Assembly: GCA_002010065.2 (NCBI GenBank) | Contig: MTMD02000002.1 | Location: 352,001-416,000, forward strand | DNA length: 64,000 nt | DNA from: Candidatus Pyrohabitans jungbluthii | GTDB taxonomy: Archaea > Hydrothermarchaeota > Hydrothermarchaeia > Hydrothermarchaeales > BMS3B | Direction of reading: 5' to 3' | Part shown: one piece after another, positions 1 through 64,000 of the stretch | How positions within the stretch are numbered: position 1 is the first letter of the stretch | Layout of the letters: every line of letters starts with the position of its first letter | The notes under the pieces: model-generated | The model's database searches: none | The model's input: only the letters and a program-made list of their open reading frames with translations | Told to the model about the DNA's origin: nothing | Program-made: the position numbers and the translations under genes

Positions 1-462
1 GCTGAAAAAGAAGCCCTGCCGGAGCTTTCTCCAGAGGAGCTGGACTCGAGCAAGGCTGAGGAAAGCGCTCGGCGCGTGTGGGTGCCCAATCGCAACGGCG
101 TGTTTATAAACATCGCTGCCAGCTTCGCCGAAGCTCTGGGTTGCGACACCATCGTAGTCGGCTTCGACGCCGAGGAAGCGGCGACCTTTCCCGACAACTC
201 CCGCGAGTATGTAGAGGCCGCAAATAAGGCGCTGAGCTACTCCACCCTCTCGGGGGTTAAGATATACGCCCCGCTTATAGATAAAAACAAGAGCGAAATT
301 GCAGAGCTGGGTTTGAAGATAGGCGCACCTCTCGAGTGGAGCTGGAGCTGCTACCGCGGCGAGGCTAAGCCGTGCCTGCGCTGCGAGTCGTGCCTGCGCC
401 GCGCCAGAGCGTTTGAGAGCATAGCTAAGAAAGACCCCCTTCTGGAGAGGCTGGGGCTATGA
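1..462 (+). CDS. queC: 7-cyano-7-deazaguanine synthase, 5' end outside window
   Basis: Frame open from base 1; VPNRN, FPD and C-terminal Zn motif SCY...C-x2-C-x2-C; next to queE/queD. Confidence 0.92.
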
Positions 463-1016
463 GGGTGATTTTTCCAGAGGAGAGAATAACCTATACAGGT
501 GAGGAACTCGCCTCGCTCTGGGCGTACCACCGCTTTCGGGTGCAGGAAGACAGCATTGTCGCCTTCCGCGGTGGGTGCGAGGTTAAAGCAGAGCACATGA
601 TAGATCTGGAGGATAGGCTTGGGGAGGCGGAGATTTACTCGCCTGACATGCTCCATTTCATTGTGGAGCACTTCGATTCCACGAGTCTAAAGCTGACCTA
701 TGCGAGGCAGCGCCTTCTCGCAGCGATTGCATGCGAGGCGATTGCAAAGCTGGGATATGAGGTTGTTCGCAGAGGAGATGACCTCTATTACGAAGAAAAG
801 AAGCTGAGCGTCAGCATAGCGAGTGTTTCCCCGGTCAGCGCGAAGATTCACTTCGGAATCAATGTGAAGAGCGACAAGTATATGAGTCTTGAGAGGATGG
901 GGGTGAAGAACCCCATGAAGCTCCTCCGCAGAATAGCTAAGGCGTATGCGGATGAAATTTCAGATATAGAGCGCGACCTGCGCAAGGCTAAGCCCCTGGG
1001 GGTGTACCATGGTTAG
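459..1016 (+). CDS. DUF366 family protein (biotin/lipoate-ligase-like fold)
   Basis: [39 protein letters not shown]; overlaps both neighbours. Confidence 0.8.
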
Positions 1017-1728
1017 TGCTCCCCTGCTGGAGGTCTTCTGCTCTGTGCAGGGCGAGGGGCCTTTTCTGGGCGCGAGGCAGGTTTTTATACGCTTCGCTGG
1101 CTGCAACCTCGCCTGCGACTACTGCGACACTCCCACAGGAGAAACACCTCACTGCAAAGTGGAGCGCGTCCCGGGCTCTGGAGAATTTACGCTCGTCGCC
1201 AATCCCGTCTCGACTGAGCTTGCCTCAGAGCTTGCCAGGAGCTACGGTAAGGTGCATTCCCTCGCTCTCACCGGCGGCGAGCCCCTGCTGTACGCGGAGT
1301 TTATAAAAGCCCTTGATGCTGGCGTGCCCCTCTATCTGGAGTCCAACATGACGTTGCCAGAGAAGGCGAGAAAGGTAAAAAACGTTATTTCCATCGTTGC
1401 GGGCGACTTTAAGGTTAGAGAGGTGCTCCACGGCGTAAGGAAGAGCTATGAGGAGCTGAAGGAGGCTACGATCGCGTGCTTCAAGGTTTTGAGGAGTTCA
1501 CGCGAGAGGTACACCTTCTGCAAGATTGTGCTCCCCTCGCGCTTTGACGCCGAGGAGGTGCTCGCCAATGTGGAATCAGTAAAGGAGTACATAAGCATGG
1601 TGGTGCTTCAGCCCGTGTGGCAGGATGCGCCTCCGCAAGAAGAGATTCTATCCCTGCAGGAGAGGCTTTTGGATGTTGTGGAGACGAGGATAATTCCCCA
1701 GACGCATAAGATTCTTGGCATGCGATGA
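1009..1728 (+). CDS. queE: 7-carboxy-7-deazaguanine synthase (radical SAM)
   Basis: EVFCSVQGEG, FIRFAGCNLACDYCDT, TGGEP, C-terminal PQTHK. Confidence 0.93.
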   Translation: MVSAPLLEVFCSVQGEGPFLGARQVFIRFAGCNLACDYCDTPTGETPHCKVERVPGSGEFTLVANPVSTELASELARSYGKVHSLALTGGEPLLYAEFIKALDAGVPLYLESNMTLPEKARKVKNVISIVAGDFKVREVLHGVRKSYEELKEATIACFKVLRSSRERYTFCKIVLPSRFDAEEVLANVESVKEYISMVVLQPVWQDAPPQEEILSLQERLLDVVETRIIPQTHKILGMR

Positions 1729-1737
1729 GGTGAGGCT

Positions 1738-2070
1738 ATGAGGTTAGGCATTGTAGAACATTTCGATGCCGCGCATTATTTACCAGAGCACAAAAGCTGT
1801 GGAATAATGCACGGTCACACGTATAAGGTTGAGGTAATCCTTGAGGGCGAGCCCAAGGATGGGATAATTATTGACTTCGCGGACGTTAAGGCAGCTCTTC
1901 GCGAGGTACTCGCTGAGTACGACCACCGCGTGCTCAACGAGCTTCTCCCTTACCCGAGTGCAGAGAACATCTGCATAAGCATTTATAAGAAGCTCAAGAC
2001 CAAGCTGAACTTCCCTCTCACTGTACGCCTGTGGGAGGGCGAAGGCAAGTGGGTGGAGATTGGAGACTGA
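1738..2070 (+). CDS. queD: 6-carboxy-5,6,7,8-tetrahydropterin synthase
   Basis: FDAAH, C..MHGHTY, DHRVLN, SAEN, LWE; SD GAGGTGA upstream. Confidence 0.92.
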   Translation: MRLGIVEHFDAAHYLPEHKSCGIMHGHTYKVEVILEGEPKDGIIIDFADVKAALREVLAEYDHRVLNELLPYPSAENICISIYKKLKTKLNFPLTVRLWEGEGKWVEIGD

Positions 2071-2797
2071 GGTGAGGACAACGCAGGCTGTGATCCTCGC
2101 CGGGGGTAAGGGGAAGAGGCTCCAGCCCTTTACCAGTGCTGTGCCAAAGGCGATACTCCCGGTAAGGGGCAAAGCCGTGATTCTCCACCAGCTCAAAGCG
2201 CTGGAGGAGGCAGGTATTGAGGAGGTGCTGGTGGTTAGGGGCGCGCAGGGAGAGAAAATAGAGCGCTTTCTAAGCTCTCAAGGAAAGAGGGTGAAGTTTA
2301 TCACGCAACCTAAGCCTCTTGGCTCCGCCCACGCTCTCAGTCTGGCGCTCCCCCATCTCCAGGGTGACTTCGTCGCCTTGGCGTGCGATTACGTCTTTCC
2401 GTCCGCGCACCTTAAAGAGCTTCTCCGCATGCACCATTCGGCGAAGGCTGCGGCTACGCTGAGCCTGAAGCGCATGGACAGGGATAAAATAAAAGAAGCC
2501 AGCACCGTTATGCTCAGGGAGGGCAGGGTGGTTAGGATAGTGGAAAAGCCCAGCGAAGAGGAGATACTCAGCGAGATTGCGGCGGCTCCGCTATATGTTT
2601 TCAGCCCGCAAGCCAAGCCCTTCATCGCCAGCGTTGAGGTCTCGCCTCGAGGAGAGTATGAGATTCCCAGCGCGATTCAGAACATGATAAACGCCGGTTT
2701 AGAGGTTCGCGGAGTGCTCACACAGGAGTGGGCACACCTCTCGCGCTGGCAGGACCTGCTCAGGCTGAACTTTCCCTATCTCGCAGACTACCTCTAA
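2060..2797 (+). CDS. Sugar-phosphate nucleotidyltransferase family protein
   Basis: VILAGGKGKRLQP, PK, Q..PLGSAHA, VEKP, SPRGEYEI. Confidence 0.85.
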   Translation: METEVRTTQAVILAGGKGKRLQPFTSAVPKAILPVRGKAVILHQLKALEEAGIEEVLVVRGAQGEKIERFLSSQGKRVKFITQPKPLGSAHALSLALPHLQGDFVALACDYVFPSAHLKELLRMHHSAKAAATLSLKRMDRDKIKEASTVMLREGRVVRIVEKPSEEEILSEIAAAPLYVFSPQAKPFIASVEVSPRGEYEIPSAIQNMINAGLEVRGVLTQEWAHLSRWQDLLRLNFPYLADYL

Positions 2798-3348
2798 TAC
2801 TCAAGCTTATCCAGCATCTCCCGCAATCGCGTGAGTCTCGCGGAGAAGCCCTCCCATTCCCCAAGCTCTATCGGCTTATCCAGCGCATCTGAGAAATTCA
2901 ACCTCAGAAAGTGGCTGTAGTGCTGGTGGTACTCCAGAGCAAGGTCGAAGTAGCGCATCTCAAGCTTCTTGGGCGGGTGGTACAGGAGCTTTATGTCTTC
3001 CTCAAGCTCAGCCGCCAGGGTTTTAATCTCAGCCAAAATGCGACCTGCCACCCTCTCCCAGGCAACCTCCTCAAAACCCCGCTTGGTTAAACCCTCCTCC
3101 AGTAGGGCCTTTTTAACCTCCACCTTTGAATCGCCCTCAAAATTAGGTCCATGCACAAAAGCCAAGCCACGAAGGGTGCTTTCCTCTGGCTCAAGTGCAA
3201 GAAGCACCTTATCTTTAGCGAGGTTCTCAAGGTTCCTGTTCAGCGTCTCGCGGTTAACCTCGCCCTTTATCCTTGAAATTACCTTTTCCGCCTCTTCTGG
3301 AGAAAAAAGAAATAGTTCGCTGGCGATGGCAAGGATGAGCTCTCTCAT
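2794..3348 (-). CDS. Hypothetical protein
   Basis: 184-aa ORF with host-like composition, 4-nt overlap with upstream gene. Confidence 0.6.
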   Translation of the reverse strand: MRELILAIASELFLFSPEEAEKVISRIKGEVNRETLNRNLENLAKDKVLLALEPEESTLRGLAFVHGPNFEGDSKVEVKKALLEEGLTKRGFEEVAWERVAGRILAEIKTLAAELEEDIKLLYHPPKKLEMRYFDLALEYHQHYSHFLRLNFSDALDKPIELGEWEGFSARLTRLREMLDKLEY

Positions 3349-3602
3349 GTCTTTATGGTCTCAAGTTCACTGGAAATGTTCCAGATTATTGTTCTTGCAT
3401 GCAGAGGCAGGTTCCTGTCGTTGCTTATCTCCTCCAAGATATAGATGGCAGAGCTTACCCTTACCCCTAAATCCTCCTTTTCGTTCATTAATGTGTTTTT
3501 CGCCTCCTCCGCGGCTCTGCGAATGTTGCGGGGAATGGATGTATCCTCAATCACCTGGTTCAGAACTTCGCAAATCTGTCTTACCTTTTCCTCGTGTTCC
3601 AT
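3345..3602 (-). CDS. UPF0147 family protein
   Basis: D.SIPRNIRRAA, LEEISND.NLP.HART.IW; SD GGAGGTGA. Confidence 0.88.
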   Translation of the reverse strand: MEHEEKVRQICEVLNQVIEDTSIPRNIRRAAEEAKNTLMNEKEDLGVRVSSAIYILEEISNDRNLPLHARTIIWNISSELETIKT

Positions 3603-3690
3603 GTAATCACCTCCAAAAAGGCGGAAAAGTAATTCGACGAGCAGGTCACTACCTTATATATTTTTTACGTTATAAAAAATTACTGGTAGT

Positions 3691-4053
3691 ATGGAAAAGG
3701 AGGCTACGATTAAGAAGATGGCTGAGCTGCTGCTGAGCAGGGCTACAATGCTCGCTTACCACTGCCCCAACTGCGGCGCGCCGCTATTCGAGAAGGAAGG
3801 TAAGGTGCTGTGCCCTACCTGCGGCGAGGTCAAGGTGATACGGGAGGGCGAAGAAGCGGAGGGGAAAGAGGAGAGCATCCCTCAGGCTAAGGCAGAGGTT
3901 GAGCCCCAGGAAGGGGATGAGATTCTCCTGGAGAAGAGGAAGGAATTGCTTCTGCGCCTGAAGGAGGAGAAGGATTTAAGGGTTATACTGGATATTCTGG
4001 ATGCGATAAAGCGGATAGATGAGATTATGAAGAGTAAAACTTCAGATAGGTAA
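3691..4053 (+). CDS. UPF0148 / autoantigen p27-like Zn-ribbon protein
   Basis: MAELLL..ATML..HCPNCG.PLF...G.V.CPTC. Confidence 0.85.
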   Translation: MEKEATIKKMAELLLSRATMLAYHCPNCGAPLFEKEGKVLCPTCGEVKVIREGEEAEGKEESIPQAKAEVEPQEGDEILLEKRKELLLRLKEEKDLRVILDILDAIKRIDEIMKSKTSDR

Positions 4054-4122
4054 TATTTAGTAAAATTTAGATTCCAGTAAAAAATAACAGAGGGGACCTG
4101 CTTTTAATAGAAAACTTCTGAA

Positions 4123-4704
4123 TTAGTTAATAAGATCACGCAATCTCTCTATTCTCCTATCTAAAGATTGATAGCTGTTATACTGAACATCCTCGAGGCT
4201 GTGAAGAGGATAGACGCGATTCTCAAGGGCGTCTCCGAATACAAGGTCGCAGAGCAGGGAAACCCTTTCATACCTTCTGCTGAGGAGATAAAAGGTATAG
4301 CCGAGGCAGCCACTTCTTCTCGGGTCATGGTCATGCCAGAAAAAGCCGCCTCCCATTAGAATTTGCTTTGGGGCAAAGCTATTAATAAAATTAAAGAACC
4401 TTCTCCAGCCGAAGAAGCCCACGGGTCTTGGGCTATCAGCAAAGGTTTCCACAAAATAAAACTCTCTCCAAGGAGCAAGTCTGCCGAAATGTTCTGCGCT
4501 TCTCTCAATCTTCCCCTTCTCCTCAAGCACAACAATAGGCCCATTAAACCGGCGCAGAAACTCCGCAAGGTTCCTGTAGTAGTCAGCGAGTAGAGGGCTC
4601 TTCTGAAGGAAGAGGGGGTGCACGAGAATTGCGATATTTTCTGCTCTGCTCGGTGGATAGCCTTTTAGTGAATATATTCCTTTATTGAGCTTAAATAGCC
4701 TCAT
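4123..4704 (-). CDS. Hypothetical protein
   Basis: 193-aa ORF directly downstream of glyS; no recognised family. Confidence 0.5.
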   Translation of the reverse strand: MRLFKLNKGIYSLKGYPPSRAENIAILVHPLFLQKSPLLADYYRNLAEFLRRFNGPIVVLEEKGKIERSAEHFGRLAPWREFYFVETFADSPRPVGFFGWRRFFNFINSFAPKQILMGGGFFWHDHDPRRSGCLGYTFYLLSRRYERVSLLCDLVFGDALENRVYPLHSLEDVQYNSYQSLDRRIERLRDLIN

Positions 4705-4714
4705 TACGCAGCAC

Positions 4715-6424
4715 CTAAGAGAGCAGCTCTGGGAAGCTCTTTTTCCCCTCTATCAAATCACATAAAATCTCCGCCACTTCGCCTCTTGGTACGCGCACCT
4801 GCTGCGCTGAGTCGCGCTCCCTTATCGTGACCGTCTCATCTTCAAGGGTGTCGAAATCTATGGTTACCGCGAAGGGCACGCCTATCTCGTCCACGCGAGC
4901 ATAGCGCCTGCCTATGGAGTCGCTGGCGTCGTAGAGCGCGAGAATGCCAGCACGTTTAACCTCATCGAATATCTCCCTCGCCACCTTTACAAGCTCCTCG
5001 CGGTTGAGCAGCGGGAACACCGCCGCCTTCACCGGCGCCAGCCTGGGGCTGAGCCTCAGCACGTTCTTGCCCTCTCGCTGGTAGTAGGCGTTTTCAAGCA
5101 CGCAGTAAAAGATGCGGTCAATCCCAAAGCTGGGCTCAATAACGTGGGGGATGAACTTCTCACCGGTTATCGTCTCCTCCACCTCTTTTACCTCAGCGTG
5201 CTCCCGCGTAATGGTCACCTTCTCTTCAGCGACGCTAATCTCAACGCTACCCTGCTCGGCGAAGCGCTCCACTTCGCTCTCGGGAAGCTCCTTCAGTGCC
5301 TCCGCAACCTTCCCCGCGAGGCGCTTAAACTCGGGCCCGAGCTTTGACATTTTCGGCTCTAGCACAAGGCGCCTGCGCTTGATTGGCTCGGGAAACTGAC
5401 GAAAGGCGCGCAGCTCAACGCCACTGTGCTTTTCGTGCGCCTTTAAGTCGTAATCTGTTCTGTCAGCTATACCCACTACCTCAATCCAGCCGAAACGTTG
5501 CGTTCGCACCTCAGCGTCCCAGCAGTCAGCGGCGTAGTGAGCCATCTCCTCGCGGAGGTGCTGCCTGAAGCGCAGCTTTTCGTAGGGTATCCCCAGCTCA
5601 AGCAAGAAGCGCTGGGTGTGCACTAGATAATAGCACAGAAACTCATGCTTCACAATGCCGCGCTCTACCGCCTCCCTCGCGGTGAGTTCCACCACATCCT
5701 CCTGTTCCTGAGGCAAGAGCCTGAGCTTCTCCTCGGCGTAGCGTGAGAAGTTGGGGTGCGTTTTGTCCTTGGGGTCTATGAATATCTCCACCTCAGCTTG
5801 GGTAAACTCACGCAGACGAATTAAGCCCTGCCTCGGCGAAATCTCGTTTCTGTAAGCTTTGCCTATCTGCGCAACGCCGAAGGGCAGCTTCTTGCGGTAG
5901 AAGGAGTAAAGCCTGGGGAAAAGAATGAACATGCCCTGCGCTGTCTCAGGGCGCAGGTAGCCCACCTTCTTCCTCCCCGGTCCAATGTAGGTCTTGAACA
6001 TAAGGTTATAGCTGTAAACCTCGCTGAGCTTGCCCCCGCAGTCTGGACATCGCAGCTTATGCTCGCGTATAAGCTTATCCAGCTCCTTGAAGCTCAGCCC
6101 GTCGGTTTTTATATCCAGGGCTGCGCTGATCAGATGGTCTGCGCGAAAAGCTGAGCCGCACTTCTCGCAGCTCACCAGAGGGTCGACGAAGTTGCTCACG
6201 TGCCCAGAGGCTATAAACACATCCTCAGGTGAAATCGTGGGAGAGGAAATTTCAAAGAAGCCCTCCTCCACGACGAAGTAGCGACGCCATATATCTTCCA
6301 AGTTCTTCTTCAGCGCCGCCCCGAGAGGCGCGTAGTCATAGAATCCACTAACCCCACCGTAGATCTCATAGCTCGGGTTTATGAAGCCCCTTCTCAGGGC
6401 TATCTCCATTACGTCGCCGCTCAT
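4715..6424 (-). CDS. glyS: Glycine--tRNA ligase (archaeal/eukaryotic type)
   Basis: LRPETAQG, YRNEISPRQGLIRLREFTQAE, VIEPSFGIDR, anticodon domain SIGRRYAR.DEIG. Confidence 0.96.
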   Translation of the reverse strand: MSGDVMEIALRRGFINPSYEIYGGVSGFYDYAPLGAALKKNLEDIWRRYFVVEEGFFEISSPTISPEDVFIASGHVSNFVDPLVSCEKCGSAFRADHLISAALDIKTDGLSFKELDKLIREHKLRCPDCGGKLSEVYSYNLMFKTYIGPGRKKVGYLRPETAQGMFILFPRLYSFYRKKLPFGVAQIGKAYRNEISPRQGLIRLREFTQAEVEIFIDPKDKTHPNFSRYAEEKLRLLPQEQEDVVELTAREAVERGIVKHEFLCYYLVHTQRFLLELGIPYEKLRFRQHLREEMAHYAADCWDAEVRTQRFGWIEVVGIADRTDYDLKAHEKHSGVELRAFRQFPEPIKRRRLVLEPKMSKLGPEFKRLAGKVAEALKELPESEVERFAEQGSVEISVAEEKVTITREHAEVKEVEETITGEKFIPHVIEPSFGIDRIFYCVLENAYYQREGKNVLRLSPRLAPVKAAVFPLLNREELVKVAREIFDEVKRAGILALYDASDSIGRRYARVDEIGVPFAVTIDFDTLEDETVTIRERDSAQQVRVPRGEVAEILCDLIEGKKSFPELLS

Positions 6425-6436
6425 GTCCCCAAAAAA

Positions 6437-7270
6437 TTAAAACATAGCCTTCAGAAGGCTTATGTCCTTGACCATGCCTATGAGGTCACCCTCCGCGTTA
6501 ATCACAGGAATCTGCTCTATGCGCTTCTTTGCCATACGCTTGGCACACTCGCTAACGCTTGTGCGCTTTGTCACCGTAACCACGTCCTTCACCATGACAT
6601 CCTTAACCCGCTTATCTGGCAGCTCTAAGCGCTTTTTGGTTATATATATAACGTTCTTTGAATCCCAGCCCCAGCGGTCGCCCTCTGTCCCGCCAGAAAG
6701 CTCTGATTTGTGGGTGCTCTCAGTTATTTCAAAAACCTTAAGCAGGTCGGTGTCGCCGATTATACCAGACATCTTGCCCTCGTTGTCAAGTACAGGCAGA
6801 GCGCGCTCCCCGCTGAGGCGCATTATCTCATACGCCACCTTAAGCGGAGTCTCTTCCCATACTGTGGTAATCTTCGACTCCATATACTTCTCCACGGGCT
6901 CTGAGATGTTCATCTTGGCAATAGCACGCCACACTATATCGCTAACAGTTACTATTCCCACGAGATGAGAGTCGGTAACCACCGGCATTCTCCTGAAATT
7001 CTTCTCCAGAAAAGCGCGAGCCACGTTTTTGATGTCCTCCTCAGGTGTGGTTGTGTGAACCTCTCGCGTCATGAGCAGCGCAAGCTGCCCCTCCTCAGGG
7101 TTCCGCGCAAAATCACTCCTGGTTACTATGCCCATTAATTCTTTAGTACCCCGCTTAACCACGGGTATGCCAGAGATGTTGTGCTTTAACAAAAGCTCCA
7201 GCGCTTCGGAGCTGTTCCCAGGTACTTCAGCATACACTACATTCTCTGTCATTATGTCCTTGACCTTCAC
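6437..7270 (-). CDS. CBS-domain protein (two CBS pairs)
   Basis: Repeated V.D.M, hPVh...GhhT..D motifs. Confidence 0.88.
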   Translation of the reverse strand: MKVKDIMTENVVYAEVPGNSSEALELLLKHNISGIPVVKRGTKELMGIVTRSDFARNPEEGQLALLMTREVHTTTPEEDIKNVARAFLEKNFRRMPVVTDSHLVGIVTVSDIVWRAIAKMNISEPVEKYMESKITTVWEETPLKVAYEIMRLSGERALPVLDNEGKMSGIIGDTDLLKVFEITESTHKSELSGGTEGDRWGWDSKNVIYITKKRLELPDKRVKDVMVKDVVTVTKRTSVSECAKRMAKKRIEQIPVINAEGDLIGMVKDISLLKAMF

Positions 7271-7288
7271 AGCAGGAGCCTCCTGAAG

Positions 7289-7717
7289 TTACTTATGGAC
7301 AACCATCACCGGGCAAGAAGAAGTTCTCACCACCTTCTCGGCAACACTACCGAGTAAAAACCTATCTAAACCTGTTCTTCCGGCGGTGCCCATAACTATT
7401 AGATCGGCATTTTTCTCCTTCGCGGTCTCTACAATCTCCTCCGCTGGTATGCCCTCTTTGATTATCGTCTCGTACTCCACTCCAAGCTCTTCCGCAAGCT
7501 TTTCCACAGTCTCAAGCGCTTTCTTTCCCTCTTCCTCGAGCAGGACGCGCATACTTTCCCACACAGCCTCGGTGGGTATACCTGCAAAGGCGGAGATATC
7601 TATAACGTACAGTCCGTAAACCTTGGCGTTGAGCGCCTTAGCGAGCTTCACCCCATGCTCCACCGCCTGTTCGGCGATTTCTGAACCATCTGTGGGTATG
7701 AGTATGTTCTTATACAA
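7289..7717 (-). CDS. Universal stress protein
   Basis: ILIPTDGS, DLIVMGTAGRTG, LLGSVAEKVVR. Confidence 0.93.
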   Translation of the reverse strand: MYKNILIPTDGSEIAEQAVEHGVKLAKALNAKVYGLYVIDISAFAGIPTEAVWESMRVLLEEEGKKALETVEKLAEELGVEYETIIKEGIPAEEIVETAKEKNADLIVMGTAGRTGLDRFLLGSVAEKVVRTSSCPVMVVHK

Positions 7718-8804
7718 TTCCGTTACCTCCCAGCAGAGCGTCGCCTTTTACTATGCCTTTAATGTCGCTTATTTCAAACCTATGTACTATTCCTAACACA
7801 GGGTCATATATATAATTATTGTTCCGAAAAATCACAAACGAGGCGGGGTTGCCCTCTTCGATGGCGTTGCTCTCCAGCTTTAACAGCTTCCTTGCGTTAA
7901 GCGTCGCCGCCTTTAGGATTTCCCTGGCGTCCAAGCCATAGTCTCTACTTAACCCGCGGGCAAGCTTAAAGGCGAACTCCATCTCGCGGAGCATGTTTAG
8001 CGAATTTGCCATTGCATTGTCTGTGCCCAGAGCTACGAGGGTACCCTCCAGCATCTCCCTTATCCTAGGCAATCCCACAGCGAAGCTTCCGTTGGCTCGA
8101 GGGCAGAGCACCACCGGCAAGCGCCTGCGCAGTACCTCTTCTATGCTCGCCTCGCTTGCGTTGGTTAAATGCACCACGAAGTCAGGATTAAGCTTCAACA
8201 CCTGCGCCACGTCGTCGCTCACCTCGGCGCAGTGCACTGCAAACAGCTTGCCCATGCGATTGGCAAGGCGGCGCAGCTTGGCGAGCTCCTCCATATTGTA
8301 ATCAGCGACGCTGCTTATGCCGATGCCGTCGCAGTGTTCCAGAAGCTTCTCGGGGGAGTCGCCATTCGGACGCCCGAGCACAACCGCCTCCACAGGCGAA
8401 GCTCTGGCGACGCTTCTCAGCAACTTTACACCTCTCGCTCCACCCTCACGAAAGTCCGCAAAGGTTAGCGTGCCCGAGGCGAGCATCTCCTTAAGCGCCG
8501 ACTTCATCCCCTGCTTAACCTTTTCCTCATCTTTGAGCAGCTCAAACTTCACCCCGCCTTTGCCCACTCGCTCGGAAATGCTTTTGTATGCCGCCACATC
8601 CTTAGCGTAGGCGTCGCCTATGTGGGTGTGCGCGTTGGTAAAGCTGGGACAGATAATCCCTCGCTTTAAGTCAACATAGCCCCTCTTACCAGGGTTGCCC
8701 TCACCCACCTCCGCGATTATCCCATCTTCCACCACAACATAGCCCCGCGTGGGCTCAAGTTCTTCTCCAGCTAAGACTACGGCGTTGCCAAAGATGCGCT
8801 TCAT
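7710..8804 (-). CDS. Amidohydrolase family metal-dependent deaminase-like protein
   Basis: NAHTH, HCAE, VH, LCPRAN, LGTDN; start placed at the second ATG (MKRIF). Confidence 0.85.
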   Translation of the reverse strand: MKRIFGNAVVLAGEELEPTRGYVVVEDGIIAEVGEGNPGKRGYVDLKRGIICPSFTNAHTHIGDAYAKDVAAYKSISERVGKGGVKFELLKDEEKVKQGMKSALKEMLASGTLTFADFREGGARGVKLLRSVARASPVEAVVLGRPNGDSPEKLLEHCDGIGISSVADYNMEELAKLRRLANRMGKLFAVHCAEVSDDVAQVLKLNPDFVVHLTNASEASIEEVLRRRLPVVLCPRANGSFAVGLPRIREMLEGTLVALGTDNAMANSLNMLREMEFAFKLARGLSRDYGLDAREILKAATLNARKLLKLESNAIEEGNPASFVIFRNNNYIYDPVLGIVHRFEISDIKGIVKGDALLGGNGIV

Positions 8805-8844
8805 TCCCCAATAATCTTTTATTAACTCACGCAAAGTTTAATTC

Positions 8845-9924
8845 ATGCTGGAGTGGGTGATGCTGAGCTTGGCGCTGATTGGCGCGTTGGCTGCGAGCTA
8901 CACCGACTTGAAGCATGGGATTATCCCGAATAAGCTCACCTTTTCCCTCTTCTTCGCTGGCATCGCTGGCAACGTCGCAATAGCCCTTATCAGCGGCGAC
9001 CACAGCTTGATATTCGACCTCGGCAAGGCGATTCTCGCAACCTTCGCCTTAGGCTATGCGCTGTGGCTTCTGGGCGGCATGGCCGCGGGCGACGTAAAGG
9101 AGTTTCTTTTCCTCGCTGCGCTATTGCCCAGGTATCCCGAGGTTCTCAGGAATTACTTCTCCCCGAGCTTGGCGTGGTACCCCTTTCCGTTGAGTGTATT
9201 TATAAACACCTTCGTGGCGATTTTCCCTTTCCTCTTCATCTATGCCTTCGCCATATCCATAAAAAAGAAGGTGAAAATGCGAGAATTTTTAGAGCCCCTG
9301 CTTAAACCCGGGCAGAAGCTGAAAAATGTCTTCTACCTTGCTGGAGCATTTTCGGTTGGCATGCTTCTGGGCAAGGGCATAGCTGCGCTTGGTTTCATAG
9401 TGCTTATTTTCCTGTTAAAGAAGGAGGTATATAGGGTTGCTGCAACCTCCGTGGCACTGCTCCTGGCGATTGCCACCGGCAGCGCTGAACCCCTTGCCAT
9501 ACTCAGGTACTACCTTTTAATAGCGGGTGTGCTCCTCCTTTTTGCCCTCTTCTGGAACAGTCTCAAAATCCTAAGGGCTTCACTTAAGGAAGAGGTTAAA
9601 ATCTCCACCCTCGAAGAGGGCGTAATACCTGCGGAAGAGATTTATATCCGCAACGGCGAAATTATTAGAGAGGAAAAAAGCATCCTTGAAAAAATAAAGG
9701 AGTATGTGAACCCCGGAACCATGAAGAGGGGCACACTTATCGTCGGAACAGCGGCAGCCGGGCTTACAGAACAGCAGATAGCTACGCTCCGCAGGCTGGT
9801 GAGCGAAGGTAAACTCGAGGACAGGATAAAAATTAAAGCGAGGATGCCTTTCGCCCCGGCGATATTCCTTGGGTTGCTCTTAGCCTTGGTATTTGGGGAT
9901 TTAAGCAAAATGGTGAGCTTATGA
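8845..9924 (+). CDS. eppA: A24 family prepilin peptidase, EppA-like
   Basis: SYTDLK..IPN, GG.AAGDVK, C-terminal PFAPAI; many TM segments; followed by pilins. Confidence 0.78.
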   Translation: MLEWVMLSLALIGALAASYTDLKHGIIPNKLTFSLFFAGIAGNVAIALISGDHSLIFDLGKAILATFALGYALWLLGGMAAGDVKEFLFLAALLPRYPEVLRNYFSPSLAWYPFPLSVFINTFVAIFPFLFIYAFAISIKKKVKMREFLEPLLKPGQKLKNVFYLAGAFSVGMLLGKGIAALGFIVLIFLLKKEVYRVAATSVALLLAIATGSAEPLAILRYYLLIAGVLLLFALFWNSLKILRASLKEEVKISTLEEGVIPAEEIYIRNGEIIREEKSILEKIKEYVNPGTMKRGTLIVGTAAAGLTEQQIATLRRLVSEGKLEDRIKIKARMPFAPAIFLGLLLALVFGDLSKMVSL

Positions 9925-10463
9925 GAAATAAAGCGCAGATAACCCTTGAGGCGATTCTAATCATAGCCTTTTTCGTTCTAGTGCTTGTAGCGGTCAGCTT
10001 CCCTATGAGCTTTAAGGTCTCTGAGGCAGGGAGAGATGTCTCGAGGGTGCTTGAGATTAGAAACAATCTGGAAAAGGTGGTCTCAGCTATTAAAGTTGTC
10101 CAAGCCCTTGGGCCAGGGGCGGTGCGCACCGTTACCATAACTTCAGATTCAAAGCGCTGGGCACTTGCAACCGGCGACCCAGTAACTGGGTCTTCAATCA
10201 GTTACTGGATAGCGTGGGAAGAAAAGAAGAGAATTCCTGCCGAGCTTGCTTATACCACCACCTTCGACGCATCTCGCCATTTCGGTGGAATGGGAAGGAA
10301 CATCTCGGGCATAAATGCAGATGCTTTTAATTATATCTATTTTGATGGCGATGGCAAAGGCTCCTTTGAGGTGAGGGTTGAAAATACCAACAGTGCAGGA
10401 GTAGAGTCTCGTATCCTCATTTCGAGGAGCGGCAGTACAATAAATATAACTCTTGCCCCGTGA
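9921..10463 (+). CDS. Class III signal peptide pilin-like protein
   Basis: KA/QITLE cleavage motif plus hydrophobic helix. Confidence 0.82.
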   Translation: MRNKAQITLEAILIIAFFVLVLVAVSFPMSFKVSEAGRDVSRVLEIRNNLEKVVSAIKVVQALGPGAVRTVTITSDSKRWALATGDPVTGSSISYWIAWEEKKRIPAELAYTTTFDASRHFGGMGRNISGINADAFNYIYFDGDGKGSFEVRVENTNSAGVESRILISRSGSTINITLAP

Positions 10464-10473
10464 GGATAGAGAG

Positions 10474-10992
10474 ATGAACAGAAGGGCGCAGATAACTGTT
10501 GAGGCGCTGATAATAATGGGCGCGATACTCCTCATTCTCCTCTCTGTTTCCGTTCCTCTTGCCATTTATTCAGGCCGCTCTGCAAGAGATGTGCAGCATG
10601 CAAGTGATGCGCGCTATGTTGTGGAGGAAATCGCAGCCGTCGCCAACAGCGTATCCAATGAGTACGAAAGGCGAACCTTAACGCTATACGTACCCGGCTA
10701 CACCTCCGCGGGTAAAGATGTGAACGGCTTGCCACTAATAGAAAAAACCACCAGGATAACCACATCCCAGGACGGAGACGCTCTCGTAGCCTATCTCACG
10801 CAGGTGAGGCGGCGTGAGGATGGTAGTGTTGTGCAGAACGACACCTACAACTTTACTGTGGAACTCTATGGAAAGGGCTGGATTATAATGGCAGCTAACG
10901 GCAGCGTCGCGGACATAGTTGAGTCCTCCGGGGCTTGGTACAGCATAAATATTACCCTTAAAAACATAACCTTCTCAAGGGAGGCGTCATGA
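10474..10992 (+). CDS. Class III signal peptide pilin-like protein
   Basis: RRA/QITVE plus hydrophobic helix; several N-x-S/T sequons. Confidence 0.82.
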   Translation: MNRRAQITVEALIIMGAILLILLSVSVPLAIYSGRSARDVQHASDARYVVEEIAAVANSVSNEYERRTLTLYVPGYTSAGKDVNGLPLIEKTTRITTSQDGDALVAYLTQVRRREDGSVVQNDTYNFTVELYGKGWIIMAANGSVADIVESSGAWYSINITLKNITFSREAS

Positions 10993-11474
10993 AAGGACAG
11001 GTTTCCATTGAGGTTGCCCTGATGGCGGGCATGGCAATACTCGTGATTGTGAGCCTTGTCAACATTAACTTTGAAAGGCTCCACATGGCGAGAGAGCTAG
11101 GCGAGGCGGGCGAGGCGAAGATGATAGGCACCATCATCGCAGAGGCGATAAACAATGCCTATGCCAACGGCGAGGGCTTCCAGGTATACCTTTCTCCAGA
11201 GCAGCTGAACTTCACAAGGCTTGGGGAGGTGGAAAAAATGGGTGGTCTCGCAATAATGCTTCCAATAACCATAAACAACTCTGCCAGAGAGGTTGTAATA
11301 AAGAAAAATACGTCAAAGACAGGAGGCAAAGCCTGGAGCATGGCGGTTTCCTTTATACCCAACAATGTCATCCGCATGGACCCGAGTAACGATTATCCTG
11401 AGGTTACAGTGCGCAACAATGGCACAAACATTATTATTTATGCGGATGATACACATATCGATACCGTGAGCTGA
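10989..11474 (+). CDS. Class III signal peptide pilin-like protein
   Basis: KG/QVSIE plus hydrophobic helix. Confidence 0.82.
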   Translation: MKGQVSIEVALMAGMAILVIVSLVNINFERLHMARELGEAGEAKMIGTIIAEAINNAYANGEGFQVYLSPEQLNFTRLGEVEKMGGLAIMLPITINNSAREVVIKKNTSKTGGKAWSMAVSFIPNNVIRMDPSNDYPEVTVRNNGTNIIIYADDTHIDTVS

Positions 11475-11479
11475 GGCGC

Positions 11480-11947
11480 ATGATGGCATTAAGGGATAGT
11501 AGGGGACAGGTCTCCCTTGAATTTATAATTCTGGTAGGGGCGATACTGGTAATGGTGGTTGCAGCCTTTCCCTACATAGCCCGTGCGAACGAGCTCAACA
11601 AGGCACTCGCCGCTGCCAGGGACGGCGCCACCTTCGCTGCGGGAATGAGGGGGCTGGGCTATAGGGGTGAGAACGTTGCGGAGATCCCACCCGGTGTTGT
11701 GAAGATAAAAAAGATTGAGATGGTAAATCAAGGAAATTATAGCAACCTTCAGTGGTACCGCTTTGAAATTCACATCTCGGCTCCGAGCTACATAACCAGC
11801 AACAGTACCTACAGGCAGAGTCTTTGCGGGACTGTTACAAATCAGGCGATGCGATATGTTTATTATGCATTTAACGGAGAATGGAAGGACTACTCGCGGG
11901 TAAACACTACATACTACTCCTTCACTGCAGGCTGTGAGTTTGAATGA
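11480..11947 (+). CDS. Class III signal peptide pilin-like protein
   Basis: RG/QVSLE plus hydrophobic helix, ELN.A.AAARDGA. Confidence 0.82.
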   Translation: MMALRDSRGQVSLEFIILVGAILVMVVAAFPYIARANELNKALAAARDGATFAAGMRGLGYRGENVAEIPPGVVKIKKIEMVNQGNYSNLQWYRFEIHISAPSYITSNSTYRQSLCGTVTNQAMRYVYYAFNGEWKDYSRVNTTYYSFTAGCEFE

Positions 11948-11958
11948 GGTAGGAAAGC

Positions 11959-12714
11959 ATGGACATTGCCGAAGAAATAGGTGAGCTCACTTTCAGAACT
12001 GCGAGCAAGGTCTACTACCATGCCCTGGGTTTTCTGATAAAGTTCATTCTCTGGCTTCGCAGGCTGCGCGCCTACCTCGGTGAGGTGGAGGTTCGCAGAG
12101 TATATCCCTTTTTTGAAAGAAGAGGTGTGGAATTCCAAGATTATGTCATACTTAAAGCGCAGCTATTCACCTTCCTCTTCTTCATAATTGCAGTGCTATT
12201 TATATTTAATTTTATTAGTTTCGGGACTGCTCTTCCCCTGCTTGTGCTTTCTGGCCTATCATCACTTTTCCAGGCCTTTGGTCAGGTGAAGAAATACTTC
12301 TCCCAGGATTATCCTCCCTACAGGGACTTTTTCCTTGCGTACTTTATAATTACCCTGCTCCTTCTCATATTCAAGGCGCTTATGCCTCGCGTATCGTGGC
12401 GCTACCCGTATATCCACTTCCTCCTGGTTTCGCTGATCGCTGTAGTCGCCTTCTCCGCCTACTTTAGGCATCGCTATGCCCGCGACTACACCTTCGGCAG
12501 GGTGGTAAAGGCAGGAAGCATCGCAAGGGTTAAGGTGAACTACGACATACGCTCTGGTATAAAGCCGGGGGTGCACCTCCTGCCAAATGACGTGAATGCA
12601 AGGGAGGGCGACATTGTAAAGCTCCGCGTGGAGAAAAGCTTTTTTAACCTGCGCGGCAATCGCGTGTCTGAGATCCTAGAGGTGCTGGGTAATGCGGGAT
12701 TACGAGGTGGTTAG
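11959..12714 (+). CDS. DUF2101 family membrane protein (Epd-type pilus associated)
   Basis: Four TM segments, then YARDYTFG.V, V.YDIRS.IKPG. Confidence 0.75.
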   Translation: MDIAEEIGELTFRTASKVYYHALGFLIKFILWLRRLRAYLGEVEVRRVYPFFERRGVEFQDYVILKAQLFTFLFFIIAVLFIFNFISFGTALPLLVLSGLSSLFQAFGQVKKYFSQDYPPYRDFFLAYFIITLLLLIFKALMPRVSWRYPYIHFLLVSLIAVVAFSAYFRHRYARDYTFGRVVKAGSIARVKVNYDIRSGIKPGVHLLPNDVNAREGDIVKLRVEKSFFNLRGNRVSEILEVLGNAGLRGG

Positions 12715-13069
12715 CCTCTCACTGGCGATATCGACTGTTGGCATACTCCTGCTTTTCTTTGCAGCCAGCATTGCTGAGCCCAGGGAGGTTAGCATAGGCG
12801 AGCTTAGCAGCGCTCACCTGGGCGCCAAAGTAAAGGTTGCTGGAGAGGTGGTGAGGGTTAGGAACCACGATGAGGGGCACGTTTTTCTGCGCGTGAGCGA
12901 CGGTAAAGGTGAGGTGGCAGTACCCCTATTTAAAAAAGTAGCTGAAGGCGTGGACAAGAGCTGCCTCAGAGAAGGCGCAAAAATTGAGCTTATTGGCAGA
13001 GTTGAAGAGTACCGCGGCGAGCTTGAGGTGATACCACGGGAGGGGGATGAGGTACGTTGCTTGACGTAG
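12692..13069 (+). CDS. Membrane-anchored OB-fold protein
   Basis: N-terminal TM helix; KV.V.GEV, FL.VSDG.G, G.VEEYRGELEV. Confidence 0.75.
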   Translation: MRDYEVVSLSLAISTVGILLLFFAASIAEPREVSIGELSSAHLGAKVKVAGEVVRVRNHDEGHVFLRVSDGKGEVAVPLFKKVAEGVDKSCLREGAKIELIGRVEEYRGELEVIPREGDEVRCLT

Positions 13070-14262
13070 TGGTGTTCACCCTGCTGGGCTGTGTTTGCGG
13101 TGTAATCACCGGCTTGGTGCCCGGGCTTCACGTGAACAACGTGGTGATAATCCTTGTTTCCCTATCTGCGCTGCTTATTGATAGCTTCGGTCTCTGGTCT
13201 CTGCTGGCTTTTATAGTTGCCCTGAGCGTGATGCACTCCTTCGTGGACTACGTGCCTGCAATTCTCGTGGGCGCACCTCAGGAAGATAACGTGCTTTCCA
13301 CGCTTCCTGGACAGCGTCTCCTCAGCCAAGGCAGGGGCTATGAGGCGATTCGCCTTACGGTGCTTGGTGGCCTGGGGGCGACGCTTTTTAGTGCCTTAAC
13401 CCTTCCCTTCCTCTACTTTGCTCTACCTCAGATTTACCCAGTGGTAAGGCAGCACATTCCGCTGCTCCTAGCTATGGTGCTCGCCTACATGGTTTACCTG
13501 GAGAAAGGGCTGAGGAAGAGGCTTTATGCAATGCTCGTGGTCTTCTATTCCGGAGCGCTGGGCTACATAATCTTAAACTACCCGGTGCTCTCACCGCAGT
13601 ACGCGCTCTTCCCGGCGCTTACCGGCTTCTTTGGGATAAGCACCATCTTAACGTCTCTCCGCCTGCGAAGCGCACCCCCGGCGCAGAGTTTGACTTACAG
13701 TGAAGGCTACTACTCCCGCGGCGTCGCCGCAGGTGCGATTGGCGGAATACTCGCCGGCCTGCTACCCGGTATAGGCTCTGCCCAGAGTGCGCTTCTGGTG
13801 CAGAGCTTTTTCAAACGTCGCGATGAGAAGGAGTTTCTCGTTGCCCATGGTGGTGTGAACACCGCAGCAGCGATTTTTGCGCTCCTTGCACTCTACTTAA
13901 TAGGCAACCCCCGCAGCGGCGCCAGCGTTGCGGCGGCTATGCTTATAGGCGAAGCGGAGCTGGCGGATTTCACATTCATGCTAGCTGTGGCAATGCTCAC
14001 CTCCTCCTTTGCCGCCTTAGCTACGCTTCTTATCGCCAGGGCAGCAATAAAGAGAATAGGAAGAATAAACTACACGACGCTTTCCCTCGCTGTGCTTGCC
14101 TTTCTAGGGCTGAGCATCCTTCTCTTTACGGGCTTCTATGGTGTGCTTGTAGCGATTACGAGCACCGCAATAGGCATGCTCGCCGCCTTCGCCGGAGTGA
14201 GAAGGTCCCACTGCATGGGGGTGCTTATTCTCCCCACTATAATTTACTTCCTTGGCATTTGA
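13057..14262 (+). CDS. TctA-like (DUF112) membrane protein
   Basis: TGLVPGLHVNN, VP.ILVGAP, GLLPGIGS, GNPRSG. Confidence 0.8.
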   Translation: MLDVVVFTLLGCVCGVITGLVPGLHVNNVVIILVSLSALLIDSFGLWSLLAFIVALSVMHSFVDYVPAILVGAPQEDNVLSTLPGQRLLSQGRGYEAIRLTVLGGLGATLFSALTLPFLYFALPQIYPVVRQHIPLLLAMVLAYMVYLEKGLRKRLYAMLVVFYSGALGYIILNYPVLSPQYALFPALTGFFGISTILTSLRLRSAPPAQSLTYSEGYYSRGVAAGAIGGILAGLLPGIGSAQSALLVQSFFKRRDEKEFLVAHGGVNTAAAIFALLALYLIGNPRSGASVAAAMLIGEAELADFTFMLAVAMLTSSFAALATLLIARAAIKRIGRINYTTLSLAVLAFLGLSILLFTGFYGVLVAITSTAIGMLAAFAGVRRSHCMGVLILPTIIYFLGI

Positions 14263-14285
14263 GCTTTGATGTTGGGATACAAATA

Positions 14286-14300
14286 GACAAATTTTTTATA
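14286..14300 (+). promoter_or_regulatory. Putative BRE/TATA promoter of gyrA
   Basis: GACAAATTTTTTATA about 30 nt upstream of the ATG at 14332. Confidence 0.45.
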
Positions 14301-14331
14301 CCCTCACAGCGAATCTTAACCGGGACTTTAG

Positions 14332-16746
14332 ATGGCAGCAGCGAAGGAGAAAATCATACCAGTGGCGATAGAGGAGGAGATGAAGCGCTCCTACATAGAT
14401 TACGCGATGAGCGTAATCGTGGGTAGAGCTCTCCCAGACGTGCGCGACGGCTTGAAGCCAGTGCACCGCCGCATCCTATATGCGATGTACGAGCTTGGCT
14501 TGTTTCACAACCGCCCGTATAAGAAGAGTGCGCGCATCGTTGGTGAGGTGCTCGGTAAGTACCACCCTCATGGTGACGCCGCTGTATACGACGCCCTTGT
14601 TAGGATGGTTCAGGACTTCTCCTTGCGCTATCCCTTAATCGACGGGCAGGGAAACTTTGGAAGCGTAGACGGCGACGCCCCGGCGGCGATGCGCTACACC
14701 GAGGCGAGGCTTGCGAAGATAGCTGAGGAGATGCTGGCGGACATTGAGAAGGATACCGTTGACTTCGTCCCCAACTTCGATGAATCTTTGCAAGAGCCCA
14801 GCGTGCTACCCGCGAAGCTTCCCAACCTGCTGGTGAACGGCTCCTCTGGCATCGCCGTGGGAATGGCGACCAATATCCCGCCGCACAACCTCTGCGAGGT
14901 GTGCGACGCCATAGCCATGCTCATAGACAACCCCGACGCCACCCTTGAAGAGCTTATGGAGGTCATCCATGGGCCGGACTTCCCCACGGGCGCGTATATC
15001 TTGGGCAAGAAAGGGATAATTCAAGCCTACTCCACCGGGAGGGGCACAATCAGGCTTAGAGGGAGGACGCACATAGAGGAGGACAAGCGCAAGAAGCGGA
15101 TTATTATCACCGAGATCCCATACATGGTGAACAAGGCGAAGCTCATAGAGAGCATCGCCGAACTTGTGAGAAATAAGAAGATAGAGGGCATCACAGACAT
15201 ACGCGACGAGAGCGACCGCGAGGGTATGCGCGTTGTTATTGAGCTAAAACAGAGCGCTTCTCCTGAGGTGATTCTCAACCAGCTCTACAAGAACACACAG
15301 CTTGAGACCACCTTCGGGATTATTAATCTTGTTCTCGTCGACGGTGAACCTCGTGTTTTAAACCTGCGCGACACCATCTTGGAGTTTATAAAGCACCGCA
15401 AGCAGGTTGTAACCAGAAGGACGCGCTTTGAGTTGAGCAAAGCTGAGAAGCGCGCCCACATCTTAGAGGGGCTGCGCATAGCTTTGGAGAACATAGATGC
15501 AGTTATAAAGCTCATTCGTGGCTCGCCAAGCGTTGAGGAAGCCAAGGCTAAGCTTATGGAGCGCTTTTCGCTGACCGATACCCAAGCCCAGGCGATTCTG
15601 GACATGCGCCTCCAGAAGCTTACCGCTCTCGAAAGGGAGAAGATTGAGGAGGAGTACCGCAAGCTTCTCAAGGAGATAGATTACCTTCGCAGCCTATTAG
15701 CCAGTGAGAAGAAGATTCTTCAGGTGATTAAGAAGGAGACGCTGGAGATTAAGCAGAAGTACGGGGATGAGCGCAGGACTGAGATTGTCGCGGAGGCAGA
15801 GGAAATAAGCATCGAAGATTTAATCGCCAAGGAGGAAATGGTGGTTACTATCACACAAGGAGGCTATATAAAGCGCCTGCCCGTGAGCACCTATCGCCAG
15901 CAGCGCCGCGGTGGCAGAGGCATAGTGGGGGTTGAAGCAAAGGAGGACCAGGTGAAGGATATCTACGTGGCCTCAACCCACGACTATATGCTGTTCTTCT
16001 CAAACACCGGCAAGGTGTACTGGCGCAAGGTCTATGAGATCCCCACCGCCGGCAGGTATTCCAGGGGCAAAGCGATGGTCAACCTCCTTGAGGAGGCGGC
16101 CAACGAGAGGATCACAGCCACGCTGGCGGTGCGCGACTTCTCCGAGGAACGCTACGTGTTCTTCGCTACAAAGCAGGGTAAAGTTAAGAAGACACCGCTG
16201 AGCGCCTTCAGCAACCCCCGCAGAGGCGGAATACTTGCGATAAGCTTAGCAGAGGGCGATGAGCTGGTTGAGGTTGAACTGACCGACGGCAGGCAGGAGA
16301 TACTCCTAGCAACGCGCTACGGCAAGGCTATACGCTTCTCTGAGCAGGACGTCAGGGCGATGGGGCGCACTGCAATGGGGGTTACCGGAATAACACTGCG
16401 CAGGAAAGACGAGGTTGTTGGAGTAGAGGTTGTTAAGCCGGGCACCACCATACTTGCGGTTACTGAAAACGGCTATGGAAAGCGCACTCCCATTGAGGAG
16501 TACCCGCTTCAGAGGCGGGGAGGCAAGGGCGTGATTAACATTATACCGAGCGTGCGCAATGGTTTGGTGGTGGGCGTGCTCAGCGTTCTGGACAGCGATG
16601 AGGTGGTGCTCACAAGTGCGAAAGGTGTGGTTATCCGTCTCAAGGCGAAAGAGATATCTGTGATGGGGAGGAATACCCAGGGCGTAAGGCTGATGAAGCT
16701 GGAGGAGGGGGATCGAGTCGTTGCGCTTGCGAAGGTGAGGGAGTAG
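14332..16746 (+). CDS. gyrA: DNA gyrase subunit A
   Basis: [27 protein letters not shown] catalytic Tyr, GyrA box QRRGGRG, C-terminal pinwheel repeats. Confidence 0.97.
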
Positions 16747-16747
16747 T

Positions 16748-16816
16748 TCCGTCACCCTATCGTGCTCCGCACGAGACGGGTAACTCCGTCACCCGCAAGC
16801 GAAGCTTCCGGGTAAC
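16748..16816. repeat. Two tandem palindromic units TCCGTCACCC-(hairpin)-CGGGTAAC
   Basis: Units 16748-16784 and 16785-16816 share outer arms; inner stems TCGTGC/GCACGA and AAGC/GCTT. Confidence 0.75.
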
Positions 16817-17002
16817 CGTTAATAATCCTAAGCGCTGCTTGTGGAGGCAGCACCCTCTTGCTCAACTTATGTTAATTTTACTTACTTTTTGCAATATCTA
16901 TATTAAAATACCAAATCAAAATGTTTATATAGTATGAAGATTATTAATAATGCTAACAAGTAATCCGAATTTGTTCGGAAGTTCAAACTCGGGGGAAGAG
17001 AT

Positions 17003-18949
17003 ATGGGACAAAAAGTGCAAATGCAGCAGGATTCGACTGACATTGCTCTCTTCGTTAAGGTCAGTGAGGGCGATGTGATAACCTGGGATAAAAGCAGGAT
17101 TGTGAAGTCACTGCTCAAGGAAACCACGATAGATGAGGCTACCGCACACCTAATCGCCGACAGGGTTGAGAGGATTATCCGCGACTCTGGTATTGAGTTC
17201 ATCACAGGTCCGCTAATCCGCGAGATCGTTAACGCTGAACTCATAAAGCTCAAGCTTGAGGAGCAGCGCAAGCAGTACACCCGCCTTGGTATGCCAATCT
17301 ACGACGTTGAACAGCTCATAACAAAGCAGAACAAGGAAAATGCCAACGTGCCTCATGGGCCAGAAGCGACCAACCTGAGCTTAGCCGAGAGTATAAAGAA
17401 GCAGTACGCTCTGCTAAAGGTGTTCTCACCCGACGTGGCACTCGCCCATGAGCGGGGCGATATTCACCTGCACGACTTAGGGTTTATAGACCGCCCTTAC
17501 TGCTCAGGTAATAGCATCGAGTACGTGAAGAAGTTCGGTCTCAACCTGCCCAACGCTCTTTCAATTTCAAAGCCAGCGAAGCATCCCGAGGTGCTGGTTC
17601 TCCACCTCATAAAGTTCTCAGCCGCCCTGCAGGGCGTGTTCGCGGGTGCAATAGGCTGGGATGCGGTGAACCTCTTCATGGCACCCTACTTCGTGGGGAA
17701 GTCGGACGAGGAGCTGGAGCAGGTCGCGCAGATGCTGGTCTTTGAGTTCGCCCAGCAGGCGGTTGCCAGAGGGGGACAGAGCATATTCAGCGATCTCAAC
17801 CTCTACTGGGAGGTGCCAAAGCACTTCGCCGACGTCGAAGCTATTGGCCCTGAGGGCAAGTACACGGGCAACACCTATGAGGATTACCTGCCCGAGGCGC
17901 AGCGCTTCGCGAGGGCTTTGATAAAGGTGTACATGCAGGGCGACGGCATGGGCAGGCCCTTCTTCTTCCCAAAGCCCCAGCTCCACATAACTGAACGCCT
18001 CTTCCGCACCGAGGGCTACGAGGAGTTTCTGTACGAGATAGCCCAGCTCTCCTCTGAGCGGGGCAACAGCTATTACGTGTTCGACCGCGGCGAAACCGCG
18101 AAGATTAGTGAGTGCTGCCGCCTTGCGTTCAAGCTGGATGAGAATGACCTGCGCGATGCCAAGACGCCCTGGAAGATGCGCTATTCTGCAATGCAGAATG
18201 TGACAATAAACCTGCCTCGCATTGCCTACGAGGCGAATGGCAACGACGACCTGCTGTTTGAGATTCTCTCGCAGAGAATGAAGCTCGCAGCCGAGGCGCA
18301 CGTTGCCAAGCGTGGCTTCATAACCAGGCTTCTTAACCTAGGGCTTCGCGGACCCCTCGGTTTGCTTGCCATGGATAAAGACGGCGAGCCCTACTACCGC
18401 CTGCACCGCGCCACCTTCCTCATGGGAATGCTGGGCTTGAATGAGCTGGTGCAGTACCACCTGGGCGAGGAGATGCACGAGAGCAATTATGCCCTTCGCT
18501 TTGGCTTGAAGGTCATAGCCCACATGAACAAGGAAAGTGAGCGCCTGAGCGAGGAGTACGATATGCGCTTCGTGCTGGAGCAGACTCCAGCGGAGAGCAC
18601 CGCTTACCGCATGGCAAAGCTCGACTTGGAGCACTATCCCAGCGAGACGCGAGAGGTGGTGAAGGGTAGCATAGAGCGCGGCGAGGTCTACTATACCAAC
18701 TCCACCTACCTGAACATCTCCGCACCAATATCGCCAATAGAGCGGGTTAAGAAGGAAGGGATGTTCCATCCCATGATTCACGCTGGCAGCCTCACCCACA
18801 TCTGGCTGGGCGAGGCGAAGCCTGACCCTGAAGCAATAGCCAAGTTCGTAGTGCGCACCTTCAAGCACACCACCAACGATCAGATAGCCTTCTCCCCCGA
18901 GTTCTCCTCATGTTTAGACTGTGGGCGGGTAGATCGCGGGCTGTGGTAG
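17003..18949 (+). CDS. nrdD: Anaerobic (class III) ribonucleotide reductase, ATP cone plus catalytic barrel; lacks glycyl-radical tail
   Basis: GDIHLHDL, YCSG, SECCRL, EQTPAES, YYTNS; ends after the first Zn pair CLDC. Confidence 0.92.
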   Translation: MGQKVQMQQDSTDIALFVKVSEGDVITWDKSRIVKSLLKETTIDEATAHLIADRVERIIRDSGIEFITGPLIREIVNAELIKLKLEEQRKQYTRLGMPIYDVEQLITKQNKENANVPHGPEATNLSLAESIKKQYALLKVFSPDVALAHERGDIHLHDLGFIDRPYCSGNSIEYVKKFGLNLPNALSISKPAKHPEVLVLHLIKFSAALQGVFAGAIGWDAVNLFMAPYFVGKSDEELEQVAQMLVFEFAQQAVARGGQSIFSDLNLYWEVPKHFADVEAIGPEGKYTGNTYEDYLPEAQRFARALIKVYMQGDGMGRPFFFPKPQLHITERLFRTEGYEEFLYEIAQLSSERGNSYYVFDRGETAKISECCRLAFKLDENDLRDAKTPWKMRYSAMQNVTINLPRIAYEANGNDDLLFEILSQRMKLAAEAHVAKRGFITRLLNLGLRGPLGLLAMDKDGEPYYRLHRATFLMGMLGLNELVQYHLGEEMHESNYALRFGLKVIAHMNKESERLSEEYDMRFVLEQTPAESTAYRMAKLDLEHYPSETREVVKGSIERGEVYYTNSTYLNISAPISPIERVKKEGMFHPMIHAGSLTHIWLGEAKPDPEAIAKFVVRTFKHTTNDQIAFSPEFSSCLDCGRVDRGLW

Positions 18950-18966
18950 AACAGGAGGTGAAAGAA

Positions 18967-19437
18967 ATGGAAGAAGACATAATAAGCAACACGTGCCCCC
19001 ACTGTGGAAGCCACAACGTGGAGTACATAACCCGCGTAACTGGCTTCTTCTCTAAGGTGGGGAGCTGGAATAAGGGCAAGATAGCCGAACTCCGTGACAG
19101 GAGGCAGGCTATAGAGTGGAACAAGCGAAGCTTTCTGGGCAACGCTGGAAGCGTGCCTACCACGGCGACGCAGCGCAGGATAAAGCTCTTCTGGAAGCAG
19201 AACTGCCCGCGCTGCCCTGCTGCCAAGGAGCTTGCTGCAAAGCTGGAGGCGAAGGGTATTAAGGTGGAGTACTACGACGTGGAGAGCGTCGAGGGTATGG
19301 CAGAGGCAGGAATGCACTCTGTATTAGCGACGCCGAGCATCGTCGTGGTTGACGGCGAGGATGAAGAGATCGCCGCGTGGCGTGGCTCCGTGCCCAGCGA
19401 GCAGGAGCTTGCCGCGGCGGTGATGGGTGCAAACTAA
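18967..19437 (+). CDS. NrdD C-terminal glycyl-radical module fused to thioredoxin/glutaredoxin-like domain
   Basis: SD GGAGGTGA then ATG 18967; CPHCGS, ITRVTGF, WNKGK.AE..DR; then CPRC and TP motif. Confidence 0.88.
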   Translation: MEEDIISNTCPHCGSHNVEYITRVTGFFSKVGSWNKGKIAELRDRRQAIEWNKRSFLGNAGSVPTTATQRRIKLFWKQNCPRCPAAKELAAKLEAKGIKVEYYDVESVEGMAEAGMHSVLATPSIVVVDGEDEEIAAWRGSVPSEQELAAAVMGAN

Positions 19438-19457
19438 CCCACCCCTTTTTATTTTTG
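19438..19457 (+). terminator. Putative oligo-T terminator
   Basis: CCCACCCCTTTTTATTTTT right after the stop codon. Confidence 0.35.
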
Positions 19458-19470
19458 GAGGCGATAAAAA

Positions 19471-19908
19471 GTGGGATATGGAGCAATAAAAGTTGAGGAC
19501 ATAGAAATAATTAAAAAAATACTCCTACGCGAGGGGTTTTATGAGCCTATATTACAAACATGGAAAGATGGTCAAGTATTTGGCTTAGTTAAACCTTTAA
19601 ATGAACTGTTTGAAGTACATATACGAGCTTATGAAGATAACACCCTTGATGCAGAAGTGGAGTTATCTAGAGAATATTTAGAACATATTTTTAATGAAAG
19701 TAGGCCATATTATGGATTTTTAATTGAAATACTAAGAGATTATAAGGTACCATACAGAGTTATAAAATCGATCCCTCCAGATCCAAAGCTCATCTCAGTA
19801 CCAGAGATATTAATCAAATGGAAGCCACTAATGGCACTAGCTGTGATATTCGTTGGAATTGCTTTAATTGGAACATCAAATAAGCAAAATAATGGCATAT
19901 CTGTTTAA
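19471..19908 (+). CDS. Hypothetical protein with C-terminal TM helix (AT-rich)
   Basis: SD GGAGG plus GTG; composition differs from flanking nrd genes. Confidence 0.6.
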   Translation: MGYGAIKVEDIEIIKKILLREGFYEPILQTWKDGQVFGLVKPLNELFEVHIRAYEDNTLDAEVELSREYLEHIFNESRPYYGFLIEILRDYKVPYRVIKSIPPDPKLISVPEILIKWKPLMALAVIFVGIALIGTSNKQNNGISV

Positions 19909-19927
19909 ATTAAAAAGAGGCATAAAA

Positions 19928-20635
19928 ATGCAAATCAAAGGCGTGCTCGAGACGAGCTTTGTAGACTGGGACGGGAAGATAGTCTCCACCATCTTCCTCC
20001 CCAGCTGCAACTTCCGCTGTGGCTTCTGCCATAACCACAAGCTGGTACTCAGCCCTGAGAGCTTTGAGGATGTGCCCTTAGACTATCTCCTTCGCTTCTG
20101 GCGGCGCAACCGCGATTTCCTCGACGGGGTGTGCATAACCGGTGGCGAGCCTACGCTGCACAAGGATTTACCCCAGCTATGTGCCACGATTAAGGAGCTT
20201 GGGTTGGAGGTGAAGCTGGATACGAACGGCTCCAACCCGGAGATGCTGCGCTCGCTTATCAAAGAAAAGCTTGTTGACTACATCGCCATGGATGTTAAGG
20301 CACCTCTGCGCGCCAAGGATTATTCCCGCGTGGCTGGCGTGGATATAAATGGCGAGCTTCGCCGCATAGAAAAGAGCATCGACATTATAATAACCTCCCG
20401 CATCGACCACGAGTTCCGCACCACTGTGATTAAGGGTGTGCACGGCGAGGATGAGGTCGAAGCTATAGCGCGCTCTTTGCAGGGTGCGAAGCGCTACGTG
20501 CTCCAGAAGTTTGTGCCTCACCTGGCGATGAGCGAAGAGCTTCGCAGGCTGGCGATGTTCAGCGATGAGGAGATGGATGCCCTGGTAGAGGCGGCGAGAC
20601 GGTATGTTCCTAATGTGAAGTGGAGGGGGAAGTGA
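19928..20635 (+). CDS. nrdG: Anaerobic ribonucleotide reductase activating enzyme (radical SAM)
   Basis: SFVDWDGK, CNFRCGFCHN, ITGGEPT, KLDTNGS, AMDVKA, EFRTT. Confidence 0.9.
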   Translation: MQIKGVLETSFVDWDGKIVSTIFLPSCNFRCGFCHNHKLVLSPESFEDVPLDYLLRFWRRNRDFLDGVCITGGEPTLHKDLPQLCATIKELGLEVKLDTNGSNPEMLRSLIKEKLVDYIAMDVKAPLRAKDYSRVAGVDINGELRRIEKSIDIIITSRIDHEFRTTVIKGVHGEDEVEAIARSLQGAKRYVLQKFVPHLAMSEELRRLAMFSDEEMDALVEAARRYVPNVKWRGK

Positions 20636-20720
20636 TAGAAGAAGGATTGAGAAATGGGCCAATTTAGAATAGGAGAGGCGCATCATAAAAAATCGCATTT
20701 CATTATTGTAATTTTAGCAG

Positions 20721-22499
20721 TTGTGTAAAGTTTCAAGGGATATGGAAACTAAAAAAATCCAAAATAAGAATAAAAATAAGAAAATTAAGAGGAACATAGT
20801 TGAATATCTAAAAAATTTTTGTAATAGGCACAATAAGTTAGTAACCGGAGCTATTGGTTTTGTATTAGGTATCGTACTAACTTCGTATTTATCTCCAATA
20901 TTAGCACATATTTTCCCTTCTATTGATAAAGAACCACCAACAATTATTGAGGTTACTCCATTACCAAATTCAAACCTTTTCAATCTATCAGATATAAGAG
21001 TCAAAATTGAGGATAGTGGAGGATCTGGTTTAGACTTAGAGAGTTCTTTCATAAAGTTAACTGGAGCATATTCGGGAGAGATTAATGGTACCAAAATAAG
21101 CAAAGATAAGGTCTTAATTTTTATACCAAGCGAAAAATTAAAACCTGATATGTATACTGCTGAGTTTTTTATTAGAGATAGAGCTGGTAATCTAAAAAAA
21201 GATTTTTCAAGATTTACATTGTTTGAAAAACCAAAACTCAGATTTGACTTTTACGAAATGCCTCACTTATATTCTGAGAATGACGATGTCCATGGAATTA
21301 AATGGAAAGACAGATATATTGCATACAGTTTCGCTATAATAAATGAGGGCGATACAGTATCTTTAGAAGATATTGAAGTGACTTTTGATTTTCCAGGAGT
21401 AATACTAAACTATATTGTTATGGCAAAGACAAGCTGTGTAAATTGTAATATTATAGAAGCTCAATCAACTCCTTCAATAGTTTATGGAGGAAAAACAGAA
21501 ACAAACTTTTCTACATGTCAATTGATTATTGATATTGAAAAACTACCTCCTGGTGGTATCTTTGCGGGCATGATATTCATAGACCCTCAATATACGCCAA
21601 AATCTAATGAAGTAATCACATTTTGTGAATTTGGAAGTAGATATTATGGACATTATTTTTATAAGCAATTAGGGTGGACTCATCAAGGCAGTATTGAAGG
21701 AGAAATAAAGATGAGTCGGGATGCCTGGATAAATAAGGGAATTTTTTTGAGAAATATGGGAATAAAATATAATTTTCCAGAATATGTCAAAAATTCCTTA
21801 AATGCTTTTGATAATGCTATTAAAATCGATAAGAATAGTAGTGTCGCCTGGAATGAAAAAGGCATTTCACTTGCATATTTAGGGAATTTTTCAGGCGCAA
21901 TTCAAGCGTTTAATAAATCTATAAACATAAGTCCTAATTTTGAAAAACCATATTACAACATTGGCCTGATTTATTTTAAACTCAAAAATTGCGATATTGC
22001 AACAAATTATGCAAATAAAGCATTAGAAATCAACCCAAATTACGAAAAAGCGAACGAAATAATAAAAAATTGTGAAAAAGAAAATATAATTGCCCCAAGA
22101 GATATAAAAAATAAAATAAAAGATATAAATGAAAACGAAGGAACAATTATATTTACCACTAGTGACAGCAATTTATTCGAATCTGTTGGAGATATAATAA
22201 TATTTGATTTTCCAGTCGGAAGTTCTAGATTTATATTAAGAAGAGATGCGAATTTTAATTTATTTTTTGAGCATATAAGCATTCAAACAGGTATAAGAGT
22301 AGCTAAGATAAATCTAAGCGAATTTAAAAAGTGTGATAAACTCTTTATTGCACTAACATGGTCAAGAAAGGAAAATAAACTGTCTTTGGGTTGTTTAGGT
22401 GATAGAAAATTGGTCACAGAAAAGGCGATACAAATTGATAATAAAAATCTATTAATAAAAAATTTTTTAGAAGTACAACAATTTTTACAAGTAAAATAA
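20721..22499 (+). CDS. Membrane-anchored protein with Ig-like segment and TPR repeats (AT-rich)
   Basis: N-terminal TM; DKEPP/DSGGSGLD/DRAGN Ig-like signature; AW..KG and YYNIG TPR repeats. Confidence 0.7.
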   Translation: MCKVSRDMETKKIQNKNKNKKIKRNIVEYLKNFCNRHNKLVTGAIGFVLGIVLTSYLSPILAHIFPSIDKEPPTIIEVTPLPNSNLFNLSDIRVKIEDSGGSGLDLESSFIKLTGAYSGEINGTKISKDKVLIFIPSEKLKPDMYTAEFFIRDRAGNLKKDFSRFTLFEKPKLRFDFYEMPHLYSENDDVHGIKWKDRYIAYSFAIINEGDTVSLEDIEVTFDFPGVILNYIVMAKTSCVNCNIIEAQSTPSIVYGGKTETNFSTCQLIIDIEKLPPGGIFAGMIFIDPQYTPKSNEVITFCEFGSRYYGHYFYKQLGWTHQGSIEGEIKMSRDAWINKGIFLRNMGIKYNFPEYVKNSLNAFDNAIKIDKNSSVAWNEKGISLAYLGNFSGAIQAFNKSINISPNFEKPYYNIGLIYFKLKNCDIATNYANKALEINPNYEKANEIIKNCEKENIIAPRDIKNKIKDINENEGTIIFTTSDSNLFESVGDIIIFDFPVGSSRFILRRDANFNLFFEHISIQTGIRVAKINLSEFKKCDKLFIALTWSRKENKLSLGCLGDRKLVTEKAIQIDNKNLLIKNFLEVQQFLQVK

Positions 22500-22827
22500 A
22501 TAATTTACTATCTTATGAAACAGCCGGGCTCTTTTATCTGATGCCTGGTACTGTCAGAGCTATATTTTTCTTTTCTTTTTCTCCCTGAAGTATAATCAGT
22601 ATCAAAATTGCATTCCCATACAATTTTGTTCTAACACCTCACTTTTTCAATGTGCGCAGAATATCCCTTGCCCTCTGGTTTACTAAGTCCTCTGACCTAA
22701 ACATAATCTTAGTTTAATTTTGGTGTTAAAATTTAAACGCAGTTAAGGAAAAGTCAGGTTCGTCAGACCGGCTATTGAAGTGGTGCCGTAACCTTCTTTA
22801 AGTCGGATGTTAAAAAAGTTAGATATT

Positions 22828-23127
22828 ATGAGTATGAAAACAAGACAAGAGATAATCAAAAAACTGAGAGAGGAACTTCCTTATCTCAGGGAGAAATTTA
22901 ATGTCAGTAGAATAGCTCTTTTTGGCTCATACGCCAGGGGGGAACAGAGAGAAGGTAGCGATATAGATATTCTGGTAGAGTTTGAGAAACCAGTTGGATT
23001 TATAAAGTTCATAAAGCTTGAAAACTATTTAAGCGAGAAACTCGGGGTAAAGGTTGAGCTTGTAACTCCAGATGCTCTCAAGCCTCTAATAAAGCCTTCT
23101 ATTATCAGGGAGGCTGTTTATGTCTAA
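22828..23127 (+). CDS. MNT minimal nucleotidyltransferase antitoxin
   Basis: LFGSYARGEQ..SDIDILVEF; overlaps HEPN gene; exact start uncertain. Confidence 0.88.
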   Translation: MSMKTRQEIIKKLREELPYLREKFNVSRIALFGSYARGEQREGSDIDILVEFEKPVGFIKFIKLENYLSEKLGVKVELVTPDALKPLIKPSIIREAVYV

Positions 23128-23479
23128 AAAGAGGGACATCAGACTATTTTTAATGGATATAATCGAGGCTATTGAAAATATAATGGAATACACTCATGGA
23201 ATGGACTATGAAGATTTTATTAAGGATAAGAAGACCATGGATGCTGTCATAAGAAACCTTGAAATTGTAGGAGAAGCTGTTAAAAGCATGCCTGAAGAAA
23301 TTAAGAAGGATTATCCCGAGGTTGACTGGAAGGAAATAGCTGGAATGAGAGACAAGTTGATACACGAGTATTTTGGTGTAAGCTATCAGATTGTATGGGA
23401 AACTATAAAAGGAGACCTCCCCGCTTTTGAATACCAGATAGAAAGGATATTGGAAGATATTGCTCAACAAAAAGAATAA
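23120..23479 (+). CDS. HEPN (DUF86/HepT-like) ribonuclease toxin
   Basis: DAVIRNLEIVGEA, R-x4-H-x-Y motif RDKLIHEY. Confidence 0.9.
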   Translation: MSKKRDIRLFLMDIIEAIENIMEYTHGMDYEDFIKDKKTMDAVIRNLEIVGEAVKSMPEEIKKDYPEVDWKEIAGMRDKLIHEYFGVSYQIVWETIKGDLPAFEYQIERILEDIAQQKE

Positions 23480-23546
23480 CTCTAAAACTCTTCTCATATT
23501 CTCTAAATAAAACTTCCTATTTCAATGATGGATTTGAATTCCGTGG

Positions 23547-24125
23547 CTATATCCCCTCCCTCACAATAAGCTCATACAACCTCGTAACCCGGTAGTACTT
23601 GTGGTGGGTTCTTGTCTCCTTTTTTGGCTTTGCTCTCCTGTGCTTTCTCTTCAGCACCTTTGCCCTGCAGAGGTCAACAAGCCTTTCCTCTCTCAGAGTT
23701 TCAAGCAGAGCCTTTGTTCTTTCAACTGGAAGGGAGAGAGTCTTCGAAATATGGAGGTGGTTCTCGCATCCCGCTTTCTTAAGAAACTCAAGAAGCTCAA
23801 AGGCTTCCTCTGAATAGCGTTCTTTGAAGTACAGGGCAATTCCCCTCTTCAACAAGCTTCTTAGAAGGTGCTCGCCCTTTCTGCTTAGAGTGAAGTACAG
23901 GTGGTGCTTTCTCACCTCAAGGGTTAGCTTAAATCTCGCCTCACTTTTCTTTATCGCCGAGCCTGAGGAGCGCTCAACAAGGCAAGCTTCTTCAAGACGC
24001 CTTAGAGTGTGCATCACCTCATCCCTCGGAAATTTGAGCCTCTTTGCAATCGCATTTGCGTAGTCTGCATTCGCTCTTCTCAGGTGGATGAGAATATAAA
24101 GCTCCTCAGGCGAAAGCTCAAGCAT
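23547..24125 (-). CDS. Winged-helix protein with two DUF2250-like repeats
   Basis: IL.HLRRAN.DY ... KHHLYF.L repeated as LEFLKKAGCEN ... THHKYYRV. Confidence 0.65.
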   Translation of the reverse strand: MLELSPEELYILIHLRRANADYANAIAKRLKFPRDEVMHTLRRLEEACLVERSSGSAIKKSEARFKLTLEVRKHHLYFTLSRKGEHLLRSLLKRGIALYFKERYSEEAFELLEFLKKAGCENHLHISKTLSLPVERTKALLETLREERLVDLCRAKVLKRKHRRAKPKKETRTHHKYYRVTRLYELIVREGI

Positions 24126-24213
24126 AGAGAAAAGCTCTTTACTCAGCCATAAAAATTTTCAGATTGGTGGATATACTTTTAGAGCTAACAAAAAGAAGAT
24201 GAAGTTTGGAGAT

Positions 24214-24582
24214 TCAACCCCTCTCAACCCTCACCCTGTCCCCATCTTTTGCCTTCTTTAAAACGCTGACATCGCCCGTAATCCTTCCGATGAGATTTAC
24301 TGGCTCAATAGCTCGAGGCTCTCCCGAGACGCTCGCTGGCGTAGGTCCGAAAAATATAGCTATAGCCTTGCCGGCGCACCAGAAGCAGATATTTCCCACT
24401 TCCTGCTCCTGCTTTGCGCCCTCCTCCAGCTCAGCCTCCACAGGGACGTAAAAGTATATCTCATCCCCCCAGCGGTTAACCTCCGACTCAAGGGGCAGGC
24501 TCTGGTACACCTTTTTTGCCGTCGGGGTATCGAAAAGTTCGCCCGTAACTTCAATGCCGTTGATGATTATCTTTACCTTCAC
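24214..24582 (-). CDS. Cyclophilin-like fold protein (DUF369/UPF0310-like)
   Basis: LP....NRWGDEIYF, FW..GKAIAIFFGPTP, VN.IG. Confidence 0.82.
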   Translation of the reverse strand: MKVKIIINGIEVTGELFDTPTAKKVYQSLPLESEVNRWGDEIYFYVPVEAELEEGAKQEQEVGNICFWCAGKAIAIFFGPTPASVSGEPRAIEPVNLIGRITGDVSVLKKAKDGDRVRVERG

Positions 24583-24663
24583 CGCAATGCCTCCTCAGCC
24601 CTTTCCAATCTGTATAATATAAACCATCAGATTATAAAGGATACCTAAAATTTAACGGATCCA

Positions 24664-25281
24664 CTAATTCTCCTCAAAGTACTTATTCAGAACCTTTTTC
24701 ATTCCGCGCCGGAGCATGTCAGACGCGGTTGAGATGCTTATGCCGAAGTGTTTTGCTATTGCCCTTATTCCGACCTTCTTCGGAGTGTCGAAGTAGCCGT
24801 TCACCAGCGCATACTCTAAGATTTCCTCCTCCTTCTCAGTAAGAAGCTCCTTCTCGCCCTCAAGCTCGCCTATCCTCTTTATCTCAAAGGAGTAGTTCTT
24901 CTCCTCAAGAATCTGTGCCAGCTTTATCAGCGAGGAGCGCCTGGCGATGATATCCCACTCCACGCCTTCCTCGGTGTGCCTCGCCGACTTTATGAAGCAC
25001 CCCGCCTCGAGGATGCTTCTCGCGGGTATGCACTGGTGCACCGCCAGCGCCGCCTTGGCCTTGGACTCCGAGACCTTATTGATATCCTCCACACTGTCGG
25101 AGTTTATCGCGCTAAGCACCTCGTCAAGGCATGCGTCGGACTCTATCTGGAGGAGACTCTTCACCCCCTCGTTGTCATAGGGCGCAGCGTCGAGAAGCTT
25201 CACCTTTGCCTTGTTAAAGGCACGTACGGCAGCGACAGCGCAGGTTTCGGGCATCCTTATTTTGAGTTTCGCCTCAATCAC
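24664..25281 (-). CDS. HTH_10 (bacterio-opsin activator-like) regulator
   Basis: LTEKEEEIL..A...GYFD.PK...IA...GIS.ST....LRRG. Confidence 0.85.
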   Translation of the reverse strand: MIEAKLKIRMPETCAVAAVRAFNKAKVKLLDAAPYDNEGVKSLLQIESDACLDEVLSAINSDSVEDINKVSESKAKAALAVHQCIPARSILEAGCFIKSARHTEEGVEWDIIARRSSLIKLAQILEEKNYSFEIKRIGELEGEKELLTEKEEEILEYALVNGYFDTPKKVGIRAIAKHFGISISTASDMLRRGMKKVLNKYFEEN

Positions 25282-25384
25282 ATTTTTTTATTAATAAATT
25301 ACCCTCAATAAATATTCCGAACATTTTCGTAAAAAGGGCATAAGTTTTGAAGATGTGGCGAGAGTATGAAAAGGTTTGGATATC

Positions 25385-25693
25385 CTACTGATACTCCCGC
25401 CAGGTGAACTTGCACTTGGTGCAGCGGTAGAAGCGCGTCTCGGCTTCGTCTGCCTTGCGCGTTTGCAGAAGCCACCACTCCGCCTCGAGGTTGCCGCATT
25501 TCGGGCACTCCGCTCGCGTCGTGGGAAGGGTTCTTACCTCCTGCTCTACCACAAGCATCTTATCCTTCTTCTCCTCCTTGCTCACAATCTTGTAGTCGGA
25601 CTCGTTTGCTATTTCAGCCTCTGCACCGCAGCGGGTGCACACCAGCTTCTTGTTCTTCGGCAGCATCAGGCTACCGCACTTATCGCAGAACAT
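25385..25693 (-). CDS. tfs: Transcription factor S
   Basis: FCDKCGSLM; CPKCG; QTRKADE acidic hairpin; FYRCTKC. Confidence 0.93.
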   Translation of the reverse strand: MFCDKCGSLMLPKNKKLVCTRCGAEAEIANESDYKIVSKEEKKDKMLVVEQEVRTLPTTRAECPKCGNLEAEWWLLQTRKADEAETRFYRCTKCKFTWREYQ

Positions 25694-26120
25694 ATTGCCT
25701 CCTCTTCATGTAGTCTTTTATTATATCAGCATGGTCGAAGGCAAGGCTCAGCTTTATCGCCTCTTCGAGGGTGAAGAGCCTCGCTTCGGCGGCGTCATCC
25801 TTACCTTTTAACTCGCCCTCACCGCGGGCGATGAAGCAGATGCTCACCACATGCCCTCGGGGGTCGCGCTCTGGCGCTGAGTATACGCCAAGCAATTCCT
25901 TAACGTCAACCTCCAAATTTGTCTCCTCTTTGGCCTCGCGCCTCGCCGCCTCCTCAACACGTTCGCCGCACTCCACAAACCCGCCGGGGAGAGCCCAGGA
26001 GCCCGCGAAGGGCTCATGCTTCCTGCGAATGAGCACTATTTGCTCGCCCACCTCGATTATTATGTCCACCGCGAGCGCTGGCGCCGGTCTAGAGCCGCAG
26101 ACGCAGGGACAGCGCATCAC
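25680..26120 (-). CDS. NUDIX hydrolase
   Basis: LPGGFVE.GE..EEAARREAKEET, RDPRGH, LAFDH. Confidence 0.92.
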   Translation of the reverse strand: MMRCPCVCGSRPAPALAVDIIIEVGEQIVLIRRKHEPFAGSWALPGGFVECGERVEEAARREAKEETNLEVDVKELLGVYSAPERDPRGHVVSICFIARGEGELKGKDDAAEARLFTLEEAIKLSLAFDHADIIKDYMKRRQYVLR

Positions 26121-26650
26121 TCCACCTCCTTGTAGGCATGGAGAAGCGCCGGCAGCATGCCGATTACAGTGCAGGTCTCGAAGGGCACAGCTTTGCCTGA
26201 AAGCTCTAAGTGATGCCTAGCCATGCTCAGCACCTCTTTTGGCAAGCCCCGCCTCCCCAAGCCCATTACCACCAGGAAGGACTTGCCTCGCTTAGCTCGC
26301 GCAGCCAGCTCTCTGGGTGAGATGTGCTTCTCCTGTGCAGGCTTCGACGTTGCTGCCACCACCTCGCCGAGCTGGGGAGGGAACCCACGGCGGGGAAACT
26401 CAAAGATGTTCAGCCTGCCCTTAGATGCGAGTAGCTTCAAGTAGCGTCCGCCTTCGCCTATGGTGGTGTCGCTCGCAAGTTCTTCCACAATGCTTGAGAA
26501 GCTGCCCTCAAAAGGGAAGCCAAAAAGCGCAAGGTTTACCTCAAAGGCATAGCAAACTGGCGCCGCCCTGGCTATGCTTCGCTTGTGGATGTCGTGCAAC
26601 CTCGCAGCATCGTAGCTGTTGTATAACCCCAGGGTTATCCTTCCTCCCAT
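26117..26650 (-). CDS. DUF531 family SPOUT-like protein
   Basis: TLGLYNSYD, ARAAP, TTIGEGG.YL, GFPPQLG, GLG..GLP, ETCT. Confidence 0.8.
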   Translation of the reverse strand: MGGRITLGLYNSYDAARLHDIHKRSIARAAPVCYAFEVNLALFGFPFEGSFSSIVEELASDTTIGEGGRYLKLLASKGRLNIFEFPRRGFPPQLGEVVAATSKPAQEKHISPRELAARAKRGKSFLVVMGLGRRGLPKEVLSMARHHLELSGKAVPFETCTVIGMLPALLHAYKEVE

Positions 26651-27084
26651 ATTGCATTACCCGCCTGTGCGAGAAGCGCCGCGAAGGCAGCTACCGACGC
26701 TGCTCTGAGTTCTCCCTCACGAGCCCCACGAAGCTTGTCCTCGAGTAAAGCAACGCACTCCTCAAGCGTTAGCGCTCCCTGAAGAAACGCTTGAGCAAGT
26801 AAGCTCTCGGCGAAGTCGCCCAGTTTGTGTTTATCTACCCGCGTGCCCGCACGCTCTCGCAGTCCTGCCTTAACCACAGCCTCCGCGAGAATTGAGTTGG
26901 AAACCTTCCTTCCCACCACCCTGCCAAGCGCCCGCGAAAGCGCGAGGGAGTAGATTAGGTTGGCTATGCTATCGCCAAGCGGAGAAAGCTCAGCAAAGCT
27001 GGTATCAAATCCCAGTACCGGGTAGCTTCTTTTCTTCTCCTTAGCTTTCCAGCTTCTTCTGCAGCTCATCAAACTCCTTCGCAA
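26635..27084 (-). CDS. Archaeal RNase III-like (mini-III) domain protein
   Basis: LGDS..NLIYSLA, LAEA, D.H.LGD.AE; start codon uncertain (overlaps rpoL). Confidence 0.7.
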   Translation of the reverse strand: MRRSLMSCRRSWKAKEKKRSYPVLGFDTSFAELSPLGDSIANLIYSLALSRALGRVVGRKVSNSILAEAVVKAGLRERAGTRVDKHKLGDFAESLLAQAFLQGALTLEECVALLEDKLRGAREGELRAASVAAFAALLAQAGNAIWEEG

Positions 27085-27526
27085 CTTCTTTAAGCACCTG
27101 CTTCAGCACAAAGCGAGGTGGCGAGGGAATGCCGTAGTCCAGCTTTTTTGCCTCGCTCACATAGCGTTCGAGTATTGACTTGGCTATGCCCGTCTTCTCA
27201 GCCAGCTCGTCTAAGTCGGCCTTGAGCAGGGCGTTAGCTGTGGTAATCCCCGCCTCCGCAAGCTGCTCCTTCCGCTTTGGGCCTATGCCCGGCACGGCTG
27301 TTATCTCAACCTCCTTCTCACTCTCGCGGGGCACCTCTATCCCAGCTTTAACCTTGAGGTAGACCACGGGCTGAGAGAGCAGCGGATGGGCTATGCGATA
27401 CGACGCAGCCACTACCGCGTCGTTTTGGTTAAGTGCCTGACGCAGCAGATTGCAGAAGGTGTGATCTTCACCTGCGAGCTCAAACTCCAGCTCAGTATCG
27501 TTCTCCCTGATAACCCTTATCTCCAC
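27041..27526 (-). CDS. rpoL: RNA polymerase subunit Rpo11 with inserted HhH domain
   Basis: GEDHTF.NLLR..L, AASY.I.HPL; located after csl4; extra VPGIGPK segment. Confidence 0.88.
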   Translation of the reverse strand: MEIRVIRENDTELEFELAGEDHTFCNLLRQALNQNDAVVAASYRIAHPLLSQPVVYLKVKAGIEVPRESEKEVEITAVPGIGPKRKEQLAEAGITTANALLKADLDELAEKTGIAKSILERYVSEAKKLDYGIPSPPRFVLKQVLKEVAKEFDELQKKLES

Positions 27527-27537
27527 GTCACAACCCC

Positions 27538-28107
27538 CTATATAACTCCCTTGCCATACTCTGTGGAATATTTCCGCGATTCATACCTGCCACAGTTGGG
27601 GCACACTAGCTTATTACCCTCAAGCCTCAGCGCTATGTTGCAGTTGGTGCAGTAAGCTTTGATGGCGCCAAGCGGGCGCTCAACCATAGACAAGGCGATG
27701 GGCACGCGCCTGGTGTTGGTAACCTTGGCAAGAACCACGTCGCCTATCTTGATCTCACGGTCTATGTCCTGTACATAGGTGTTGCGAAGCTGGGAGATGT
27801 GGATAGTGCCGTAAACATTGCCAGGAAGCTCGCGGCGGCTGCGCATAAGGCGTATAAGCTTCACCAAAGCAAACTGCTGCTTTACGTCTATTACCTTGCA
27901 CACCGCGATGTCGCCCACGCGAGGCTCTGGTATGATGTTTGTCTTGGGCTCAACCTCAATCTTACGCTCTTTCATGTCTATCTTGAGCACACCCGTAAGA
28001 GATGCGAATATCCTGCCGCTCTCCTCGTAGGTGCCTTTCCCCGGGATGAACTCCTCGCTGAACCCCAGCTCCTTGCCGGGGACAACAAACTCACCTGCCT
28101 CAACCAT
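27538..28107 (-). CDS. csl4: Exosome RNA-binding protein Csl4
   Basis: VVPG..LG..EEF.PG.GTY, S1 domain IHIS, C-terminal Zn ribbon and E.RK.S. Confidence 0.92.
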   Translation of the reverse strand: MVEAGEFVVPGKELGFSEEFIPGKGTYEESGRIFASLTGVLKIDMKERKIEVEPKTNIIPEPRVGDIAVCKVIDVKQQFALVKLIRLMRSRRELPGNVYGTIHISQLRNTYVQDIDREIKIGDVVLAKVTNTRRVPIALSMVERPLGAIKAYCTNCNIALRLEGNKLVCPNCGRYESRKYSTEYGKGVI

Positions 28108-28711
28108 CTCTAAGCCTCCTTATGCGGTATATATCAACCTCTATAAACTTCCTCTCCTTCCTGTGAAAATCATAGCTCCTGGGCAGCTCAAAGCTCACAG
28201 GCATGAGCTCTGCCACCTTACCACCAAGCTCTCGCACATAGCGAAGCACAAAGTCACGGGTCTCGCGCTTGTGAATTGAGTAAACCACAGGCGCAATCTC
28301 GAGGGCCTTCTCAAGGAAAGCCCTATCAGCACCTCTAACATGCACCCCAAAAGGCGGATTCTGAACCACGGTGTCGGCACTCCCGCTTATATCTCTGACG
28401 TCAGCCAGAATAAACTCTATGTTATCAAGAGCAAATTTTTCGGCATTTTTCTTCGCAATAGCTAGGGCTGAGCTGTCGCGGTCAACGCATATCACTAGTC
28501 TCGCGCCTAGAAGCGCGGCGCCTATGCCCAGTCTCCCCGTTCCGCATCCCAGGTCATAGACCACCTTCGTGTGGATGTCTCCTTTTAGATTCGCAAGTAT
28601 GAGAAGCTCCGCTGCAAGGGGGGCTGGCGTAACGTACTGCTCCAGCTCCAGCTTTGGCTCGCGAAAGCCCACGCACCTTTGAAGCATGATTTCAAGCTTT
28701 TTCTTGTCCAC
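28100..28711 (-). CDS. METTL5 family RNA methyltransferase
   Basis: PKLELEQY.TP, DLGCGTG, NPPFG, VYSIH. Confidence 0.9.
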   Translation of the reverse strand: MDKKKLEIMLQRCVGFREPKLELEQYVTPAPLAAELLILANLKGDIHTKVVYDLGCGTGRLGIGAALLGARLVICVDRDSSALAIAKKNAEKFALDNIEFILADVRDISGSADTVVQNPPFGVHVRGADRAFLEKALEIAPVVYSIHKRETRDFVLRYVRELGGKVAELMPVSFELPRSYDFHRKERKFIEVDIYRIRRLRDG

Positions 28712-28790
28712 ACTCTAAACTTGCGCAAACTTTATAAACTCTTTATGTTCTAATATGTTCACCACACTAAAACAGAATGGAGGTGCTGCA

Positions 28791-29147
28791 TTGGCGAAGA
28801 TTCTCGTTACCGCTTCCCATGGTACAGACGACCCAAACCGCGCCACTCTCGCATTTCTCGCTGCGAAGGCGGCGAAGGAGAACGGCGATGAGGTGAATGT
28901 CTTTCTAATGAACGACGCAGTGATGCTAGCCAAGAAGGGCGTGGCAGAGCACATTCAGGGCGTTGGATTAGCGCCCTTCCCGGAGCTTCTGGAGGTGCTT
29001 CAGATCCTAGAGGTACCTCTGCTGGTGTGCAAGCCCTGCGCTGAGGCGAGAGGTATAACAAAGGAGGACCTAGTCGAGGGTGCAAGCTTCGCCGGCATGT
29101 ACGATCTCACAAAGCTTGCACGCGAGAGCAGCGTTCTGAGCTTTTAG
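28791..29147 (+). CDS. DsrE/DsrF-like protein
   Basis: SD GGAGGTG plus TTG; VFLMNDAV, VCKPCAEARGI. Confidence 0.82.
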   Translation: MAKILVTASHGTDDPNRATLAFLAAKAAKENGDEVNVFLMNDAVMLAKKGVAEHIQGVGLAPFPELLEVLQILEVPLLVCKPCAEARGITKEDLVEGASFAGMYDLTKLARESSVLSF

Positions 29148-29152
29148 CTCCT

Positions 29153-29554
29153 CTATTTTTTATTTAATCTTGGTTCATACGTCCATATCGTAAATCTATA
29201 AGCAGAATAGTCTGATATAATCATAAGTATGAATGCAATTATTGGACCCATACGTTTTAATTCAAATGCGGAATAGAGTTAAATGAAGAAATAAAATGCC
29301 GCAAAAATAAAAAGTGCGAAGAATATTCTGAAATGATAAAATTTATAAATTATTTTTATTTTCTTCATTTTATCTGCAGTATCGGGCTTATCATCCTCTT
29401 CTTCCCCATATATTAAACGCACAATAAGTCTTGCAGGAATGAACAGTAAATAACTTGCAACTATTGCCATAGTAACTTGAAATAAAGGGCTTTCTCCAAT
29501 GAAATCGTCTTGGTAAATGATAAACAATGCAAAATCCAAAATATGCAAAATCAT
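29153..29554 (-). pseudogene. AT-rich membrane protein gene with in-frame TAA
   Basis: Frame continues 41 sense codons (LYSAFELKRMGPIIAFILMII...) past TAA at 29279-29281. Confidence 0.5.
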
Positions 29555-29579
29555 TTACCGTCTGGAAAATATCGGACAC

Positions 29580-30164
29580 TCACCTAAGTCTTGGAATAAT
29601 CGCCGGCATCCGGGAGCAGTAGCTCTGGTAAGCCTCGCCGAACTCCTCGCGGAGTCTGCGCTCCTCCATGTAGATGCCAAAGGCGAAGTAGAGCGTTGCG
29701 AGAAGGTAGAGCAGAGCATCAAGGCTACGAATCTCTGGCGAAGCCCAGATGAAGAGTATCGCCCCCAGATACATGGGGTGGCGCACCTTCGCGTAGAGCC
29801 CGGAGGTTACCAGCCTCTTCTGCTCCGGCTTGAGACCGAGAAACTCAGCCGCTCCCGTCTGAATAAGGCTAGCTGCAAGAATTGCTGCACCAGCCAGTTT
29901 AACCAGGAGCAACGCCGCAAAGCCGGCAAGGGAGAGCAGCACAGGCGTTTCTCCACGCTTCATAAGCCAGTAGGCTGCGAAGGGCAGCGCTGTTGGAAAG
30001 CTAAGAATGGTGTAGAGCAGGCGGTACCTAACGCCGCGAGGCTTAAGCACCGCTTCAACCCGCCGCTTGAAGAAATTTGCGGCTGTGAGAGAGTGGACAA
30101 GGGCAAATAGTCCAAACAGCAGGCTCAGCGTTACATAGACGCTCATACTAATCCCTGAAGGCAA
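29580..30164 (-). CDS. Isoprenylcysteine carboxyl methyltransferase / MddA-like membrane protein
   Basis: VHSL, LVTSGLYA.VRHPMYLG, EERRL..EFG..Y..Y...P. Confidence 0.8.
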   Translation of the reverse strand: MPSGISMSVYVTLSLLFGLFALVHSLTAANFFKRRVEAVLKPRGVRYRLLYTILSFPTALPFAAYWLMKRGETPVLLSLAGFAALLLVKLAGAAILAASLIQTGAAEFLGLKPEQKRLVTSGLYAKVRHPMYLGAILFIWASPEIRSLDALLYLLATLYFAFGIYMEERRLREEFGEAYQSYCSRMPAIIPRLR

Positions 30165-30330
30165 AGGTTACGCTGACGCTGGCGGTTATCTCCTCCCCTC
30201 CGGGTAAAATTGGCGTCTGCGCCTTTGCAATGCCCATCTCAGCCCTGGCGATTGTCCTGTTCACCTCTCCCTCACTTGCAAGGCAGCCACCAAAGAAAAG
30301 TAGCAGGAAAAGTATGTAAACAATTTTCAT
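30148..30330 (-). pseudogene. Internally deleted SIMPL (DUF541)-like lipoprotein remnant
   Basis: Lipoprotein-like signal (FFGGC) joined almost directly to TPILPGGEEITASVSVTF. Confidence 0.5.
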
Positions 30331-30340
30331 ACCGCAAAAC

Positions 30341-33040
30341 TCAGCCCTTTAACGTCGGGAGGAGTATCCTGAAGGTGCTCCCCTTCCCGGGCTCGCTCTC
30401 CACGCTTATCTCACCTCCGTGACGCCTTATTATGCTGTGGCTTACCGCAAGTCCCAAGCCGGTACCGTTCTTCTCCTTTGTTGTGAAGAAGGGGTCAAAA
30501 ATTCGCGACAGGTGCTCCTTCTTTATACCCACCCCAGTGTCGCTTATCTGAATCTCCACGATGCCGTTCCTTTTCCGCGTAGTTATGCGTATCTCTCCTC
30601 CCCGAGGCATAGCGTGGCACGCATTGGTTATAAGGTTCACCAAGACCTGCTGAAGCATCGTCTTATCTCCCGCCACCTTGGGAACCTTCTCAAGCTTCTT
30701 CACTACTCTTACGCGGTGCCTCTCAATTATATTTCCTAAGAAACCCAGCGTCTCCTCAATCGCGGCGTTTATATCCACCTCCTCAAAGTTTACGAAGCCC
30801 TCCCTGGAGAACTCCAGCAGCCCGCGTATTATGTTCGAGGCGCGCTGCACCTGCTGGAGTATCATATCCACATCCTCCTCCTTCGCTTTGCCTGCCTGCA
30901 TGTCCTCCTTTATAAGCTGCGCAAGCAGGTAGATGTTATTCAGCGGGTTGTTGAGCTCATGCGCTATGCCCGCAGCCAGCATGCCCAGCGAAGCAAGCTT
31001 TTCTGAGATTAGAATCTTCTGCTCCATCTGCTTGCGCTGGGTAACGTCGCGAGAAATCGCGAGAACCATCTTCTTCCCGCGGAATTCCATGAGCTTTGCG
31101 CTGACCTCTACCGGATAAGTGGTGCCATCTCTGCGGAGGTGCTCGGACTCAAAGAAGATGCTCTTCTTCTCAAGAAGCTCTTTTATAACATCTGGGAACT
31201 TCTCCCTCCTATCCTCCGGGAGAATATCCTGAATCCTCATTCTAAGAAGCTCTTCCCTGGTGTAGCCGAGGCGCTTTGCACCGGTCCTGTTAACCTCAAG
31301 TATGTTTCCCTCAAAATCATGCAGAAATATGGAATCCAGAGCACTTTCAATAAGAGTGCGATACTTCTCCTCGCTCTCGCGCAGCGCCTCCTCGGCGCGC
31401 TTCCGCTCTATCACAAAAGCAATGTGACTGGCGATGGTCTGGGCCAGCTGGACTTCCTCCTCACTGAAGCGGTGGGGTTTGTTGTAATAACTCATGAACT
31501 TCCCCAGCAGCCGTCCCTGGGACACGAGGGGAATGAACCCCAAGGCGTGGATGCCTTCACCGAGGATCACTGCCCGCAGCGCCTCTAAACCTGGCTCCTC
31601 TGCCACATTGGAGATGAGAATCGGCTGCGGGTTCTTTTCGTTGGGCGACCAAGGCGAATGTCCTTCCACGGCCTTCCTGTAGCCCTCTGAAAGCCCTCGC
31701 CAGGCTTTGAAGCGCATGACACCATCCGGGTCAAACAGCAGGATGGCGGCTCTATCCGCCTTAAGCGTGCGCTGCAGAGCGTTTAATGCTTCTTCGTAAA
31801 TCTCCTCAATAGCCCCTGCCCTGCTGACAGCCTCTGCCATGTGGTAGATAGTCTGGAGCTGGTCCAGGCGGCGATGAAGCTCTTCCTCGGCGCGCTTTCG
31901 CTGGGTGATGTCCCGCATAATCGATATGAAGCCCTTAATCTTTCCCTTATCGTCCTTCAGAGCGGTAGCGGTAAGTTCTACAGGAAACCGCTCCCCGCTC
32001 TTCTTCATCCTCTCCGTCTCAAAGCCGGAGATGTACCCCCTCTCAGAAGCGAGCTTCATGCAGTACTCAACTTCTCCCTCCCTGTCCTCCGGCACGAGCA
32101 CAGAGATGTGCTTCCCTATTATCTCCTCCTCGGAGTAGCCGAAGAGTCTCTCTGCATAGGCGTTCCAGTAGGTTATCCTGCCTTCAAGGTCAATGCAACA
32201 TATAGCCTCGGAGACGTTCTCCAGGATGCTCGCTAGCATCTTCAGTTTTTCCTGCGCCCTCTTGATGTCTGTAATGTCTATGAGATTCCCCTGCACCGCT
32301 GGCTTGCCCTTGTATATTATTGGCACAGAGTAAACTAGGGCATCGCGCACCTCGCCATCCTTGCGCAACCCTTTGAACTCGAAGCGTGCAGCACCCGCCT
32401 CGCCGCGCTGCCTCTTAAGGGACCCCTCGATTACATGGCTGCTCTCCGGTGCTATTAACCTGCGGAAATCCATGCCGATAAGCTCTTCCTTAGAGTAGCC
32501 GGTTATCTCGCACAGCTTCTGGTTGACGAACTTGTAAACACCATCCTGGATTATGTATATGCCGGTGTGGGAGTTCTCCACCAGTGAGCGATACTTCTCT
32601 TCACTCTCGCGTAGTGCCTCCTCGGCGCGCTTCCGCTGGGTGATGTCTCGCATTATTACCTGTATCCCCACCACTTTACCAGCTTTGATGATAGGTCTCC
32701 CTCTAGCCTCAACCCAGAATGTCTCGCCCTTCGCATCCACAACCTGGTACTCCTCGAAGCTCTCTGGTGACATCTTTGTTTCCAATATTTGGGCTATTCT
32801 CTCCCTGAGCTTCTGGTGAAAGCTGGGGTGGATAAACTCCTCTACCCGCCTCCCCACAATCTTATCTCTGCTCAGCCCTATCCTTTCCTCAACGGCGCGG
32901 TTTACCTCCTCTATAACCCCCTCCATGTTAAAAACAAGGATTAAATCATTTGCATTCTCAAATAAATCCCTGTACTTCTGCTCAGATTCTCTAAGTTTTT
33001 CGATGAGCTTTTTCAACTCCTGGCTATCCTCGCAAGCCAT
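30341..33040 (-). CDS. PAS/GAF sensor histidine kinase
   Basis: Four PAS domains, one GAF, H-box AHELNNPL, NA, DTGVG, FDPFFTTK, GTGLGL. Confidence 0.93.
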   Translation of the reverse strand: MACEDSQELKKLIEKLRESEQKYRDLFENANDLILVFNMEGVIEEVNRAVEERIGLSRDKIVGRRVEEFIHPSFHQKLRERIAQILETKMSPESFEEYQVVDAKGETFWVEARGRPIIKAGKVVGIQVIMRDITQRKRAEEALRESEEKYRSLVENSHTGIYIIQDGVYKFVNQKLCEITGYSKEELIGMDFRRLIAPESSHVIEGSLKRQRGEAGAARFEFKGLRKDGEVRDALVYSVPIIYKGKPAVQGNLIDITDIKRAQEKLKMLASILENVSEAICCIDLEGRITYWNAYAERLFGYSEEEIIGKHISVLVPEDREGEVEYCMKLASERGYISGFETERMKKSGERFPVELTATALKDDKGKIKGFISIMRDITQRKRAEEELHRRLDQLQTIYHMAEAVSRAGAIEEIYEEALNALQRTLKADRAAILLFDPDGVMRFKAWRGLSEGYRKAVEGHSPWSPNEKNPQPILISNVAEEPGLEALRAVILGEGIHALGFIPLVSQGRLLGKFMSYYNKPHRFSEEEVQLAQTIASHIAFVIERKRAEEALRESEEKYRTLIESALDSIFLHDFEGNILEVNRTGAKRLGYTREELLRMRIQDILPEDRREKFPDVIKELLEKKSIFFESEHLRRDGTTYPVEVSAKLMEFRGKKMVLAISRDVTQRKQMEQKILISEKLASLGMLAAGIAHELNNPLNNIYLLAQLIKEDMQAGKAKEEDVDMILQQVQRASNIIRGLLEFSREGFVNFEEVDINAAIEETLGFLGNIIERHRVRVVKKLEKVPKVAGDKTMLQQVLVNLITNACHAMPRGGEIRITTRKRNGIVEIQISDTGVGIKKEHLSRIFDPFFTTKEKNGTGLGLAVSHSIIRRHGGEISVESEPGKGSTFRILLPTLKG

Positions 33041-33061
33041 CGCCCACGCCTATCCAAAAAT

Positions 33062-33643
33062 TTACCTCTCAAGCTTTTTAAATATTAAGTAGTAAAGGCA
33101 CAGGAAGGCAGCGAGGGCGAACACCACGGGGAGGCGCATTTCAAGAGGCATGCCTACACCACCCGGATGAAGCTGCCACGTATCGAGGCTTCGCATGCGC
33201 AGGTATAACGCCAAGTTAACCGCTATGAGGAGCGCAGAAACAGAGGCAAGAAGTCTGCGCTCCTTGAGCGAGTGTAGGAGTAGTAAAAGCAGGAGCATCC
33301 CGTAGCTAAGCGCAAGGAAATAGAAGCGTGGCTCGCTTACAATGAAAGCGCCCCAGGTGGCGCGTTCAAAGAAGTAGATGACCACCAAGTTAGCCAGAGC
33401 GAAGGGTAGTGCGGTTACCGCAAACTTAAAAGAGATTCCTATATACCTCTCCTCTCTTGCGGAGAAAATCCCCAGCAGGGCAGAGATATAAAGAGAGCCC
33501 AGGGAGATGTAAAGCAGAGGCAGGTGCAGGTAGAGCAGTTTGTAGCTCCCTCCCAGGAACTCCTCCTCGGGAGCGAGGTACGCAAGTACAGCTGCTATAC
33601 TCGCGAAAGCAAAGAATGCCACGACACATCGCCTTTCAGCCAT
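33062..33643 (-). CDS. CcmC-like cytochrome c biogenesis protein
   Basis: LYLHLP, degenerate WG...EPR motif, LHP; about 6 TM segments. Confidence 0.65.
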   Translation of the reverse strand: MAERRCVVAFFAFASIAAVLAYLAPEEEFLGGSYKLLYLHLPLLYISLGSLYISALLGIFSAREERYIGISFKFAVTALPFALANLVVIYFFERATWGAFIVSEPRFYFLALSYGMLLLLLLLHSLKERRLLASVSALLIAVNLALYLRMRSLDTWQLHPGGVGMPLEMRLPVVFALAAFLCLYYLIFKKLER

Positions 33644-34751
33644 GCTTAGCCCTCTTGAAGTTTTGCTTGAATTCCTTCAAAAATTCGGCGAACTCGCCCG
33701 CGGCTATCGCCTTTCTCGCTTCGCGCATCAAAGCCTGCATGAAGTGGAGGTTGTGCAGCGTTACCAGGCGCATTCCCAGAGTCTCGCCTGCTCGCATGAG
33801 GTGGCTCACGTAGGCTCTGGTATAGTTGCGGCAGGTGTAGCAGGTGCAGCCCTCTTCAAGCGGCGCAAAGCTGCGCAGGTGCTTTGCCTTGGTGATGCTG
33901 TATTTCCCAGCATGCGTGTAGACTGCACTGTGCCTTGCATTTCGGGTGGGAAATGCGGAGTCGAATATATCCACACCCCGCGCTATAGCTTCGAGCACCT
34001 CAATAGGCGAGCCCAGACCCATGAGATACCGCGGCTTTTCCTCCGGCAGGGCGGAGATGCTCACCTCAAGCATCTCGAGCATTACATCATGAGGTTCGCC
34101 TATGCTAAGCCCGCCTATGCCGTAGCCGTCAAACTCAAGCGCTGCAAGCTGTGCAGCGCTCTCCCGGCGAAGGTCTGCGAAGGTTCCGCCCTGCGCAATT
34201 GCAAAGAGCAGCTGGTCATCGCAGGTGTGCGCAGCTTTGCACGCCCTCGCCCACCGCGTTGTCCTTGCGACGCTCTCTACGTATCGCTCCTTTGCCTCGC
34301 CATATGGCGGGCAGTCGTCCAGCGTCATTGCTATATCGCTCCCAAGAGCTTCCTGCACCGCCACGCAAAGCTCTGGTGTGAACACGTGCCTCGAGTTGTC
34401 AAAGGGGGAGCGAAAGGCTATCCCTCGCTTTGTGAACTCAGGCTTAAACTCTCGGCGCAGGGCTTGGAAGCCTCCTGAGTCGGTGAAGATTACGCGCGGG
34501 AAGTTCATAAATTTGTGAAGCCCTCCAGCGGCGGAGATAACCTCGACGCCAGGCTTGAGGTAGAGCAGCAGCGCGTTGGAAATTATCGCCTCCACGCCGA
34601 GACCGAGGAGCTCTTCGCTTGCTAAGGTTTTGACGCTCGCCTTCGTCGCTACGGGCATGAAGCAAGGTGTAGCTACCACGCCATGCGCTGTGCGCAGCTT
34701 TCCTACCCTTGCCTTTGTGGCTATGTCCTCGCAGGAGATGGAAAAAACCAT
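33636..34751 (-). CDS. tgt: tRNA-guanine transglycosylase, bacterial type
   Basis: [44 protein letters not shown]...HN; no PUA domain. Confidence 0.9.
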
Positions 34752-34797
34752 GGTATTTAATTTTGCAGAGGATATAAAAAGTTGCTTAGCAGGAGGC

Positions 34798-35979
34798 ATG
34801 GTTATGAAGGCTGTTCTTGCATATTCCGGCGGGCTCGATACAAGCGTTTGTGTGAAGCTGCTTCAGGAGAAGTACGGCTGCGAGGTTATTACTGTTACTG
34901 TGGATGTAGGTTTAGACCAGGAGGAGCTGCATGAGGTTGAGGAAAAAGCCCGCTCACTGGGCGTGGTGGAGCACTATACCATAGATGCGAGGGAGGAGTT
35001 TGCCCGCGATTATATCTTCAGGGCGATAAAGGCAAACGCTAACTACGAAGGCTACCCGTTAAGTACAGCATTAGCTAGGCCCCTTATTGCTGAGAAGGTG
35101 GTGGAAATAGCGAAGCGCGAGGGCGCCGAGGCGTTAGCGCATGGCGCCACCGGCAAGGGCAATGATCAGTTCCGCTTTGAGGCGGTTTTCAGAACCCTCG
35201 CGCCCGAGAAGAGGATAATCGCTCCCATTCGCGAGTTTAACCTCACCCGTAAGGAAAGCATCTCCTACGCAAAGAAGCACGGCATCGCTATACCTGTGGA
35301 CGTGGACAAACCCTACAGCATAGACGAGAACCTGTGGGGCAGGAGCATCGAAGGGGGCGCTCTGGAAGACCCCTCTTTCATACCCCCGGAGGAGATCTAC
35401 GAGTGGACAAAACTGCGCAGGCATGAGCCCGAGCTGGTTGATGTGGAGTTCGCTCAAGGCACGCCGGTGAAGCTGAATGGCAAAGCTCTGCCCCCGGTAG
35501 AGCTTATCATGGAGGCGAACCGCCTCGCTGGCGAGCACGGCGTTGGCAGGATAGACATGATAGAAGATAGAATCCTCGGCTTAAAGGCGAGAGAGAACTA
35601 CGAGTGCCCGGCGGCGGCACTTCTGATCACAGCCCATAAAGCGCTTGAGTCTCTGGTTTTAACCCGTCGGGAGCTTGCGTTTAAGGCGCAGGTGGAAGCG
35701 AAGTGGAGCGAACTGGTTTACTTCGGGCTATGGAATGAACCTCTGCGCCTAGCCCTTGACGCCTTCATCGAGGCAACGCAAGAGCGGGTCTCAGGAAAGG
35801 TGAAGGTAAAGATGCACAACGGCAGCTGCGCCGTGGTTGCAAGGGAGTCTGAGAACGCCCTCTACTCCCTTGAGGCGGTCTCCTTCGACGACAAGAGCAT
35901 AGACCAGCGAAGCGTTGAAGGGATGCTGCGCTACCACTCCCTTCAGGCGGAGATGTACTGGAGGTTACCCAGAGAGTAG
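34798..35979 (+). CDS. argG: Argininosuccinate synthase
   Basis: [36 protein letters not shown]; SD GGAGG. Confidence 0.96.
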
Positions 35980-35999
35980 CTCTGGATGACAAAGAAGCG

Positions 36000-37052
36000 C
36001 TAACCCTCGCCTTTAACGAAGATACGAATAAACCCAAGAGCAGCGAATATAATCACCGGCCCAAGCAAAATGCCCTTCGCGCCAAGGCTTGCGGTGCCCG
36101 CGATAAAGCCCACGAGGAGAGGCACCACAGACATCCTGCCGGAGAAGCTCGCAACCACAGGGCGGATCACTATATCTGGCAGCACACTAAGGAGCGCAGC
36201 GCAGGTGATGAAGAAGAAGGCCGCCTTGGTCGCGCCATGAGCAAAGTAGAGGTAGCCTGTCATTGGGAGGTACACCATCCATCCGCCCACGATGGGTATC
36301 AAGGTTAGCACACCCGTTAGAGCGCTGAGCAAGCCTGCGAAGGGAAGGGCGAAGGCAGAGTAAACACCGTAGGAGAGCAAACCCGTGAAGAGCGCCGTGA
36401 GAAAGATGCTGTAAACTATCTGCCTGAGCAGGGCATCGAGATATCTGAAGTAAGCAACTATGCGGGCGTCAGCGATGCTGGATGCAAAGCTCTTAATACC
36501 CTCTGCTTTTGCCACGAGGTAGAGAGCTATCAATGCTCCAAGAAAGAACTGGAAGAATGCTCCACCCAGAGCCTTGAAAAGGCCCAGCACGCCCCCAAAG
36601 ACAGCTTGGAGCAGGATTTCGTAGCCCTTGACGCTGGTGAGCAGCTGGGGAATGTCCTTCAGGCTGAGCTTTGCGAGGCTTTCCAATTCCTGCTGAAGCA
36701 CTGCGATGTACCCCTGGGCATTTATACCAACCACCGCTAGTGCCTCCCTCGCCTCCGGTGTGCTCAGCAGGGAGAGCATCTCCACTGCAACCCTGTATAT
36801 TACGTAGAAAAAGAAGATGAATCCTGGAAGGAGCACGAAGATGATTGTGAGCAGCATCGCCAGCCACCTGCGCTTAACCAGCGCTTCAAGGCGTGCCTCT
36901 ATGGGGTAAAGGAGGTAAAATACCACCAGGGAGATGGTCAGCGCAGGATAAATTGGTTTGAGCACGTAGAGCAGAAGCAGAAAGCCGAGGAGGATAAAAC
37001 CTGCGAGAAGGATTCCCTTCACCTGCCTCTGGGTCAGAGCTTCTCCAGCCAC
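36000..37052 (-). CDS. AI-2E family transporter
   Basis: Multi-TM; IPIVG, D.VIRP, G..GILLGP. Confidence 0.85.
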   Translation of the reverse strand: MAGEALTQRQVKGILLAGFILLGFLLLLYVLKPIYPALTISLVVFYLLYPIEARLEALVKRRWLAMLLTIIFVLLPGFIFFFYVIYRVAVEMLSLLSTPEAREALAVVGINAQGYIAVLQQELESLAKLSLKDIPQLLTSVKGYEILLQAVFGGVLGLFKALGGAFFQFFLGALIALYLVAKAEGIKSFASSIADARIVAYFRYLDALLRQIVYSIFLTALFTGLLSYGVYSAFALPFAGLLSALTGVLTLIPIVGGWMVYLPMTGYLYFAHGATKAAFFFITCAALLSVLPDIVIRPVVASFSGRMSVVPLLVGFIAGTASLGAKGILLGPVIIFAALGFIRIFVKGEG

Positions 37053-37243
37053 TCCTCCACAGCCTCCATTGTCTGGTTGAGGATCATCTCTGTGCTGTTC
37101 ATGAACGCCATACCTGCACTCTTCACAATCTCCGTATATGTCCAGAGTACGACAATTACAATAACAATTATTCCCCCTAGGATAAGTATGTACTCCAGGG
37201 ATGCCTGAGCATCTCTTTCTTCAAGCGGATTCATATGAAACAA
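37034..37243 (-). CDS. Short class III signal peptide pilin
   Basis: A/QASLEYILILGGII motif. Confidence 0.72.
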   Translation of the reverse strand: MFHMNPLEERDAQASLEYILILGGIIVIVIVVLWTYTEIVKSAGMAFMNSTEMILNQTMEAVEEWLEKL

Positions 37244-37329
37244 TAAGATTATTTAAAGTCTCTTTAAAAAAGCTTTCTGAGTTTATTATTGCAAACAATA
37301 TTTTTCCTTTCTGCAACGACTGGTACATA

Positions 37330-38211
37330 TTAATCCAATCCCACCTCTATATTTAAAAACCCCCTTATAAGGAACCCTATACTAAACGTGAGAGCTGCTA
37401 TTCCAAGGCTAATTAGTGCCATTTCGAAAAATCTTTTCCTGAATGAGATATCTCTTGCGACAGAGATATAAAATGTGAAAATGAAGATGACTAAGATTGC
37501 ATTAAAAATTGTTATGCTCAGGCAGAAGTATAAGTTTGTGAAAATCAGATATGGGAGGATTAAGAATAAAACCGTCAGCACGTAGGTGATGCCGGTATAA
37601 ACCGCCGCCTTAAATGGATTCTGGGCACCGCCTTCAGATTTTACTGACAGGTACTCGGATGCAGCCATTGAGAGGCTTGCGGCTATGCCAGTGATTAGAC
37701 CTGTTACTGCTATAAGTTGTGTATTTTGAAGAGCAAAGGTAAACCCTGCGAGGGCGCCGGTGAGTTCCACCAGGGCGTCGTTAAGGCCAAGAACCATGGA
37801 GCCGATGTATCTCAGCCGCTCCTCATCTATCAGATTTATGAGCTGCCTTTCATGCTCATTTTCATCCTTAATTACGCTCTGCGCCTCCGGCAGAGACTTG
37901 GAGATTTCTTCGTATGTGAGCTGCGCCTGCTTTTCTCCCCTCTCCAGCAGCTTTATCCCAAATGTTATTCCGAATATTTTTGAAATTAAAAAGTACTTCC
38001 AAATCTTCAATTTGTCAGGATTTACATCCATGCGAGTGTGTCTTTTCCAGAAATTATAGTGTTTAAGTTCATCCTGTGATATTCGCTGTAAAATATTTCT
38101 ATTATGAGGGTCTTTTACCGATTGGGATAGTTTTTTATATATAAAATGCTCTGTGATTTCGTTCTTCTGAACCGTCAGCAATTTTTCCCTGTCTGGTGAC
38201 CCTGCCTTCAT
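37330..38211 (-). CDS. Rubrerythrin-like/VIT1-CCC1 fusion metal transporter
   Basis: Ferritin-like E..H motifs, VLGLNDALVELTGALAG, SMAASEYLS. Confidence 0.88.
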   Translation of the reverse strand: MKAGSPDREKLLTVQKNEITEHFIYKKLSQSVKDPHNRNILQRISQDELKHYNFWKRHTRMDVNPDKLKIWKYFLISKIFGITFGIKLLERGEKQAQLTYEEISKSLPEAQSVIKDENEHERQLINLIDEERLRYIGSMVLGLNDALVELTGALAGFTFALQNTQLIAVTGLITGIAASLSMAASEYLSVKSEGGAQNPFKAAVYTGITYVLTVLFLILPYLIFTNLYFCLSITIFNAILVIFIFTFYISVARDISFRKRFFEMALISLGIAALTFSIGFLIRGFLNIEVGLD

Positions 38212-38271
38212 GCTAAGACCATATTAGCTGCCTGATATTTAACTTCTGTTGTTATCTTACCGGCTTTTTAT

Positions 38272-38535
38272 ATGAGGCTGAAAGGCATCGCCTGCATCTC
38301 CGGGATGTGCAGCGGTGCGACGAGCAGGGTTAAAATTTACTTTGAGGAGAGGGGTAAAACATTCTACTGGGATGAGCTTTTCCCGCGCAGAGTGAAGCGC
38401 TCACCTACGGGGGAGGTTGAGGAGGCTGATGTTAAAAAGGTAATTTCGACGCTGAAGCGCGAGCTTTCAAGGCGCCGCTTCACCAGCGAGGCGTACTACC
38501 TGCGCAAGGCGCTTCATGCACTTACGGGGAGGTAG
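38272..38535 (+). CDS. Hypothetical protein
   Basis: 87-aa ORF filling the gap, host-like codons. Confidence 0.5.
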   Translation: MRLKGIACISGMCSGATSRVKIYFEERGKTFYWDELFPRRVKRSPTGEVEEADVKKVISTLKRELSRRRFTSEAYYLRKALHALTGR

Positions 38536-38589
38536 CCAAGAAAAGTATTTATACCACCAACCCCAGTCTTAAAAATTGGAGGTAGTAAT

Positions 38590-38718
38590 ATGGGACAGTA
38601 TTACCACTGTGCAAGGTGTAACAGCATCTTTGAGCACACCGAGGGTGCCTGGGCCAAGTGCCTGAGCTGCGGAGCTATGGCGGTGACCCAGGTAGAGGTC
38701 ACCGGTAGGCACGGCTAA
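38590..38718 (+). CDS. Small Zn-ribbon protein (42 aa; below ORF-track cutoff)
   Basis: MGQYYHCARCNSIFEHTEGAWAKCLSCG...; TATA-like TTTATA near 38548, SD GGAGGT, T-rich tract after the stop. Confidence 0.75.
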   Translation: MGQYYHCARCNSIFEHTEGAWAKCLSCGAMAVTQVEVTGRHG

Positions 38719-38813
38719 ACCTTTCACCCTCTTTTTTATTTTTGTGTTACACCATACGTAACAAAAGGTTTATATTGTACTGGGGGTATTCTCTATTTGC
38801 TGTGTGATGTGAC

Positions 38814-39251
38814 ATGACAGTAACGCTTTCCAGGATTGAGGAGGTGTTTGAGAGGCTTGTTGAGGAGATTGGCGGCAGGGTGGTTGCTTCTCCAGAGCCG
38901 GGGAAGTATCTGAAAGAGCTGAGAGAGGGTGCTGGAGTAACCCAGGAGGAGCTTGCTAGGCTCCTCGGCCTGCGCAGAGAGAGCATCTCCAGAATAGAGA
39001 ACGGCACAATAACGCCTACGCTGAGCTATGTGCGCAGGTTTGCCCGGGTGATAGCGGCGCTGAAGATAGTGCGCGAGCTTTTGGCTCAGGAAGAGGCGTC
39101 GATGCTCGCAGGGCAGCGTAGTGCAAGCTTTTCACTACGCCTTCTCAGGCTGTGCTTGGACTTCTCTGCGCAGGAGCTTAAGCAGATCTCTGAGCTTGGG
39201 GTTAGGGGTTATCAACGCACAAAGAAAAAAGCGCTAAGGAGGATAAAATGA
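38814..39251 (+). CDS. XRE-family HTH regulator
   Basis: LKELRE.AGVTQEELARLLGLRRESISRIENG; overlaps ppsA start. Confidence 0.85.
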   Translation: MTVTLSRIEEVFERLVEEIGGRVVASPEPGKYLKELREGAGVTQEELARLLGLRRESISRIENGTITPTLSYVRRFARVIAALKIVRELLAQEEASMLAGQRSASFSLRLLRLCLDFSAQELKQISELGVRGYQRTKKKALRRIK

Positions 39252-41518
39252 TGAACATAGCATGGTTTGAAGACCTGGGTAAGGACGACGTAGGTATCGC
39301 CGGTGGTAAAGGCGCAAACCTCGGTGAGCTTGTGAGAGCGGGCTTACCTGTGCCGCCTGGCTTTGTTGTGACTGCGCAGGCGTACTCCTACTTCTTAAAG
39401 GAGAGTGGCCTCGCTGATAAGATAATGGAGATTCTGCGCAGCACCGACGTGGACAACAATGAGGAGCTTACAAAGGCTTCGCAGGAGATACGCGAGCTGA
39501 TAACCTCCTCGCCAATGCCAGAAGCTCTGGCAAAGGAGATACTTGAGAGCTACCGCAAGCTATCGCAGAGGGTGGGCAAAGAGGAGGAGTTCGTCGCCGT
39601 GAGAAGCTCTGCCACGGCTGAAGATTTACCGGGGGCGAGCTTCGCGGGGCAGCAGGAGACCTTTCTAAACGTAAAGGGCGACGAGGTAATAGAGTACGTG
39701 CGCCGGTGCTGGAGTTCGCTGTTCACCCCCCGCGCCATCTTCTACCGTGAGAAAAAGGGCTTCGCCCACGAGCGCGTCGCTATAGCCGTCGTAGTTCAGA
39801 AGATGGTCAACGCAGACAAGGCTGGGGTTATGTTTTCTGTTCATCCCGCAACGGGGGAGAAGGACAAGATTGTGATAGAGGCTGCGTGGGGGCTTGGCGA
39901 GGGTGTGGTCTCGGGCACAGTTACGCCGGACCACTACGTGGTTGACAAGGCAAGCAATAAGCTCCTGCACAAGGAGATTGCAGTGAAGGAGATAATGTTC
40001 ACTAAGGATGAGAAGACGGGCAAGACGGTTAAGGTCAAGCTCTCGCCGGAGCGCGCCAAGGCACAGGTGCTTACCGAGGAAGAGCTTGCCCAGCTTGCTG
40101 AGCTCGGGAAGCGGGTGGAGGAGCACTTCGGCTCACCTCAAGATATTGAGTGGGCGTATGAAGCGGGAGAGCTTTACCTACTGCAGTCGAGGCCCATAAC
40201 TGTGCTCTACGAAAAGGAGGCTGAGGAAGAGGAAGTAAGCGAAGCCAAGGAAGTGCTCGTTAAGGGCCTAGCCGCTAGCCCCGGAATAGGCTCCGGTAAG
40301 GTTAAGGTGATATTCAGCGTGGATGAGCTGGACAAGATAAAGGAGGGCGACGTGCTTGTCACGACAATGACAAACCCGGACATGGTGCCTGCGATGAAGC
40401 GCGCCTCTGCCATAGTCACAGACGAGGGTGGGATGACCTGCCATGCCGCGATCGTCTCGAGAGAGCTTGGCATACCCTGCGTCGTGGGCACAGGTGAGGC
40501 AACAAAGGTGCTTCAGGACGGCATGGAGGTAACCGTCGATGGTACAAGGGGCGTAGTCTACCGCGGGCTAACAAAGGTTAAGGAGGAGAAGCGCGAAGAG
40601 GCTGCGATTGTAGCTACGCCAAAGATTATAACCGCCACTGAAGTAAAGGTGAACATCAGCATACCCGAAGTCGCGCCTAGGGTTGCGCCTATCGCGGACG
40701 GCGTGGGCTTGTTACGCGTGGAGCACCTTATTTTAGGCATAGGGAAGCATCCCATGAAGTTCATCCGCGAGGGCCGGGAGGAGGAGTTGATAGAGAAGAT
40801 TGCAGAGGGTGTGCGCAAGGTGGCGCAGCCCTTCTACCCAAAGCCGGTGTGGTACCGCACCCTCGACGCGCCCACTGACGAATTCCGTGGCTTGGAGGGC
40901 GGCGAAGACGAGCCGGTGGAGCACAACCCCATGCTGGGCTGGCGGGGTGTTCGCCGCGCCATAGACCAGCCGGAGCTTCTTCGGGCTGAGTTTAAGGCGA
41001 TTAAGAAGCTCGTAGACGAGGGCTACAACAACATCGGTGTTATGATACCCCTGGTGCAGCACCCTGAGGAGCTTCGCAGAGCAAAGGAGATCGCCCGCGA
41101 AGTGGGACTTGAGCCCCACCGCGACGTCAAGTTCGGTATAATGGTGGAGATACCTGCAGCGGCGCTTATAATCGAGGAGTTCATCCGCGAGGGCATAGAC
41201 TTCATAAGCTTCGGCACCAACGACCTTACACAGTACACCTTGGCAGTGGATAGAAACAACGAACGCGTGGCGAAGCTCTACACCGAGAAGCACCCCGCTG
41301 TGATGAAGCTCATAGAAATGGTGATCAAAGCGTGCCGCAAGGCTGGCGTCGAGACCAGCATCTGCGGGCAGGCGGGCAGCGATCCAGAAGTGGCGAAGAA
41401 GCTGGTGGAGTTCGGCATCTCCAGCATCTCCGCCAACCCGGATGCGGTGCAGAGCATTCGCGAGATGGTAGCAAGGACAGAGATGAGGCTTCTGCTGGAC
41501 AAGGCACGGGAGGGGTAA
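39248..41518 (+). CDS. ppsA: Phosphoenolpyruvate synthase
   Basis: GGKGANLGEL, VRSSATAED, GGMTCHAAIVSRE, SFGTNDLTQ, ICGQ. Confidence 0.96.
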   Translation: MMNIAWFEDLGKDDVGIAGGKGANLGELVRAGLPVPPGFVVTAQAYSYFLKESGLADKIMEILRSTDVDNNEELTKASQEIRELITSSPMPEALAKEILESYRKLSQRVGKEEEFVAVRSSATAEDLPGASFAGQQETFLNVKGDEVIEYVRRCWSSLFTPRAIFYREKKGFAHERVAIAVVVQKMVNADKAGVMFSVHPATGEKDKIVIEAAWGLGEGVVSGTVTPDHYVVDKASNKLLHKEIAVKEIMFTKDEKTGKTVKVKLSPERAKAQVLTEEELAQLAELGKRVEEHFGSPQDIEWAYEAGELYLLQSRPITVLYEKEAEEEEVSEAKEVLVKGLAASPGIGSGKVKVIFSVDELDKIKEGDVLVTTMTNPDMVPAMKRASAIVTDEGGMTCHAAIVSRELGIPCVVGTGEATKVLQDGMEVTVDGTRGVVYRGLTKVKEEKREEAAIVATPKIITATEVKVNISIPEVAPRVAPIADGVGLLRVEHLILGIGKHPMKFIREGREEELIEKIAEGVRKVAQPFYPKPVWYRTLDAPTDEFRGLEGGEDEPVEHNPMLGWRGVRRAIDQPELLRAEFKAIKKLVDEGYNNIGVMIPLVQHPEELRRAKEIAREVGLEPHRDVKFGIMVEIPAAALIIEEFIREGIDFISFGTNDLTQYTLAVDRNNERVAKLYTEKHPAVMKLIEMVIKACRKAGVETSICGQAGSDPEVAKKLVEFGISSISANPDAVQSIREMVARTEMRLLLDKAREG

Positions 41519-41557
41519 CCTCCCTATTTTTTAAATCTTTTTCCTCTGGCGAGGGAC

Positions 41558-42148
41558 ATGCATCGAATTTTCCCAGAGAGGCGGAGCTTCATCGAAGGCT
41601 TGGCGCTGCTCGCCCTCGGAAGCGTTGCAGGTAGCGTGTTCATAACCCTGCTCTACCTCGCACATCCCAAGGCGGCCCCCACTGTGGCTAAAGCCGCAAC
41701 ACAGGTGATTACCACAAAGGTGGAGGTGGTGAAGAGCGCCGGTCTTGGAATGGAGGCAGGCATTTTTTTAGCAAACGTGCTGGCGCTGAGCATAATCCTC
41801 CTGTTCCCCCCTTTTGCATATCGCGTTGAGAGGGACAAGAAGTTCGCCTATTCCACTGTGCCAAAGCTGATGATGGTGCTCATAGGCTTTGAGAGTATCG
41901 GCTTAACCTCACCGCCGCTCTTAGACCTCAAGCTCTACCTGCTCTTCCTCTTCTACCTCTTCCCCCATGGTATACTTGAGTTCAGCTCCATCGCTCTCGC
42001 ATACACCATAGCAAGAGAGGGAGGCTTTTCACGAAGCGCTGGAGCAAGAGCGCTCATTGCCTTTCTGCTTCTCATCCCAGCAGCTTATATAGAGGTGCAC
42101 ATCTCTCTGAGCTTCGCGCTGCAGGCGATGCAGGCGCTCTTCAGCTAG
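41558..42148 (+). CDS. SpoIIM/DUF95-like membrane protein
   Basis: IFLAN, PHGILE, AAYIE. Confidence 0.75.
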   Translation: MHRIFPERRSFIEGLALLALGSVAGSVFITLLYLAHPKAAPTVAKAATQVITTKVEVVKSAGLGMEAGIFLANVLALSIILLFPPFAYRVERDKKFAYSTVPKLMMVLIGFESIGLTSPPLLDLKLYLLFLFYLFPHGILEFSSIALAYTIAREGGFSRSAGARALIAFLLLIPAAYIEVHISLSFALQAMQALFS

Positions 42149-42906
42149 TCCACCTGATTCAGCCTTATCCTTACCGTTGCCACAGGGTCAATGGGATCGT
42201 TGGACTGAATGTACACCTCGCGGATAACATAGCCTCGTAGGTCAGGGTGAACAGTGGGGTCGTAGTAAACTTTTAAGATGGCGGTTTCGCCAGGCGCGAG
42301 CTTCGCAGCCAAGCGAGAAGGATTGCTGCCGTCGCCCATATCCATTCCAAACCTCGGTCCCTCGACGCCCTTCACCACAAGCGAAGCGGTGGTGCATCCA
42401 CAGGAGGTGGCTAAGCTGGTGATGACAAGCTCCTTCTTGCCCTCGTTCTTGATGTGGAATATGGTTTCAACCACGCCGCCGCGAACACTAACATTGCCCA
42501 GGTCAGCGCTGACCGGGAACACGCTTATCTGTGGTCTATCTTTGGGTGCGTTTTTGATCAGGTATGCCCTGAACTCGGCTTTTGCAGCCTCATCCCTGAA
42601 GGAGTCCATGCCGTACCGCGCTACATACTTGGTCATCACCTGCATTTTATCCAGGCCGGCGTCGATTAGGCCGTCAGCATAAGCCTTGCGCTCTATCGCA
42701 AGCTCACAGCACTCTGCGCTTATCGGCTCACCGCAGCATGGGCACTGAAAGGTATTGTAAATCTCATCGTAGGCAACCTGAACCCCATTGCTAGAAGGTA
42801 AAGCTGAAAATTTGGCCGCCGCGAGCCCGCTTGCGCCCCCGAGAAGAAAAACCACCGTGAGGAGGGCGGCAAGGTATATTCTATCACCGAGGATTCTTAT
42901 CATCAA
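42145..42906 (-). CDS. Membrane-anchored Cys-rich domain plus DUF1573 Ig-like domain
   Basis: CPCC...ECC; DLG.V, IKNEG..L.I....TSCGCT, L.PGE, SNDP. Confidence 0.72.
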   Translation of the reverse strand: MMIRILGDRIYLAALLTVVFLLGGASGLAAAKFSALPSSNGVQVAYDEIYNTFQCPCCGEPISAECCELAIERKAYADGLIDAGLDKMQVMTKYVARYGMDSFRDEAAKAEFRAYLIKNAPKDRPQISVFPVSADLGNVSVRGGVVETIFHIKNEGKKELVITSLATSCGCTTASLVVKGVEGPRFGMDMGDGSNPSRLAAKLAPGETAILKVYYDPTVHPDLRGYVIREVYIQSNDPIDPVATVRIRLNQVD

Positions 42907-42957
42907 TAACTCTTTGCCAGTGCCTTTTATTTCCTTTTTCCCAAATCTCTACCAATT

Positions 42958-43488
42958 TTACTCCTGGGTTAATTCCAGGCTGCAGGTGGAGTGAAGTCCA
43001 GATTTAATAAGGTGGTGTCTTGCTGCATAGAGGACTATAAACCCAATGGTATACGCAAGCACATTCACCCCAATGTTGCTTGCCCCCACTTCCCTGAACT
43101 CGTAGGGCAGGAGAATCACTGCCATCAGAATCACAATCAGCGAGACCTCCAGAACCTCGCTCAGAAGGGCACCCATTCGTTTGCAGGCGTATCTGTGGTA
43201 CTGCCTCAGTATCCTGAAAAGCTCCAGCATTATCAGAGAGGTGCCAAAGTGCTGGAAAAATATCTTCTGCTCCTCGACCTTATGGATCGGCGGGTTAAAG
43301 TTGTAGGTGATTATCCAAACATCATAGATGTACCTCAGAAAGTGATAAAGGGAGATGGTTGCGGATGTTCCAACCGCTATCAGCAGGATTATTATAAAGA
43401 GCCTGAAAGGTCTCCTTATATCCTCCTTAACCCCCTTAACAAAGTCAGAGAACACACCTCTAATGACCTTATCAGCATTTTCTTTCAT
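42958..43488 (-). CDS. PsiE-like membrane protein
   Basis: Four TM segments; LIMLELFR.L.QY, EV.LIV. Confidence 0.55.
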   Translation of the reverse strand: MKENADKVIRGVFSDFVKGVKEDIRRPFRLFIIILLIAVGTSATISLYHFLRYIYDVWIITYNFNPPIHKVEEQKIFFQHFGTSLIMLELFRILRQYHRYACKRMGALLSEVLEVSLIVILMAVILLPYEFREVGASNIGVNVLAYTIGFIVLYAARHHLIKSGLHSTCSLELTQE

Positions 43489-43562
43489 TTACCCACCCAT
43501 TCTTTAAACTTTTGAAGAAAATTTGCTCATCCATGACATATAAAAATAGCGGGGCAGTAATA

Positions 43563-44813
43563 CTATATTTTGTGCATTTCCCTCCTAATGCCTATGGTCG
43601 ACACAACACCTGCGAAAGCCAGGCTTAGCGACGAGGCGATGGCGGCGCCGGTTATTCCAAAGCCAGGAATGAGGAGGAGGTTGAGAAGCACATCCAGGGT
43701 TGCGGCAGCGCCGAGAATTTTCATTGGTAGCGAGGGCTTGCCCAAGCCCTGAAATATCCCCGAATTCACTGTGAAGAACCCGTAGAAGAAGCTGCCCACC
43801 GTTAGAATCCTGAAGGGGTATGCCGCCTCTGCGTAAGCGGAGCCGAAGAGCAGGGTTATTATCGGCTTGGCGAAAAGCAGGGCTATAGCGGTGGCAACGC
43901 CCAGGATTGGAAAGAGCAGCCTGTAGGACTTCTCCACCTGCGTTCTCAACGCTGCCCTGTCGCTTTTTGCGCTCAGGGCGGCTACGCTCGGGAGCAACGC
44001 TGCGGTGAGCGCCGAGGCGAAGGCTAAGCCGAGCCTTGCGGTGGGCGAAGCAGCGCTGTAGATGCCCACCTCCTGGGGCGGGAGGTAAACGCCGAGCAGG
44101 AGGATGTCCACATAGGCGAGGGCAAAGGCTGCGACGGAAGTCAGGGAGACGGGTATGGAGAAAATGAAAACCCCCTTAAAGGCGGCAAGGCTTCTCCTTG
44201 CGCTGGAGATTCCAAGGCTGCGGAAGAGGAGGTACGCGAGAAGCATCGCTACAGCGAAGCCCAGAGTTGAGCCCAGAATTGCGCTGTTTGCAGTGGCTGA
44301 GATGAACACCACTAGCACGAGGGCAAACGCTATCCTCAGCGCCTGCTGTGCAGCGAGGGTTAAAGAGAGGGTGCCGAACCTTCTCAACCCCTGAAACACA
44401 CCCGAGAGGGCCGCAAGGGCAAAGCCAAAGGGGAGCGCAATAGCTGAGATGCGCAGCGTGGTAACCAGCGAGGGCTCGCGGAAAACTTCAATGGCGAGGG
44501 GCGCTAAAGTAAAGAAAACAGCGCCGAGAAGCACCCCAGCTAGGGTGTAGTAGAGCAGCGAAGAGGCGGCAATTTCATCTCGCCTGCGAAGCTCACCCCT
44601 TGCGTGCTCCTCGGCGATGAACTTGGCCAAGCTGGGCGCTATTCCAGAGGAGGCGAGCACAACCACGAAGAACTGCAGGGGCAGAGCGAGGTTGAGGAGG
44701 CCAAACTCATAGGGGGAGAGCAACCTTCCCATTAAAATGCGGTATACGTAGCTTCCAAAGCGCACCACAAGGTTGCTCAGAGTGAGAGTTAGGCTTGACC
44801 TGAGGAGGCTCAT
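43563..44813 (-). CDS. MOP-superfamily flippase (Wzx/AglR-like)
   Basis: About 12 TM; GRLL.P.EFG, D.LLLG......VGIYSAA, LNLLLIP.FG..GAA. Confidence 0.88.
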   Translation of the reverse strand: MSLLRSSLTLTLSNLVVRFGSYVYRILMGRLLSPYEFGLLNLALPLQFFVVVLASSGIAPSLAKFIAEEHARGELRRRDEIAASSLLYYTLAGVLLGAVFFTLAPLAIEVFREPSLVTTLRISAIALPFGFALAALSGVFQGLRRFGTLSLTLAAQQALRIAFALVLVVFISATANSAILGSTLGFAVAMLLAYLLFRSLGISSARRSLAAFKGVFIFSIPVSLTSVAAFALAYVDILLLGVYLPPQEVGIYSAASPTARLGLAFASALTAALLPSVAALSAKSDRAALRTQVEKSYRLLFPILGVATAIALLFAKPIITLLFGSAYAEAAYPFRILTVGSFFYGFFTVNSGIFQGLGKPSLPMKILGAAATLDVLLNLLLIPGFGITGAAIASSLSLAFAGVVSTIGIRREMHKI

Positions 44814-44920
44814 CCTTTATGGTATAAGGGGCGTGGATAATAAGGGTTTTGATGGAAACAACAAAGTAGCCACTATATCCTATTATTTTAGAAAAGTGGA
44901 CTTCACCACTTTCGGCTGGT

Positions 44921-45322
44921 TTATTTGTTTAATTTTTCGATGTCTAATGGCGGAATTTCTTTATATGGTTTCTTTTCATCTGATTTTTTTATATCTTTTA
45001 CTAATTTGTTATATTCAATAATCTTTGACTGAAGTTCTACGAATTCTGATTGTAGTTTTATTATATCCCTCATCTGGCGGATCTCTTCTGATTTTTTCCA
45101 TCCTTCAATTCCTTTGAAAATTAAATAAATACCAATTATAGCAAATAAGAAATCAAAAAGAAATGCCTGGAAATAATTATTTTCAATCCAAGTATAAATA
45201 GTATTTCCTATAGTATGACCAATTAATACCCACAGATAAAACGAAAGAACAAATAAAGCGATTCCAAGAATAATAATAAATGTATGAAATCTTTTGAAAG
45301 TATCAGAAGGTATGAAATTCAT
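44921..45322 (-). CDS. Hypothetical AT-rich membrane protein with coiled-coil tail
   Basis: Two TM segments; SD GGAG; composition unlike neighbours. Confidence 0.55.
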   Translation of the reverse strand: MNFIPSDTFKRFHTFIIILGIALFVLSFYLWVLIGHTIGNTIYTWIENNYFQAFLFDFLFAIIGIYLIFKGIEGWKKSEEIRQMRDIIKLQSEFVELQSKIIEYNKLVKDIKKSDEKKPYKEIPPLDIEKLNK

Positions 45323-45530
45323 TTATTTCAACTCCTATCCCATGCCCCAGCATTTTTAGACTTTTGCTATATTTATGGTAAACCAGTTTTTATATTTTAT
45401 CACTCATATCCAAATCTTTTAAGCAAGTACTGAACAAAAAAGGGGATAAATATGCCCAGATCTGCAAAAAGATCTATGGTTTCTTGGGTCAACAGATAAG
45501 AGGATAAGATAATGCTATATTTGTAGATGT

Positions 45531-46910
45531 CTACTTCCCCATCAGATACTCATGAATCGCCTGCGCAGCACGCTTCCCGGCGCCCATGGCGGCGATTACA
45601 GTCGCCTGCCCGGTGGTTATATCTCCGCCAGCGAAGACCCCCTGCTTGGAGGTGCGCCCCCACTCATCTACAACGATAGTACCTCGCTTGGTGGTTTCAA
45701 TCTCCGGGTGCTTCATCGCTATTATTGGGTTGGGGCTCTGACCTATGGCTATGATTACCGTGTCCGCCTCAACCTCAAACTCAGACCCCTCCACCGGCAC
45801 AGGACTGCGGCGCCCGCTCGCATCTGGCTCGCCGAGCTCGCACCGCAAGCAACGCACCCTGCGAACCTCTCCGCGCTCATCGCCCACAAAGGCTACAGGC
45901 AGGGTGAGGAACATGAACTTAATACCCTCCTCGCGGGCGTGCTCCACCTCCTCCCTGCGGGCGGGCATCTCCTCCTCGCTCCTGCGGTAGATAATCGTAA
46001 CCTCTGCGCCCAGGCGGCGGGCGCAGCGTGCGGCGTCCATGGCTACGTTGCCCGCGCCTATAACAGCTACTTTCTCCCCCACTTTTATCGGGGTGTCGTA
46101 CTCTGGGAAGAGGTATGCCTTCATCAGGTTAACGCGGAAGAGGAACTCGTTGCCAGAGTATATGCCATTCAGATTCTCCCCGGGTATGCCAAGGAAGCGG
46201 GGCAAGCCGGCGCCCGTGCCCAAGAATACGGCGTCGTAGCCGAGCTCAAACAGCTCGTCTATGTCGTAGGTGGCGCCCACCAGCACGTTCGTCTCAATCT
46301 CAACGCCAAGGCTCTTAACGTACTCCACCTCCGCATCAAGCACCTCTCTGGGTAAGCGAAACTCGGGTATGCCATAGGCGAGCACACCTCCTGGCGAATG
46401 CAGCGCTTCAAAGATTGTAACGCTGTGCCCCCGCTCCGCCAGGTAGGCGGCGACAGTTAAGCCTGCGGGCCCTGAGCCCACGACAGCCACGCGCTTGCCG
46501 GTAGGCTCTGCTATTGCCGGCTTCCGCATTCCGCGGGAGCGCTCATAGTCTGCGGCGAAGCGTTCCAGCCTGCCTATCGCTAGGGGCTCAAAGCGCTTGC
46601 CCAGGGTGCACCTCGCCTCGCACTGCTTCTCCTGCGGGCACACTCTACCTGTGATTCCCGGCAGGTAGTTGCTCTCCCGTATAATCGCTATAGCCTTGTC
46701 GAAATCGCCATCGCGAATCGCGCGCACAAAAGAGGGGATGTCTATTCCAACGGGGCAGCCGCTCACGCAGGGTTTATCTTTGCACTGCAGACAGCGCTTT
46801 GCCTCCTGCACCGCTTCCTCCTCGGAGTAACCCAGAGCAACCTCAGCGAAGCTCTTCACCCTCTCCTCAGGGGCAAGTTCCCGCATAGGTACGCGCTTCT
46901 CCCGCTTCAT
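45531..46910 (-). CDS. nfnB: Electron-bifurcating transhydrogenase large subunit (NfnB/SudA/GltD-like)
   Basis: RCLQC..PC..GCP, GRVCPQE.QCE, GSGPAG, YGIPEFRLP, GAGNVAMD, YRR. Confidence 0.9.
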   Translation of the reverse strand: MKREKRVPMRELAPEERVKSFAEVALGYSEEEAVQEAKRCLQCKDKPCVSGCPVGIDIPSFVRAIRDGDFDKAIAIIRESNYLPGITGRVCPQEKQCEARCTLGKRFEPLAIGRLERFAADYERSRGMRKPAIAEPTGKRVAVVGSGPAGLTVAAYLAERGHSVTIFEALHSPGGVLAYGIPEFRLPREVLDAEVEYVKSLGVEIETNVLVGATYDIDELFELGYDAVFLGTGAGLPRFLGIPGENLNGIYSGNEFLFRVNLMKAYLFPEYDTPIKVGEKVAVIGAGNVAMDAARCARRLGAEVTIIYRRSEEEMPARREEVEHAREEGIKFMFLTLPVAFVGDERGEVRRVRCLRCELGEPDASGRRSPVPVEGSEFEVEADTVIIAIGQSPNPIIAMKHPEIETTKRGTIVVDEWGRTSKQGVFAGGDITTGQATVIAAMGAGKRAAQAIHEYLMGK

Positions 46911-47734
46911 GTGCCTTCCTCATACAGCTCGAATGCAAGCCTCTCCTCTTCCTTAAAGAACTCCTGTCTGCGCTGGAGTTCGTCGAAGTCAACCTCAGTG
47001 GCGTCGAACTCTGGACCATCGACGCATGCAAACTTGGTGCTGCCTGCGACGGTAACGCGGCAAGCCCCGCACATGCCGGTGCCGTCCAGCATTATAGCAC
47101 CAAGGCTGGCGGTAGCCTTAATCCCATGCTTCTTTGCAATCTTGCCCACGGTTTTCATCATCTTCGTGGGACCTATAGCCAAGATGTAGTCCACATGGTT
47201 GTGCTTAAGGTACTCACGCAGCGCTGCCACGGCGTAGCCGCGCATGCCCGCGCTGCCGTCGTCCGTCGCTATAATAACTTCATCGCAAAGCCTGCGCATG
47301 CGCTCCTCAAAGATTATATAATCCTTGCTCTTCGCCCCCATTATCACCGTAACCCTATTGCCAGCCTGCTTGAGCGCCCTCACTATGGAGTACAGCGCAC
47401 CCGCGGTGCCCTGTCGGCAGATAGCGACGACGTTACCGTAGCGGCGGATCTCGCTTGGCTTGCCGAGGGGGCCCAAAAGGTCGAGGATAGCGTCGCCCTC
47501 CTTGAGGCTGGCGAGCATCTTGCTCGTTTTGCCCACCTCGTGCACCACCATTGTTAGGGTGCCAGCTTCGCGATCGAAGTCTGAGATGGTCATGGGTATG
47601 CGCTCGCCCTTCTCGTGCACCCTGACAATGACGAACTGCCCTGGCTGAATCTTCTTCGCAATCTGAGGCGAGCGTATGACAAAAAGCTTGTAACCTGGAG
47701 CTAACTCTGCCTTATGAACAATTTCGTGACGCAT
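46907..47734 (-). CDS. nfnA: Transhydrogenase small subunit (NfnA/SudB)
   Basis: PGQFVI, ERIP, GPLG, TDDGS, DGTGMCGACRV, CVDGPEF. Confidence 0.88.
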   Translation of the reverse strand: MRHEIVHKAELAPGYKLFVIRSPQIAKKIQPGQFVIVRVHEKGERIPMTISDFDREAGTLTMVVHEVGKTSKMLASLKEGDAILDLLGPLGKPSEIRRYGNVVAICRQGTAGALYSIVRALKQAGNRVTVIMGAKSKDYIIFEERMRRLCDEVIIATDDGSAGMRGYAVAALREYLKHNHVDYILAIGPTKMMKTVGKIAKKHGIKATASLGAIMLDGTGMCGACRVTVAGSTKFACVDGPEFDATEVDFDELQRRQEFFKEEERLAFELYEEGT

Positions 47735-47797
47735 TCTCGCAACCTCAGAGCTAAAGCTAACGCTGAAGCAATGCCTAACGAGGTAAAATTAGTAGGA

Positions 47798-48049
47798 CTA
47801 CTCGCCGCGAAGCGCCTTAAGCTTTTCGCTGCCCACACACTTCTCGGCGTACTCACACCAGTTTATGCACAGGTTTTCACGGGTTTTCCTAACAATGGTG
47901 CCGCACTCCTCACACTCTGCCTCCACTTCGTCTGTCCATATCTCAACCTCGCTCTTGCAGTTGGGGCAGAGCACATACTCCGGCTTGGGGCGCTTTATCT
48001 CCGCACTTCCCGGGCAGCTTGCCTTTATTGCACTAATGTCTTCAGCCAT
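47798..48049 (-). CDS. Small Cys-rich metal-binding protein
   Basis: CPG, CPNC, EIWTDE, CEECG, C..WCEYAEKC. Confidence 0.75.
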   Translation of the reverse strand: MAEDISAIKASCPGSAEIKRPKPEYVLCPNCKSEVEIWTDEVEAECEECGTIVRKTRENLCINWCEYAEKCVGSEKLKALRGE

Positions 48050-48217
48050 GTCTCCTCGGGATTATTTTAAAAATTAACCTTAATTACATTATCGGCGAAA
48101 ATGTTCGATGGCGAAGAGGCAGGCGTTTCCCAGTGAAGTACAGGCTAAACGAAGTTGGGAGCAAGATGTTGAACTCATCAAAGAGATAGATGTAGTCTAC
48201 AACAACGGCTTCAAAGG

Positions 48218-48859
48218 TCAATGGAAAATATACCTCGCCTCAGCAATTTTTTCCACAAACTCAGTCTCGCTGACCTTTCCCTCAATGTTCAGCCTGTCGT
48301 TTATCACAACCTTGGGCACAGAGGTGACCTGGTACTTGACCACAAGCTTCGGAAATTCCAGCGTATCCACAACGTCCACACGGAAGTTTTCATTAAGCAG
48401 GGCGAAGCGGTTTGCTGTGCTTACAACTCCGGGACAATAAGGGCAGGTAGGCGTAGTAAAGATGCGAAGGTGAAAGGGCGAGGTTATCTTTGAGATTCTG
48501 CGCTTTGATTCTTCCTTTAGCTTGGGCGTCCTAAGAGAAGCTTCCACAAGGGTGTCAATGAAGGGCACAACCTCCTGCCCGGAGGGCGTGCCGTAGTAAA
48601 CTATCTTGTAACCATGAATCAGAAGCGCTGGCATGTATGCGATGCGGTGCCTCTTTGCTTCTTTGCTCTCAGGCGTCAAACCCTTAGTAACCTTAATTTT
48701 TGGAGAAAACCCCTGAAGCTCTGCGATAAACTCTTCCATCTCACGGCAGTAGAGGCAGGAAGAGGCGTGGGTAAAAAGCATGAGATGAACCTCCTCCCCA
48801 AGCTCTTTTAGGGCCTTCTCTGCATAGCTTCTCACATGTTCCTCGAACTTATATACCAT
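48218..48859 (-). CDS. Protein disulfide oxidoreductase (two thioredoxin folds)
   Basis: CLYC and CPYC, G.PSG.E, SVP. Confidence 0.88.
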   Translation of the reverse strand: MVYKFEEHVRSYAEKALKELGEEVHLMLFTHASSCLYCREMEEFIAELQGFSPKIKVTKGLTPESKEAKRHRIAYMPALLIHGYKIVYYGTPSGQEVVPFIDTLVEASLRTPKLKEESKRRISKITSPFHLRIFTTPTCPYCPGVVSTANRFALLNENFRVDVVDTLEFPKLVVKYQVTSVPKVVINDRLNIEGKVSETEFVEKIAEARYIFH

Positions 48860-48871
48860 AACTACCTCCTT

Positions 48872-49000
48872 CTACCTCCTCCCCACCCTGCAAGAGGTAC
48901 ACACACCAGCGACGTAGTGGTGCTCGCAAACTAAGCGACCACACAGCGAACAGGTGAAGCGAGCGGGTTTTCCACAAATGTGACACAAGCCAGCCAGCAT
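48872..49000 (-). CDS. Small Zn-finger protein (42 aa; below ORF-track cutoff)
   Basis: MLAGLCHICGKPARFTCSLCGRLVCEHHYVAGVCTSCRVGRR; SD GGAGG. Confidence 0.75.
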   Translation of the reverse strand: MLAGLCHICGKPARFTCSLCGRLVCEHHYVAGVCTSCRVGRR

Positions 49001-49094
49001 TCTAACCCTCCAAGTGCTCTCCCAGCACCTCTATTGCGGCGCGATACTCCTCGTAACTCTCCATGCTTATTGTTCTACCTACGAGAATAAAATA

Positions 49095-50309
49095 TTAACC
49101 CGCGTTATACACCAGACCGAGAACGCGATCGAGGTCGAGGAGAGCATGCCTCACCTCCTTTATTTCATCCTCGCTCAGCCTTGCCTCCCTCATTTCCGTG
49201 ATGAACTCCCAGTAGGCGGAGAGCGCTGTCTCCACATCCAAGTCGTCGTTCATCGCCTGAATAAACCTGCTCCGCATGCGCTGCACCGCGGCGCGTATCT
49301 CGCCCCTAACGCCTCCGCTGCGCTCAGGTGGCATGCTAAGGAGTTCATCAAGCGCTTTAAGCTTTGCCCTCGCCATGTCCAGCTTCTCAAAGGTGAAGTC
49401 AAGATGCCTACGGTAGTGCTCCTGGAGGAGCACCAGGCGAACCTCGCGAGGCGAGTAACCTTTTTTGATAATCTCGCCCAGGGTGTGGTAGTTTCTCAAC
49501 GTCTTTGACATCTTACGCCCATGCCACAGCAGGTGTTTTATGTGCACAAAGAACCTGACATAGGGTTCTCCTGCGATAGCCTCGCACAGCGCAAGGCTGT
49601 TCTCATGGTGGGGGAAGATTAAGTCTTCGCCTCCAGAGGCTATGTCCACGCGCTCACCTAAATAGCGCAGGCTGAGAGCGGCGCATTCCACGTGCCAGCC
49701 AGGGCGCCCCTTACCAAGGTTGCTCTCCCAGCAGACGTCTTCACCGCGCCTGCACGCAACCCACAGAGCGAAGTGCTTAGCCTCGTCGTAATCCTCGCGC
49801 ACCGTTTTTGCTCTCAGGCGATGCTTTGGGGTTTTGCCTGAGAGCCTTCCATAATTCGCCGCCTTAAGCACATTGAAAAACACGTCGTTACTCTCAGCTA
49901 TGAAGGCGTAACCCTTTTCCAGAAGCCTCTCTGCGAGCGTTGCCATTTCAGAGATGTGCTCGCTTGCAAATGGGTAATACTCCGCCCTTTCAATATTCAG
50001 AAGCTCAATATCACGGAAGAATGCGCGGGCGTACTTGCTGGTAATATCCTTCAAGCCTACGCGCTTGCGCTTCGCTCTCTCTATGGTTTTCTCATCCACA
50101 TCGGTGATGTTCATCACATGCACCACGCGGTAGCCAAGGTAGCAAAGCCACCGGCGCAGCAAATCCTGCGCCACAAAGGTGCGGAAGTTACCCACGTGGG
50201 CGTAGTCGTGCACCGTGGGTCCGCAGGTGTACATCCGCACCTCCCCCTCGCGGAAGGTGGTGAAAACTTCCTTTCGTTTAGTTAGAGTGTTGTAGAGCTT
50301 GAACGCCAT
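49095..50309 (-). CDS. cysS: Cysteine--tRNA ligase-like protein, C-terminally short
   Basis: YTCGPTV, HVGN, NITDVDEK, GRPGWHVEC, DLIFPHHEN, KMSK. Confidence 0.85.
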   Translation of the reverse strand: MAFKLYNTLTKRKEVFTTFREGEVRMYTCGPTVHDYAHVGNFRTFVAQDLLRRWLCYLGYRVVHVMNITDVDEKTIERAKRKRVGLKDITSKYARAFFRDIELLNIERAEYYPFASEHISEMATLAERLLEKGYAFIAESNDVFFNVLKAANYGRLSGKTPKHRLRAKTVREDYDEAKHFALWVACRRGEDVCWESNLGKGRPGWHVECAALSLRYLGERVDIASGGEDLIFPHHENSLALCEAIAGEPYVRFFVHIKHLLWHGRKMSKTLRNYHTLGEIIKKGYSPREVRLVLLQEHYRRHLDFTFEKLDMARAKLKALDELLSMPPERSGGVRGEIRAAVQRMRSRFIQAMNDDLDVETALSAYWEFITEMREARLSEDEIKEVRHALLDLDRVLGLVYNAG

Positions 50310-50388
50310 CCTTATAACCCAGCGATTTACCGTCGTAATCAGAAAGTTTATTAATCGCAAGCTTCCTTTTAACCCCTGAGGGAAGCGC

Positions 50389-51099
50389 ATGATTATCACA
50401 AGGCAGAAACCCCTGGAGGAGATAAAGGAGACGCTCTCCCGCTATAAGGGCGTAGCCCTGATAGGCTGCGGGGGCTGCGTCGCTTTCTACCAGACAGGCG
50501 GGACAAAGCAGACCAAGGAGATGGCAGCCAAGCTGAGAGAGGCAGGGGTAAACGTGGTCGCCCTCGGCGTCAGCAACAGGCAGTGCTACCTCTGCGAGGA
50601 AAAGGAAGTCGCCGATCTGAGCGATGCGGAGAGGATAAGAAAAGTTGCCCGAGAGCTTGAGGGCTTCTCCAAGCTTGAAGAGGCGGAGGCGGTGCTCAGC
50701 CTAGCCTGCGGCGTTGGGGTGCAGAACCTGGCGAATATCCTTGACATGCCGGTGCTTCCGGCGCAGAATACCCTGTTTATGGGACGTAGACGCGTGGAGG
50801 GTGACTTTGACCTGGAGCAGTGCATAGGCTGCGGCAACTGCATCCTCGCATTCACCGGCGGAATCTGCCCTGTGACGCGCTGCGCCAAGTCGCTGATGAA
50901 CGGCCCCTGCGGCGGTGTGTTCAACGGCATGTGTGAGGTGAGCAAGAGCAGAGTGAGCGAGCATCCAGTACCCTGTGCGTGGATAGAGATTTACAACAAG
51001 CTTAAAAAGCAGGGTCGCGTTGATGAGATGCGGAAGATACGCCCGCCTAAGGACTTCACCAAGGCGGCGCACATGCGCAAGGTTGCGTGGGGGTTATAG
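50389..51099 (+). CDS. metV: Methylenetetrahydrofolate reductase partner subunit (Fe-S)
   Basis: GCGGC, ACGVG, C.GCG.C, ICP.TRC.KSLMNGPCGG, CEV, CAW. Confidence 0.85.
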   Translation: MIITRQKPLEEIKETLSRYKGVALIGCGGCVAFYQTGGTKQTKEMAAKLREAGVNVVALGVSNRQCYLCEEKEVADLSDAERIRKVARELEGFSKLEEAEAVLSLACGVGVQNLANILDMPVLPAQNTLFMGRRRVEGDFDLEQCIGCGNCILAFTGGICPVTRCAKSLMNGPCGGVFNGMCEVSKSRVSEHPVPCAWIEIYNKLKKQGRVDEMRKIRPPKDFTKAAHMRKVAWGL

Positions 51100-51102
51100 G
51101 CT

Positions 51103-51993
51103 ATGGGAGAGGTGTACAGTAACTTTATGCGCAGCCTGCTGAGCAGTGAGTTTACCATAAGCGGGGAGATAGATCCGCCCAAGGATGCGAACCGCGCTGC
51201 CGTAGAAGAGCAGGTGAAGCACCTGAAGGACCATGTGGTCGCGGCTAACGTCACAGACAACCCCATCGGAGACGTGATAATGAACACCCTTGCACCCTGC
51301 GTGATAATGCAGGAGCTTGGGTTAGAGGCAATTTACCAGGCTACGTGCAGAGATCGCAACAGGATAGCGCTTCAGAGCGACATAATAGGTGCGGCTGCGC
51401 TGGGGATAAAGAATGTGCTCGCTCTCACAGGAGACCATACAAAGATGGGTAACCATCCCCAGGCGAAGCCGGTGTTTGACCTCGATTCTGTGCTGCTCAC
51501 CCAGACACTGCGCAGGCTTCGCGAAGGAGAAAACATGGCTGGCGAGAAGCTGGAGCACCCGCCCAAGGTGCACATAGGTGTGGGGCTAAGCCCTGGCGTT
51601 GAACCCCTGGAGCCTGAGATTATCAAGCTTGAGAAGAAGATCGAAGCAGGCGCAGAATTTGTGCAGACCCAGTGCATATACGATGAGAAGGTGCTGGAGC
51701 GCCTTAAAGAGGCGACGGCGCATCTCGACATTCCCATCCTCCCCGGCATAGCGCCCCTGCGAAGCGTGGGCATGGCAAAGTTCATGCAGGCAAACGTGCC
51801 AGGGATAAGCATCCCCGAGGAGATGCTGGCTAAGCTCGAGAAGAGCAAGGACCTTACAGAGACCGCCATAGATATAGCCGCCGAACTCATTGCCGCGGTT
51901 AAGGACTACGGCTTCCCCGGTGTGCACATAATGCCAGTAGGAATGGACCGCTATGTGGGGGAGATGATCGCTCGCAGCGGGGTGCGCAGGTAA
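51103..51993 (+). CDS. metF: Methylenetetrahydrofolate reductase
   Basis: EIDPPK, NVTDN, CRDRNRIALQS, LTGDH, KIEAGAEFVQTQ. Confidence 0.92.
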   Translation: MGEVYSNFMRSLLSSEFTISGEIDPPKDANRAAVEEQVKHLKDHVVAANVTDNPIGDVIMNTLAPCVIMQELGLEAIYQATCRDRNRIALQSDIIGAAALGIKNVLALTGDHTKMGNHPQAKPVFDLDSVLLTQTLRRLREGENMAGEKLEHPPKVHIGVGLSPGVEPLEPEIIKLEKKIEAGAEFVQTQCIYDEKVLERLKEATAHLDIPILPGIAPLRSVGMAKFMQANVPGISIPEEMLAKLEKSKDLTETAIDIAAELIAAVKDYGFPGVHIMPVGMDRYVGEMIARSGVRR

Positions 51994-52108
51994 GCACCCC
52001 TTTAATTTATTATGACCTCAGCTTGCCTGCGCACGCAAAGGGCAAGGATGTTTATATTAAGGAGAGGAAGATATAACCCTGCCTTCGTTACCTTTTCTTC
52101 CTCGCCCT

Positions 52109-53251
52109 GTGCAGGAGAAGGGAAAGAGCGAGGCTGAGGTTAGGCGCCTTCTCAGGGAGGCGAGGAGGAGAGACTTAACTTACGCTAGCGGGCGCATTTT
52201 AAGCTCAATGTGTACCTCGCCTCTGCCCATCGCTTCCCGGGCTTTCTGCGAGTTTTTGGAGACCAACCTGGGCGATCCTGGCTTGTTCCAGGGTACCAAG
52301 CAGCTCGAGGAGCGCGCTGTTAAAGCGATAGGCTCGCTGCTGGGCAACCCTGAAGCTAAAGGCTTCATAGTGAGCGGGGGCACAGAGGCAAATATAACGG
52401 CACTTTTCGCTGCCCGCGAAGTAGCGAAAGTAGCCAGGCCAGAGGTGGTGCTCCCTTCCACAGCCCACTTCTCCTTCGAGAAGGCAGCGCGAATGCTGGG
52501 CTTGAGGCTGATAAAGGCTGAGGTAGGCGAGGACAACACCGTCGTGGTTGGCGATGTGGAGCGAAAGATAACCCCCAACACTGTCGCCATCGTAGGAATC
52601 GCAGGCAACACGGAGTACGGCGCTGTCGACGACATCGCGGCGCTTTCGGAGATTGCGCTTGAGCACGGGCTTTACCTGCACGTTGACGCCGCCTTCGGGG
52701 GCTTTGTCCTGCCCTTCCTTAAAGAACTGGGCTACCCTGCGCGGGATTTCGACTTTTCTCTCCGCGGGGTGTGCTCAATCACAGTGGACCCCCACAAGAT
52801 GGGCTTAGCCCCTGTACCAAGTGGAAGTGTGCTCTTCCGTGAGGCGAGCTACCTGGAGCTTCTGCAGGTGGAATCGCCCTACCTCACGCAGCCCAGGCAG
52901 TGCACCATTCTGGGTACAAGAAGCGGGGCAAGCGCCGCCGCAGTGTTTGCTGCTCTCACCTATCTCGGCAGGGAAGGGTATCGCAAAGTGGTTAAGGAGT
53001 GCATGGAGGTTACGCAGCTTCTGCGCCAGGGGCTAGAAGAGCTGGGGATGCGCGTACCTGAGCCCTGGATGAATATCTTGGTTTTCGACCATCCGCGAAG
53101 GGAGGAGATCGCCCAAGAATTGCGCAAGCGCGGCTGGGCGATATCGCGAACGCGTCGCGGAGAGATTCGCCTTGTGGTAATGCCCCACGTTAAGAGAGAG
53201 CATGCGGAGCAGTTTCTGCGCGATGTGGGGGAGGTTGTGAAGAAGCTATAG
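52109..53251 (+). CDS. mfnA: Tyrosine/aspartate decarboxylase (PLP, group II)
   Basis: ILSSMCT, NLGDPGLF.GT, SGGTEAN, HVDAAFGG, DPHK, GTRSG. Confidence 0.9.
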   Translation: MQEKGKSEAEVRRLLREARRRDLTYASGRILSSMCTSPLPIASRAFCEFLETNLGDPGLFQGTKQLEERAVKAIGSLLGNPEAKGFIVSGGTEANITALFAAREVAKVARPEVVLPSTAHFSFEKAARMLGLRLIKAEVGEDNTVVVGDVERKITPNTVAIVGIAGNTEYGAVDDIAALSEIALEHGLYLHVDAAFGGFVLPFLKELGYPARDFDFSLRGVCSITVDPHKMGLAPVPSGSVLFREASYLELLQVESPYLTQPRQCTILGTRSGASAAAVFAALTYLGREGYRKVVKECMEVTQLLRQGLEELGMRVPEPWMNILVFDHPRREEIAQELRKRGWAISRTRRGEIRLVVMPHVKREHAEQFLRDVGEVVKKL

Positions 53252-53252
53252 A

Positions 53253-54494
53253 CTACTCGTATATCCCCCGCAGCTCCCTCACTCTAGCCACACGCTCCAC
53301 AGCCAAGAGATAGGCCGCAAGGCGAAGGCTTACGCTCTCTTGCTCTGCCCGCTCCACCACCTCTATAAAGCTTCTGCTCATAACCCTTTCCAGCTCTGCA
53401 TTGAAGCGTTCCTCATCCCAGTAAAAGCCGTTCCTGTTCTGTACCCATTCAAAGTAGCTTCCCGTAACACCGCCAGCGTTGGCTAAAATGTCAGGAACCA
53501 CCAGAATGCTGCGCTCCTCCAGAATCCTGTCCGCTTCTGGCGTAACAGGGCCGTTCGCCCCTTCAACCACCATCTTCGCATTGACATTATCAGCGTTCGC
53601 GCTGGTTATCACCCTCTCAAGGGCAGCGGGCACAAGGATGTCCACCTCCAGCGAGAGAAGCTCCTCATTTGTTATCTCCTTGGCCCCGGGAAATCCCAGC
53701 ACGCTCCCATGCCTGCGCTTGTGCTCCAGCACAGCCTCCGGATCAAGACCGCTCTCCGAAAAAATCCCGCCCTTTGAGTCGCTCACAGCAAGTATGCGAT
53801 ACCCCATCTCGTGCAGGAACTTCGCAGCGTGGTAGCCCACATTACCAAAGCCCTGCACAGCAACGCATTTGCAGCTAAGGTTGAACCTCTCCGCCGCCTC
53901 TTTGGCCACTATCGCCACACCACGCCCTGTAGCCGCCTCCCTCCCAGGCGCGCCGCCTATCTCAACCGGCTTACCCGTAACTACGGCTGGCGTAGGATAG
54001 CCGAGATGTGCAGAGTAGGTGTCCATTATCCACGCCATCACCTGCGCATTGGTGTAAACGTCCGGCGCAGGTATGTCGCGTTCAGGCCCAATAAAGTCCA
54101 TTATTCGCGAGGTGTACGCTCTGGTTAAACGCTCGAGCTCCGCCTGGGAAAGCTCCTTCGGATTGCATACCACGCCACCCTTGGCTCCGCCAAAGGGGAT
54201 ATTCACCACCGCACACTTCCAGGTCATCCACATCGCCAGAGCCTTGACCTCGCCGAGAGTAAGCTCCGGATGGTAGCGGATGCCCCCCTTAAACGGCCCC
54301 CTTGCGTTGTTGTGCTGCACCCGGTAGCCGGTAAAGACACGAATCTCACCGCTGTCTAGGCGCACTGGAACAGATACTTGCACCACGCGCTGCGGCTGCT
54401 TAAGGACCTCGCATATCCCCCTCTCCAGCTGAAGCATGCGACAAGCTTCGGTAAGCTGCCTCACCGCCATTTCGTAGGAGTTGTTACCGCCCAT
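53253..54494 (-). CDS. gdhA: Glutamate dehydrogenase
   Basis: GPFKGGIRYH, GGAKGG, DIPAPDV, QGFGNVG, EGANGP, ANAGGV. Confidence 0.95.
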   Translation of the reverse strand: MGGNNSYEMAVRQLTEACRMLQLERGICEVLKQPQRVVQVSVPVRLDSGEIRVFTGYRVQHNNARGPFKGGIRYHPELTLGEVKALAMWMTWKCAVVNIPFGGAKGGVVCNPKELSQAELERLTRAYTSRIMDFIGPERDIPAPDVYTNAQVMAWIMDTYSAHLGYPTPAVVTGKPVEIGGAPGREAATGRGVAIVAKEAAERFNLSCKCVAVQGFGNVGYHAAKFLHEMGYRILAVSDSKGGIFSESGLDPEAVLEHKRRHGSVLGFPGAKEITNEELLSLEVDILVPAALERVITSANADNVNAKMVVEGANGPVTPEADRILEERSILVVPDILANAGGVTGSYFEWVQNRNGFYWDEERFNAELERVMSRSFIEVVERAEQESVSLRLAAYLLAVERVARVRELRGIYE

Positions 54495-54640
54495 CCTCCT
54501 CTTCCTCAAGATTCCACAGTATTTCCTATTTATACCAAGTATCTATGGTCGCAGGAGGTAATAGGAACCCGCTGGTGGTTCCTATACACAGCAAAGTTTT
54601 TATCTTTTGTGGTTTAATAATCCAAGCGAGGAGGGAAGAG

Positions 54641-55018
54641 GTGGAAATACTACTCGTAGACGATGAAAGGGTGACAGGCAGACTGGTAAAGAAACTTCTG
54701 GAGAGGCATGGCTACAGCGTTAAGGTTGTTAATTCAGGCGACGAGGCGCTGGATTTGCTTAAGTCGGGATACAAACCTTCGCTCATCCTCATGGACGTTT
54801 TTATGCCGGAGATGAGCGGAATAGAGGTGAGCAAAAAGATAAAAGCCAACCCTGCCACCACCGGGATACCCCTGCTGCTTTTCACAGTCCTCGGCCTGGT
54901 GCCTGGAATCAGGCATGCAATTAAAGAAAGCGGTGCCGATGACTACGTGGCAAAACCCTTTGAGAAGGACACTCTCCTGGAGAAAATAAGGCACCATCTC
55001 GCTGAAACTACTTCCTGA
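54641..55018 (+). CDS. Stand-alone response regulator receiver
   Basis: LLVDDE, LMDVFMP, KPF; SD plus GTG at 54641. Confidence 0.88.
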   Translation: MEILLVDDERVTGRLVKKLLERHGYSVKVVNSGDEALDLLKSGYKPSLILMDVFMPEMSGIEVSKKIKANPATTGIPLLLFTVLGLVPGIRHAIKESGADDYVAKPFEKDTLLEKIRHHLAETTS

Positions 55019-55439
55019 GAAGCTCTGTGTACTTCTTTAAATTCTTGCTGCTTTCAAAAGCCGAGGAGAGGCTCACAAGATACTCCCCATCCTCACCTGC
55101 GACGATTATCGGCTCCTTCATCATCAAGCTGGCAACGTCAATCTCGTACACACCATCTTTAACCTTAATGTTCCAGATGTCCTCCTCCTTCGGCTTTCTG
55201 GACATCTTCGCCTTAAGCTTCTGCCACCCACTCTTGCGCTTTTCCTCTGCCTCGCGTATTATCTCAGCAAACCTCTTACTCGCCACCCTCCTGAGCTTTT
55301 TCTCCTTGAGCTGAGTAGCTTCGCTAGAGGAGAGCTTCCTGAAATACAGGAACATGCGATTCCCGCATTCACACCCTCTTAAGATTCTTTCGTCGTCCTC
55401 CTGGTAGACTTTCCCGCACCGCGTGCACTTATGGGGCGT
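55008..55439 (-). CDS. oapC: Zn-ribbon protein OapC (DUF2072), apparent ACG start
   Basis: PHKCTRCG...ILRGCECGNRMFLY upstream of the tracked ORF; GVYEID..LM, G.Y.V.L. Confidence 0.8.
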   Translation of the reverse strand, partial: TPHKCTRCGKVYQEDDERILRGCECGNRMFLYFRKLSSSEATQLKEKKLRRVASKRFAEIIREAEEKRKSGWQKLKAKMSRKPKEEDIWNIKVKDGVYEIDVASLMMKEPIIVAGEDGEYLVSLSSAFESSKNLKKYTELLRK

Positions 55440-55832
55440 TTACTTCCCCTCCTTCTTCTTTTTCTCCTCCTGCGGGATATCCACCTTCGCGAGCATTGAG
55501 ATATAGTCAGGCTCCCGCTTTATCGCCTCTATCAAACGCGTTGGACCAACGATGGTTATTCCATGCCTTCTGCCAGCGATGTACTCAGCTATCTTCTCGC
55601 GTAGCCCCTTGGCTCTGGAGTCTATGCGGTAAAACTCTATGCCGTGAAATTCCTCGGCGTCTATCTCGCGCATCGTAGCCTCGATAAGCTCCGCCTCTTC
55701 CTGTGGCTCCAGCGCCTCCTCAAGCACCACGATGATGTTCCTCTTAATTTTGTCCAGGATGAAGCTTATCTTCTCGGCGCTGCCCTTCCTCGCAAGGGTT
55801 TCCGCACTGACGAAATCCAGCTGAATCTCCAT
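55440..55832 (-). CDS. oapB: OapB (DUF2073)
   Basis: EKI..ILD, VVLEE.L.P.EEA.LIE.TM.EI...F.GIE, T.VGP. Confidence 0.85.
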   Translation of the reverse strand: MEIQLDFVSAETLARKGSAEKISFILDKIKRNIIVVLEEALEPQEEAELIEATMREIDAEEFHGIEFYRIDSRAKGLREKIAEYIAGRRHGITIVGPTRLIEAIKREPDYISMLAKVDIPQEEKKKKEGK

Positions 55833-55841
55833 AGCTCCACC

Positions 55842-56489
55842 TCAGGTAAGGTGCTCCTGAATCGCCTCGTACAGCTTCTCTATGTTCTCCCCCGTGGCGG
55901 CGCTTATGGGCACAACCACATGCTGCGGAAAGGCGTTGGCTATTGAGTCGGGGTTAGCCTCGGGCAGGTCTATCTTGTTTGCTACAATTATCATTGGTAT
56001 CCCCCTCGCTTCCAGATTGCCAATAATCGTAACATTTACCTGAGTATAGGGATCCTGGGTGGAGTCCAGCACCACTAGCACGGCGTCGACGTTATCCAGC
56101 CACTTTATTGCCTCGATTACTCCCTTCGTCGCTTCTCTCGCTCTCGCCTTCGCCTCTTCCTCGCTCATCCCGAAAGCCTTGAAGCTCTTGTAGTCCACCT
56201 GCGTAGCTATTCCCGGCATGTCTACGATGTTCATCTTAAGCTCGCCGTTGTTCGTCGTAACGACGATGTTCTCAATCTTCTGCACATGCCTGGTCTCGTG
56301 GGGCACTTCTGAGACTGTGCCCACCTCCTTACCCAGCCAGTCGAGAGAGATGCGGTTCGCAAGCGTGGTCTTGCCCGCGTTGACTGGTCCATAAAAGCCG
56401 AGCTGTATCTGCTTCTTCCTCTTGAATATCTTCAGAAGTTTCCGGAGGCTCTTTTTGAGCTCGCTTAACATGGTGATACCTCTTTTCAA
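55842..56489 (-). CDS. oapA: Era-like GTPase OapA
   Basis: [43 protein letters not shown]. Confidence 0.88.
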
Positions 56490-56535
56490 TAGATTTTTAT
56501 TGTAGATTTATATAGGTTGTGGTAGAGGTGTTTGC

Positions 56536-57339
56536 ATGAGGCTCAACCCGGACGAAGAGGAGCTGGAGCGCGCAAGGCGGGAGATCATTAGCTTTATCCG
56601 TGAGGAGGTGGCTAACGCTGGAGCGCAGGGTGGTGTGGTGGGAATAAGCGGAGGGATAGACTCGGCGCTTACCGCAACTCTGGCAAAAGAAGCGCTGGGC
56701 GATAACCTTCTCGCCTTAATTATGCCTGAGCGCGGGGTTACCAGCGATGCAGATGTGAGGGACGCGAAAGAGCTAGCCTCAAGGCTTGAAATACCCTACC
56801 ACGTGGTGGAGATTTCCCCCGCCGTTGCTGAGGTTATGCGCAGCTTTCCTTTCGACGCATTCCCAGAGGAGCAGCAAAAGCTGGCGGTGGCGAATATTAA
56901 GCCAAGGCTGAGGATGATTAACCTCTACCTGGCAGCGAACCTCAAAAACCTCCTGGTTATAGGCACCGGGAATAAAACCGAGCTTCTTCTTGGCTACTTC
57001 ACAAAGTACGGCGATGGAGGCGTGGACCTCCTGCCAATAGCCGATCTCTACAAGACGCAGGTGCGCGCCCTTGCTAGGCACGTGGGCGTACCCGAGAAGA
57101 TAATCCACAAAACTCCAAGCGCGGGGCTGTGGCGCGGTCAAGCCGACGAGGCTGAGCTGGGAATGAGCTACTCCGAGCTTGATCGAATACTCTATGCGCT
57201 GTACGATGAGGAGCTTTCGCCTTCGCAGGCTGCAGAGAAGCTGAATATAAGCGTGGAGAAGGTGCGCGCCGTCGAAGCGAGGGTTAAGGCGAATGAGCAC
57301 AAGCGCAGAATGCCGAGGATAAAGGAGTTTGAGTGGTAG
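56536..57339 (+). CDS. nadE: NH3-dependent NAD+ synthetase
   Basis: GISGGIDS, NIKPRLRM, GTGNKTE..LGYFTKYGDGG, PSAGLW.GQ.DE, HKR. Confidence 0.95.
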   Translation: MRLNPDEEELERARREIISFIREEVANAGAQGGVVGISGGIDSALTATLAKEALGDNLLALIMPERGVTSDADVRDAKELASRLEIPYHVVEISPAVAEVMRSFPFDAFPEEQQKLAVANIKPRLRMINLYLAANLKNLLVIGTGNKTELLLGYFTKYGDGGVDLLPIADLYKTQVRALARHVGVPEKIIHKTPSAGLWRGQADEAELGMSYSELDRILYALYDEELSPSQAAEKLNISVEKVRAVEARVKANEHKRRMPRIKEFEW

Positions 57340-57707
57340 TTTTTGATTGGTATCCACTGCTCCGGTGCGTTGCCACAGGCTTGCCTGTTTGTGATGTACC
57401 CACGGTAGCATTCGTCCGAGTACATGCCATATGGTAGCTTTACCTCCACCCATACATGTTCTACGAGGATTTTCTTGTTGGATAACTCAGCCGGTACATA
57501 ATTCTCCCATAATAGTTGTAGGGCTTCTTCCGTTGAGTTGACGCCCAGGACCATCTGCATGTACTCAGGTTCGACTTCTACTGTTCCAATCACAAACCTT
57601 GTTTGATATCCCGATGCCCTTAGTAAATCACTCAATAAGGCAGCCTGGTCGAAGTCGTTGCCTGCTTTCTCCCACATCGTCCACAGCGAGCCCTTCATGT
57701 AGCCGCC
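57340..57707 (-). pseudogene. Isolated transglutaminase-like domain fragment
   Basis: KGS..T....GNDFDQAALL..LLRASG...RFV.G ... EHVWVEV ... WIP, then runs antisense into nadE. Confidence 0.7.
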
Positions 57708-57767
57708 ACCTCTATTGCAATGTTAATATATTCATATTATTTTATTTAATTATCTGAAGAAAATCTC

Positions 57768-58238
57768 CTATTTTTCCAATAACCGTATAAAATAGATAGC
57801 TAGACCCATTATTACATAAAAAATACCCAATATTCCCACAATATCCAAATCTTCAGGTTTCAGTCCATATTGTAATGAATCATAAATAAAGAGCAGTGCC
57901 CAAGGAGACATAATAAATAAAAGTAATAATATCACTTTTTTTAATGTCCCGATTGCTTTTTTTACTTCTGGGTTCTCTCTTATGGGCTTTCTATAGTATT
58001 CTTCAAACTCTTCTGGATACTTTCGTGGAAAAATGAATGTTATGAATAACCCAAATAGCACCACAGTAATACCAATAGAAAATGTTAAAATATTATCCCA
58101 CCGATGAGTAAATTCTTCTCCTGTGATTATATGATATGAACTACTGAAAATAATCAAAACCATTAAAAAAACGAATAGAAAATAAGTCATTAAATATTGC
58201 CAGCTGACAAATTTTTCCATTGTTTTCTTTTTAATCAC
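57768..58238 (-). CDS. Four-TM membrane protein, putative immunity protein 4
   Basis: AT-rich; FIFPRKYPEEFEEY motif shared with three paralogs; follows a toxin-like tip. Confidence 0.65.
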   Translation of the reverse strand: MIKKKTMEKFVSWQYLMTYFLFVFLMVLIIFSSSYHIITGEEFTHRWDNILTFSIGITVVLFGLFITFIFPRKYPEEFEEYYRKPIRENPEVKKAIGTLKKVILLLLFIMSPWALLFIYDSLQYGLKPEDLDIVGILGIFYVIMGLAIYFIRLLEK

Positions 58239-58241
58239 TTG

Positions 58242-58496
58242 TTAGTCACCCCATCTACCTTTAGCCCATCTTGCCAGTCTATCAATACCTTTAGAGGCAA
58301 GATAGGCGCCACCGATTACCATTGCCCCGGCAGCAATCGCTGGTGCTGTAGCCAAACCAGCTCCTGCAATAGCTCCCATAGCCAGATACGAGCCCACCAC
58401 AACACCGTATTTTCCTGCTCCTGCAACAGCGTCAATAACTGCATTATTATATTGACCATTATCGAGGTCTCTTTTTTGAGGACAGCAGACAGACAT
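58242..58496 (-). CDS. Orphan C-terminal tip (putative toxin module 4)
   Basis: DLDNGQYNNAVIDAVAGAGK then Gly/Ala-rich hydrophobic hairpin; homologous to the ends of the 59003 and 61088 ORFs. Confidence 0.6.
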   Translation of the reverse strand: MSVCCPQKRDLDNGQYNNAVIDAVAGAGKYGVVVGSYLAMGAIAGAGLATAPAIAAGAMVIGGAYLASKGIDRLARWAKGRWGD

Positions 58497-58505
58497 TTAT
58501 CCTCC

Positions 58506-58994
58506 CTATTTTTCTATTTGATGAATATGATATAACCCCATTCCACAAATCACTGCAACTGCGATAATGTCAAATATTATATATCGGTCAATGTCTTTAA
58601 CCCCTTTTGGTGAAATGAGTAGTACAAATAGCACAAATCCTATGAGAATTAATGGCAGCCCCACCAGCGCTCTTTTTACACCTTTGAAGTCATAATTTTC
58701 TTTTACATGTTTTTTATATAATTCAAAATCTTCTGGGTATCTTTTAGGGAAAATCACGGTAAAAAAAAGTGCAAAAGAGAGAGCTATGACGTACAAAAAG
58801 TATGAGATCGTAGCTCTTATATCTAGCAAATAGTCACCAGTAAAACTATGATATGCCGCAAAAAAGCCGATGGAAAAAATTCCCAATGATATCAGAATTG
58901 GAGAGAGTCGTTTTTCTAATCTGATGAATTTATTTATATCTGATTTAGGATTTCGTTTATTTTTAGTTCTTCTATTTTGCACCATTTTAATCAC
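58506..58994 (-). CDS. Four-TM membrane protein, putative immunity protein 3
   Basis: VIFPKRYPEDFELY motif; directly after the 59003 ORF. Confidence 0.65.
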   Translation of the reverse strand: MIKMVQNRRTKNKRNPKSDINKFIRLEKRLSPILISLGIFSIGFFAAYHSFTGDYLLDIRATISYFLYVIALSFALFFTVIFPKRYPEDFELYKKHVKENYDFKGVKRALVGLPLILIGFVLFVLLISPKGVKDIDRYIIFDIIAVAVICGMGLYHIHQIEK

Positions 58995-59002
58995 TCCATT
59001 AT

Positions 59003-60582
59003 CTAAGACTTAGCCCATTCCGTTGCATAATCAATCCCTTTATCAACGGCATAACTTGCCACTACAACTAATGCTACTGCTGGTAAACTGGATGCAGTTA
59101 TACCTGCCAAAACTGCAATTGCTCCTATTTTTGCAACGCCTGCAGCAATATCAATAGCTGCATTTCTCTTATTTCCTTCTTCAAGGTCCTTTTTTACCTT
59201 TACATATGTGTCATGTATAACTAACCCAGCAGCCAATAATCCAAGTCCTCTCTTTACCCACTTAGCTTTACTGGTGAACGACTCCAGGGACTTTGCTTCG
59301 CTGTATGCCGCCTTAGCTGCGCGGCTGCTTTCTTTAAACTTGGCAAGGTATTCCCTGCCCTTAGGTGTATCTCCATACCTGTTTGCCCACTTCTTGTATG
59401 CTCCTGCCCTACCCCTCTCGGAGAGGTATTCCTTCTTCTTTGCTATCGACTGAGAGTTAGACCTGAACTCTGCAGTAGAGACCATGAAGTCTGCAACACC
59501 CATGCCCAGCTCGTAGTCAGGCGAGGAGGTGTCGATAACCCTGTTGCCGTACCTGCTCAGCCTCCGCTTTAGCGCATCGCCATCGCTTGCCTGGTAGTTC
59601 CTCACGTAGTTTTCTACGCTGTTTGGCTGCCTGGACTCGTAGTACTCCTTCTGGGAGTACGTCTCCCCGCTGCCGCCGTGTATCACATTCCCCAGGTCGT
59701 CGCCGATCATCCAGGCGTTGGCGCCAGTGGTCGGGTCTATAACGAGCCAGCCAACGCCGGTCCAGTTGCCTATAACTAAAGAGCGAGCGGGGACCAAAAC
59801 CTCAAGCCCCTGGTTTACGGCGTTGCGGATCGCCTCTCTGGCGGTAGCAGGTATCTCAAGGGTTTCGATTTTATCGGCGTTGGCAGAGGTGATGCGGTAA
59901 ATCGGCACTCCACCCCTTGCTGCTATCTCGAAGATGTTTACGGTGGAAACGCCTGAGGCGTTGTAGAAGTACTCGAAGGCCTGCTTTTCCCACGATGAAG
60001 AGATACCGCCAGCCATGAGGGCGAAGGCTCTTCTTAAGTCTTTATCGCCCTGGAGGGAGAGCACATTCCTCGCCACGTCGATGTGCGCAAAGCTCGGCTC
60101 TATAGCTGTGGGTATGCTCCCGGCATAGGCGGTTTCAAATTTGTAGCCGAAGACCGCCACCGCCGGCGAGGAGCGCCACCACCTGACGCCCATGCTCTCT
60201 GCGAGCATCTGGTAGTTAAGGTCGCTCATGGAGAAGTAGGTAAGGGCATTTAGGGCAAGGTAGCCACCATAGCTCCTGTCAAGGAGCATGTCACCCAAAT
60301 CAAAGGCTATGGCATAGTAGTTGCCAACCTGTAGTGGAGAGGTCACCACCTCACGCATGTTGGGCGTGGTGATGGTGATTTGAAGCTCCTGCCTCGTGCC
60401 AAAGTGGAGGCGTTACCTATGGCTATGATTATGGAGTCAAACATGAGGATGGGCCTGAAGTCGAGGAGGTAAGCCGGAAGGTCGGTGAGGGAAGCCTGGG
60501 CGTTGACAAGCTCGGCAATGTCTTCATTGGCAGGGACGTAGTCGAGGGTTAGCTGCTTGCCAACGGTCTCCACTGCGGCCAT
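59003..60582 (-). pseudogene. 5'-truncated, frameshifted cassette: conserved core plus variable tip (putative toxin module 3)
   Basis: ORFs 60343-60582 and 59003-60358 align consecutively to the 61088 ORF (QLTLDYVPAN, VGNYYAI, GVRWWR.SPA, WTGVGWLVIDP, GGSG); frameshift near 60405. Confidence 0.75.
59736..59755. repeat. 20-bp exact direct repeat, copy 1 (copy 2 at 61902-61921)
   Basis: TCTATAACGAGCCAGCCAAC at both positions. Confidence 0.85.
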
Positions 60583-60612
60583 CGAGTATCAGCTCCGCTA
60601 AAGTCAAATGGT

Positions 60613-61095
60613 TCATTCTTCTAGTAATTTCTTTAAAAATCTTCGAGCTAGTAATAGCATAATAGTCCCAAAACCAGATTCAATGATAAGTCTGTCGTTT
60701 TTGCTTCCAATTATATCTCTAAAGAAAATATTAAGTATCACCAAAATAATAAAGCCCCCACCTATAATAACTAAAAGGAAATTTATTATTTTTATAGCAT
60801 TTTTGATACCCTCTTGTCCTTCAGGGCTACTTTTAACTAACGATACGTATTTTTTTGTAAGTCTTGGGAATTGCCTTGGAAAGACGAAATTCAAATATAA
60901 TAACAAAATTATCATAAAAATCAAGAAAATTAAAAGTATATTATCCGCCAATTCACTTTCAAATTTGCCGTGCTTGTAAACCTGGTAATTGTAAATTACA
61001 AGAACTAGTAGCCCAATAGTAGGAATAATCGTATTTAGAAAATCAAATAATGGCTCATATTTTTTCAATATCCTCTCTATTTTTTCCTCATTCAT
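60613..61095 (-). CDS. Four-TM membrane protein, putative immunity protein 2
   Basis: FVFPRQFP motif; start overlaps the stop of the upstream ORF by 8 nt. Confidence 0.65.
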   Translation of the reverse strand: MNEEKIERILKKYEPLFDFLNTIIPTIGLLVLVIYNYQVYKHGKFESELADNILLIFLIFMIILLLYLNFVFPRQFPRLTKKYVSLVKSSPEGQEGIKNAIKIINFLLVIIGGGFIILVILNIFFRDIIGSKNDRLIIESGFGTIMLLLARRFLKKLLEE

Positions 61096-63229
61096 ATCTC
61101 AGTGCTCCATAAATGTCTTTTACACCATCAGCCAGTCCATCAATTATTTTATGTGCAAGATACTCACCTGCAGAAATAGCGGCACCAGCAGCTGGCCCAA
61201 CAGCTTTCCCTACACCTGGTATCTTTTTCACTTTTCTCGCTACCATTATATCTGCATAAAATGCAGCTCCTGTAATAGCTCCTTTAGCAACTCCAGCGCT
61301 AAAATCGACGCCAGCATTGAAATACTTACGTTCTTCTAGGTCAGCTATTACATTATCAGCTGTTTTCTGTGCAATTAAGCCAAGACCTGTGACAGTCAGA
61401 ACTTTATTGAAAACTTTTGCTCCTGTGCTCAACGCACCTTGTGCTCTTGCATTTTTTATTGCTCGGGTAGCTGCTTTTTCAAATTCTATAGCTTTATCTA
61501 TATATTTTTTAAAATCGTCGCCATAACTTCCTGCGATGTCTGCCATCCTTCTGTACTCGATGGCGTTGAGGGTATTGTCCACATAATCTTTAATGCTTGA
61601 GGCGAATCTATAATCCTCCACATAGGACATCGTCTTAAAATATATTCCTCCTCCAAGTAGGACCTCCTCAACAGGCAAATTTATTTGCTGGTCACCTTCG
61701 GGATTTACATCTTTTATCTTTTTGATAGTATTCTCCACTCCTTTTTCTTTCTCCTCTTGAACTCTTTTTTGTTGGTTTTTATTAGATTCGACGGTGCTGA
61801 ATTTTACTGTCTCTTGCCCGTGGTAAATATTTCCACTACCGCCGTTTATTATTGTGCCCAGTTCATCACTGAGCATCCATGCTGATGCTCCTGTAGCTGG
61901 ATCTATAACGAGCCAGCCAACACCTGTCCAGCCGTCACGAGTGATCTGGCGGGAGGGTACATATACTTCATACCCATTATTGACAAAGCTAAAAATTGAC
62001 TCACGTACCTTTTCAGGAAGATCAAGCTGGCTTATGACTTCTATGTTACCTGAGTTGAGATAGTAAATTGGAATTCCATTCTGGTTTGCAATTTCTAAAA
62101 TATTCGCTGTAGAAATTCCAGAGACGTTATAAAATAGCTCAAATATTTTGCTCTCCCAAATTGAAGAAAAACTACCTGCCTGAATAGCAAAAGCAAGTTT
62201 CATATCATTTCTGCCTTGAATTGACAAAATATTTCTAATCACATCAATGTGTGAATATCCTTCTGTTATCGTGGTGGGTATACTAACCACATACTCAATA
62301 TTGAAGGTATGCCCAAAGACTGCTATAGCAGGTGAATTTCTCCACCATCTCACGCCCAAGGCATCTGCGGCAATATCATTGCTGATATCCAACATTCCGA
62401 AGTAGTTGCTTAAGGTGAGGGACATGTAACCACCTATGTTGTGGTCAAGAACCATCGTTCCTCCTTCTATGATGCCTTCGAAGGTTCTATTCCAAAGCCT
62501 TTCTATGTGCTCTGAAGGCATTTTTCCCAGATCAACACCTATAGCGTAGTAATTCCCTACTGTCACCGGAGAAGAAACCACTTCTTTACTATTTGGGGTA
62601 ATTACCGTAATCTGAAGTTCCCCTTCTGCTCCAAACTGAGAAGGTTCACCAACCGCGATTGGAATGGAGTTGAGCATTAAAACAGGCCTAAAGTCGTAGA
62701 GATAGGCAGGGCTTTCATTTAGGAATTCCTGTACATTTGCCAGCTCCGCTATATCGGCATTAGCAGGCACATAATCAAGGGTCAGTTGATTTCCCGCTAA
62801 TATAACGGTGGGAATGTTTATGGAAAGAGTTGTTCTTTGATTTTCAACTACACTGACATTTAAGATGTGAAGGTAGTCGTCCGGAATCTCAGAGTAGCGC
62901 TCAAAGGCAACAAGCGAGTAGGGCAGAGTTCCGGGTATTATATCCGGCTTTACATCCGGCGGCCTGTCAGCGTAGAGTGCCTCTACCTCCTCCTCGGTCA
63001 TGTTCTCCAGCTTGGCACCAACGTTCTCGGCGTACCAAGCGTCGGTGAGGTTCATGAGCTCGCTCACGGCAAGGTCGAGGCCGCTGAAGTTCATGCCTGT
63101 GAAGTAATCCTCGCCGAAGGTGGCGTTCTAAAGGGTTTCGAGGAAGACGCCGGTAAGGTTGTAGTCAATAGCAGCAGCCGGGTAGGGTTTCTTCGGCTTA
63201 TAGGGTACGAAGGCAGGGTCAAGAAGCAT
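61088..63229 (-). pseudogene. 5'-truncated cassette: conserved core plus variable tip (putative toxin module 2), in-frame TAG at 63128-63130
   Basis: 668-aa ORF from 63094 extends in frame to ATG 63229 (MLLDPAFVPY...) across one TAG. Confidence 0.7.
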
Positions 63230-63261
63230 CTTCTTAATCACCTAGTTAGGTATTCTTCTCT

Positions 63262-63311
63262 GTCCATAGTACCCTCCTAATCACCTAATTCGATCACCTG
63301 CTCGTCTTTTT
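63262..63311. repeat. 50-bp direct repeat, copy 1 (copy 2 at 63848-63897)
   Basis: GTCCATAGTACCCTCCTA[A/G]TCACCTAATTC[G/A]ATCACCTGCTCGTCTTTTT, 2 mismatches. Confidence 0.9.
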
Positions 63312-63853
63312 GTATATGAGGCTTGTTCAGCGTCTTCTCTAAAGCCTGCTTTCTTAAACAGGAAATAATCAGCAACTAAAATTACTACTATTAATAGTAG
63401 ACCTACTGAGCGAAGCATATCAGCAGAAACTATCGGCAAACCTTCGGCTAATACTATAAAAAAATTTATTATAGCCACAACTAAGGCAAACGAAATCAAA
63501 AACGCAGTATTTTTTTTATGTTGTCTAAAATTCACACTTTTTTTTCTTTCTTGGACATATAAATAAAACCTCAGTGGATGTTTTTTAGGAAAGAAAAAAT
63601 AAAACCTTATCATGTCAAGAACTCCAATTAATAAAATTATTATTAAAAATTGTAGAAATTCAGGTGGTAAGAAAACTATTTTGCCAAAATGAATATGATA
63701 ATATGCCATAATTATGAAATAACCTGTAACAACTAACCTCCCCAAAAGCTTGTAATTGTAGTAGTTTTCCACCATTTTCTTTGCTTTGGCAAGTTCTTGC
63801 ATGTATTCTTCTTTTGTAACTCCGAATTTTTTCATTATCGCTTTCTCGTCCAT
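63281..63853 (-). CDS. Four-TM membrane protein, putative immunity protein 1
   Basis: FFFPKKHP..FYLY motif; SD GGAGG; follows a toxin-like tip. Confidence 0.65.
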   Translation of the reverse strand: MDEKAIMKKFGVTKEEYMQELAKAKKMVENYYNYKLLGRLVVTGYFIIMAYYHIHFGKIVFLPPEFLQFLIIILLIGVLDMIRFYFFFPKKHPLRFYLYVQERKKSVNFRQHKKNTAFLISFALVVAIINFFIVLAEGLPIVSADMLRSVGLLLIVVILVADYFLFKKAGFREDAEQASYTKRRAGDRIR

Positions 63854-63862
63854 AGTACCCTC

Positions 63863-64000
63863 CTAGTCACCTAATTCAATCACCTGCTCGTCTTTTTCTA
63901 CAGGTGGTTTGTCGAGTCTTGTTTTGATATACTCTGTACCTTTCTTAATAGTTTCATCAATAAATAGACTCGCACCTACTGTTACACCGGTTGCTAAAAA
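63863..64000 (-). CDS. 3' end of putative toxin module 1 (starts outside window)
   Basis: FLATGVTVGASLFIDETIKKGTEYIKTRL...LGD*, resembling VASYAVDKGIDYATEWAK of module 3. Confidence 0.6.
   Translation of the reverse strand, partial: FLATGVTVGASLFIDETIKKGTEYIKTRLDKPPVEKDEQVIELGD

Follow-up and report, generated by a model that had tools for sequence, protein, structure and literature searches.

The genome of Candidatus Pyrohabitans jungbluthii encodes a class III (anaerobic) ribonucleotide reductase (RNR) whose nrdD gene is divided between the two halves of its zinc site, so that the glycyl-radical tail lies on a second, small protein that also carries a thioredoxin-like domain. From the sequence and from structural models, we consider it likely that this locus encodes a working class III RNR from two polypeptides. 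The split is retained in all 12 loci that we compared, which is well beyond what chance would give. The window, by which we mean the whole 64,000-nucleotide stretch of contig MTMD02000002.1 that was analysed, contains both genes and the gene for the activating enzyme.

Organization of the divided nrdD locus

The features of the locus are as follows (window coordinates).

17003..18949, + strand: nrdD body (large subunit), 648 aa, without a glycyl-radical tail; NRDD profile positions 1-517 of 562
17063..17278, + strand: ATP-cone-like N-terminal domain, residues 21-92; weak match to PF03477 (21.7 bits, below the cut-off of 25.8)
17501..17503, + strand: Cys167 (RPYCSG), nearly invariant among 31 bodies and aligned with MPYC of T. 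maritima
18113..18118, + strand: finger-loop double cysteine C371-C372 (SECCRL), putative thiyl-radical and redox pair, aligned with SCCRL of T. maritima NrdD
18578..18580, + strand: Glu526 (VLEQTPAES), candidate active-site Glu of thioredoxin-type NrdD; NIEQVPAEK in T. maritima
18911..18922, + strand: first zinc knuckle, C637-L-D-C640; C637 and C640 invariant, with contacts in the complex model
18947..18949, + strand: stop codon of the body, TAG (TAA in relatives); seen in the sequence, in relatives and in independent contigs
18954..18961, + strand: Shine-Dalgarno sequence GGAGGTGA for the small subunit; GGAGGT kept in 12/12 loci
18967..19437, + strand: small subunit, 156 aa, ATG at 18967; open reading frame, profile matches and alignment
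18994..19005, + strand: second zinc knuckle, C10-P-H-C13, invariant in 22 fusion proteins and placed by the complex model
19033..19047, + strand: glycyl-radical loop R23-V-T-G26-F27, invariant; aligned with P. copri NrdD 697-737
19177..19416, + strand: thioredoxin-fold domain, residues 71-150; profile, alignment and model (pLDDT about 88)
19204-19215, + strand: C80-P-R-C83 of the thioredoxin-fold domain; CxxC invariant in 22 fusion proteins
19928..20635, + strand: nrdG, radical-SAM activase of class III RNR; TIGR02495 205.9 bits (cut-off 131.15)

A Pfam profile search showed that ORF1 (17003-18949) and ORF2 (18967-19437), both on the + strand, share a single NRDD profile, with only four profile positions falling between the end of the ORF1 match (517) and the start of the ORF2 match (522). 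The body ends after CLDCGRVDRGLW, its C-terminal residues reading ...SSCLDCGRVDRGLW, and the small subunit begins after an intergenic gap of 17 nt in a frame that differs from that of ORF1 in the source genome. The two genes are adjacent and probably co-translated. At the level of sequence, this confirms the original prediction of an nrdD stop followed by a Shine-Dalgarno sequence and an ATG at 18967 that opens a 156-aa reading frame.

The large subunit scored 417.8 bits against Pfam NRDD (PF13597; cut-off 26.2) and 371.9 bits against TIGR02487 (cut-off 326.35), and has the architecture of an ATP-cone, a 10-stranded barrel, a finger loop and the first zinc knuckle. Membership in class III is indicated by an NRDD barrel above curated cut-offs, by the presence of the finger-loop cysteines and by an nrdG gene nearby (TIGR02495); the radical loop RVxG[FY] is absent from this polypeptide and sits on ORF2. 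In structural terms, Cys167 would be the barrel's lower redox Cys, and Glu526 is the candidate for the subtype-defining Glu of thioredoxin-type NrdD. In the alignment, formate-type enzymes carry Y or L at the Glu526 position (YSTP, LATP). The NrdD2 subtype is defined by a third Cys and an active-site Glu (PMC4493059), and both are present here, with ECCRL and LEQTPAES aligning with SCCRL and IEQVPAEK of T. maritima.

The small subunit runs from the second zinc knuckle through the glycyl-radical domain and a linker to the thioredoxin-like domain, and reads MEEDIISNTCPHCGS..ITRVTGFF..., with ..NCPRCP... further on. Residues 8-46 matched NRDD positions 522-560 (41.9 bits, cut-off 26.2) and residues 71-150 matched Thioredoxin_3 (39.6 bits, cut-off 24.8); at E up to 0.01, the families listed for this protein were NRDD and redoxin families only. 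Gly26 is the predicted radical site. The thioredoxin fold is recognizable from the CxxC motif together with a cis-Pro (T122-P123, invariant in 22 fusion proteins) and from structural matches to PDB 1J08, 1A8L and 1FO5. No NrdH model was among the 15 families listed for ORF2, and its motif is CPRC. NrdH redoxins are marked by CVQC and WSGFRP; a W-R-G-x-x-P stretch in ORF2 bears only a loose resemblance to the second. When modelled alone, the tail was predicted poorly (pLDDT 40-60). Source annotations call such small subunits NrdD or leave them without a name.

The domain content of ORF2, its invariant CxxC and cis-Pro, and the thioredoxin-type active site of the body are all in keeping with the proposal that the small subunit supplies both radical and reductant. 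A Trx gene lies directly 3' of nrdD in unsplit relatives. The genome itself, which is 99.95% complete, contains four thioredoxin reductase-like genes (scores below the NCBIfam cut-off), and an FTR-like ferredoxin:disulfide reductase (PF02943) was not found in it. In the same genome PF13597 detected one radical tail only, that of ORF2, and no complete NrdD. A second NrdD paralogue (C5) is without tail, Zn site and catalytic Cys; we rejected C5 as a second body sharing the radical subunit, as the alignment shows that it has lost the equivalent of Cys167, the CC loop and TPAES. A class II NrdJ is also encoded, and the two-chain class III enzyme therefore need not be essential. We also rejected orf145 as a new partner: a family search up to E 1 gave one chance-level match only, and the frame is missing from the closest relatives (L013-L015) and sits within an AT-rich insert.

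Conservation and recurrence of the split

The 12 loci compared came from the source genome, from 10/10 genomes of the same family and from one genome of another family. The stop, the Shine-Dalgarno sequence and the ATG were retained in every one, with ORF2 offset from the body frame by 0 in two loci, by 1 in three and by 2 in seven. Within the family, identity was 83-99% for bodies and 60-96% for ORF2. In pairs with unsaturated dS, dN/dS was 0.09-0.17 across the tail, compared with 0.14-0.25 in the Trx part. The junction is also bridged by contigs from two independent runs: contig X7 record 5 covers 18688-18993 with 0 differences, and contig X8 record 12 covers 18605-19004 with 18 substitutions, including the change of TAG to TAA, and 0 gaps.

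These data uphold the earlier claim that the break is no sequencing frameshift, both in the relatives that keep it and in the independent contigs that cross it with 0 indels. They equally sustain the claim of two chains, as both reading frames are conserved and under purifying selection and the genome's only PF13597 radical tail is that of ORF2. A frameshift from assembly or sequencing, or a recent pseudogene, might have been suspected because the two frames differ, the ORF2 frame is open for ~45 codons upstream and the genome has another RNR. We put the chance of this at practically nil, given three different offsets among 12 split loci, independent contigs free of indels, dN/dS far under 1 and catalytic motifs that are all intact. 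Offsets of 0, 1 or 2 across loci exclude an assembly frameshift and speak in the same way against recoding. A single chain restored by programmed frameshift or stop read-through would suit L003 and L006, where the two frames are in register with one TAA between them, but L009 and L010 carry a stop in the ORF2 frame downstream of the body stop, so the frames cannot be joined there by a shift. The remaining loci would require shifts of different sign, the Shine-Dalgarno sequence and ATG ahead of ORF2 are conserved throughout, and the two parts lie on different contigs in some CPR genomes; recoding is accordingly most improbable. A split intein or trans-splicing was rejected as well, as only nine residues precede Cys10 and neither ORF1 nor ORF2 has a listed intein family.

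Free tails were found in candidate-phyla bacteria and in tiny DPANN-type archaea, and in three of the five further genomes searched (G041, G042 and G044) body and tail map to separate contigs. On the sequence evidence, the split at the zinc site arose at least twice (AU p 5e-7). A different, independent split is widespread in the Spirochaetota, including cultured Treponema, and there the small chain is likewise a fusion of radical tail and Trx; in a cultured Treponema, the genes for body, small subunit and NrdG make up a three-gene operon. Such a fusion on a separate chain arose in two unrelated lineages. A word search for a long-form NrdD-Trx fusion found a redoxin Pfam in 0/90 long matches, and a HMMER scan of representatives recovered three full-length fusions (P0270, P0274 and P0283), showing that the fusion exists unsplit too.

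Zinc site, complex model and possible function

Unsplit relatives read CxxC-x9-CxxC, with the cut falling after RGL, and the break is thereby located between the two zinc knuckles. All four cysteines are retained, two on each chain, in every split form of the zinc-site type, so that by Cys content a four-ligand Zn ribbon would be shared 2+2 between the chains. A model of the body and small-subunit complex scored 0.85 (best control 0.01), a mark that 58 of 80 solved complexes attained, as did 2 of 110 mismatched pairs, although the score may reflect memory of intact NrdD because the model resembles solved single-chain NrdD structures. The partner had a pLDDT of at least 81, and runs agreed in at least 87% of contacts. 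The model places C637 against C10 and C640 against C13 and pairs strand 631-640 with 17-23. Together with the cysteine distribution, it lends support to the predicted heterodimer with an inter-subunit Zn clasp. In this model residues 107-120 and 132 make the contact of the Trx domain with the body; CPRC is not part of it, and docking of CPRC on the active site is absent.

We envisage a single Zn ion held jointly by the two knuckles, which would form an inter-chain beta-ribbon that keeps the radical loop inside the barrel. In the small subunit, Gly26 would receive its radical through NrdG. The tethered CPRC domain would re-reduce the active-site disulfide after each turnover, and may in turn be re-reduced by one of the four thioredoxin reductase-like flavoproteins. 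More speculatively, the small subunit, as an oxygen-labile part made separately and at low cost, might be activated away from the enzyme and exchanged once damaged; in this sense we infer that it may be replaceable, as originally proposed. Across lineages, class III RNRs may repeatedly have evolved a two-component form, in which the radical is borne by a small exchangeable 'cartridge', together with the reductant in two unrelated lineages. NrdG would activate the cartridge off the body; docking would use a shared Zn site in archaea and CPR bacteria and a helix pair in spirochaetes, and a cartridge cleaved by oxygen would be discarded for a new one. We offer this as a tentative idea that is somewhat more apt to be wrong than right.

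It may instead be that gene fission was neutral and reached fixation by drift, the chains always acting 1:1 like the former single chain, and exchange, repair and activation off the enzyme playing no part. Since the radical domain docks independently, interruption of a surface loop of the zinc ribbon by a stop and a fresh start would be tolerated, and the position of the cut in a loop, the adjacent and probably co-translated genes 17 nt apart, and the radical domain of P. copri NrdD, which already moves as a whole as a mobile rigid body (PMC11226230), all fit such an account. We nevertheless think it rather unlikely, as the same kind of fission recurs independently, body and tail are on different contigs in three of five further genomes, and separate-chain fusions of radical tail and Trx occur in two unrelated lineages. 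Independent recurrence at the sequence level suggests an advantage of fission and does not prove one. Very improbable, in our judgement, is that ORF2 is a GrcA-like spare part rescuing an otherwise complete NrdD. ORF2 is, like GrcA/YfiD, a small autonomous glycyl-radical protein (PMC13450708), but the genome is without a complete NrdD, the body ends before the tail, and the second paralogue has lost tail, Zn site and catalytic Cys. As judged from these gene contents, ORF2 is an obligate subunit and not a spare for an intact enzyme.

Relation to known enzymes

A glycyl-radical enzyme is assumed to bear the radical at the C-terminus of its own chain. In the RNRs described here, a gene of its own, maintained by selection, encodes the radical domain; this holds in several independent lineages, and in two cases the domain is joined to its reductant. 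If the 'cartridge' reading is true, the cartridge would correspond, in class III, to the radical subunit that is separate in class I, and would be the first case of spare-part logic beyond formate lyases. The divided enzymes provide a natural system for studying activase access to a buried glycine, exchange of radical domains between bodies, repair of oxygen damage and re-reduction of thioredoxin-type class III enzymes, and bench testing is possible because cultured Treponema strains carry a version. For annotation, it is of consequence that Pfam and NCBIfam have no model for such small subunits.

Single-chain NrdD enzymes (phage T4 1H78, T. maritima 4COI/4U3E, P. copri 8P23 and 9D3X) belong to the same family by profile and share the barrel, finger loop, Zn ribbon, RVxG[FY] loop and adjoining NrdG. 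Unlike them, the present enzyme has its chain cut between the Zn knuckles and its tail on a second protein that bears a thioredoxin fold. ORF2 is similar to GrcA/YfiD as a small free-standing glycyl-radical protein that must dock into a large barrel protein. However, GrcA replaces the damaged tail of a pyruvate formate-lyase that owns its tail, while ORF2 is the sole tail; moreover, the ORF2 tail is of NrdD type and not of PFL type (Pfam Gly_radical), contributes one half of a Zn site and has a redoxin joined to it. A 2026 review describes spare parts for formate lyases only and treats the existence of spare-part proteins beyond pyruvate formate-lyase as an open question (PMC13450708). The background given with the original prediction agrees with this review and with PMC4493059 and PMC9176816.

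In the literature searched, no cellular organism was described as having a divided class III RNR; the only related cases were phage nrdD genes interrupted by introns or endonucleases (PMC3653736). P. aeruginosa NrdJa/NrdJb, termed unique as a split RNR of a free-living organism, is similarly cut near the C-terminus into a large catalytic and a small chain, the latter being needed for turnover and mediating reductive dithiol exchange (PMC4520616). That enzyme differs in being class II (B12-dependent), with a small chain that is not known to carry a protein radical or a fused thioredoxin fold. Facklamia ignava NrdB also joins a redoxin (glutaredoxin) to a radical-bearing RNR subunit, but it is a class I, ferritin-like metalloprotein with an N-terminal fusion, and its catalytic gene is unsplit (PMC6187632). 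There is also a likeness to NrdD2/NrdD3, as defined in PMC4493059 and in Table 1 of PMC9176816, through the third finger-loop Cys, the Glu and the redoxin gene beside nrdD in unsplit relatives; in NrdD2/NrdD3 the redoxin is a separate soluble protein, whereas in the present enzyme a covalent link ties it to the radical domain.

A class III reductase encoded in two ORFs

Anaerobic (class III) ribonucleotide reductase, NrdD, is encoded in the window by two ORFs, followed by the gene for its radical-SAM activase:

17003-18949, forward strand: ORF1, the NrdD body, 648 aa, terminating in SSCLDCGRVDRGLW; its stop codon is TAG (18947-18949)
18954-18961, forward strand: Shine-Dalgarno sequence GGAGGTGA, ahead of the ATG at 18967
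18967-19437, forward strand: ORF2, the small subunit, 156 aa, in a different frame from ORF1
19928-20635, forward strand: nrdG, encoding the activase NrdG (TIGR02495, 205.9 bits, NCBIfam)

In Pfam, ORF1 corresponds to positions 1-517 of the 562 in the NRDD profile and residues 8-46 of ORF2 to positions 522-560, while Thioredoxin_3 and Glutaredoxin match ORF2 residues 71-150; the NCBIfam assignment of both ORFs agrees. The original prediction, which placed the glycyl-radical part of NrdD (the tail) and a redoxin domain on a separate small protein, was thus exact in coordinates, Shine-Dalgarno sequence, ATG and domain layout.

An AT-rich insert (GC 0.35) separates the small subunit from nrdG and holds a 145-aa ORF (19471-19908) of no family with a hydrophobic C-terminal stretch; this ORF is missing in the closest relatives (loci L013-L015) and found in L016 and L017 at 42-48% identity. 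The stretch at 20500-23500, with a GC content of 0.26-0.37 vs ~0.55 in its surroundings, encodes a protein of 592 aa that contains TPR repeats as well as an Ig-like domain, and is probably foreign DNA.

We considered assembly error, a pseudogene and recoding as explanations for the interrupted gene, and rejected all three because of the conservation of the junction, its frame offsets, the contigs that bridge it and dN/dS. When 41 genomes, among them the window's, were searched in six frames, full-length ORF2 turned up in the window's genome and in 10/10 other genomes of the family (60-96% identity, open frames of 159-201 aa), in no case joined to a body. The same split, which the original prediction had proposed to seek in relatives, is also carried by G013, a genome from another family, and all 12 of these junctions retain a TAA or TAG after ..CGR[VT]xRGL, a GGAGGT Shine-Dalgarno sequence and an ATG. 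The frame of ORF2 relative to ORF1 is offset by 0 in two loci, 1 in three and 2 in seven. At L009 and L010 the frame of ORF2 contains a stop downstream of the one that ends the body, which makes joining by a ribosomal shift impossible there. Contigs from public runs supplied independent sequence across the junction: one (X7 record 5) spans 18688-18993 with no differences from the window, and another (X8 record 12) spans 18605-19004 with 18 substitutions, no gaps and TAA in place of TAG. No insertion or deletion across the junction is listed in the bridging public-run contigs; X4 may itself be the source of the window's DNA, and X6 contributed no contig. In pairs with unsaturated dS, dN/dS was 0.09-0.17 in the tail and 0.14-0.25 across linker and thioredoxin part. 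We conclude that the locus encodes a genuine two-chain class III reductase, conserved at all 12 loci, whose small subunit carries radical and thioredoxin domains, as originally proposed; both chains are under purifying selection and very likely function jointly.

The divided zinc ribbon and the predicted complex

Unsplit relatives have a zinc ribbon of the form CxxC-x9-CxxC (e.g., CLDCGQTSRGLSETCPKCGS), which in the T. maritima NrdD structure follows the last barrel strand and precedes the radical loop (PMC4493059). The window body terminates after RGLW and the small subunit starts nine residues ahead of CPHC, which places the cut within the loop that joins the two zinc knuckles (C637/C640 in the body, C10/C13 in the small subunit). 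All four cysteines are retained in every inspected split form of this zinc-loop type. Three free tails (P0063, P0067, P0070) start with M..T[VT]RG[LI]xExCPxCGS, RGL loop included; their cut precedes that of the window by a few residues.

When ORF2 was modelled alone, its thioredoxin domain was the only confident part (pLDDT ~88; tail, 40-60). The complex of body, ORF2 and a zinc ion reached ipSAE values of 0.84, 0.86 and 0.85 (best control, 0.01), passing a mark reached by 58/80 solved complexes and 2/110 mismatched pairs, with partner pLDDT of at least 81 and contacts agreeing between runs to at least 87%. Its closest pairs include C637-C10, C640-C13 and strand 631-640 with residues 17-23, a predicted inter-chain zinc ribbon. 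The heterodimer anticipated by the original prediction was obtained as a model with a high score and paired knuckles. However, solved structures of intact NrdD exist and the pass may be memory, so we read the model as evidence of likeness to NrdD, not of binding. Contacts from the thioredoxin domain to the body are made by residues 107-120 and 132 instead of CPRC, which leaves the reductive encounter outside the model. The 2+2 retention of the cysteines and their modelled pairing argue well for the proposed inter-chain zinc clasp, which stays putative.

Catalytic motifs of the body include Cys167, which is almost invariant, the finger loop SECCRL with its double cysteine, and VLEQTPAES. In a profile of 31 bodies, the latter two align with T. 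maritima NrdD at SCCRL and NIEQVPAEK, respectively, and YSTP or LATP takes the place of VLEQTPAES in formate-type NrdD (T4, 9D3X and P. copri). We take the Glu of VLEQTPAES as the candidate defining Glu of thioredoxin-type NrdD2. By the definition of NrdD2 through a third Cys and a Glu, as worded in PMC4493059, the window enzyme is predicted to be of this type. Invariant in 22 fusion proteins (148-173 aa) are C10, C13, RVTGFF, C80, C83, T122-P123 and WRG, and the thioredoxin part of ORF2 resembles Pyrococcus disulfide oxidoreductase units and the Mj0307 thioredoxin. We infer with good grounds that the small subunit provides a putative built-in reductant. The genome (99.95% complete) yielded no second glycyl-radical tail in a PF13597 search, so the small subunit is an obligate partner and not a spare; its exchange and repair are hypothetical. 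Also encoded are a class II NrdJ and four thioredoxin-reductase-like genes (240-325 bits against a cut-off of 343); an FTR-like gene was not found in this genome.

Origin of the fused subunit and related NrdD forms

The window comes from an archaeon of the Hydrothermarchaeota (closest named record, Candidatus Pyrohabitans sp. JdFR-17, 96%). Gene order among relatives falls into three groups: unsplit, split with a free tail, and split with a tail-thioredoxin fusion. Unsplit loci (L021, L022, L031) read NrdD, thioredoxin, NrdG. Split loci with free tails of 49-77 aa read body, tail, thioredoxin, NrdG in a Micrarchaeota record (L034) and G013, and body, tail, NrdG, thioredoxin in four Saccharibacteria/Patescibacteria records. 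The zinc-loop split with fusion occurs in genome_contigs only at eight loci (L013-L020), the window's family. These three orders place the fusion after the split, through loss of the stop between tail and thioredoxin genes. On a FastTree phylogeny of 81 bodies (15 split), the split maps as two changes, in an archaeal clade (11 rows, support 99) and in one of Saccharibacteria (4 rows, support 100), each with unsplit sisters. An AU test on 30 rows (LG+G4) rejected a single split clade (delta lnL 94.9, p 5.4e-7), the tested group having been chosen after the first tree was inspected.

Free tails also occur elsewhere. PF13597 was present in 35/43 short matches, and 13/13 inspected had an initial M, CxxC and RVTG[FY], some of them on contigs of up to 1.2 Mb. 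Among five further genomes searched with PF13597 (G041-G045), three CPR bacteria (G041, G042, G044) have tail and tail-less body on separate contigs, G043 combines a single complete NrdD with one free tail and one tail-less body, and G045 (Nanohaloarchaea) has a body reaching NRDD profile position 540 and a 107-aa Cys-less free radical domain. Free radical domains of 98-150 aa (P0040, P0043, P0047, P0052, P0054; L081, L083, L084), in Thermoplasmata- and Nanohaloarchaea-labelled records, have a Cys-less N-terminal domain of unrecognised fold preceding ITRVTGFFSK.

A second NrdD paralogue lies on contig C5 of the window's own genome (locus L085):

2458-4512: second NrdD paralogue with two ATP-cones
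4466-5203: activase-like gene beside it

In this genus the paralogue lacks the Cys167 equivalent, CC finger loop, TPAES, zinc ribbon and radical tail, and from its sequence looks like a catalytically dead pseudo-enzyme. Its open frame is kept in five genomes (67-96% identity) with an adjoining radical-SAM gene, and in other families of the order the lineage has a complete NrdD, then thioredoxin and NrdG. Tandem pairs of complete nrdD genes, whose copies belong to two distinct clades, occur in Margulisiibacteriota and Saganbacteria records (tandem loci: L023, L026-L029, L038, L042, L045, L050, L051, L053, L056, L058, L061, L062, L066).

A second kind of split and comparison with known systems

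A scan of 1.84 billion representatives gave 766 matches at E <=0.001. The best 150 of these included three NrdD with a redoxin domain on the tail's own chain (one truncated at the N-terminus) and, as a second kind, ten small proteins that combine an N-terminal helix with TEVYTRIVGYYRS and a CPxCP-containing thioredoxin domain. Four NrdD of 1093-1426 aa (P0153, P0156, P0157, P0283) contain intein domains, P0283 with a C-terminal redoxin fusion as well. The second kind has at least 594 loci in genome_contigs, including Treponema lecithinolyticum ATCC 700332 and Treponema sp. OMZ 840. Among the best 80, 79 bear spirochaete titles, the NrdD body is immediately upstream as a separate ORF in 72 and in the same ORF in none, NrdG comes next in 68, and all 80 have the radical motif followed by CxxC. 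The operon (L094-L173) runs NrdD body, radical-tail/thioredoxin protein, NrdG, as at L124:

1776-3938: body
3983-4549: small protein
4559-5269: NrdG

The four inspected spirochaete bodies (L096, L105, L115, L124) retain a complete CxxxH...CPxC zinc site and carry a terminal charged helix, and 5/5 inspected small subunits (these loci and L131) start with a helix. The cut, which lies after the complete zinc site, is at a different place from the window's, and the clasp probably differs too; a coiled-coil clasp could form from the helices that face each other at the new termini. Because these bodies share only 27-31% identity with the window body, we take this split to be of independent origin.

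Neither Pfam nor NCBIfam holds a model for the small subunits, and the openly searchable literature yielded no split class III reductase of a cellular organism. The only interrupted nrdD genes to emerge were those of phages, broken by introns or endonucleases (PMC3653736). A June 2026 review knows spare-part proteins only for formate lyases among glycyl-radical enzymes and leaves open whether others have them (PMC13450708). NrdJa/NrdJb has been termed a unique split reductase in a free-living organism (PMC4520616), and a class I radical subunit with a fused glutaredoxin is already known (PMC6187632). In cryo-EM of P. copri NrdD the entire radical domain undocks as a rigid body (PMC11226230), which makes a separable radical domain plausible. 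The two-chain form is a variant of a known enzyme and belongs to a wider pattern that is apparently undescribed.

Follow-up and report, generated by a model that had tools for sequence, protein, structure and literature searches.

A helix-hairpin-helix domain inserted into the RNA polymerase subunit Rpo11 of Hydrothermarchaeota

The rpoL locus and its neighboring genes

The window analyzed here is a stretch of 64,000 nucleotides from the archaeon Candidatus Pyrohabitans jungbluthii, a member of the Hydrothermarchaeota, a phylum that inhabits the hot subsurface. A run of genes on its reverse strand includes the ORF for the RNA polymerase subunit Rpo11:

28107 to 27538, reverse strand (27538..28107): csl4, exosome RNA-binding subunit, directly upstream of rpoL (NF034126 Csl4, 189 bits, cut-off 90)
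27526 to 27041, reverse strand (27041..27526): rpoL (Rpo11), 161 codons plus stop, GTG start (ORF list, Pfam)
27084 to 26635, reverse strand (26635..27084): gene with the Pfam domain Ribonucleas_3_2 (PF11469), downstream of rpoL; its listed TTG start overlaps the rpoL 3' end
26650 to 26117, reverse strand (26117..26650): DUF531 gene (PF04407, 225.8 bits), next in the same-strand run

The GTG start of rpoL lies 11 nt 3' of the csl4 stop codon, and the order csl4-rpoL is kept in all three deep-branch loci examined. An ORF also follows rpoL in locus L015, at the same position as the PF11469 gene of the window. A first-pass annotation of this DNA, made from the sequence, had considered that another, canonical rpoL might exist. 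A Pfam search of the host genome (99.95% complete) returned a single match to PF13656 (RNA_pol_L_2), so that rpoL is single-copy and no second rpoL was detected by this family. Rpo3, encoded in the same genome, has the canonical form: it contains two 4Fe-4S cysteine motifs, shows no helix-hairpin-helix (HhH) and retains the ferredoxin-like domain 3. From the sole copy and the conserved core residues we infer that the Rpo11 of the window pairs with Rpo3 inside the RNA polymerase. A complex prediction of Rpo3 with the isolated insert described below (insert alone as partner, alignments A5/A4) gave no support (score 0.00, mark 0.32), a result that speaks neither for nor against a contact.

Architecture of the subunit

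The protein can be divided into the following parts, all encoded on the reverse strand:

27344..27526: Rpo11 core, residues 1-61; two strands, helix 1, two strands (PF13656, model, Foldseek)
27122..27343: inserted segment, residues 62-135 (alignment with an 89-aa Rpo11, length comparison, insert-only model)
27143..27307: HHH_5 (HhH)2 domain, residues 74-128 (PF14520, 42.7-45.1 bits, cut-off 27; RadA/Rad51 structural matches)
27275..27292: first hairpin PGIGPK, residues 79-84, a classical G-h-G read from the sequence
27182..27193: second hairpin TGIA, residues 112-115, read from the sequence and the alignment
27044..27121: C-terminal helix of the Rpo11 fold, residues 136-161, beginning PPRFVLKQVL (model helix 136-160; Foldseek)

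The core carries the conserved motifs GEDHTF and YRIxHPL (alignment columns) and belongs to PF13656, which matches residues 12-62 with 63.5 bits (cut-off 27). In the AlphaFold2 model of the whole protein (mean pLDDT 89.6, pTM 0.68) strands at residues 2-8, 12-18, 38-44 and 54-59 and a helix at 22-34 are followed by four short helices within residues 83-126, the HhH part, and then by a long helix at 136-160. The modeled protein thus has the strand-strand-helix-strand-strand arrangement and the long C-terminal dimerization helix of the Rpo11 fold. With Foldseek, residues 1 to about 65 match solved archaeal Rpo11 (4qjv_D, E = 3.9e-6, rmsd 1.4 over 63 columns). Thermoplasma RpoL (1xpp_A, TM 0.77 on the target) aligns over 159 columns, and together with 8xmc_K it covers 159-160 columns including the last helix; the C-terminal helix is therefore in register and the insert appears as a gap. 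The first-pass annotation had described about 60 residues of normal Rpo11, an inserted segment and the usual C-terminal helix in a protein of 161 aa, and Pfam, AlphaFold2 and Foldseek recover this layout. Its estimate of a roughly 70-aa insertion agrees with the length of Rpo11 ORFs in other phyla: these measure 84-110 aa (56 loci), so about 70 extra residues is correct. We regard the identity of the ORF at 27041-27526 and its architecture, an Rpo11 core with an HhH insert, as practically certain. The peptide quoted in the annotation corresponds to residues 75-129 of the ORF.

Canonical archaeal Rpo11/RpoL (eukaryotic Rpb11/AC19; for example chains L of 4QIW, 8CRO and 2PA8) has the same fold and motifs in residues 1-61 and in the last helix. 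Identity to the archaeal Rpo11 chains listed is 36-43% over about 63-65 columns at an rmsd of 1.3-1.6 Å, and the csl4-adjacent operon position and single copy are alike as well. The window protein differs by about 70 added residues that form an autonomous domain between strand 4 and the last helix. All nine matching NCBIfam RpoL equivalog models score below their curated cut-off (best 62.5 bits against 73, NF002240), because just model positions 1 to about 61 align; across these models the aligned part runs from position 1 to about 46-65. As the insert breaks the full-length equivalog match we term the protein a variant rather than a standard member, and the lowered score is probably also why public records give only the generic family name. 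Since rpoL is used as a phylogenetic marker gene, the approximately 70 unalignable columns added by the insert are of practical relevance.

The inserted domain and its relatives

The insert consists of a 12-residue upstream linker, the (HhH)2 domain and the downstream linker KLDYGIPSP. Modeled alone it reaches a pLDDT of 85, and in the models helices span residues 83-91, 97-102, 105-112 and 116-126, with a short helical turn at 75-77. PF14520 scores 42.7 bits in the whole protein and 45.1 bits with the insert alone, and PF00633, the HHH motif, matches insert residues 13-29 (E = 8e-4). Two HhH motifs with G-h-G hairpins and a connecting helix are present, as expected of an HHH_5 domain. The helix-hairpin-helix proposed in the annotation is hence confirmed as a two-motif fold by Pfam, the insert model and VIA-align.

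When the insert profile was compared with solved structures, the best match was the HhH of Haloarcula L32e (1e-7), followed by a DNA polymerase IV chain (7yll_A, 1.4e-7) and the N-terminal domains of RadA/Rad51 (4e-6 to 1e-5); Pol beta was also among the closest solved relatives. When the insert was searched by itself with Foldseek, no hit reached E ≤ 0.001 (best 6.5e-3), and structural kinship was taken from the Foldseek ranking together with VIA-align. In the latter, RAD51-family N-terminal domains are the best neighbors with Z-scores of 9.1, 8.2 and 8.1, and Foldseek superimposes RadA/Rad51 N-terminal domains on the insert with a TM of 0.67 and an rmsd of 1.1-1.6 Å over about 55 residues. 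The acidic repeats of NusA follow at Z 7.1 (AR2) and 6.7 (AR1), where a Z below about 8 may mean a common helical arrangement only. The N-terminal (HhH)2 of RadA/Rad51 belongs to the same Pfam family, HHH_5, with approximately 29-37% identity in the top Foldseek rows. It sits in another host protein and at another position.

The closest paralogue of the insert lies on a ribosomal protein. The C-terminal HhH of eL13 from the same genome is 53-60% identical to the Rpo11 insert, whereas RadA of this genome is only about 34% identical. Twelve examined genomes of this phylum carry the same module on eL13, and two have it on uL10/P0. Small HhH units added to information-processing proteins are also known as HHH_5 domains of archaeal ribosomal proteins (Haloarcula L32e in 1JJ2/1S72, and here eL13-HhH and uL10/P0-HhH); these are terminal fusions, in contrast to the internal insertion in the polymerase subunit. 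This distribution suggests that adding HhH units to information-processing machines is a general habit of the phylum. A tree of the HhH segments of Rpo11, eL13, P0 and RadA is based on 56 columns and leaves 17 of 33 inner branches open; rows L012, L013 and L037 contain the wrong segment, and we base no conclusion on this tree.

Distribution of the insert and integrity of the locus

A full-length insert-bearing Rpo11 is encoded in 36 of 38 species genomes of Hydrothermarchaeota, and in the remaining two (93% and 86% complete) we found no rpoL of any kind. None of the 56 Rpo11 loci fetched from other phyla contains the insert. The claim of a lineage-specific insertion is supported. A contig scan confined to loci with one peptide pattern yielded 78 confirmed loci. 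Core and insert are both covered in 22 of them, whose titles name Hydrothermarchaeota-type or unclassified-archaeon MAGs; the remaining 56 are the loci of other phyla. In a representative library of 1.84 billion proteins, core and insert are combined in nine of the best 150 of 1,987 hits. The taxonomically unassigned representative clusters P0034, P0035 and P0037 share 44-48% identity with the Hydrothermarchaeota loci closest to them. No insert-bearing Rpo11 from outside the phylum was seen among the best 150 of the 1,987 hits and the one-pattern loci; since this samples other lineages in part, the insert counts as not found elsewhere rather than as proven absent. By our best explanation an ancestor of the phylum gained the insert, at the turn that leads from strand 4 into the C-terminal dimerization helix.

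The annotation had named an insert unique to this assembly, or chimeric, as a possible flaw, and one may likewise consider a spare, non-functional rpoL copy outside the polymerase. The sole weak point we noticed is that a contig of run X6 carries one additional T at position 27143. Contigs from independent runs span both insert junctions, and one of them (2,235 nt) covers 27002-27700 without a difference. This identical contig and the recurrence in 36 of 38 genomes exclude chance and chimerism as sources of the architecture, which is moreover shared by MAGs of many studies. Given in addition the single rpoL of the host genome and a dN/dS well below 1, an artefact or an idle paralogue is extremely improbable.

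Sequence constraint

By Nei-Gojobori estimates from 11 pairs with unsaturated dS, dN/dS lies between 0.05 and 0.25 in the insert and between 0.06 and 0.30 in the core. The insert is under purifying selection as strong as that on the core. In alignment A2, G80 of the first hairpin is invariant and G82 nearly so, and R138 in the C-terminal helix is invariant; in the main order the G82 and K83-type positions are conserved. The linkers are short and partly conserved; most of the main order keeps the downstream one (KLDYG...P). In the three deepest-branching genomes the insert is shorter, and its first hairpin is acidic and without its glycines. The net charge of the insert ranges from -4 to +12 among 21 sequences and is -3 in the window; it was rejected as a predictor of DNA binding, being too variable to be informative. 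Judged by these sequence data, the whole phylum carries on Rpo11 an autonomous domain of DNA-binding type under strong constraint.

Such constraint bears on the possibility that the insertion is purely structural, that is, that the domain packs on Rpo11, Rpo3 or Rpo1 and stabilizes the assembly platform of a thermophile with no ligand of its own. The linkers are short, and the main order conserves the downstream one. The deep-branch forms of the insert, though degenerate, have been retained, and the whole-protein model has a pTM of 0.68; all of this would suit a packed domain. There is also a precedent in the same platform: a 2026 review of alpha-like subunits presents the Fe-S domain of Rpo3 as the archaeal addition and as a lineage-specific assembly accessory (PMC13374769). 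This optional ferredoxin-like domain 3 of Rpo3/RpoD resembles the insert in being a lineage-variable accessory domain that is inserted in an alpha-like subunit of the platform, at a distance from the active site (same source), but it differs in fold and subunit and has a documented role in assembly. On the other hand, strong purifying selection in the main order keeps both the glycines of the hairpins and the HhH signature, and a mere spacer would need neither. Furthermore, eL13 and P0 bear the same module as a free C-terminal end, which makes it an autonomous unit. A purely structural role is in our opinion unlikely.

Comparison with the bacterial alpha-CTD

Of bacterial alpha, archaeal and eukaryotic polymerases are described as having retained just the N-terminal scaffold. 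The first-pass annotation had called the insert alpha-CTD-like. The two do share a fold class, and in both cases an (HhH)2-class domain is attached to a multisubunit RNA polymerase through an alpha-family scaffold subunit. The insert profile reaches the Thermus alpha-CTD (1doq_A) with an E-value of 6e-5 and Taq alpha with 7e-4. In VIA-align, E. coli alpha 247-311 gives Z 6.6 (rmsd 2.4, 64 aligned), B. subtilis Z 5.9 and Thermus Z 4.7, values within the range flagged by the aligner as a possible common arrangement. The list of 18 Pfam families that the insert matches at E-values up to 10 does not contain RNA_pol_A_CTD (PF03118). The insert is closer to the RadA-type HhH than to the alpha-CTD, a more distant member of the fold class. 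The topology differs as well. Both scaffold protomers of the bacterial enzyme end in an alpha-CTD, which is tethered by a long flexible linker and contacts UP-element DNA and activators. The Rpo11 insert, in contrast, is internal and joined by short linkers just where the last helix starts, and of the two alpha-like subunits Rpo11 alone has an HhH. The term can therefore be kept only as an analogy, for a shared fold class; the insert does not match the family, is not C-terminal, has no long linker and does not occur on both protomers. Insert and alpha-CTD are of independent origin, so that their resemblance is convergence.

By this analogy the phylum might have independently re-invented an alpha-CTD, with an (HhH)2 on the alpha-II-equivalent subunit contacting DNA behind the polymerase, transcription regulators, or both. 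If true, it would mean a bacterial-style recruitment surface on an archaeal, Pol II-like enzyme. In a bolder version the modules on Rpo11, eL13 and uL10/P0 would share one ligand or pair mutually and thereby link the transcription and translation machines. We consider this reading rather improbable.

We found no description of the insert in the main texts of papers that treat Rpo11/RpoL together with helix-hairpin-helix or HhH; the one that unites Rpo11 with helix-hairpin-helix concerns Rpo8/Rpo6. No paper was found that combines Hydrothermarchaeota with helix-hairpin-helix, and those listed for this phylum and RNA polymerase do not mention the insert. Likewise, the passages of PMC2675907 examined do not describe the Rpo11 loop, and a term search of PMC13374769 found neither "HhH" nor "hairpin-helix". 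Within the literature searched, Rpo11 with an HhH insert is a variant without a description. The insert offers a natural experiment on how a conserved polymerase core gains new surfaces.

A proposed role in nucleic acid binding

We tentatively favor a function of the insert in the sequence-independent binding of a nucleic acid backbone. The Rpo11 fold closes around the insert, so that the pairing with Rpo3 in the assembly platform should be kept and the (HhH)2 domain displayed on the enzyme surface. There it may clamp the backbone of a double-stranded nucleic acid regardless of sequence, with the hairpins GIGPK and TGI holding the polymerase on DNA, or holding DNA or RNA that lies on the back of the enzyme. 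Such a contact would be fixed and local, and not a mobile promoter-reading arm as in the bacterial alpha-CTD. HhH modules commonly raise the nucleic acid affinity of other enzymes, and the presence of the same module on eL13 and uL10/P0 fits a generic role of this kind better than a promoter-specific one. The match of the first hairpin to the classical HhH motif (PF00633) agrees with a clamp as well, as do the conserved glycines of that hairpin and the closest relatives of the insert, among them L32e, a DNA polymerase IV chain, Pol beta, the RAD51-family N-terminal domains and the eL13 module. Against it, the alpha-like platform of solved RNA polymerase structures is on the face opposite the DNA cleft, and with linkers this short promoter DNA in the cleft is all but out of reach for the domain. 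The Foldseek E-values of the isolated insert are weak. Moreover, the insert is not consistently basic across the 21 sequences, and the deep-branch hairpins without glycines imply that the classical contacts of hairpin 1 are not universally required. A protein-binding HhH, NusA AR2, is also a structural neighbor (at Z 7.1, in the range of a possible common arrangement), and RAD51 N-terminal domains make protein contacts too.

These last points lead to a different reading, in which the (HhH)2 is a protein-docking module. It would serve as a handle on the enzyme surface for recruiting a lineage-specific factor, or it would pair with the modules of eL13 or uL10/P0 and so link polymerase and ribosome. 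NusA AR2 binds the alpha-CTD, and RAD51 N-terminal domains bind protein partners. The NusA repeats and the alpha-CTDs as structural neighbors, the inconsistent charge, the dispensability of hairpin 1 in the deep branches and the occurrence of the module on two ribosomal proteins would all suit docking, and the conserved downstream linker of the main order suggests a fixed presentation. However, no candidate partner emerged, and the GIGPK hairpin is of the type found in DNA-binding HhH proteins, while the protein-binding NusA repeats are not known to have a G-h-G. In addition, eL13 and the P0 stalk belong to the large ribosomal subunit, away from the site where coupled polymerases meet ribosomes in bacteria. 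We therefore regard docking as somewhat unlikely. As a candidate for a new contact of an archaeal polymerase with DNA or with a factor, the insert is concrete and clonable.

Architecture of the Rpo11 protein

The HhH peptide that the first-pass annotation had reported within Rpo11 was recovered as residues 75-129 of the ORF translation. Position and Pfam domains are as follows:

27041-27526, (-): rpoL (Rpo11) in the ORF list, GTG start, 161 aa
residues 12-62: RNA_pol_L_2 (PF13656), 63.5 bits, gathering cut-off 27
residues 74-128: HHH_5 (PF14520), 42.7 bits, gathering cut-off 27

In an AlphaFold2 model of the protein (16 family members; mean pLDDT 89.6, pTM 0.68) the core consists of strands 2-8, 12-18, 38-44 and 54-59 and a helix at 22-34, followed by an HhH unit of four to five helices (residues 75-126) and a final long helix (136-160). 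Using Foldseek, the core was aligned to the solved archaeal Rpo11 chains 4qjv_D, 4qiw_L, 8cro_L and 2pa8_L with an rmsd of 1.3-1.6 Å over 63-65 columns, and 159 columns could be aligned to Thermoplasma RpoL (1xpp_A; TM 0.77 on the target). From the latter alignment the last helix is the one found at the C-terminus of canonical Rpo11, and the insert takes the place of the short turn before it. The model shows the predicted Rpo11 fold closing around the insert. The turn reads ...KGIEPREALKK... in a canonical 89-aa Rpo11 and ...AGIEVPRE-(insert)-PPRFVLKQ... in the window protein, with a P-R motif on both sides of the insert. Both P-R-(E/F) motifs, VPRE (27325-27331) and PPRF (27113-27121), are similar to the single PRE opening the last helix of canonical Rpo11; the doubling could be a trace of the insertion event or a coincidence.

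Pfam, fold and gene context all identify the protein as a member of the Rpo11 family. All NCBIfam RpoL equivalogs remained below cut-off (best 62.5 versus 73) and match just at model positions 1 to ~61, because the insert breaks the full-length match. The window Rpo11 lies outside the canonical-length RpoL equivalogs, and its insert is a member of HHH_5.

Gene content and neighborhood

The genome of the window (15 contigs, 99.95% complete) contains a single PF13656 match, which is this gene. The objection that another canonical rpoL exists thereby falls away, and the insert-bearing protein is the cell's sole available Rpo11. Its gene starts 11 nt past the stop codon of csl4 (NF034126, 189 bits), an order also present in all three deep-branch loci examined. 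On the 3' side a PF11469 gene and a DUF531 gene follow on the same strand and, farther on, a zinc-ribbon gene:

25385-25693, (-): TFS/RpoM-type protein, 102 aa, Zn_ribbon_RPB9 and Zn_ribbon_TFIIS, ~1.3 kb downstream of rpoL

Given this last gene, the region groups several transcription and RNA-processing genes. From its listed TTG start the PF11469 (Ribonucleas_3_2) ORF overlaps the final 44 nt of rpoL (27041-27084), and its true start may lie farther inside; the deep-branch locus L015 has an ORF at the same position. The Rpo3 gene is located at a separate site, downstream of three ribosomal-protein-like ORFs. It encodes a canonical protein (257 aa, two 4Fe-4S cysteine motifs) in which no HhH was found.

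Distribution of the insert

The insert had been called lineage-specific, and its distribution bears this out: full-length Rpo11 with the insert was found in 36 of the phylum's 38 species-level genomes, where the matches start at query residue 1-2 and end between residues 125 and 161. The remaining two (93% and 86% complete) gave no convincing rpoL of any kind, so that none of the 38 shows a short canonical copy. Among named proteins, the nearest are those of Ca. Pyrohabitans and Hydrothermarchaeaceae.

A pattern scan of species-representative genomes yielded 78 confirmed loci. Both halves of the protein are covered in 22, whose titles are all of the Hydrothermarchaeota type or name an unclassified archaeon; the other 56, which come from other phyla (including Thermofilaceae, Hadarchaeota, Methanosarcinales and DPANN groups), match the core only and encode proteins of 84-110 aa. 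When 1.84 billion representative proteins were searched with a profile, 1,987 hits were obtained. Among the best 150, nine clusters combine core and HhH; three of these share just 44-48% identity with their nearest locus in Hydrothermarchaeota. The others of the 150 are Rpo11 proteins of ~90 aa or unrelated HhH proteins. We found no insert-bearing Rpo11 assigned to another phylum among the loci examined and the best 150 of the 1,987 hits.

One other MAG of the phylum contains two insert-bearing rpoL (contigs 52 and 89; 51% and 47% identity to the query) and two rpo3 (contigs 195 and 103), most likely because two related populations were binned as one. A 130-aa Rpo11 of another lineage (protein P0068) has a ~40-residue C-terminal extension past the normal helix that by eye resembles a UBA-type three-helix unit, a second, different mode of decorating Rpo11.

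Authenticity and constraint

That the insert might be chimeric or unique to this assembly is refuted by its presence in the 36 genomes and by independent-run contigs covering the gene. One such contig of 2,235 nt spans 27002-27700 with zero differences, and that of a related strain bridges both insert junctions with differences mostly at 3-nt spacing. One contig of run X6 has an extra T at 27143 that would cause a frameshift inside the HhH domain; it is absent in the other three runs and probably an assembly error.

In 11 informative pairs of relatives (a twelfth was saturated) the Nei-Gojobori dN/dS of the insert was 0.05-0.25 and that of the core 0.06-0.30; of 19 comparisons, 13 showed stronger conservation in the insert than in the core. 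Judged by sequence, the extra HhH domain is under constraint. Two elements are highly conserved in the main order, namely the first hairpin (G-h-G-P-K) and a post-domain motif (K-L-D-Y/F-G). The three deepest-branching genomes encode proteins of 147-149 aa with a glycine-less, acidic first hairpin and no K-L-D-Y/F-G linker motif.

A full-text search of the literature found no description of an HhH insert in Rpo11. HhH terms never occur in a 2026 review of alpha-like subunits (PMC13374769), and a survey from the same year covering small subunits in archaea is devoted to Rpo8 and Rpo6. The insert-bearing Rpo11 is a real, phylum-wide and new version of a known subunit.

Fold, relatives and possible role of the insert

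Folded alone, the insert gives an (HhH)2 domain with low-confidence linkers on either side (pLDDT 85).

Matches of the insert
Sequence-profile search of the PDB (E)
Haloarcula ribosomal protein L32e (HhH part): 1e-7
DNA polymerase IV 7yll_A: 1.4e-7
Rad51/RadA N-terminal domains: 4e-6 to 2e-5
RecG: 2.6e-5
Thermus alpha-CTD 1doq_A: 6e-5
Pol beta: 1e-4
Taq alpha: 7e-4
Topoisomerase V: 8e-4
VIA-align, 48,161 chains compared (Z)
RAD51-family N-terminal domains: 9.1, 8.2, 8.1
AF1548 C-terminal domain: 8.9
Y-family polymerase chains: 7.6-7.7
NusA AR2: 7.1
NusA AR1: 6.7
alpha-CTDs of E. coli, B. subtilis, Thermus: 6.6, 5.9, 4.7

Rad51/RadA N-terminal domains make up all top Foldseek matches of the isolated insert (TM 0.67, rmsd 1.1-1.6 Å, ~55 residues), but with a best E of only 6.5e-3. 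Profile and structure rankings place the insert with alpha-CTD in the broad HhH/SAM-like fold class, with RadA-type HHH_5 as nearest kin. The first-pass designation "alpha-CTD-like" holds only loosely, for a domain of the HhH class placed on a subunit of the alpha family. The Pfam alpha-CTD model did not match the insert even at E = 10, and the insert also differs from bacterial alpha-CTD in position, linker and stoichiometry.

The extra domain would be surface-exposed on the Rpo3/Rpo11 platform, where its hairpins could touch the backbone of double-stranded nucleic acid independently of sequence. Hairpin sequences and nearest relatives favor such a backbone contact, which we propose tentatively, and the short linkers favor one that is local and fixed, in contrast to alpha-CTD with its mobile reach. 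Against nucleic-acid contact speak the platform, which faces away from the DNA cleft, the charge of the insert, which is not consistently basic (net -4 to +12 across the family), and the first hairpin, which is dispensable in the deep branches. The insert might instead be a protein-docking module, which seems somewhat unlikely, or a purely structural addition, which we regard as improbable.

The HhH module on ribosomal proteins

Nine HHH_5 matches were found in the genome of the window. The closest paralogue of the insert is the C-terminal domain of an eL13-HhH fusion:

L014:1442-1852 (contig 5 of the same genome), (-): eL13 (PF01294) with C-terminal HHH_5 (Pfam), 136 aa

Identity to the insert is 53% over residues 66-129 and 60% over 52 residues in a second comparison, versus only 34% for RadA of the same genome. 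The fusion was present in all 12 genomes examined (this one and 11 other Hydrothermarchaeota, L123-L133) and in the representative clusters P0082, P0089 and P0110; an eL32 with four HhH repeats and multi-HhH DUF4332 proteins are among the related representatives. On these comparisons the HhH insert is apparently a mobile module within the phylum. In two phylum genomes a putative uL10/P0, recognized by eye (L134, 388-aa frame; L135, 391-aa frame), carries the same HhH module at its C-terminal end, where archaeal P0 has its short conserved factor-binding tail.

Follow-up and report, generated by a model that had tools for sequence, protein, structure and literature searches.

The right-hand end of the 64,000-nucleotide stretch of Candidatus Pyrohabitans jungbluthii DNA analysed here (GCA_002010065.2 MTMD02000002.1:352001-416000; the window) probably belongs to an archaeal polymorphic toxin/immunity island, in which a pore-forming tip would be matched by a protective partner with four transmembrane (TM) helices, a reading that is given a probability of roughly 0.6. 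A toxin-type system on a transglutaminase-like carrier had been proposed in the initial annotation of this sequence, and the proposal gains support from a full-length parent gene, the tails of its homologues, the coupling of tips to partners and an allele in a sister genome. All four minus-strand cassettes of tip and 4-TM partner described there lie at the positions given, although the tip noted at 63863 forms the end of a longer, intact gene (1188 aa) extending past the window. Positions beyond 64000 are extrapolated window coordinates (G000:C2 = window + 352000), and the features are the following:

57340..64000, minus strand: part of the inserted island lying inside the window, from empty-site congeners and metagenome contigs
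57349..57705, minus strand: terminal carrier fragment, equivalent to parent aa 325-443 (transglutaminase domain)
57768..58238, minus strand: partner 4, candidate immunity protein, 156 aa, 4 hydrophobic segments, GC 0.29
58242..58496, minus strand: tip remnant 4, 84 aa, reduced to the Gly/Ala-rich hydrophobic hairpin with which tips end
58506..58994, minus strand: partner 3, 162 aa, 4 hydrophobic segments, GC 0.32
59003..60582, minus strand: orphan 2, carrier allele truncated at its 5' end and covering the parent from aa ~583 onwards, by homology to the parent
60613..61095, minus strand: partner 2, 160 aa, GC 0.29, overlapping the orphan 1 stop by 8 nt
61088..63230, minus strand: orphan 1, 5'-truncated carrier allele, by homology to the parent
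63263..63326, minus strand: scar, second copy of the junction 'tip end + stop + GGAGGG + ATGGAC'
63281..63853, minus strand: partner 1, cognate to the expressed tip, 190 aa, GC 0.31
63863..64000, minus strand: 3' end of the carrier gene, comprising 45 codons and the stop, with which the expressed tip ends
63863-67429 (extrapolated beyond 64000), minus strand: full-length carrier gene (the parent), 1188 aa, intact ORF
67426-73428 (extrapolated): 2000-aa surface protein with signal peptide and DUF11, Big_7, Glucodextran_B and CARDB repeats
73421-75640 (extrapolated): ORF (at most 739 aa) that combines alpha-alpha toroid repeats with a VWA domain

The island is an inserted block of 18,351 bp (57340-75690) that separates nadE from a SIS-domain gene. 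The site is empty in three congeners, where the nadE stop directly abuts the stop of the SIS-domain gene, and contigs in which 57336 is joined directly to 75688, with 18,351 bases missing, occur in the public runs X6 and X7 and, as the minority type, in X1. Beyond 64000 the island comprises three genes, namely the rest of the carrier, the 2000-aa surface protein and the ORF of up to 739 aa, and giant surface proteins with Ig-like repeats are neighbours of the carrier. The island showed no genes of a T5SS, T6SS or T7SS.

The full-length, signal-peptide-bearing parent anticipated beyond 64000 exists, and its 1188-aa reading frame contains no internal stops. Its layout consists of a signal peptide, predicted from hydrophobicity (aa 5-23, followed by AYA-A), a helical spacer, a Cys-less transglutaminase domain (aa 308-447), a central core of ~460 aa (~448-909) with the GGS junction at aa 907-909, and a 279-aa tip (aa 910-1188); secretion would proceed via Sec. 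The transglutaminase domain matches Pfam PF01841 (E 3e-11) and its fold resembles PeiW 8jx4_A (Z 10.5, rmsd 3.7, 132 aligned residues). The catalytic site reads G-N-D, where the transglutaminase consensus is G-x-C, so that the Cys is absent while His and Asp are retained; across the 52 pattern-matched members out of 152 that the tally covers, this position is D, A, S or N and never C. The core matches no Pfam model and lacks a clear counterpart in the PDB, and Pfam scans of the carrier, the orphans and the upstream genes found no RHS repeats, TPS/FhaB domain or MafB N-domain.

Database relatives indicate the use to which this scaffold is put elsewhere. The core is present in 147 of 149 representatives, with its end reached in 146 and tails of at least 80 aa in 141, and the motif DPxTG..YMISGG.AGG is followed by unrelated sequence in 77 of the 151 proteins checked (the 149 representatives, P0002 and the window's own P0003). 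Median identity among relatives is 0.37 in the core versus 0.21 (noise level) in the tails, and the homologues share a scaffold while carrying unrelated C-termini, as had been expected of them. In a hand-picked subset of 36 long-tailed members, modules already known from toxins, pre-toxins or RHS proteins (AHH, Tox-REase-5, PT-HINT, WHH/colicin-DNase, NlpC/P60 or RHS) occupy this junction in 10, so that nucleases and cell-wall hydrolases sit on the same scaffold and junction. P0129, in which a transglutaminase module precedes RHS repeats, is the only relative with RHS.

Within the window, the shared core motifs are present and the aligned sequences part after GGS. The tips had been regarded as variable; they do diverge after the core, but they are not unrelated, since about 200 aa can be aligned as a single diverged family. 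They are fast-diverging and predicted to be helical, and each ends in a Gly/Ala-rich hydrophobic hairpin; an AF2 model of the tip is all-helical but poor (pLDDT 51.7). The impression that tips and partners belong to no named family holds, as none passes any Pfam, NCBIfam or PADLOC threshold, and on sequence grounds both families appear to be new. No enzymatic toxin domain was found, and PF01024 is not listed by Pfam for any of the six tips at E up to 5. The tips bear a weak likeness to colicin pore domains, with no single test significant: the tip profile aligns with colicin Ib 8iom_A (E 0.11, HMMER) co-linearly over 141 aa, hairpin on hairpin; hhalign against eight colicin pore domains gives a probability of 45.7% and E 2.1e-4 in the same register, over 50 columns; and an Atlas cluster with PF01024 in 76% of its members scores 0.86, as a lead only.

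The partners, described initially as small AT-rich TM proteins, have a GC content of 29-32% (genome, 51%), 156-190 aa and 3-4 hydrophobic segments each in a Kyte-Doolittle window. They are homologous beyond shared composition, with leave-one-out HMM scores of 23.7-38.6 bits, whereas the highest score among 200 shuffles was 4.3-12.6 bits. Partner 1 has a single outside homologue (P0168, 53%) and partner 4 is identical at 69 of 154 positions to a partner in L051, a locus described below; the family has no further copy in this genome and no other convincing one among 38 genomes of the phylum. The predicted coupling of a small gene to each tip is found in all cases: a partner-family gene directly follows six of six tips or tip remnants of this type (four here, two in L051), and at the paralogous locus G001:C20 both tips are followed by other TM proteins. 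Covariation of tip ends and partners is suggestive (Spearman 0.57, p 0.08, 10 non-independent pairs). Complex models of partner 1 with parent tip residues 160-279 gave ipSAE values of 0.88, 0.01 and 0.88 in three runs, against 0.01 for controls (best of 3); among solved complexes 58 of 80 attain this mark, among mismatched pairs 2 of 110. Between runs at least 17% of contacts agree, with partner pLDDT of at least 60, and the model places the tip hairpin inside partner 1, with tip residues 225-258 against its TM helices. We infer that the tip inserts into membranes and is toxic, and that the partner confers cognate protection.

A non-lethal system of kin recognition or self-identity, comparable to the IdsD/IdsE pair of Proteus, would account for several of these features: a variable tip would be transferred or shown to a neighbouring cell, and its meeting with a matching 4-TM partner would signify 'self', with no pore toxicity. 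Tips and partners each form one fast-diverging family instead of a set of unrelated enzymes, their predicted contact lies within the membrane and an enzymatic toxin domain was not found. This explanation is nevertheless unlikely, given that relatives put nucleases and cell-wall hydrolases on the same scaffold and junction, that the weak colicin-like leads speak against it, and that a natural variant without the carrier (see below) keeps its partners, which fits retained protection better than lost identity.

The history of the island can be read from its silent cassettes, which have neither starts nor signal peptides. The ORF of orphan 1 (61088-63094, 668 aa) covers the parent from aa ~490 to the end, and upstream of it homology extends to aa ~442 across two TAG stops. 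Orphan 2 consists of an ORF (59003-60358, 451 aa) and a frameshifted 5' piece (60343-60582), with its core at 59669-60582 and its tip at 59003-59668; it is broken by a 1-nt frameshift near 60403, behind which an extra G is found in X5, X6 and X7 and absent from X1. Tip remnant 4 aligns to the C-terminal end of the longer tips and shares 54% identity with the tip end of the full-length P0169. The transglutaminase-like fragment reported next to nadE is indeed one (Transglut_core PF01841, E 3.8e-07); it lacks start context, its homology ends 10 nt from the nadE stop, and its identity to the parent is 84% in nucleotides (357 nt, blastn) and 94% in amino acids, indicating mostly synonymous change. 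Finally, the last 9 codons of partner 1 now come from the scar, after which there is a partner-gene stub of 9 codons.

Missing starts and signal peptides, the frameshift in orphan 2 and several scars might suggest inert debris, in which copies of a surface-protein gene decay and no longer serve any function. This is very improbable in view of the intact parent gene, the four intact partner ORFs tightly coupled to tip stop codons, the mostly synonymous change in the terminal fragment and the recurrence of the cassette layout in L051 and in G001:C20.

Recombination between alleles has left mosaics. Between the parent and the sister-genome carrier G001:C6, identity is 78-94% over aa 1-450, 44-64% over aa 451-905 and 26-28% beyond, and nt 1753-2038 and 2151-3043 of G001:C6 match orphan 2 at 88.1%. 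Tip swaps, which had been suggested, are thereby traced: past aa 450 the expressed carrier of the sister genome matches orphan 2, which makes the orphans displaced alleles. Since the DNA of parent and orphans is only about 65-79% identical, swapping within this genome is unlikely today, and the exchange events are historical or between strains. Public metagenome contigs supply a third allele, L051, located at the nadE site as well, with the carrier P0173, a 163-aa 4-TM partner of its own, a tip remnant that is frameshifted and a partner-4-like gene. P0173 and the parent are 94% identical in the transglutaminase domain, 51% in the core and 11-21% in the tip; the variable unit (~740 aa) comprises a half-diverged core and a hypervariable tip. 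Population variants were read from contigs of the public runs X1, X5, X6 and X7. In a 12-kb variant (X5; also X6 and X7), 60 letters stand in place of 12,054 bases, so that the carrier, partner 1 and the 2000-aa gene are gone, as is the greater part of the VWA gene; its left edge (63311) falls within the scar, and the orphan/partner array is retained at 99% or more. X6 and X7 additionally have a chimeric G001-like gene, in which the 5' part of orphan 1 is joined to orphan 2.

This variation could also be that of a surface protein, with the hairpin anchoring the carrier in its own membrane, the partner acting as a dock or insertion helper and the silent cassettes serving surface variation, for example as an escape from viruses for which the protein is a receptor. 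Hydrophobic segments open 53 of 74 family tails straight after the junction, even before a nuclease, so that, as a caveat to the toxin reading as well, the hairpin could be a generic anchor or translocation element and not the toxic part; moreover, the exposed core differs by about 50% between alleles and the neighbours are giant proteins with Ig-like repeats. This possibility seems slightly less probable still than kin recognition, because variation is greatest in the membrane-embedded end and not in the exposed part, silent cassettes keep an intact partner gene while the carrier parts decay by frameshift, stops and truncation, and relatives bear bona fide toxin modules.

Under the preferred toxin/immunity reading, an operon of three overlapping genes would produce two giant surface proteins and the Sec-exported carrier, which would display its C-terminal tip via the flexible GGS linker in a contact-dependent manner. 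The Gly/Ala-rich hairpin of the all-helical tip would enter the membrane of a neighbour and form a pore, leading to death or arrest as with colicins, while the 4-TM protein, encoded 3-9 nt downstream, would bind the hairpin in the membrane and protect the producer. New C-terminal halves with their own partner genes would recombine into the conserved part of the carrier, each shifting the previous allele downstream as a 5'-truncated orphan, whose intact partner gene may still guard against kin using the old tip. Tentatively, the inactive transglutaminase, the ~460-aa core and DPxTG..YMISGG.AGG may even constitute an undescribed, widespread scaffold, whose archaeal form, with two giant surface proteins, delivers to neighbouring archaea a pore former distantly akin to colicins; if so, allele displacement together with loss of carrier and surface genes would here be documented in archaeal populations for the first time.

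Antagonism between archaea is little studied, and we know of no archaeal polymorphic toxin tested at the bench. The single experimental case of archaeal antagonism that the literature search found is a haloarchaeal contractile injection system (PMC11566945). The present locus offers a compact, complete and testable set of one expressed tip/partner pair and three spare pairs, with natural variants that document allele displacement and loss of carrier genes, and the conserved junction shows where tips can be cut. The scaffold is common to many uncultured bacteria, and its central domain has no family model.

From a comparative point of view, the features of polymorphic toxins, in the sense of Zhang et al. 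2012, that are present here include a predicted N-terminal trafficking signal, a conserved body with unrelated tips, a small gene downstream of each tip, stand-alone 5'-truncated cassettes (orphans 1, 2 and 4) and traces of recombination. Bacterial Rhs, CdiA and MafB loci carry orphan CT/immunity cassettes, and the likeness lies in a full-length gene followed by 5'-truncated orphans, each with a conserved core stretch and its own partner gene, and in signs of displacement by recombination; the island differs in the absence of RHS repeats, TPS/FhaB domain and MafB N-domain and in its large variable unit. The likeness to pore-forming colicins (E1, K, Ia/Ib, A, B, N, S4) lies in a ~200-aa domain, predicted here to be helical, with a C-terminal hydrophobic hairpin and in an adjacent small multi-TM gene (3-4-TM immunity proteins in colicins, candidate immunity here), and the modelled tip/partner contact agrees with the hairpin-to-TM contact known for colicin immunity. 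In contrast to colicins, there is no significant sequence match, the carrier to which the tip is joined bears little resemblance to theirs, and the partner gene is co-directional with and coupled to the tip gene, whereas for E1, K, Ia and B, the four colicins with an immunity gene in their locus tables, that gene is encoded on the other strand.

Calling the system new requires some restraint, since bacterial polymorphic toxins that depend on Sec and begin with an inactive transglutaminase domain were described in 2012 (Zhang, de Souza, Anantharaman, Iyer and Aravind, PMC3482391). As characterized there, those toxins have in common with the carrier a signal peptide, a Cys-less transglutaminase fold, variable C-terminal modules and downstream candidate immunity genes. 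In that account their domain comes directly after the signal peptide and is followed by RHS repeats, whereas here it begins ~280 aa after it (from aa 308) and is followed by a core without RHS; the tip after the conserved DPxTG..M..GG junction and the archaeal host further set the present system apart from them.

The segment 57340-75690 constitutes a genuine, sharply bounded archaeal island of polymorphic toxin/immunity type that includes orphan cassettes. In three congeneric genomes (G001, G003 and G004), the stop codon of nadE abuts that of the SIS-domain gene, so that the 18,351 bases found between these convergent genes in the source genome (G000) represent an insertion. The exact empty joint (18,351 bases skipped, with 2 ambiguous bases) is present on contigs from the public metagenome runs X6 and X7, and X1 has it as a minor form. 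Inspection of the island's ORFs showed no integrase, transposase or tRNA gene. Beyond the SIS-domain gene, the block from argH to an HTH gene (76999-85140) has the opposite order and orientation in the three congeners (L026-L028), which indicates an inversion adjoining the island, either in G000 or in its relatives. The window, G000:C2:352001-416000, contains genes of archaeal type, and ORFs 78476-81661 beyond it are taken, from their sequence, to be GatD/GatE.

Features of the island and its right border (window numbering, extrapolated beyond 64000)
57349-57705, closing carrier fragment
57768-58238, minus strand, partner 4
58242-58496, minus strand, tip remnant 4
58506-58994, minus strand, partner 3
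59003-60582, minus strand, orphan 2 (5'-truncated carrier allele)
60613-61095, minus strand, partner 2
61088-63230, minus strand, orphan 1 (5'-truncated carrier allele)
63281-63853, minus strand, partner 1
63863-67429, parent carrier gene
67426-73428, upstream of the carrier, 2000-aa signal-peptide protein with DUF11, Big_7, Glucodextran_B and CARDB repeats
Upstream of the 2000-aa gene, VWA-domain ORF (739 aa at most), also with alpha-alpha toroid repeats
75691-76278, SIS-domain gene

The initial annotation pointed beyond position 64000 for a full-length parent of the array, and an intact gene of 1188 aa with a hydrophobic N-terminal signal does extend there. This carrier, the 2000-aa gene and the VWA ORF overlap by 4 and 8 nt, as in an operon. 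Regular-expression searches of the two upstream proteins for thioester (CGEQ) and MIDAS (DxSxS) motifs retrieved none. In the first 200 residues of the 2000-aa protein, the signal peptide is followed by a long Gly-rich repeat run (GGxGG...).

Architecture of the parent carrier, from N- to C-terminus
Hydrophobic signal
Spacer, ~280 aa, charged helical and Pro/Lys-rich
Transglutaminase domain, aa 308-447 (Pfam E 3e-11)
Core, ~460 aa, without a family model
Junction motif GWLVLDPATGANAWMIADELGTVINGGS, between core and tip
Tip, 279 aa

An AlphaFold2 model of parent residues 290-930, built from 69 sequences, reached a pLDDT of 86.8 and a pTM of 0.85, with the GGS junction inside a low-confidence linker. 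In VIA-align comparisons, the transglutaminase part of the model resembles PeiW (Z 10.5, rmsd 3.7, 132 residues aligned), PeiP (Z 10.1) and TglA (Z 10.0). For the core only weak helical rows were obtained (Z <= 6.5), and no new fold is claimed because a model of 641 residues is too large to be compared fairly as a domain. Foldseek of the carrier model against the PDB gave no match at E <= 1e-3, and the transglutaminase segment retrieved no PDB sequence in a phmmer search. The genome contains two more transglutaminase-domain matches (G000:C14:13113-13406 and 167686-167895; 45% and 31% identity over the domain only), neither of them with a core match.

The ORF listing bears out four minus-strand cassettes between 57768 and 63853, each composed of a C-terminal part of the carrier followed by a small hydrophobic protein. 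As proposed from the sequence, the larger ORFs align through the shared motifs and diverge after GGS, and a transglutaminase-like fragment closes the array (84% nucleotide and 94% amino acid identity to the parent segment, with a Pfam Transglut_core match). The partners, which are the candidate immunity proteins, have 156-190 aa, 3-4 hydrophobic segments each (Kyte-Doolittle window), a common FP(K/R)xxP motif and a GC content of 0.29-0.32 versus 0.51 for the genome. BLAST between pairs of partners gave E values from 1e-12 to 0.24. In leave-one-out HMM comparisons each partner scored 23.7-38.6 bits, whereas 200 shuffled versions of that protein reached 4.3-12.6 bits at best, and they are therefore true homologues. 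Nothing above threshold was found for tips or partners in Pfam, NCBIfam or PADLOC, and the first reading likewise recognised no named family in them; the same searches gave nothing above threshold for the carrier core. No named lead emerged from an Atlas search with partner 4.

The partner family is very rare. G000 has four copies, every one inside the array, and a profile search of 38 genomes of the phylum gave no convincing copy beyond these; two marginal matches (E 0.005 and 0.008) were discounted, as they lie inside long ORFs. Among 5.8 billion clusters, one homologue was retrieved (P0168, 53% identity to partner 1) besides three of the window partners, and two further members are encoded on L051, a metagenome contig.

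The origin of the orphans can be read from G001:C6, a contig of the congener G001 that carries the same three-gene module and ends within the tip. Each 50-residue window of its carrier up to aa 450 shares 78-94% identity with the G000 parent; the figure drops to 44-64% at 451-905 and to 26-28% beyond. At the DNA level, nt 1-1394 of this carrier gene match the G000 parent at 85.7%, nt 1333-2447 match orphan 1 at 69.5%, and nt 1753-2038 plus 2151-3043 match orphan 2 at 88.1%; over its first 50 residues, orphan 1 shares 96% identity with the G001 carrier. The presumed expressed allele of G001 thus persists in G000 in two pieces, orphan 2 and the 5' end of orphan 1, with the remainder of orphan 1 and partner 2 lying between them. 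The joined form is found on contigs from X6 and X7, where 60551 is linked to 62919 with 134 other letters between. As far as these alignments go, the orphan array would most simply be the product of two entries in succession, at about aa 545 and at about aa 442-464, each bringing in a new C-terminal half together with its partner gene and shifting the older allele downstream. Displacement of older alleles downstream is the model known for Rhs and CdiA loci, and it would explain why the cassettes shorten along the array.

Decay is visible in both orphans. Homology of orphan 1 to the parent extends to aa ~442, across two TAG stops, and orphan 2 carries a 1-nt frameshift near 60403 that is real, since it is present in the source-like X1 and absent in X5, X6 and X7. 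The terminal carrier fragment (57349) ends at parent aa 443 and the homology of orphan 1 (63230) begins at aa 442, so that together they read as one circularly permuted gene; none of the single events considered explains this, and a circular intermediate with its opening at carrier aa ~443, if taken as a single event, does not fit the gene order. A sequence of ~62 nt ('tip end, stop codon, GGAGGG, ATGGAC') is duplicated at the parent stop (63851-63912) and at the 3' end of partner 1 (63263-63326), where it provides the last 9 codons of partner 1 and precedes a 9-codon partner stub.

The initial annotation proposed to look for tip swaps in metagenomes; besides the joined G001-like allele of the public runs, a third allele occurs on L051, at the same nadE site.

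Gene order on L051
Gene 1, VWA gene, 3' part
Gene 2, 1650-aa repeat protein
Gene 3, 1162-aa carrier, identical to the homologue P0173
Gene 4, 163-aa 4-TM partner, GC 0.32
Element 5, tip-end remnant, frameshifted
Gene 6, partner, 69/154 identical to partner 4
Element 7, duplicated partner start
Gene 8, nadE

The segments of the five full-length alleles compared are incongruent. P0173 and the parent share 67% identity in the N-terminal part, 94% in the transglutaminase domain, 51% in the core and 11-21% in the tip, and the tip end of another homologue, P0169, is 54% identical to tip remnant 4. In a 26.7-kb contig from X5, the orphan array is at least 99% identical to that of G000, and 60 letters stand in place of 12,054 bases, a stretch that takes in partner 1 almost entirely, the carrier, the 2000-aa gene and the greater part of the VWA gene. 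The same replacement joint is found in X6 and X7. The X5-type strain keeps partners 2-4, with the carrier and surface-protein genes all gone. The left edge of this 12-kb variant lies within the scar at 63263-63326. A paralogous locus in G001 (G001:C20) encodes a carrier 33% identical to the parent and has the same layout with different tips and TM partners. Its 244-aa orphan duplicates the last stretch of its own carrier's core, by eye comparison of the two sequences, and its array is closed by a mid-carrier fragment (L030 12060-12467). Between the last partner and this fragment lies a 91-aa plus 73-aa gene pair resembling a toxin-antitoxin (L030 11577-12058).

The tips of G000 and of the homologues P0002, P0004 and P0063 can be aligned over ~200 aa and thus form one fast-diverging family rather than unrelated domains. 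Their conserved pattern (...EY...G.AG.Y...ANR.G...KDL..G.Y.NA.ID..AG..K) is followed by a Gly/Ala-rich stretch with a central Pro and by Y.A.K.ID. A search of longer proteins with a tip profile gave no match, which is weak evidence as P0002 was missed too. For the orphan 2 tip, the AF2 model is all-helical and unreliable (pLDDT 51.7), too poor for a fold search. Against the PDB, the tip profile found the colicin Ib pore domain third-best (E 0.11), co-linear over 141 residues with hairpin aligned on hairpin; hhalign against eight colicin pore domains gave a probability of 45.7% and an E of 2.1e-4 over 50 columns, in the same register; and a cluster in the Atlas, 76% of whose members carry PF01024, scored 0.86, under the 0.9 line. 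No single one of these comparisons makes the colicin likeness significant; as a working analogy for the tips, the colicin pore domain is a good one. An amphipathic helix before the hairpin (tip profile A10 151-183) is similar to moricin-6, an insect antimicrobial peptide (E 0.047, 33 residues), which may be due to chance or to a shared membrane-active character.

Three runs of a complex model pairing residues 160-279 of the parent tip with partner 1 gave scores of 0.88, 0.01 and 0.88, and the best of 3 controls 0.01. Of the solved complexes, 58 of 80 attain the mark applied to the 0.88 result, as against 2 of 110 mismatched pairs. The runs share at least 17% of their contacts, and the partner pLDDT is at least 60. 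The predicted interface places tip residues 225-258 against all TM helices of partner 1, and the model supports, as a prediction, binding of the parent tip to partner 1. Toxicity, a pore mechanism, export and contact dependence are inferred for the island system.

The carrier scaffold is common to relatives with unrelated tails, as the core profile search suggested at the outset now reveals. Among 1.84 billion representatives, 7441 proteins matched at E <= 1e-3, 1834 of them reaching E <= 1e-30; the profile included the transglutaminase domain, so lower-tier matches may be domain-only. When an HMM of four archaeal cores alone was scored on 149 listed representatives, the core was present in 147 (at least 70% covered in 138), its end was reached in 146, and 141 continued for at least 80 aa beyond it (median 164.5). 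DPxTG..YMISGG.AGG followed directly by unrelated sequence occurs in 77 of 151 (the 149 representatives, P0002 and the window's own P0003). In pairwise comparison, the last 200 core residues have a median identity of 0.37 and the tails one of 0.21, which is taken to be noise level. In 36 members picked for their long tails, and hence not random, a domain scan found Transglut_core in all 36 and recognised toxin, pre-toxin or RHS modules in 10, some with two: PT-HINT (3), AHH (2), Tox-REase-5 (1), WHH/colicin-DNase (1), NlpC/P60 (4) and RHS (1). Fusions to prenyltransferase/TED-like toroids (two) and to A2M domains (one) echo the separate upstream genes of the island. Judged by domain content, the scaffold is a toxin carrier in these relatives. 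Source names in the family are 'transglutaminase-like putative cysteine protease', 'RHS repeat-associated protein' and a Deltaproteobacteria MAG. Of 152 sequences, 52 were matched by the pattern for the catalytic site; by comparison with the transglutaminase consensus, the position of the catalytic Cys in these 52 holds D, A, S or N and in no case C. In a genome from a different family of this class (L040 7796-20000, G036:C39), the transglutaminase and core form the N-terminus of an ORF of >4000 aa with a GC content of 0.34.

A literature search found no description of this carrier type in archaea; a 2019 archaeal survey lies outside that search and may already catalogue the system. Zhang et al. 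2012 (PMC3482391) call archaeal polymorphic toxins rare. In bacterial ones they describe inactive N-terminal transglutaminase domains, placed immediately behind the signal and ahead of RHS repeats, and propose that these domains anchor the toxin. Compared with those toxins, the carrier is alike in its Cys-less transglutaminase domain, but differs in its spacer, unmodelled core, junction motif, tips and archaeal host.
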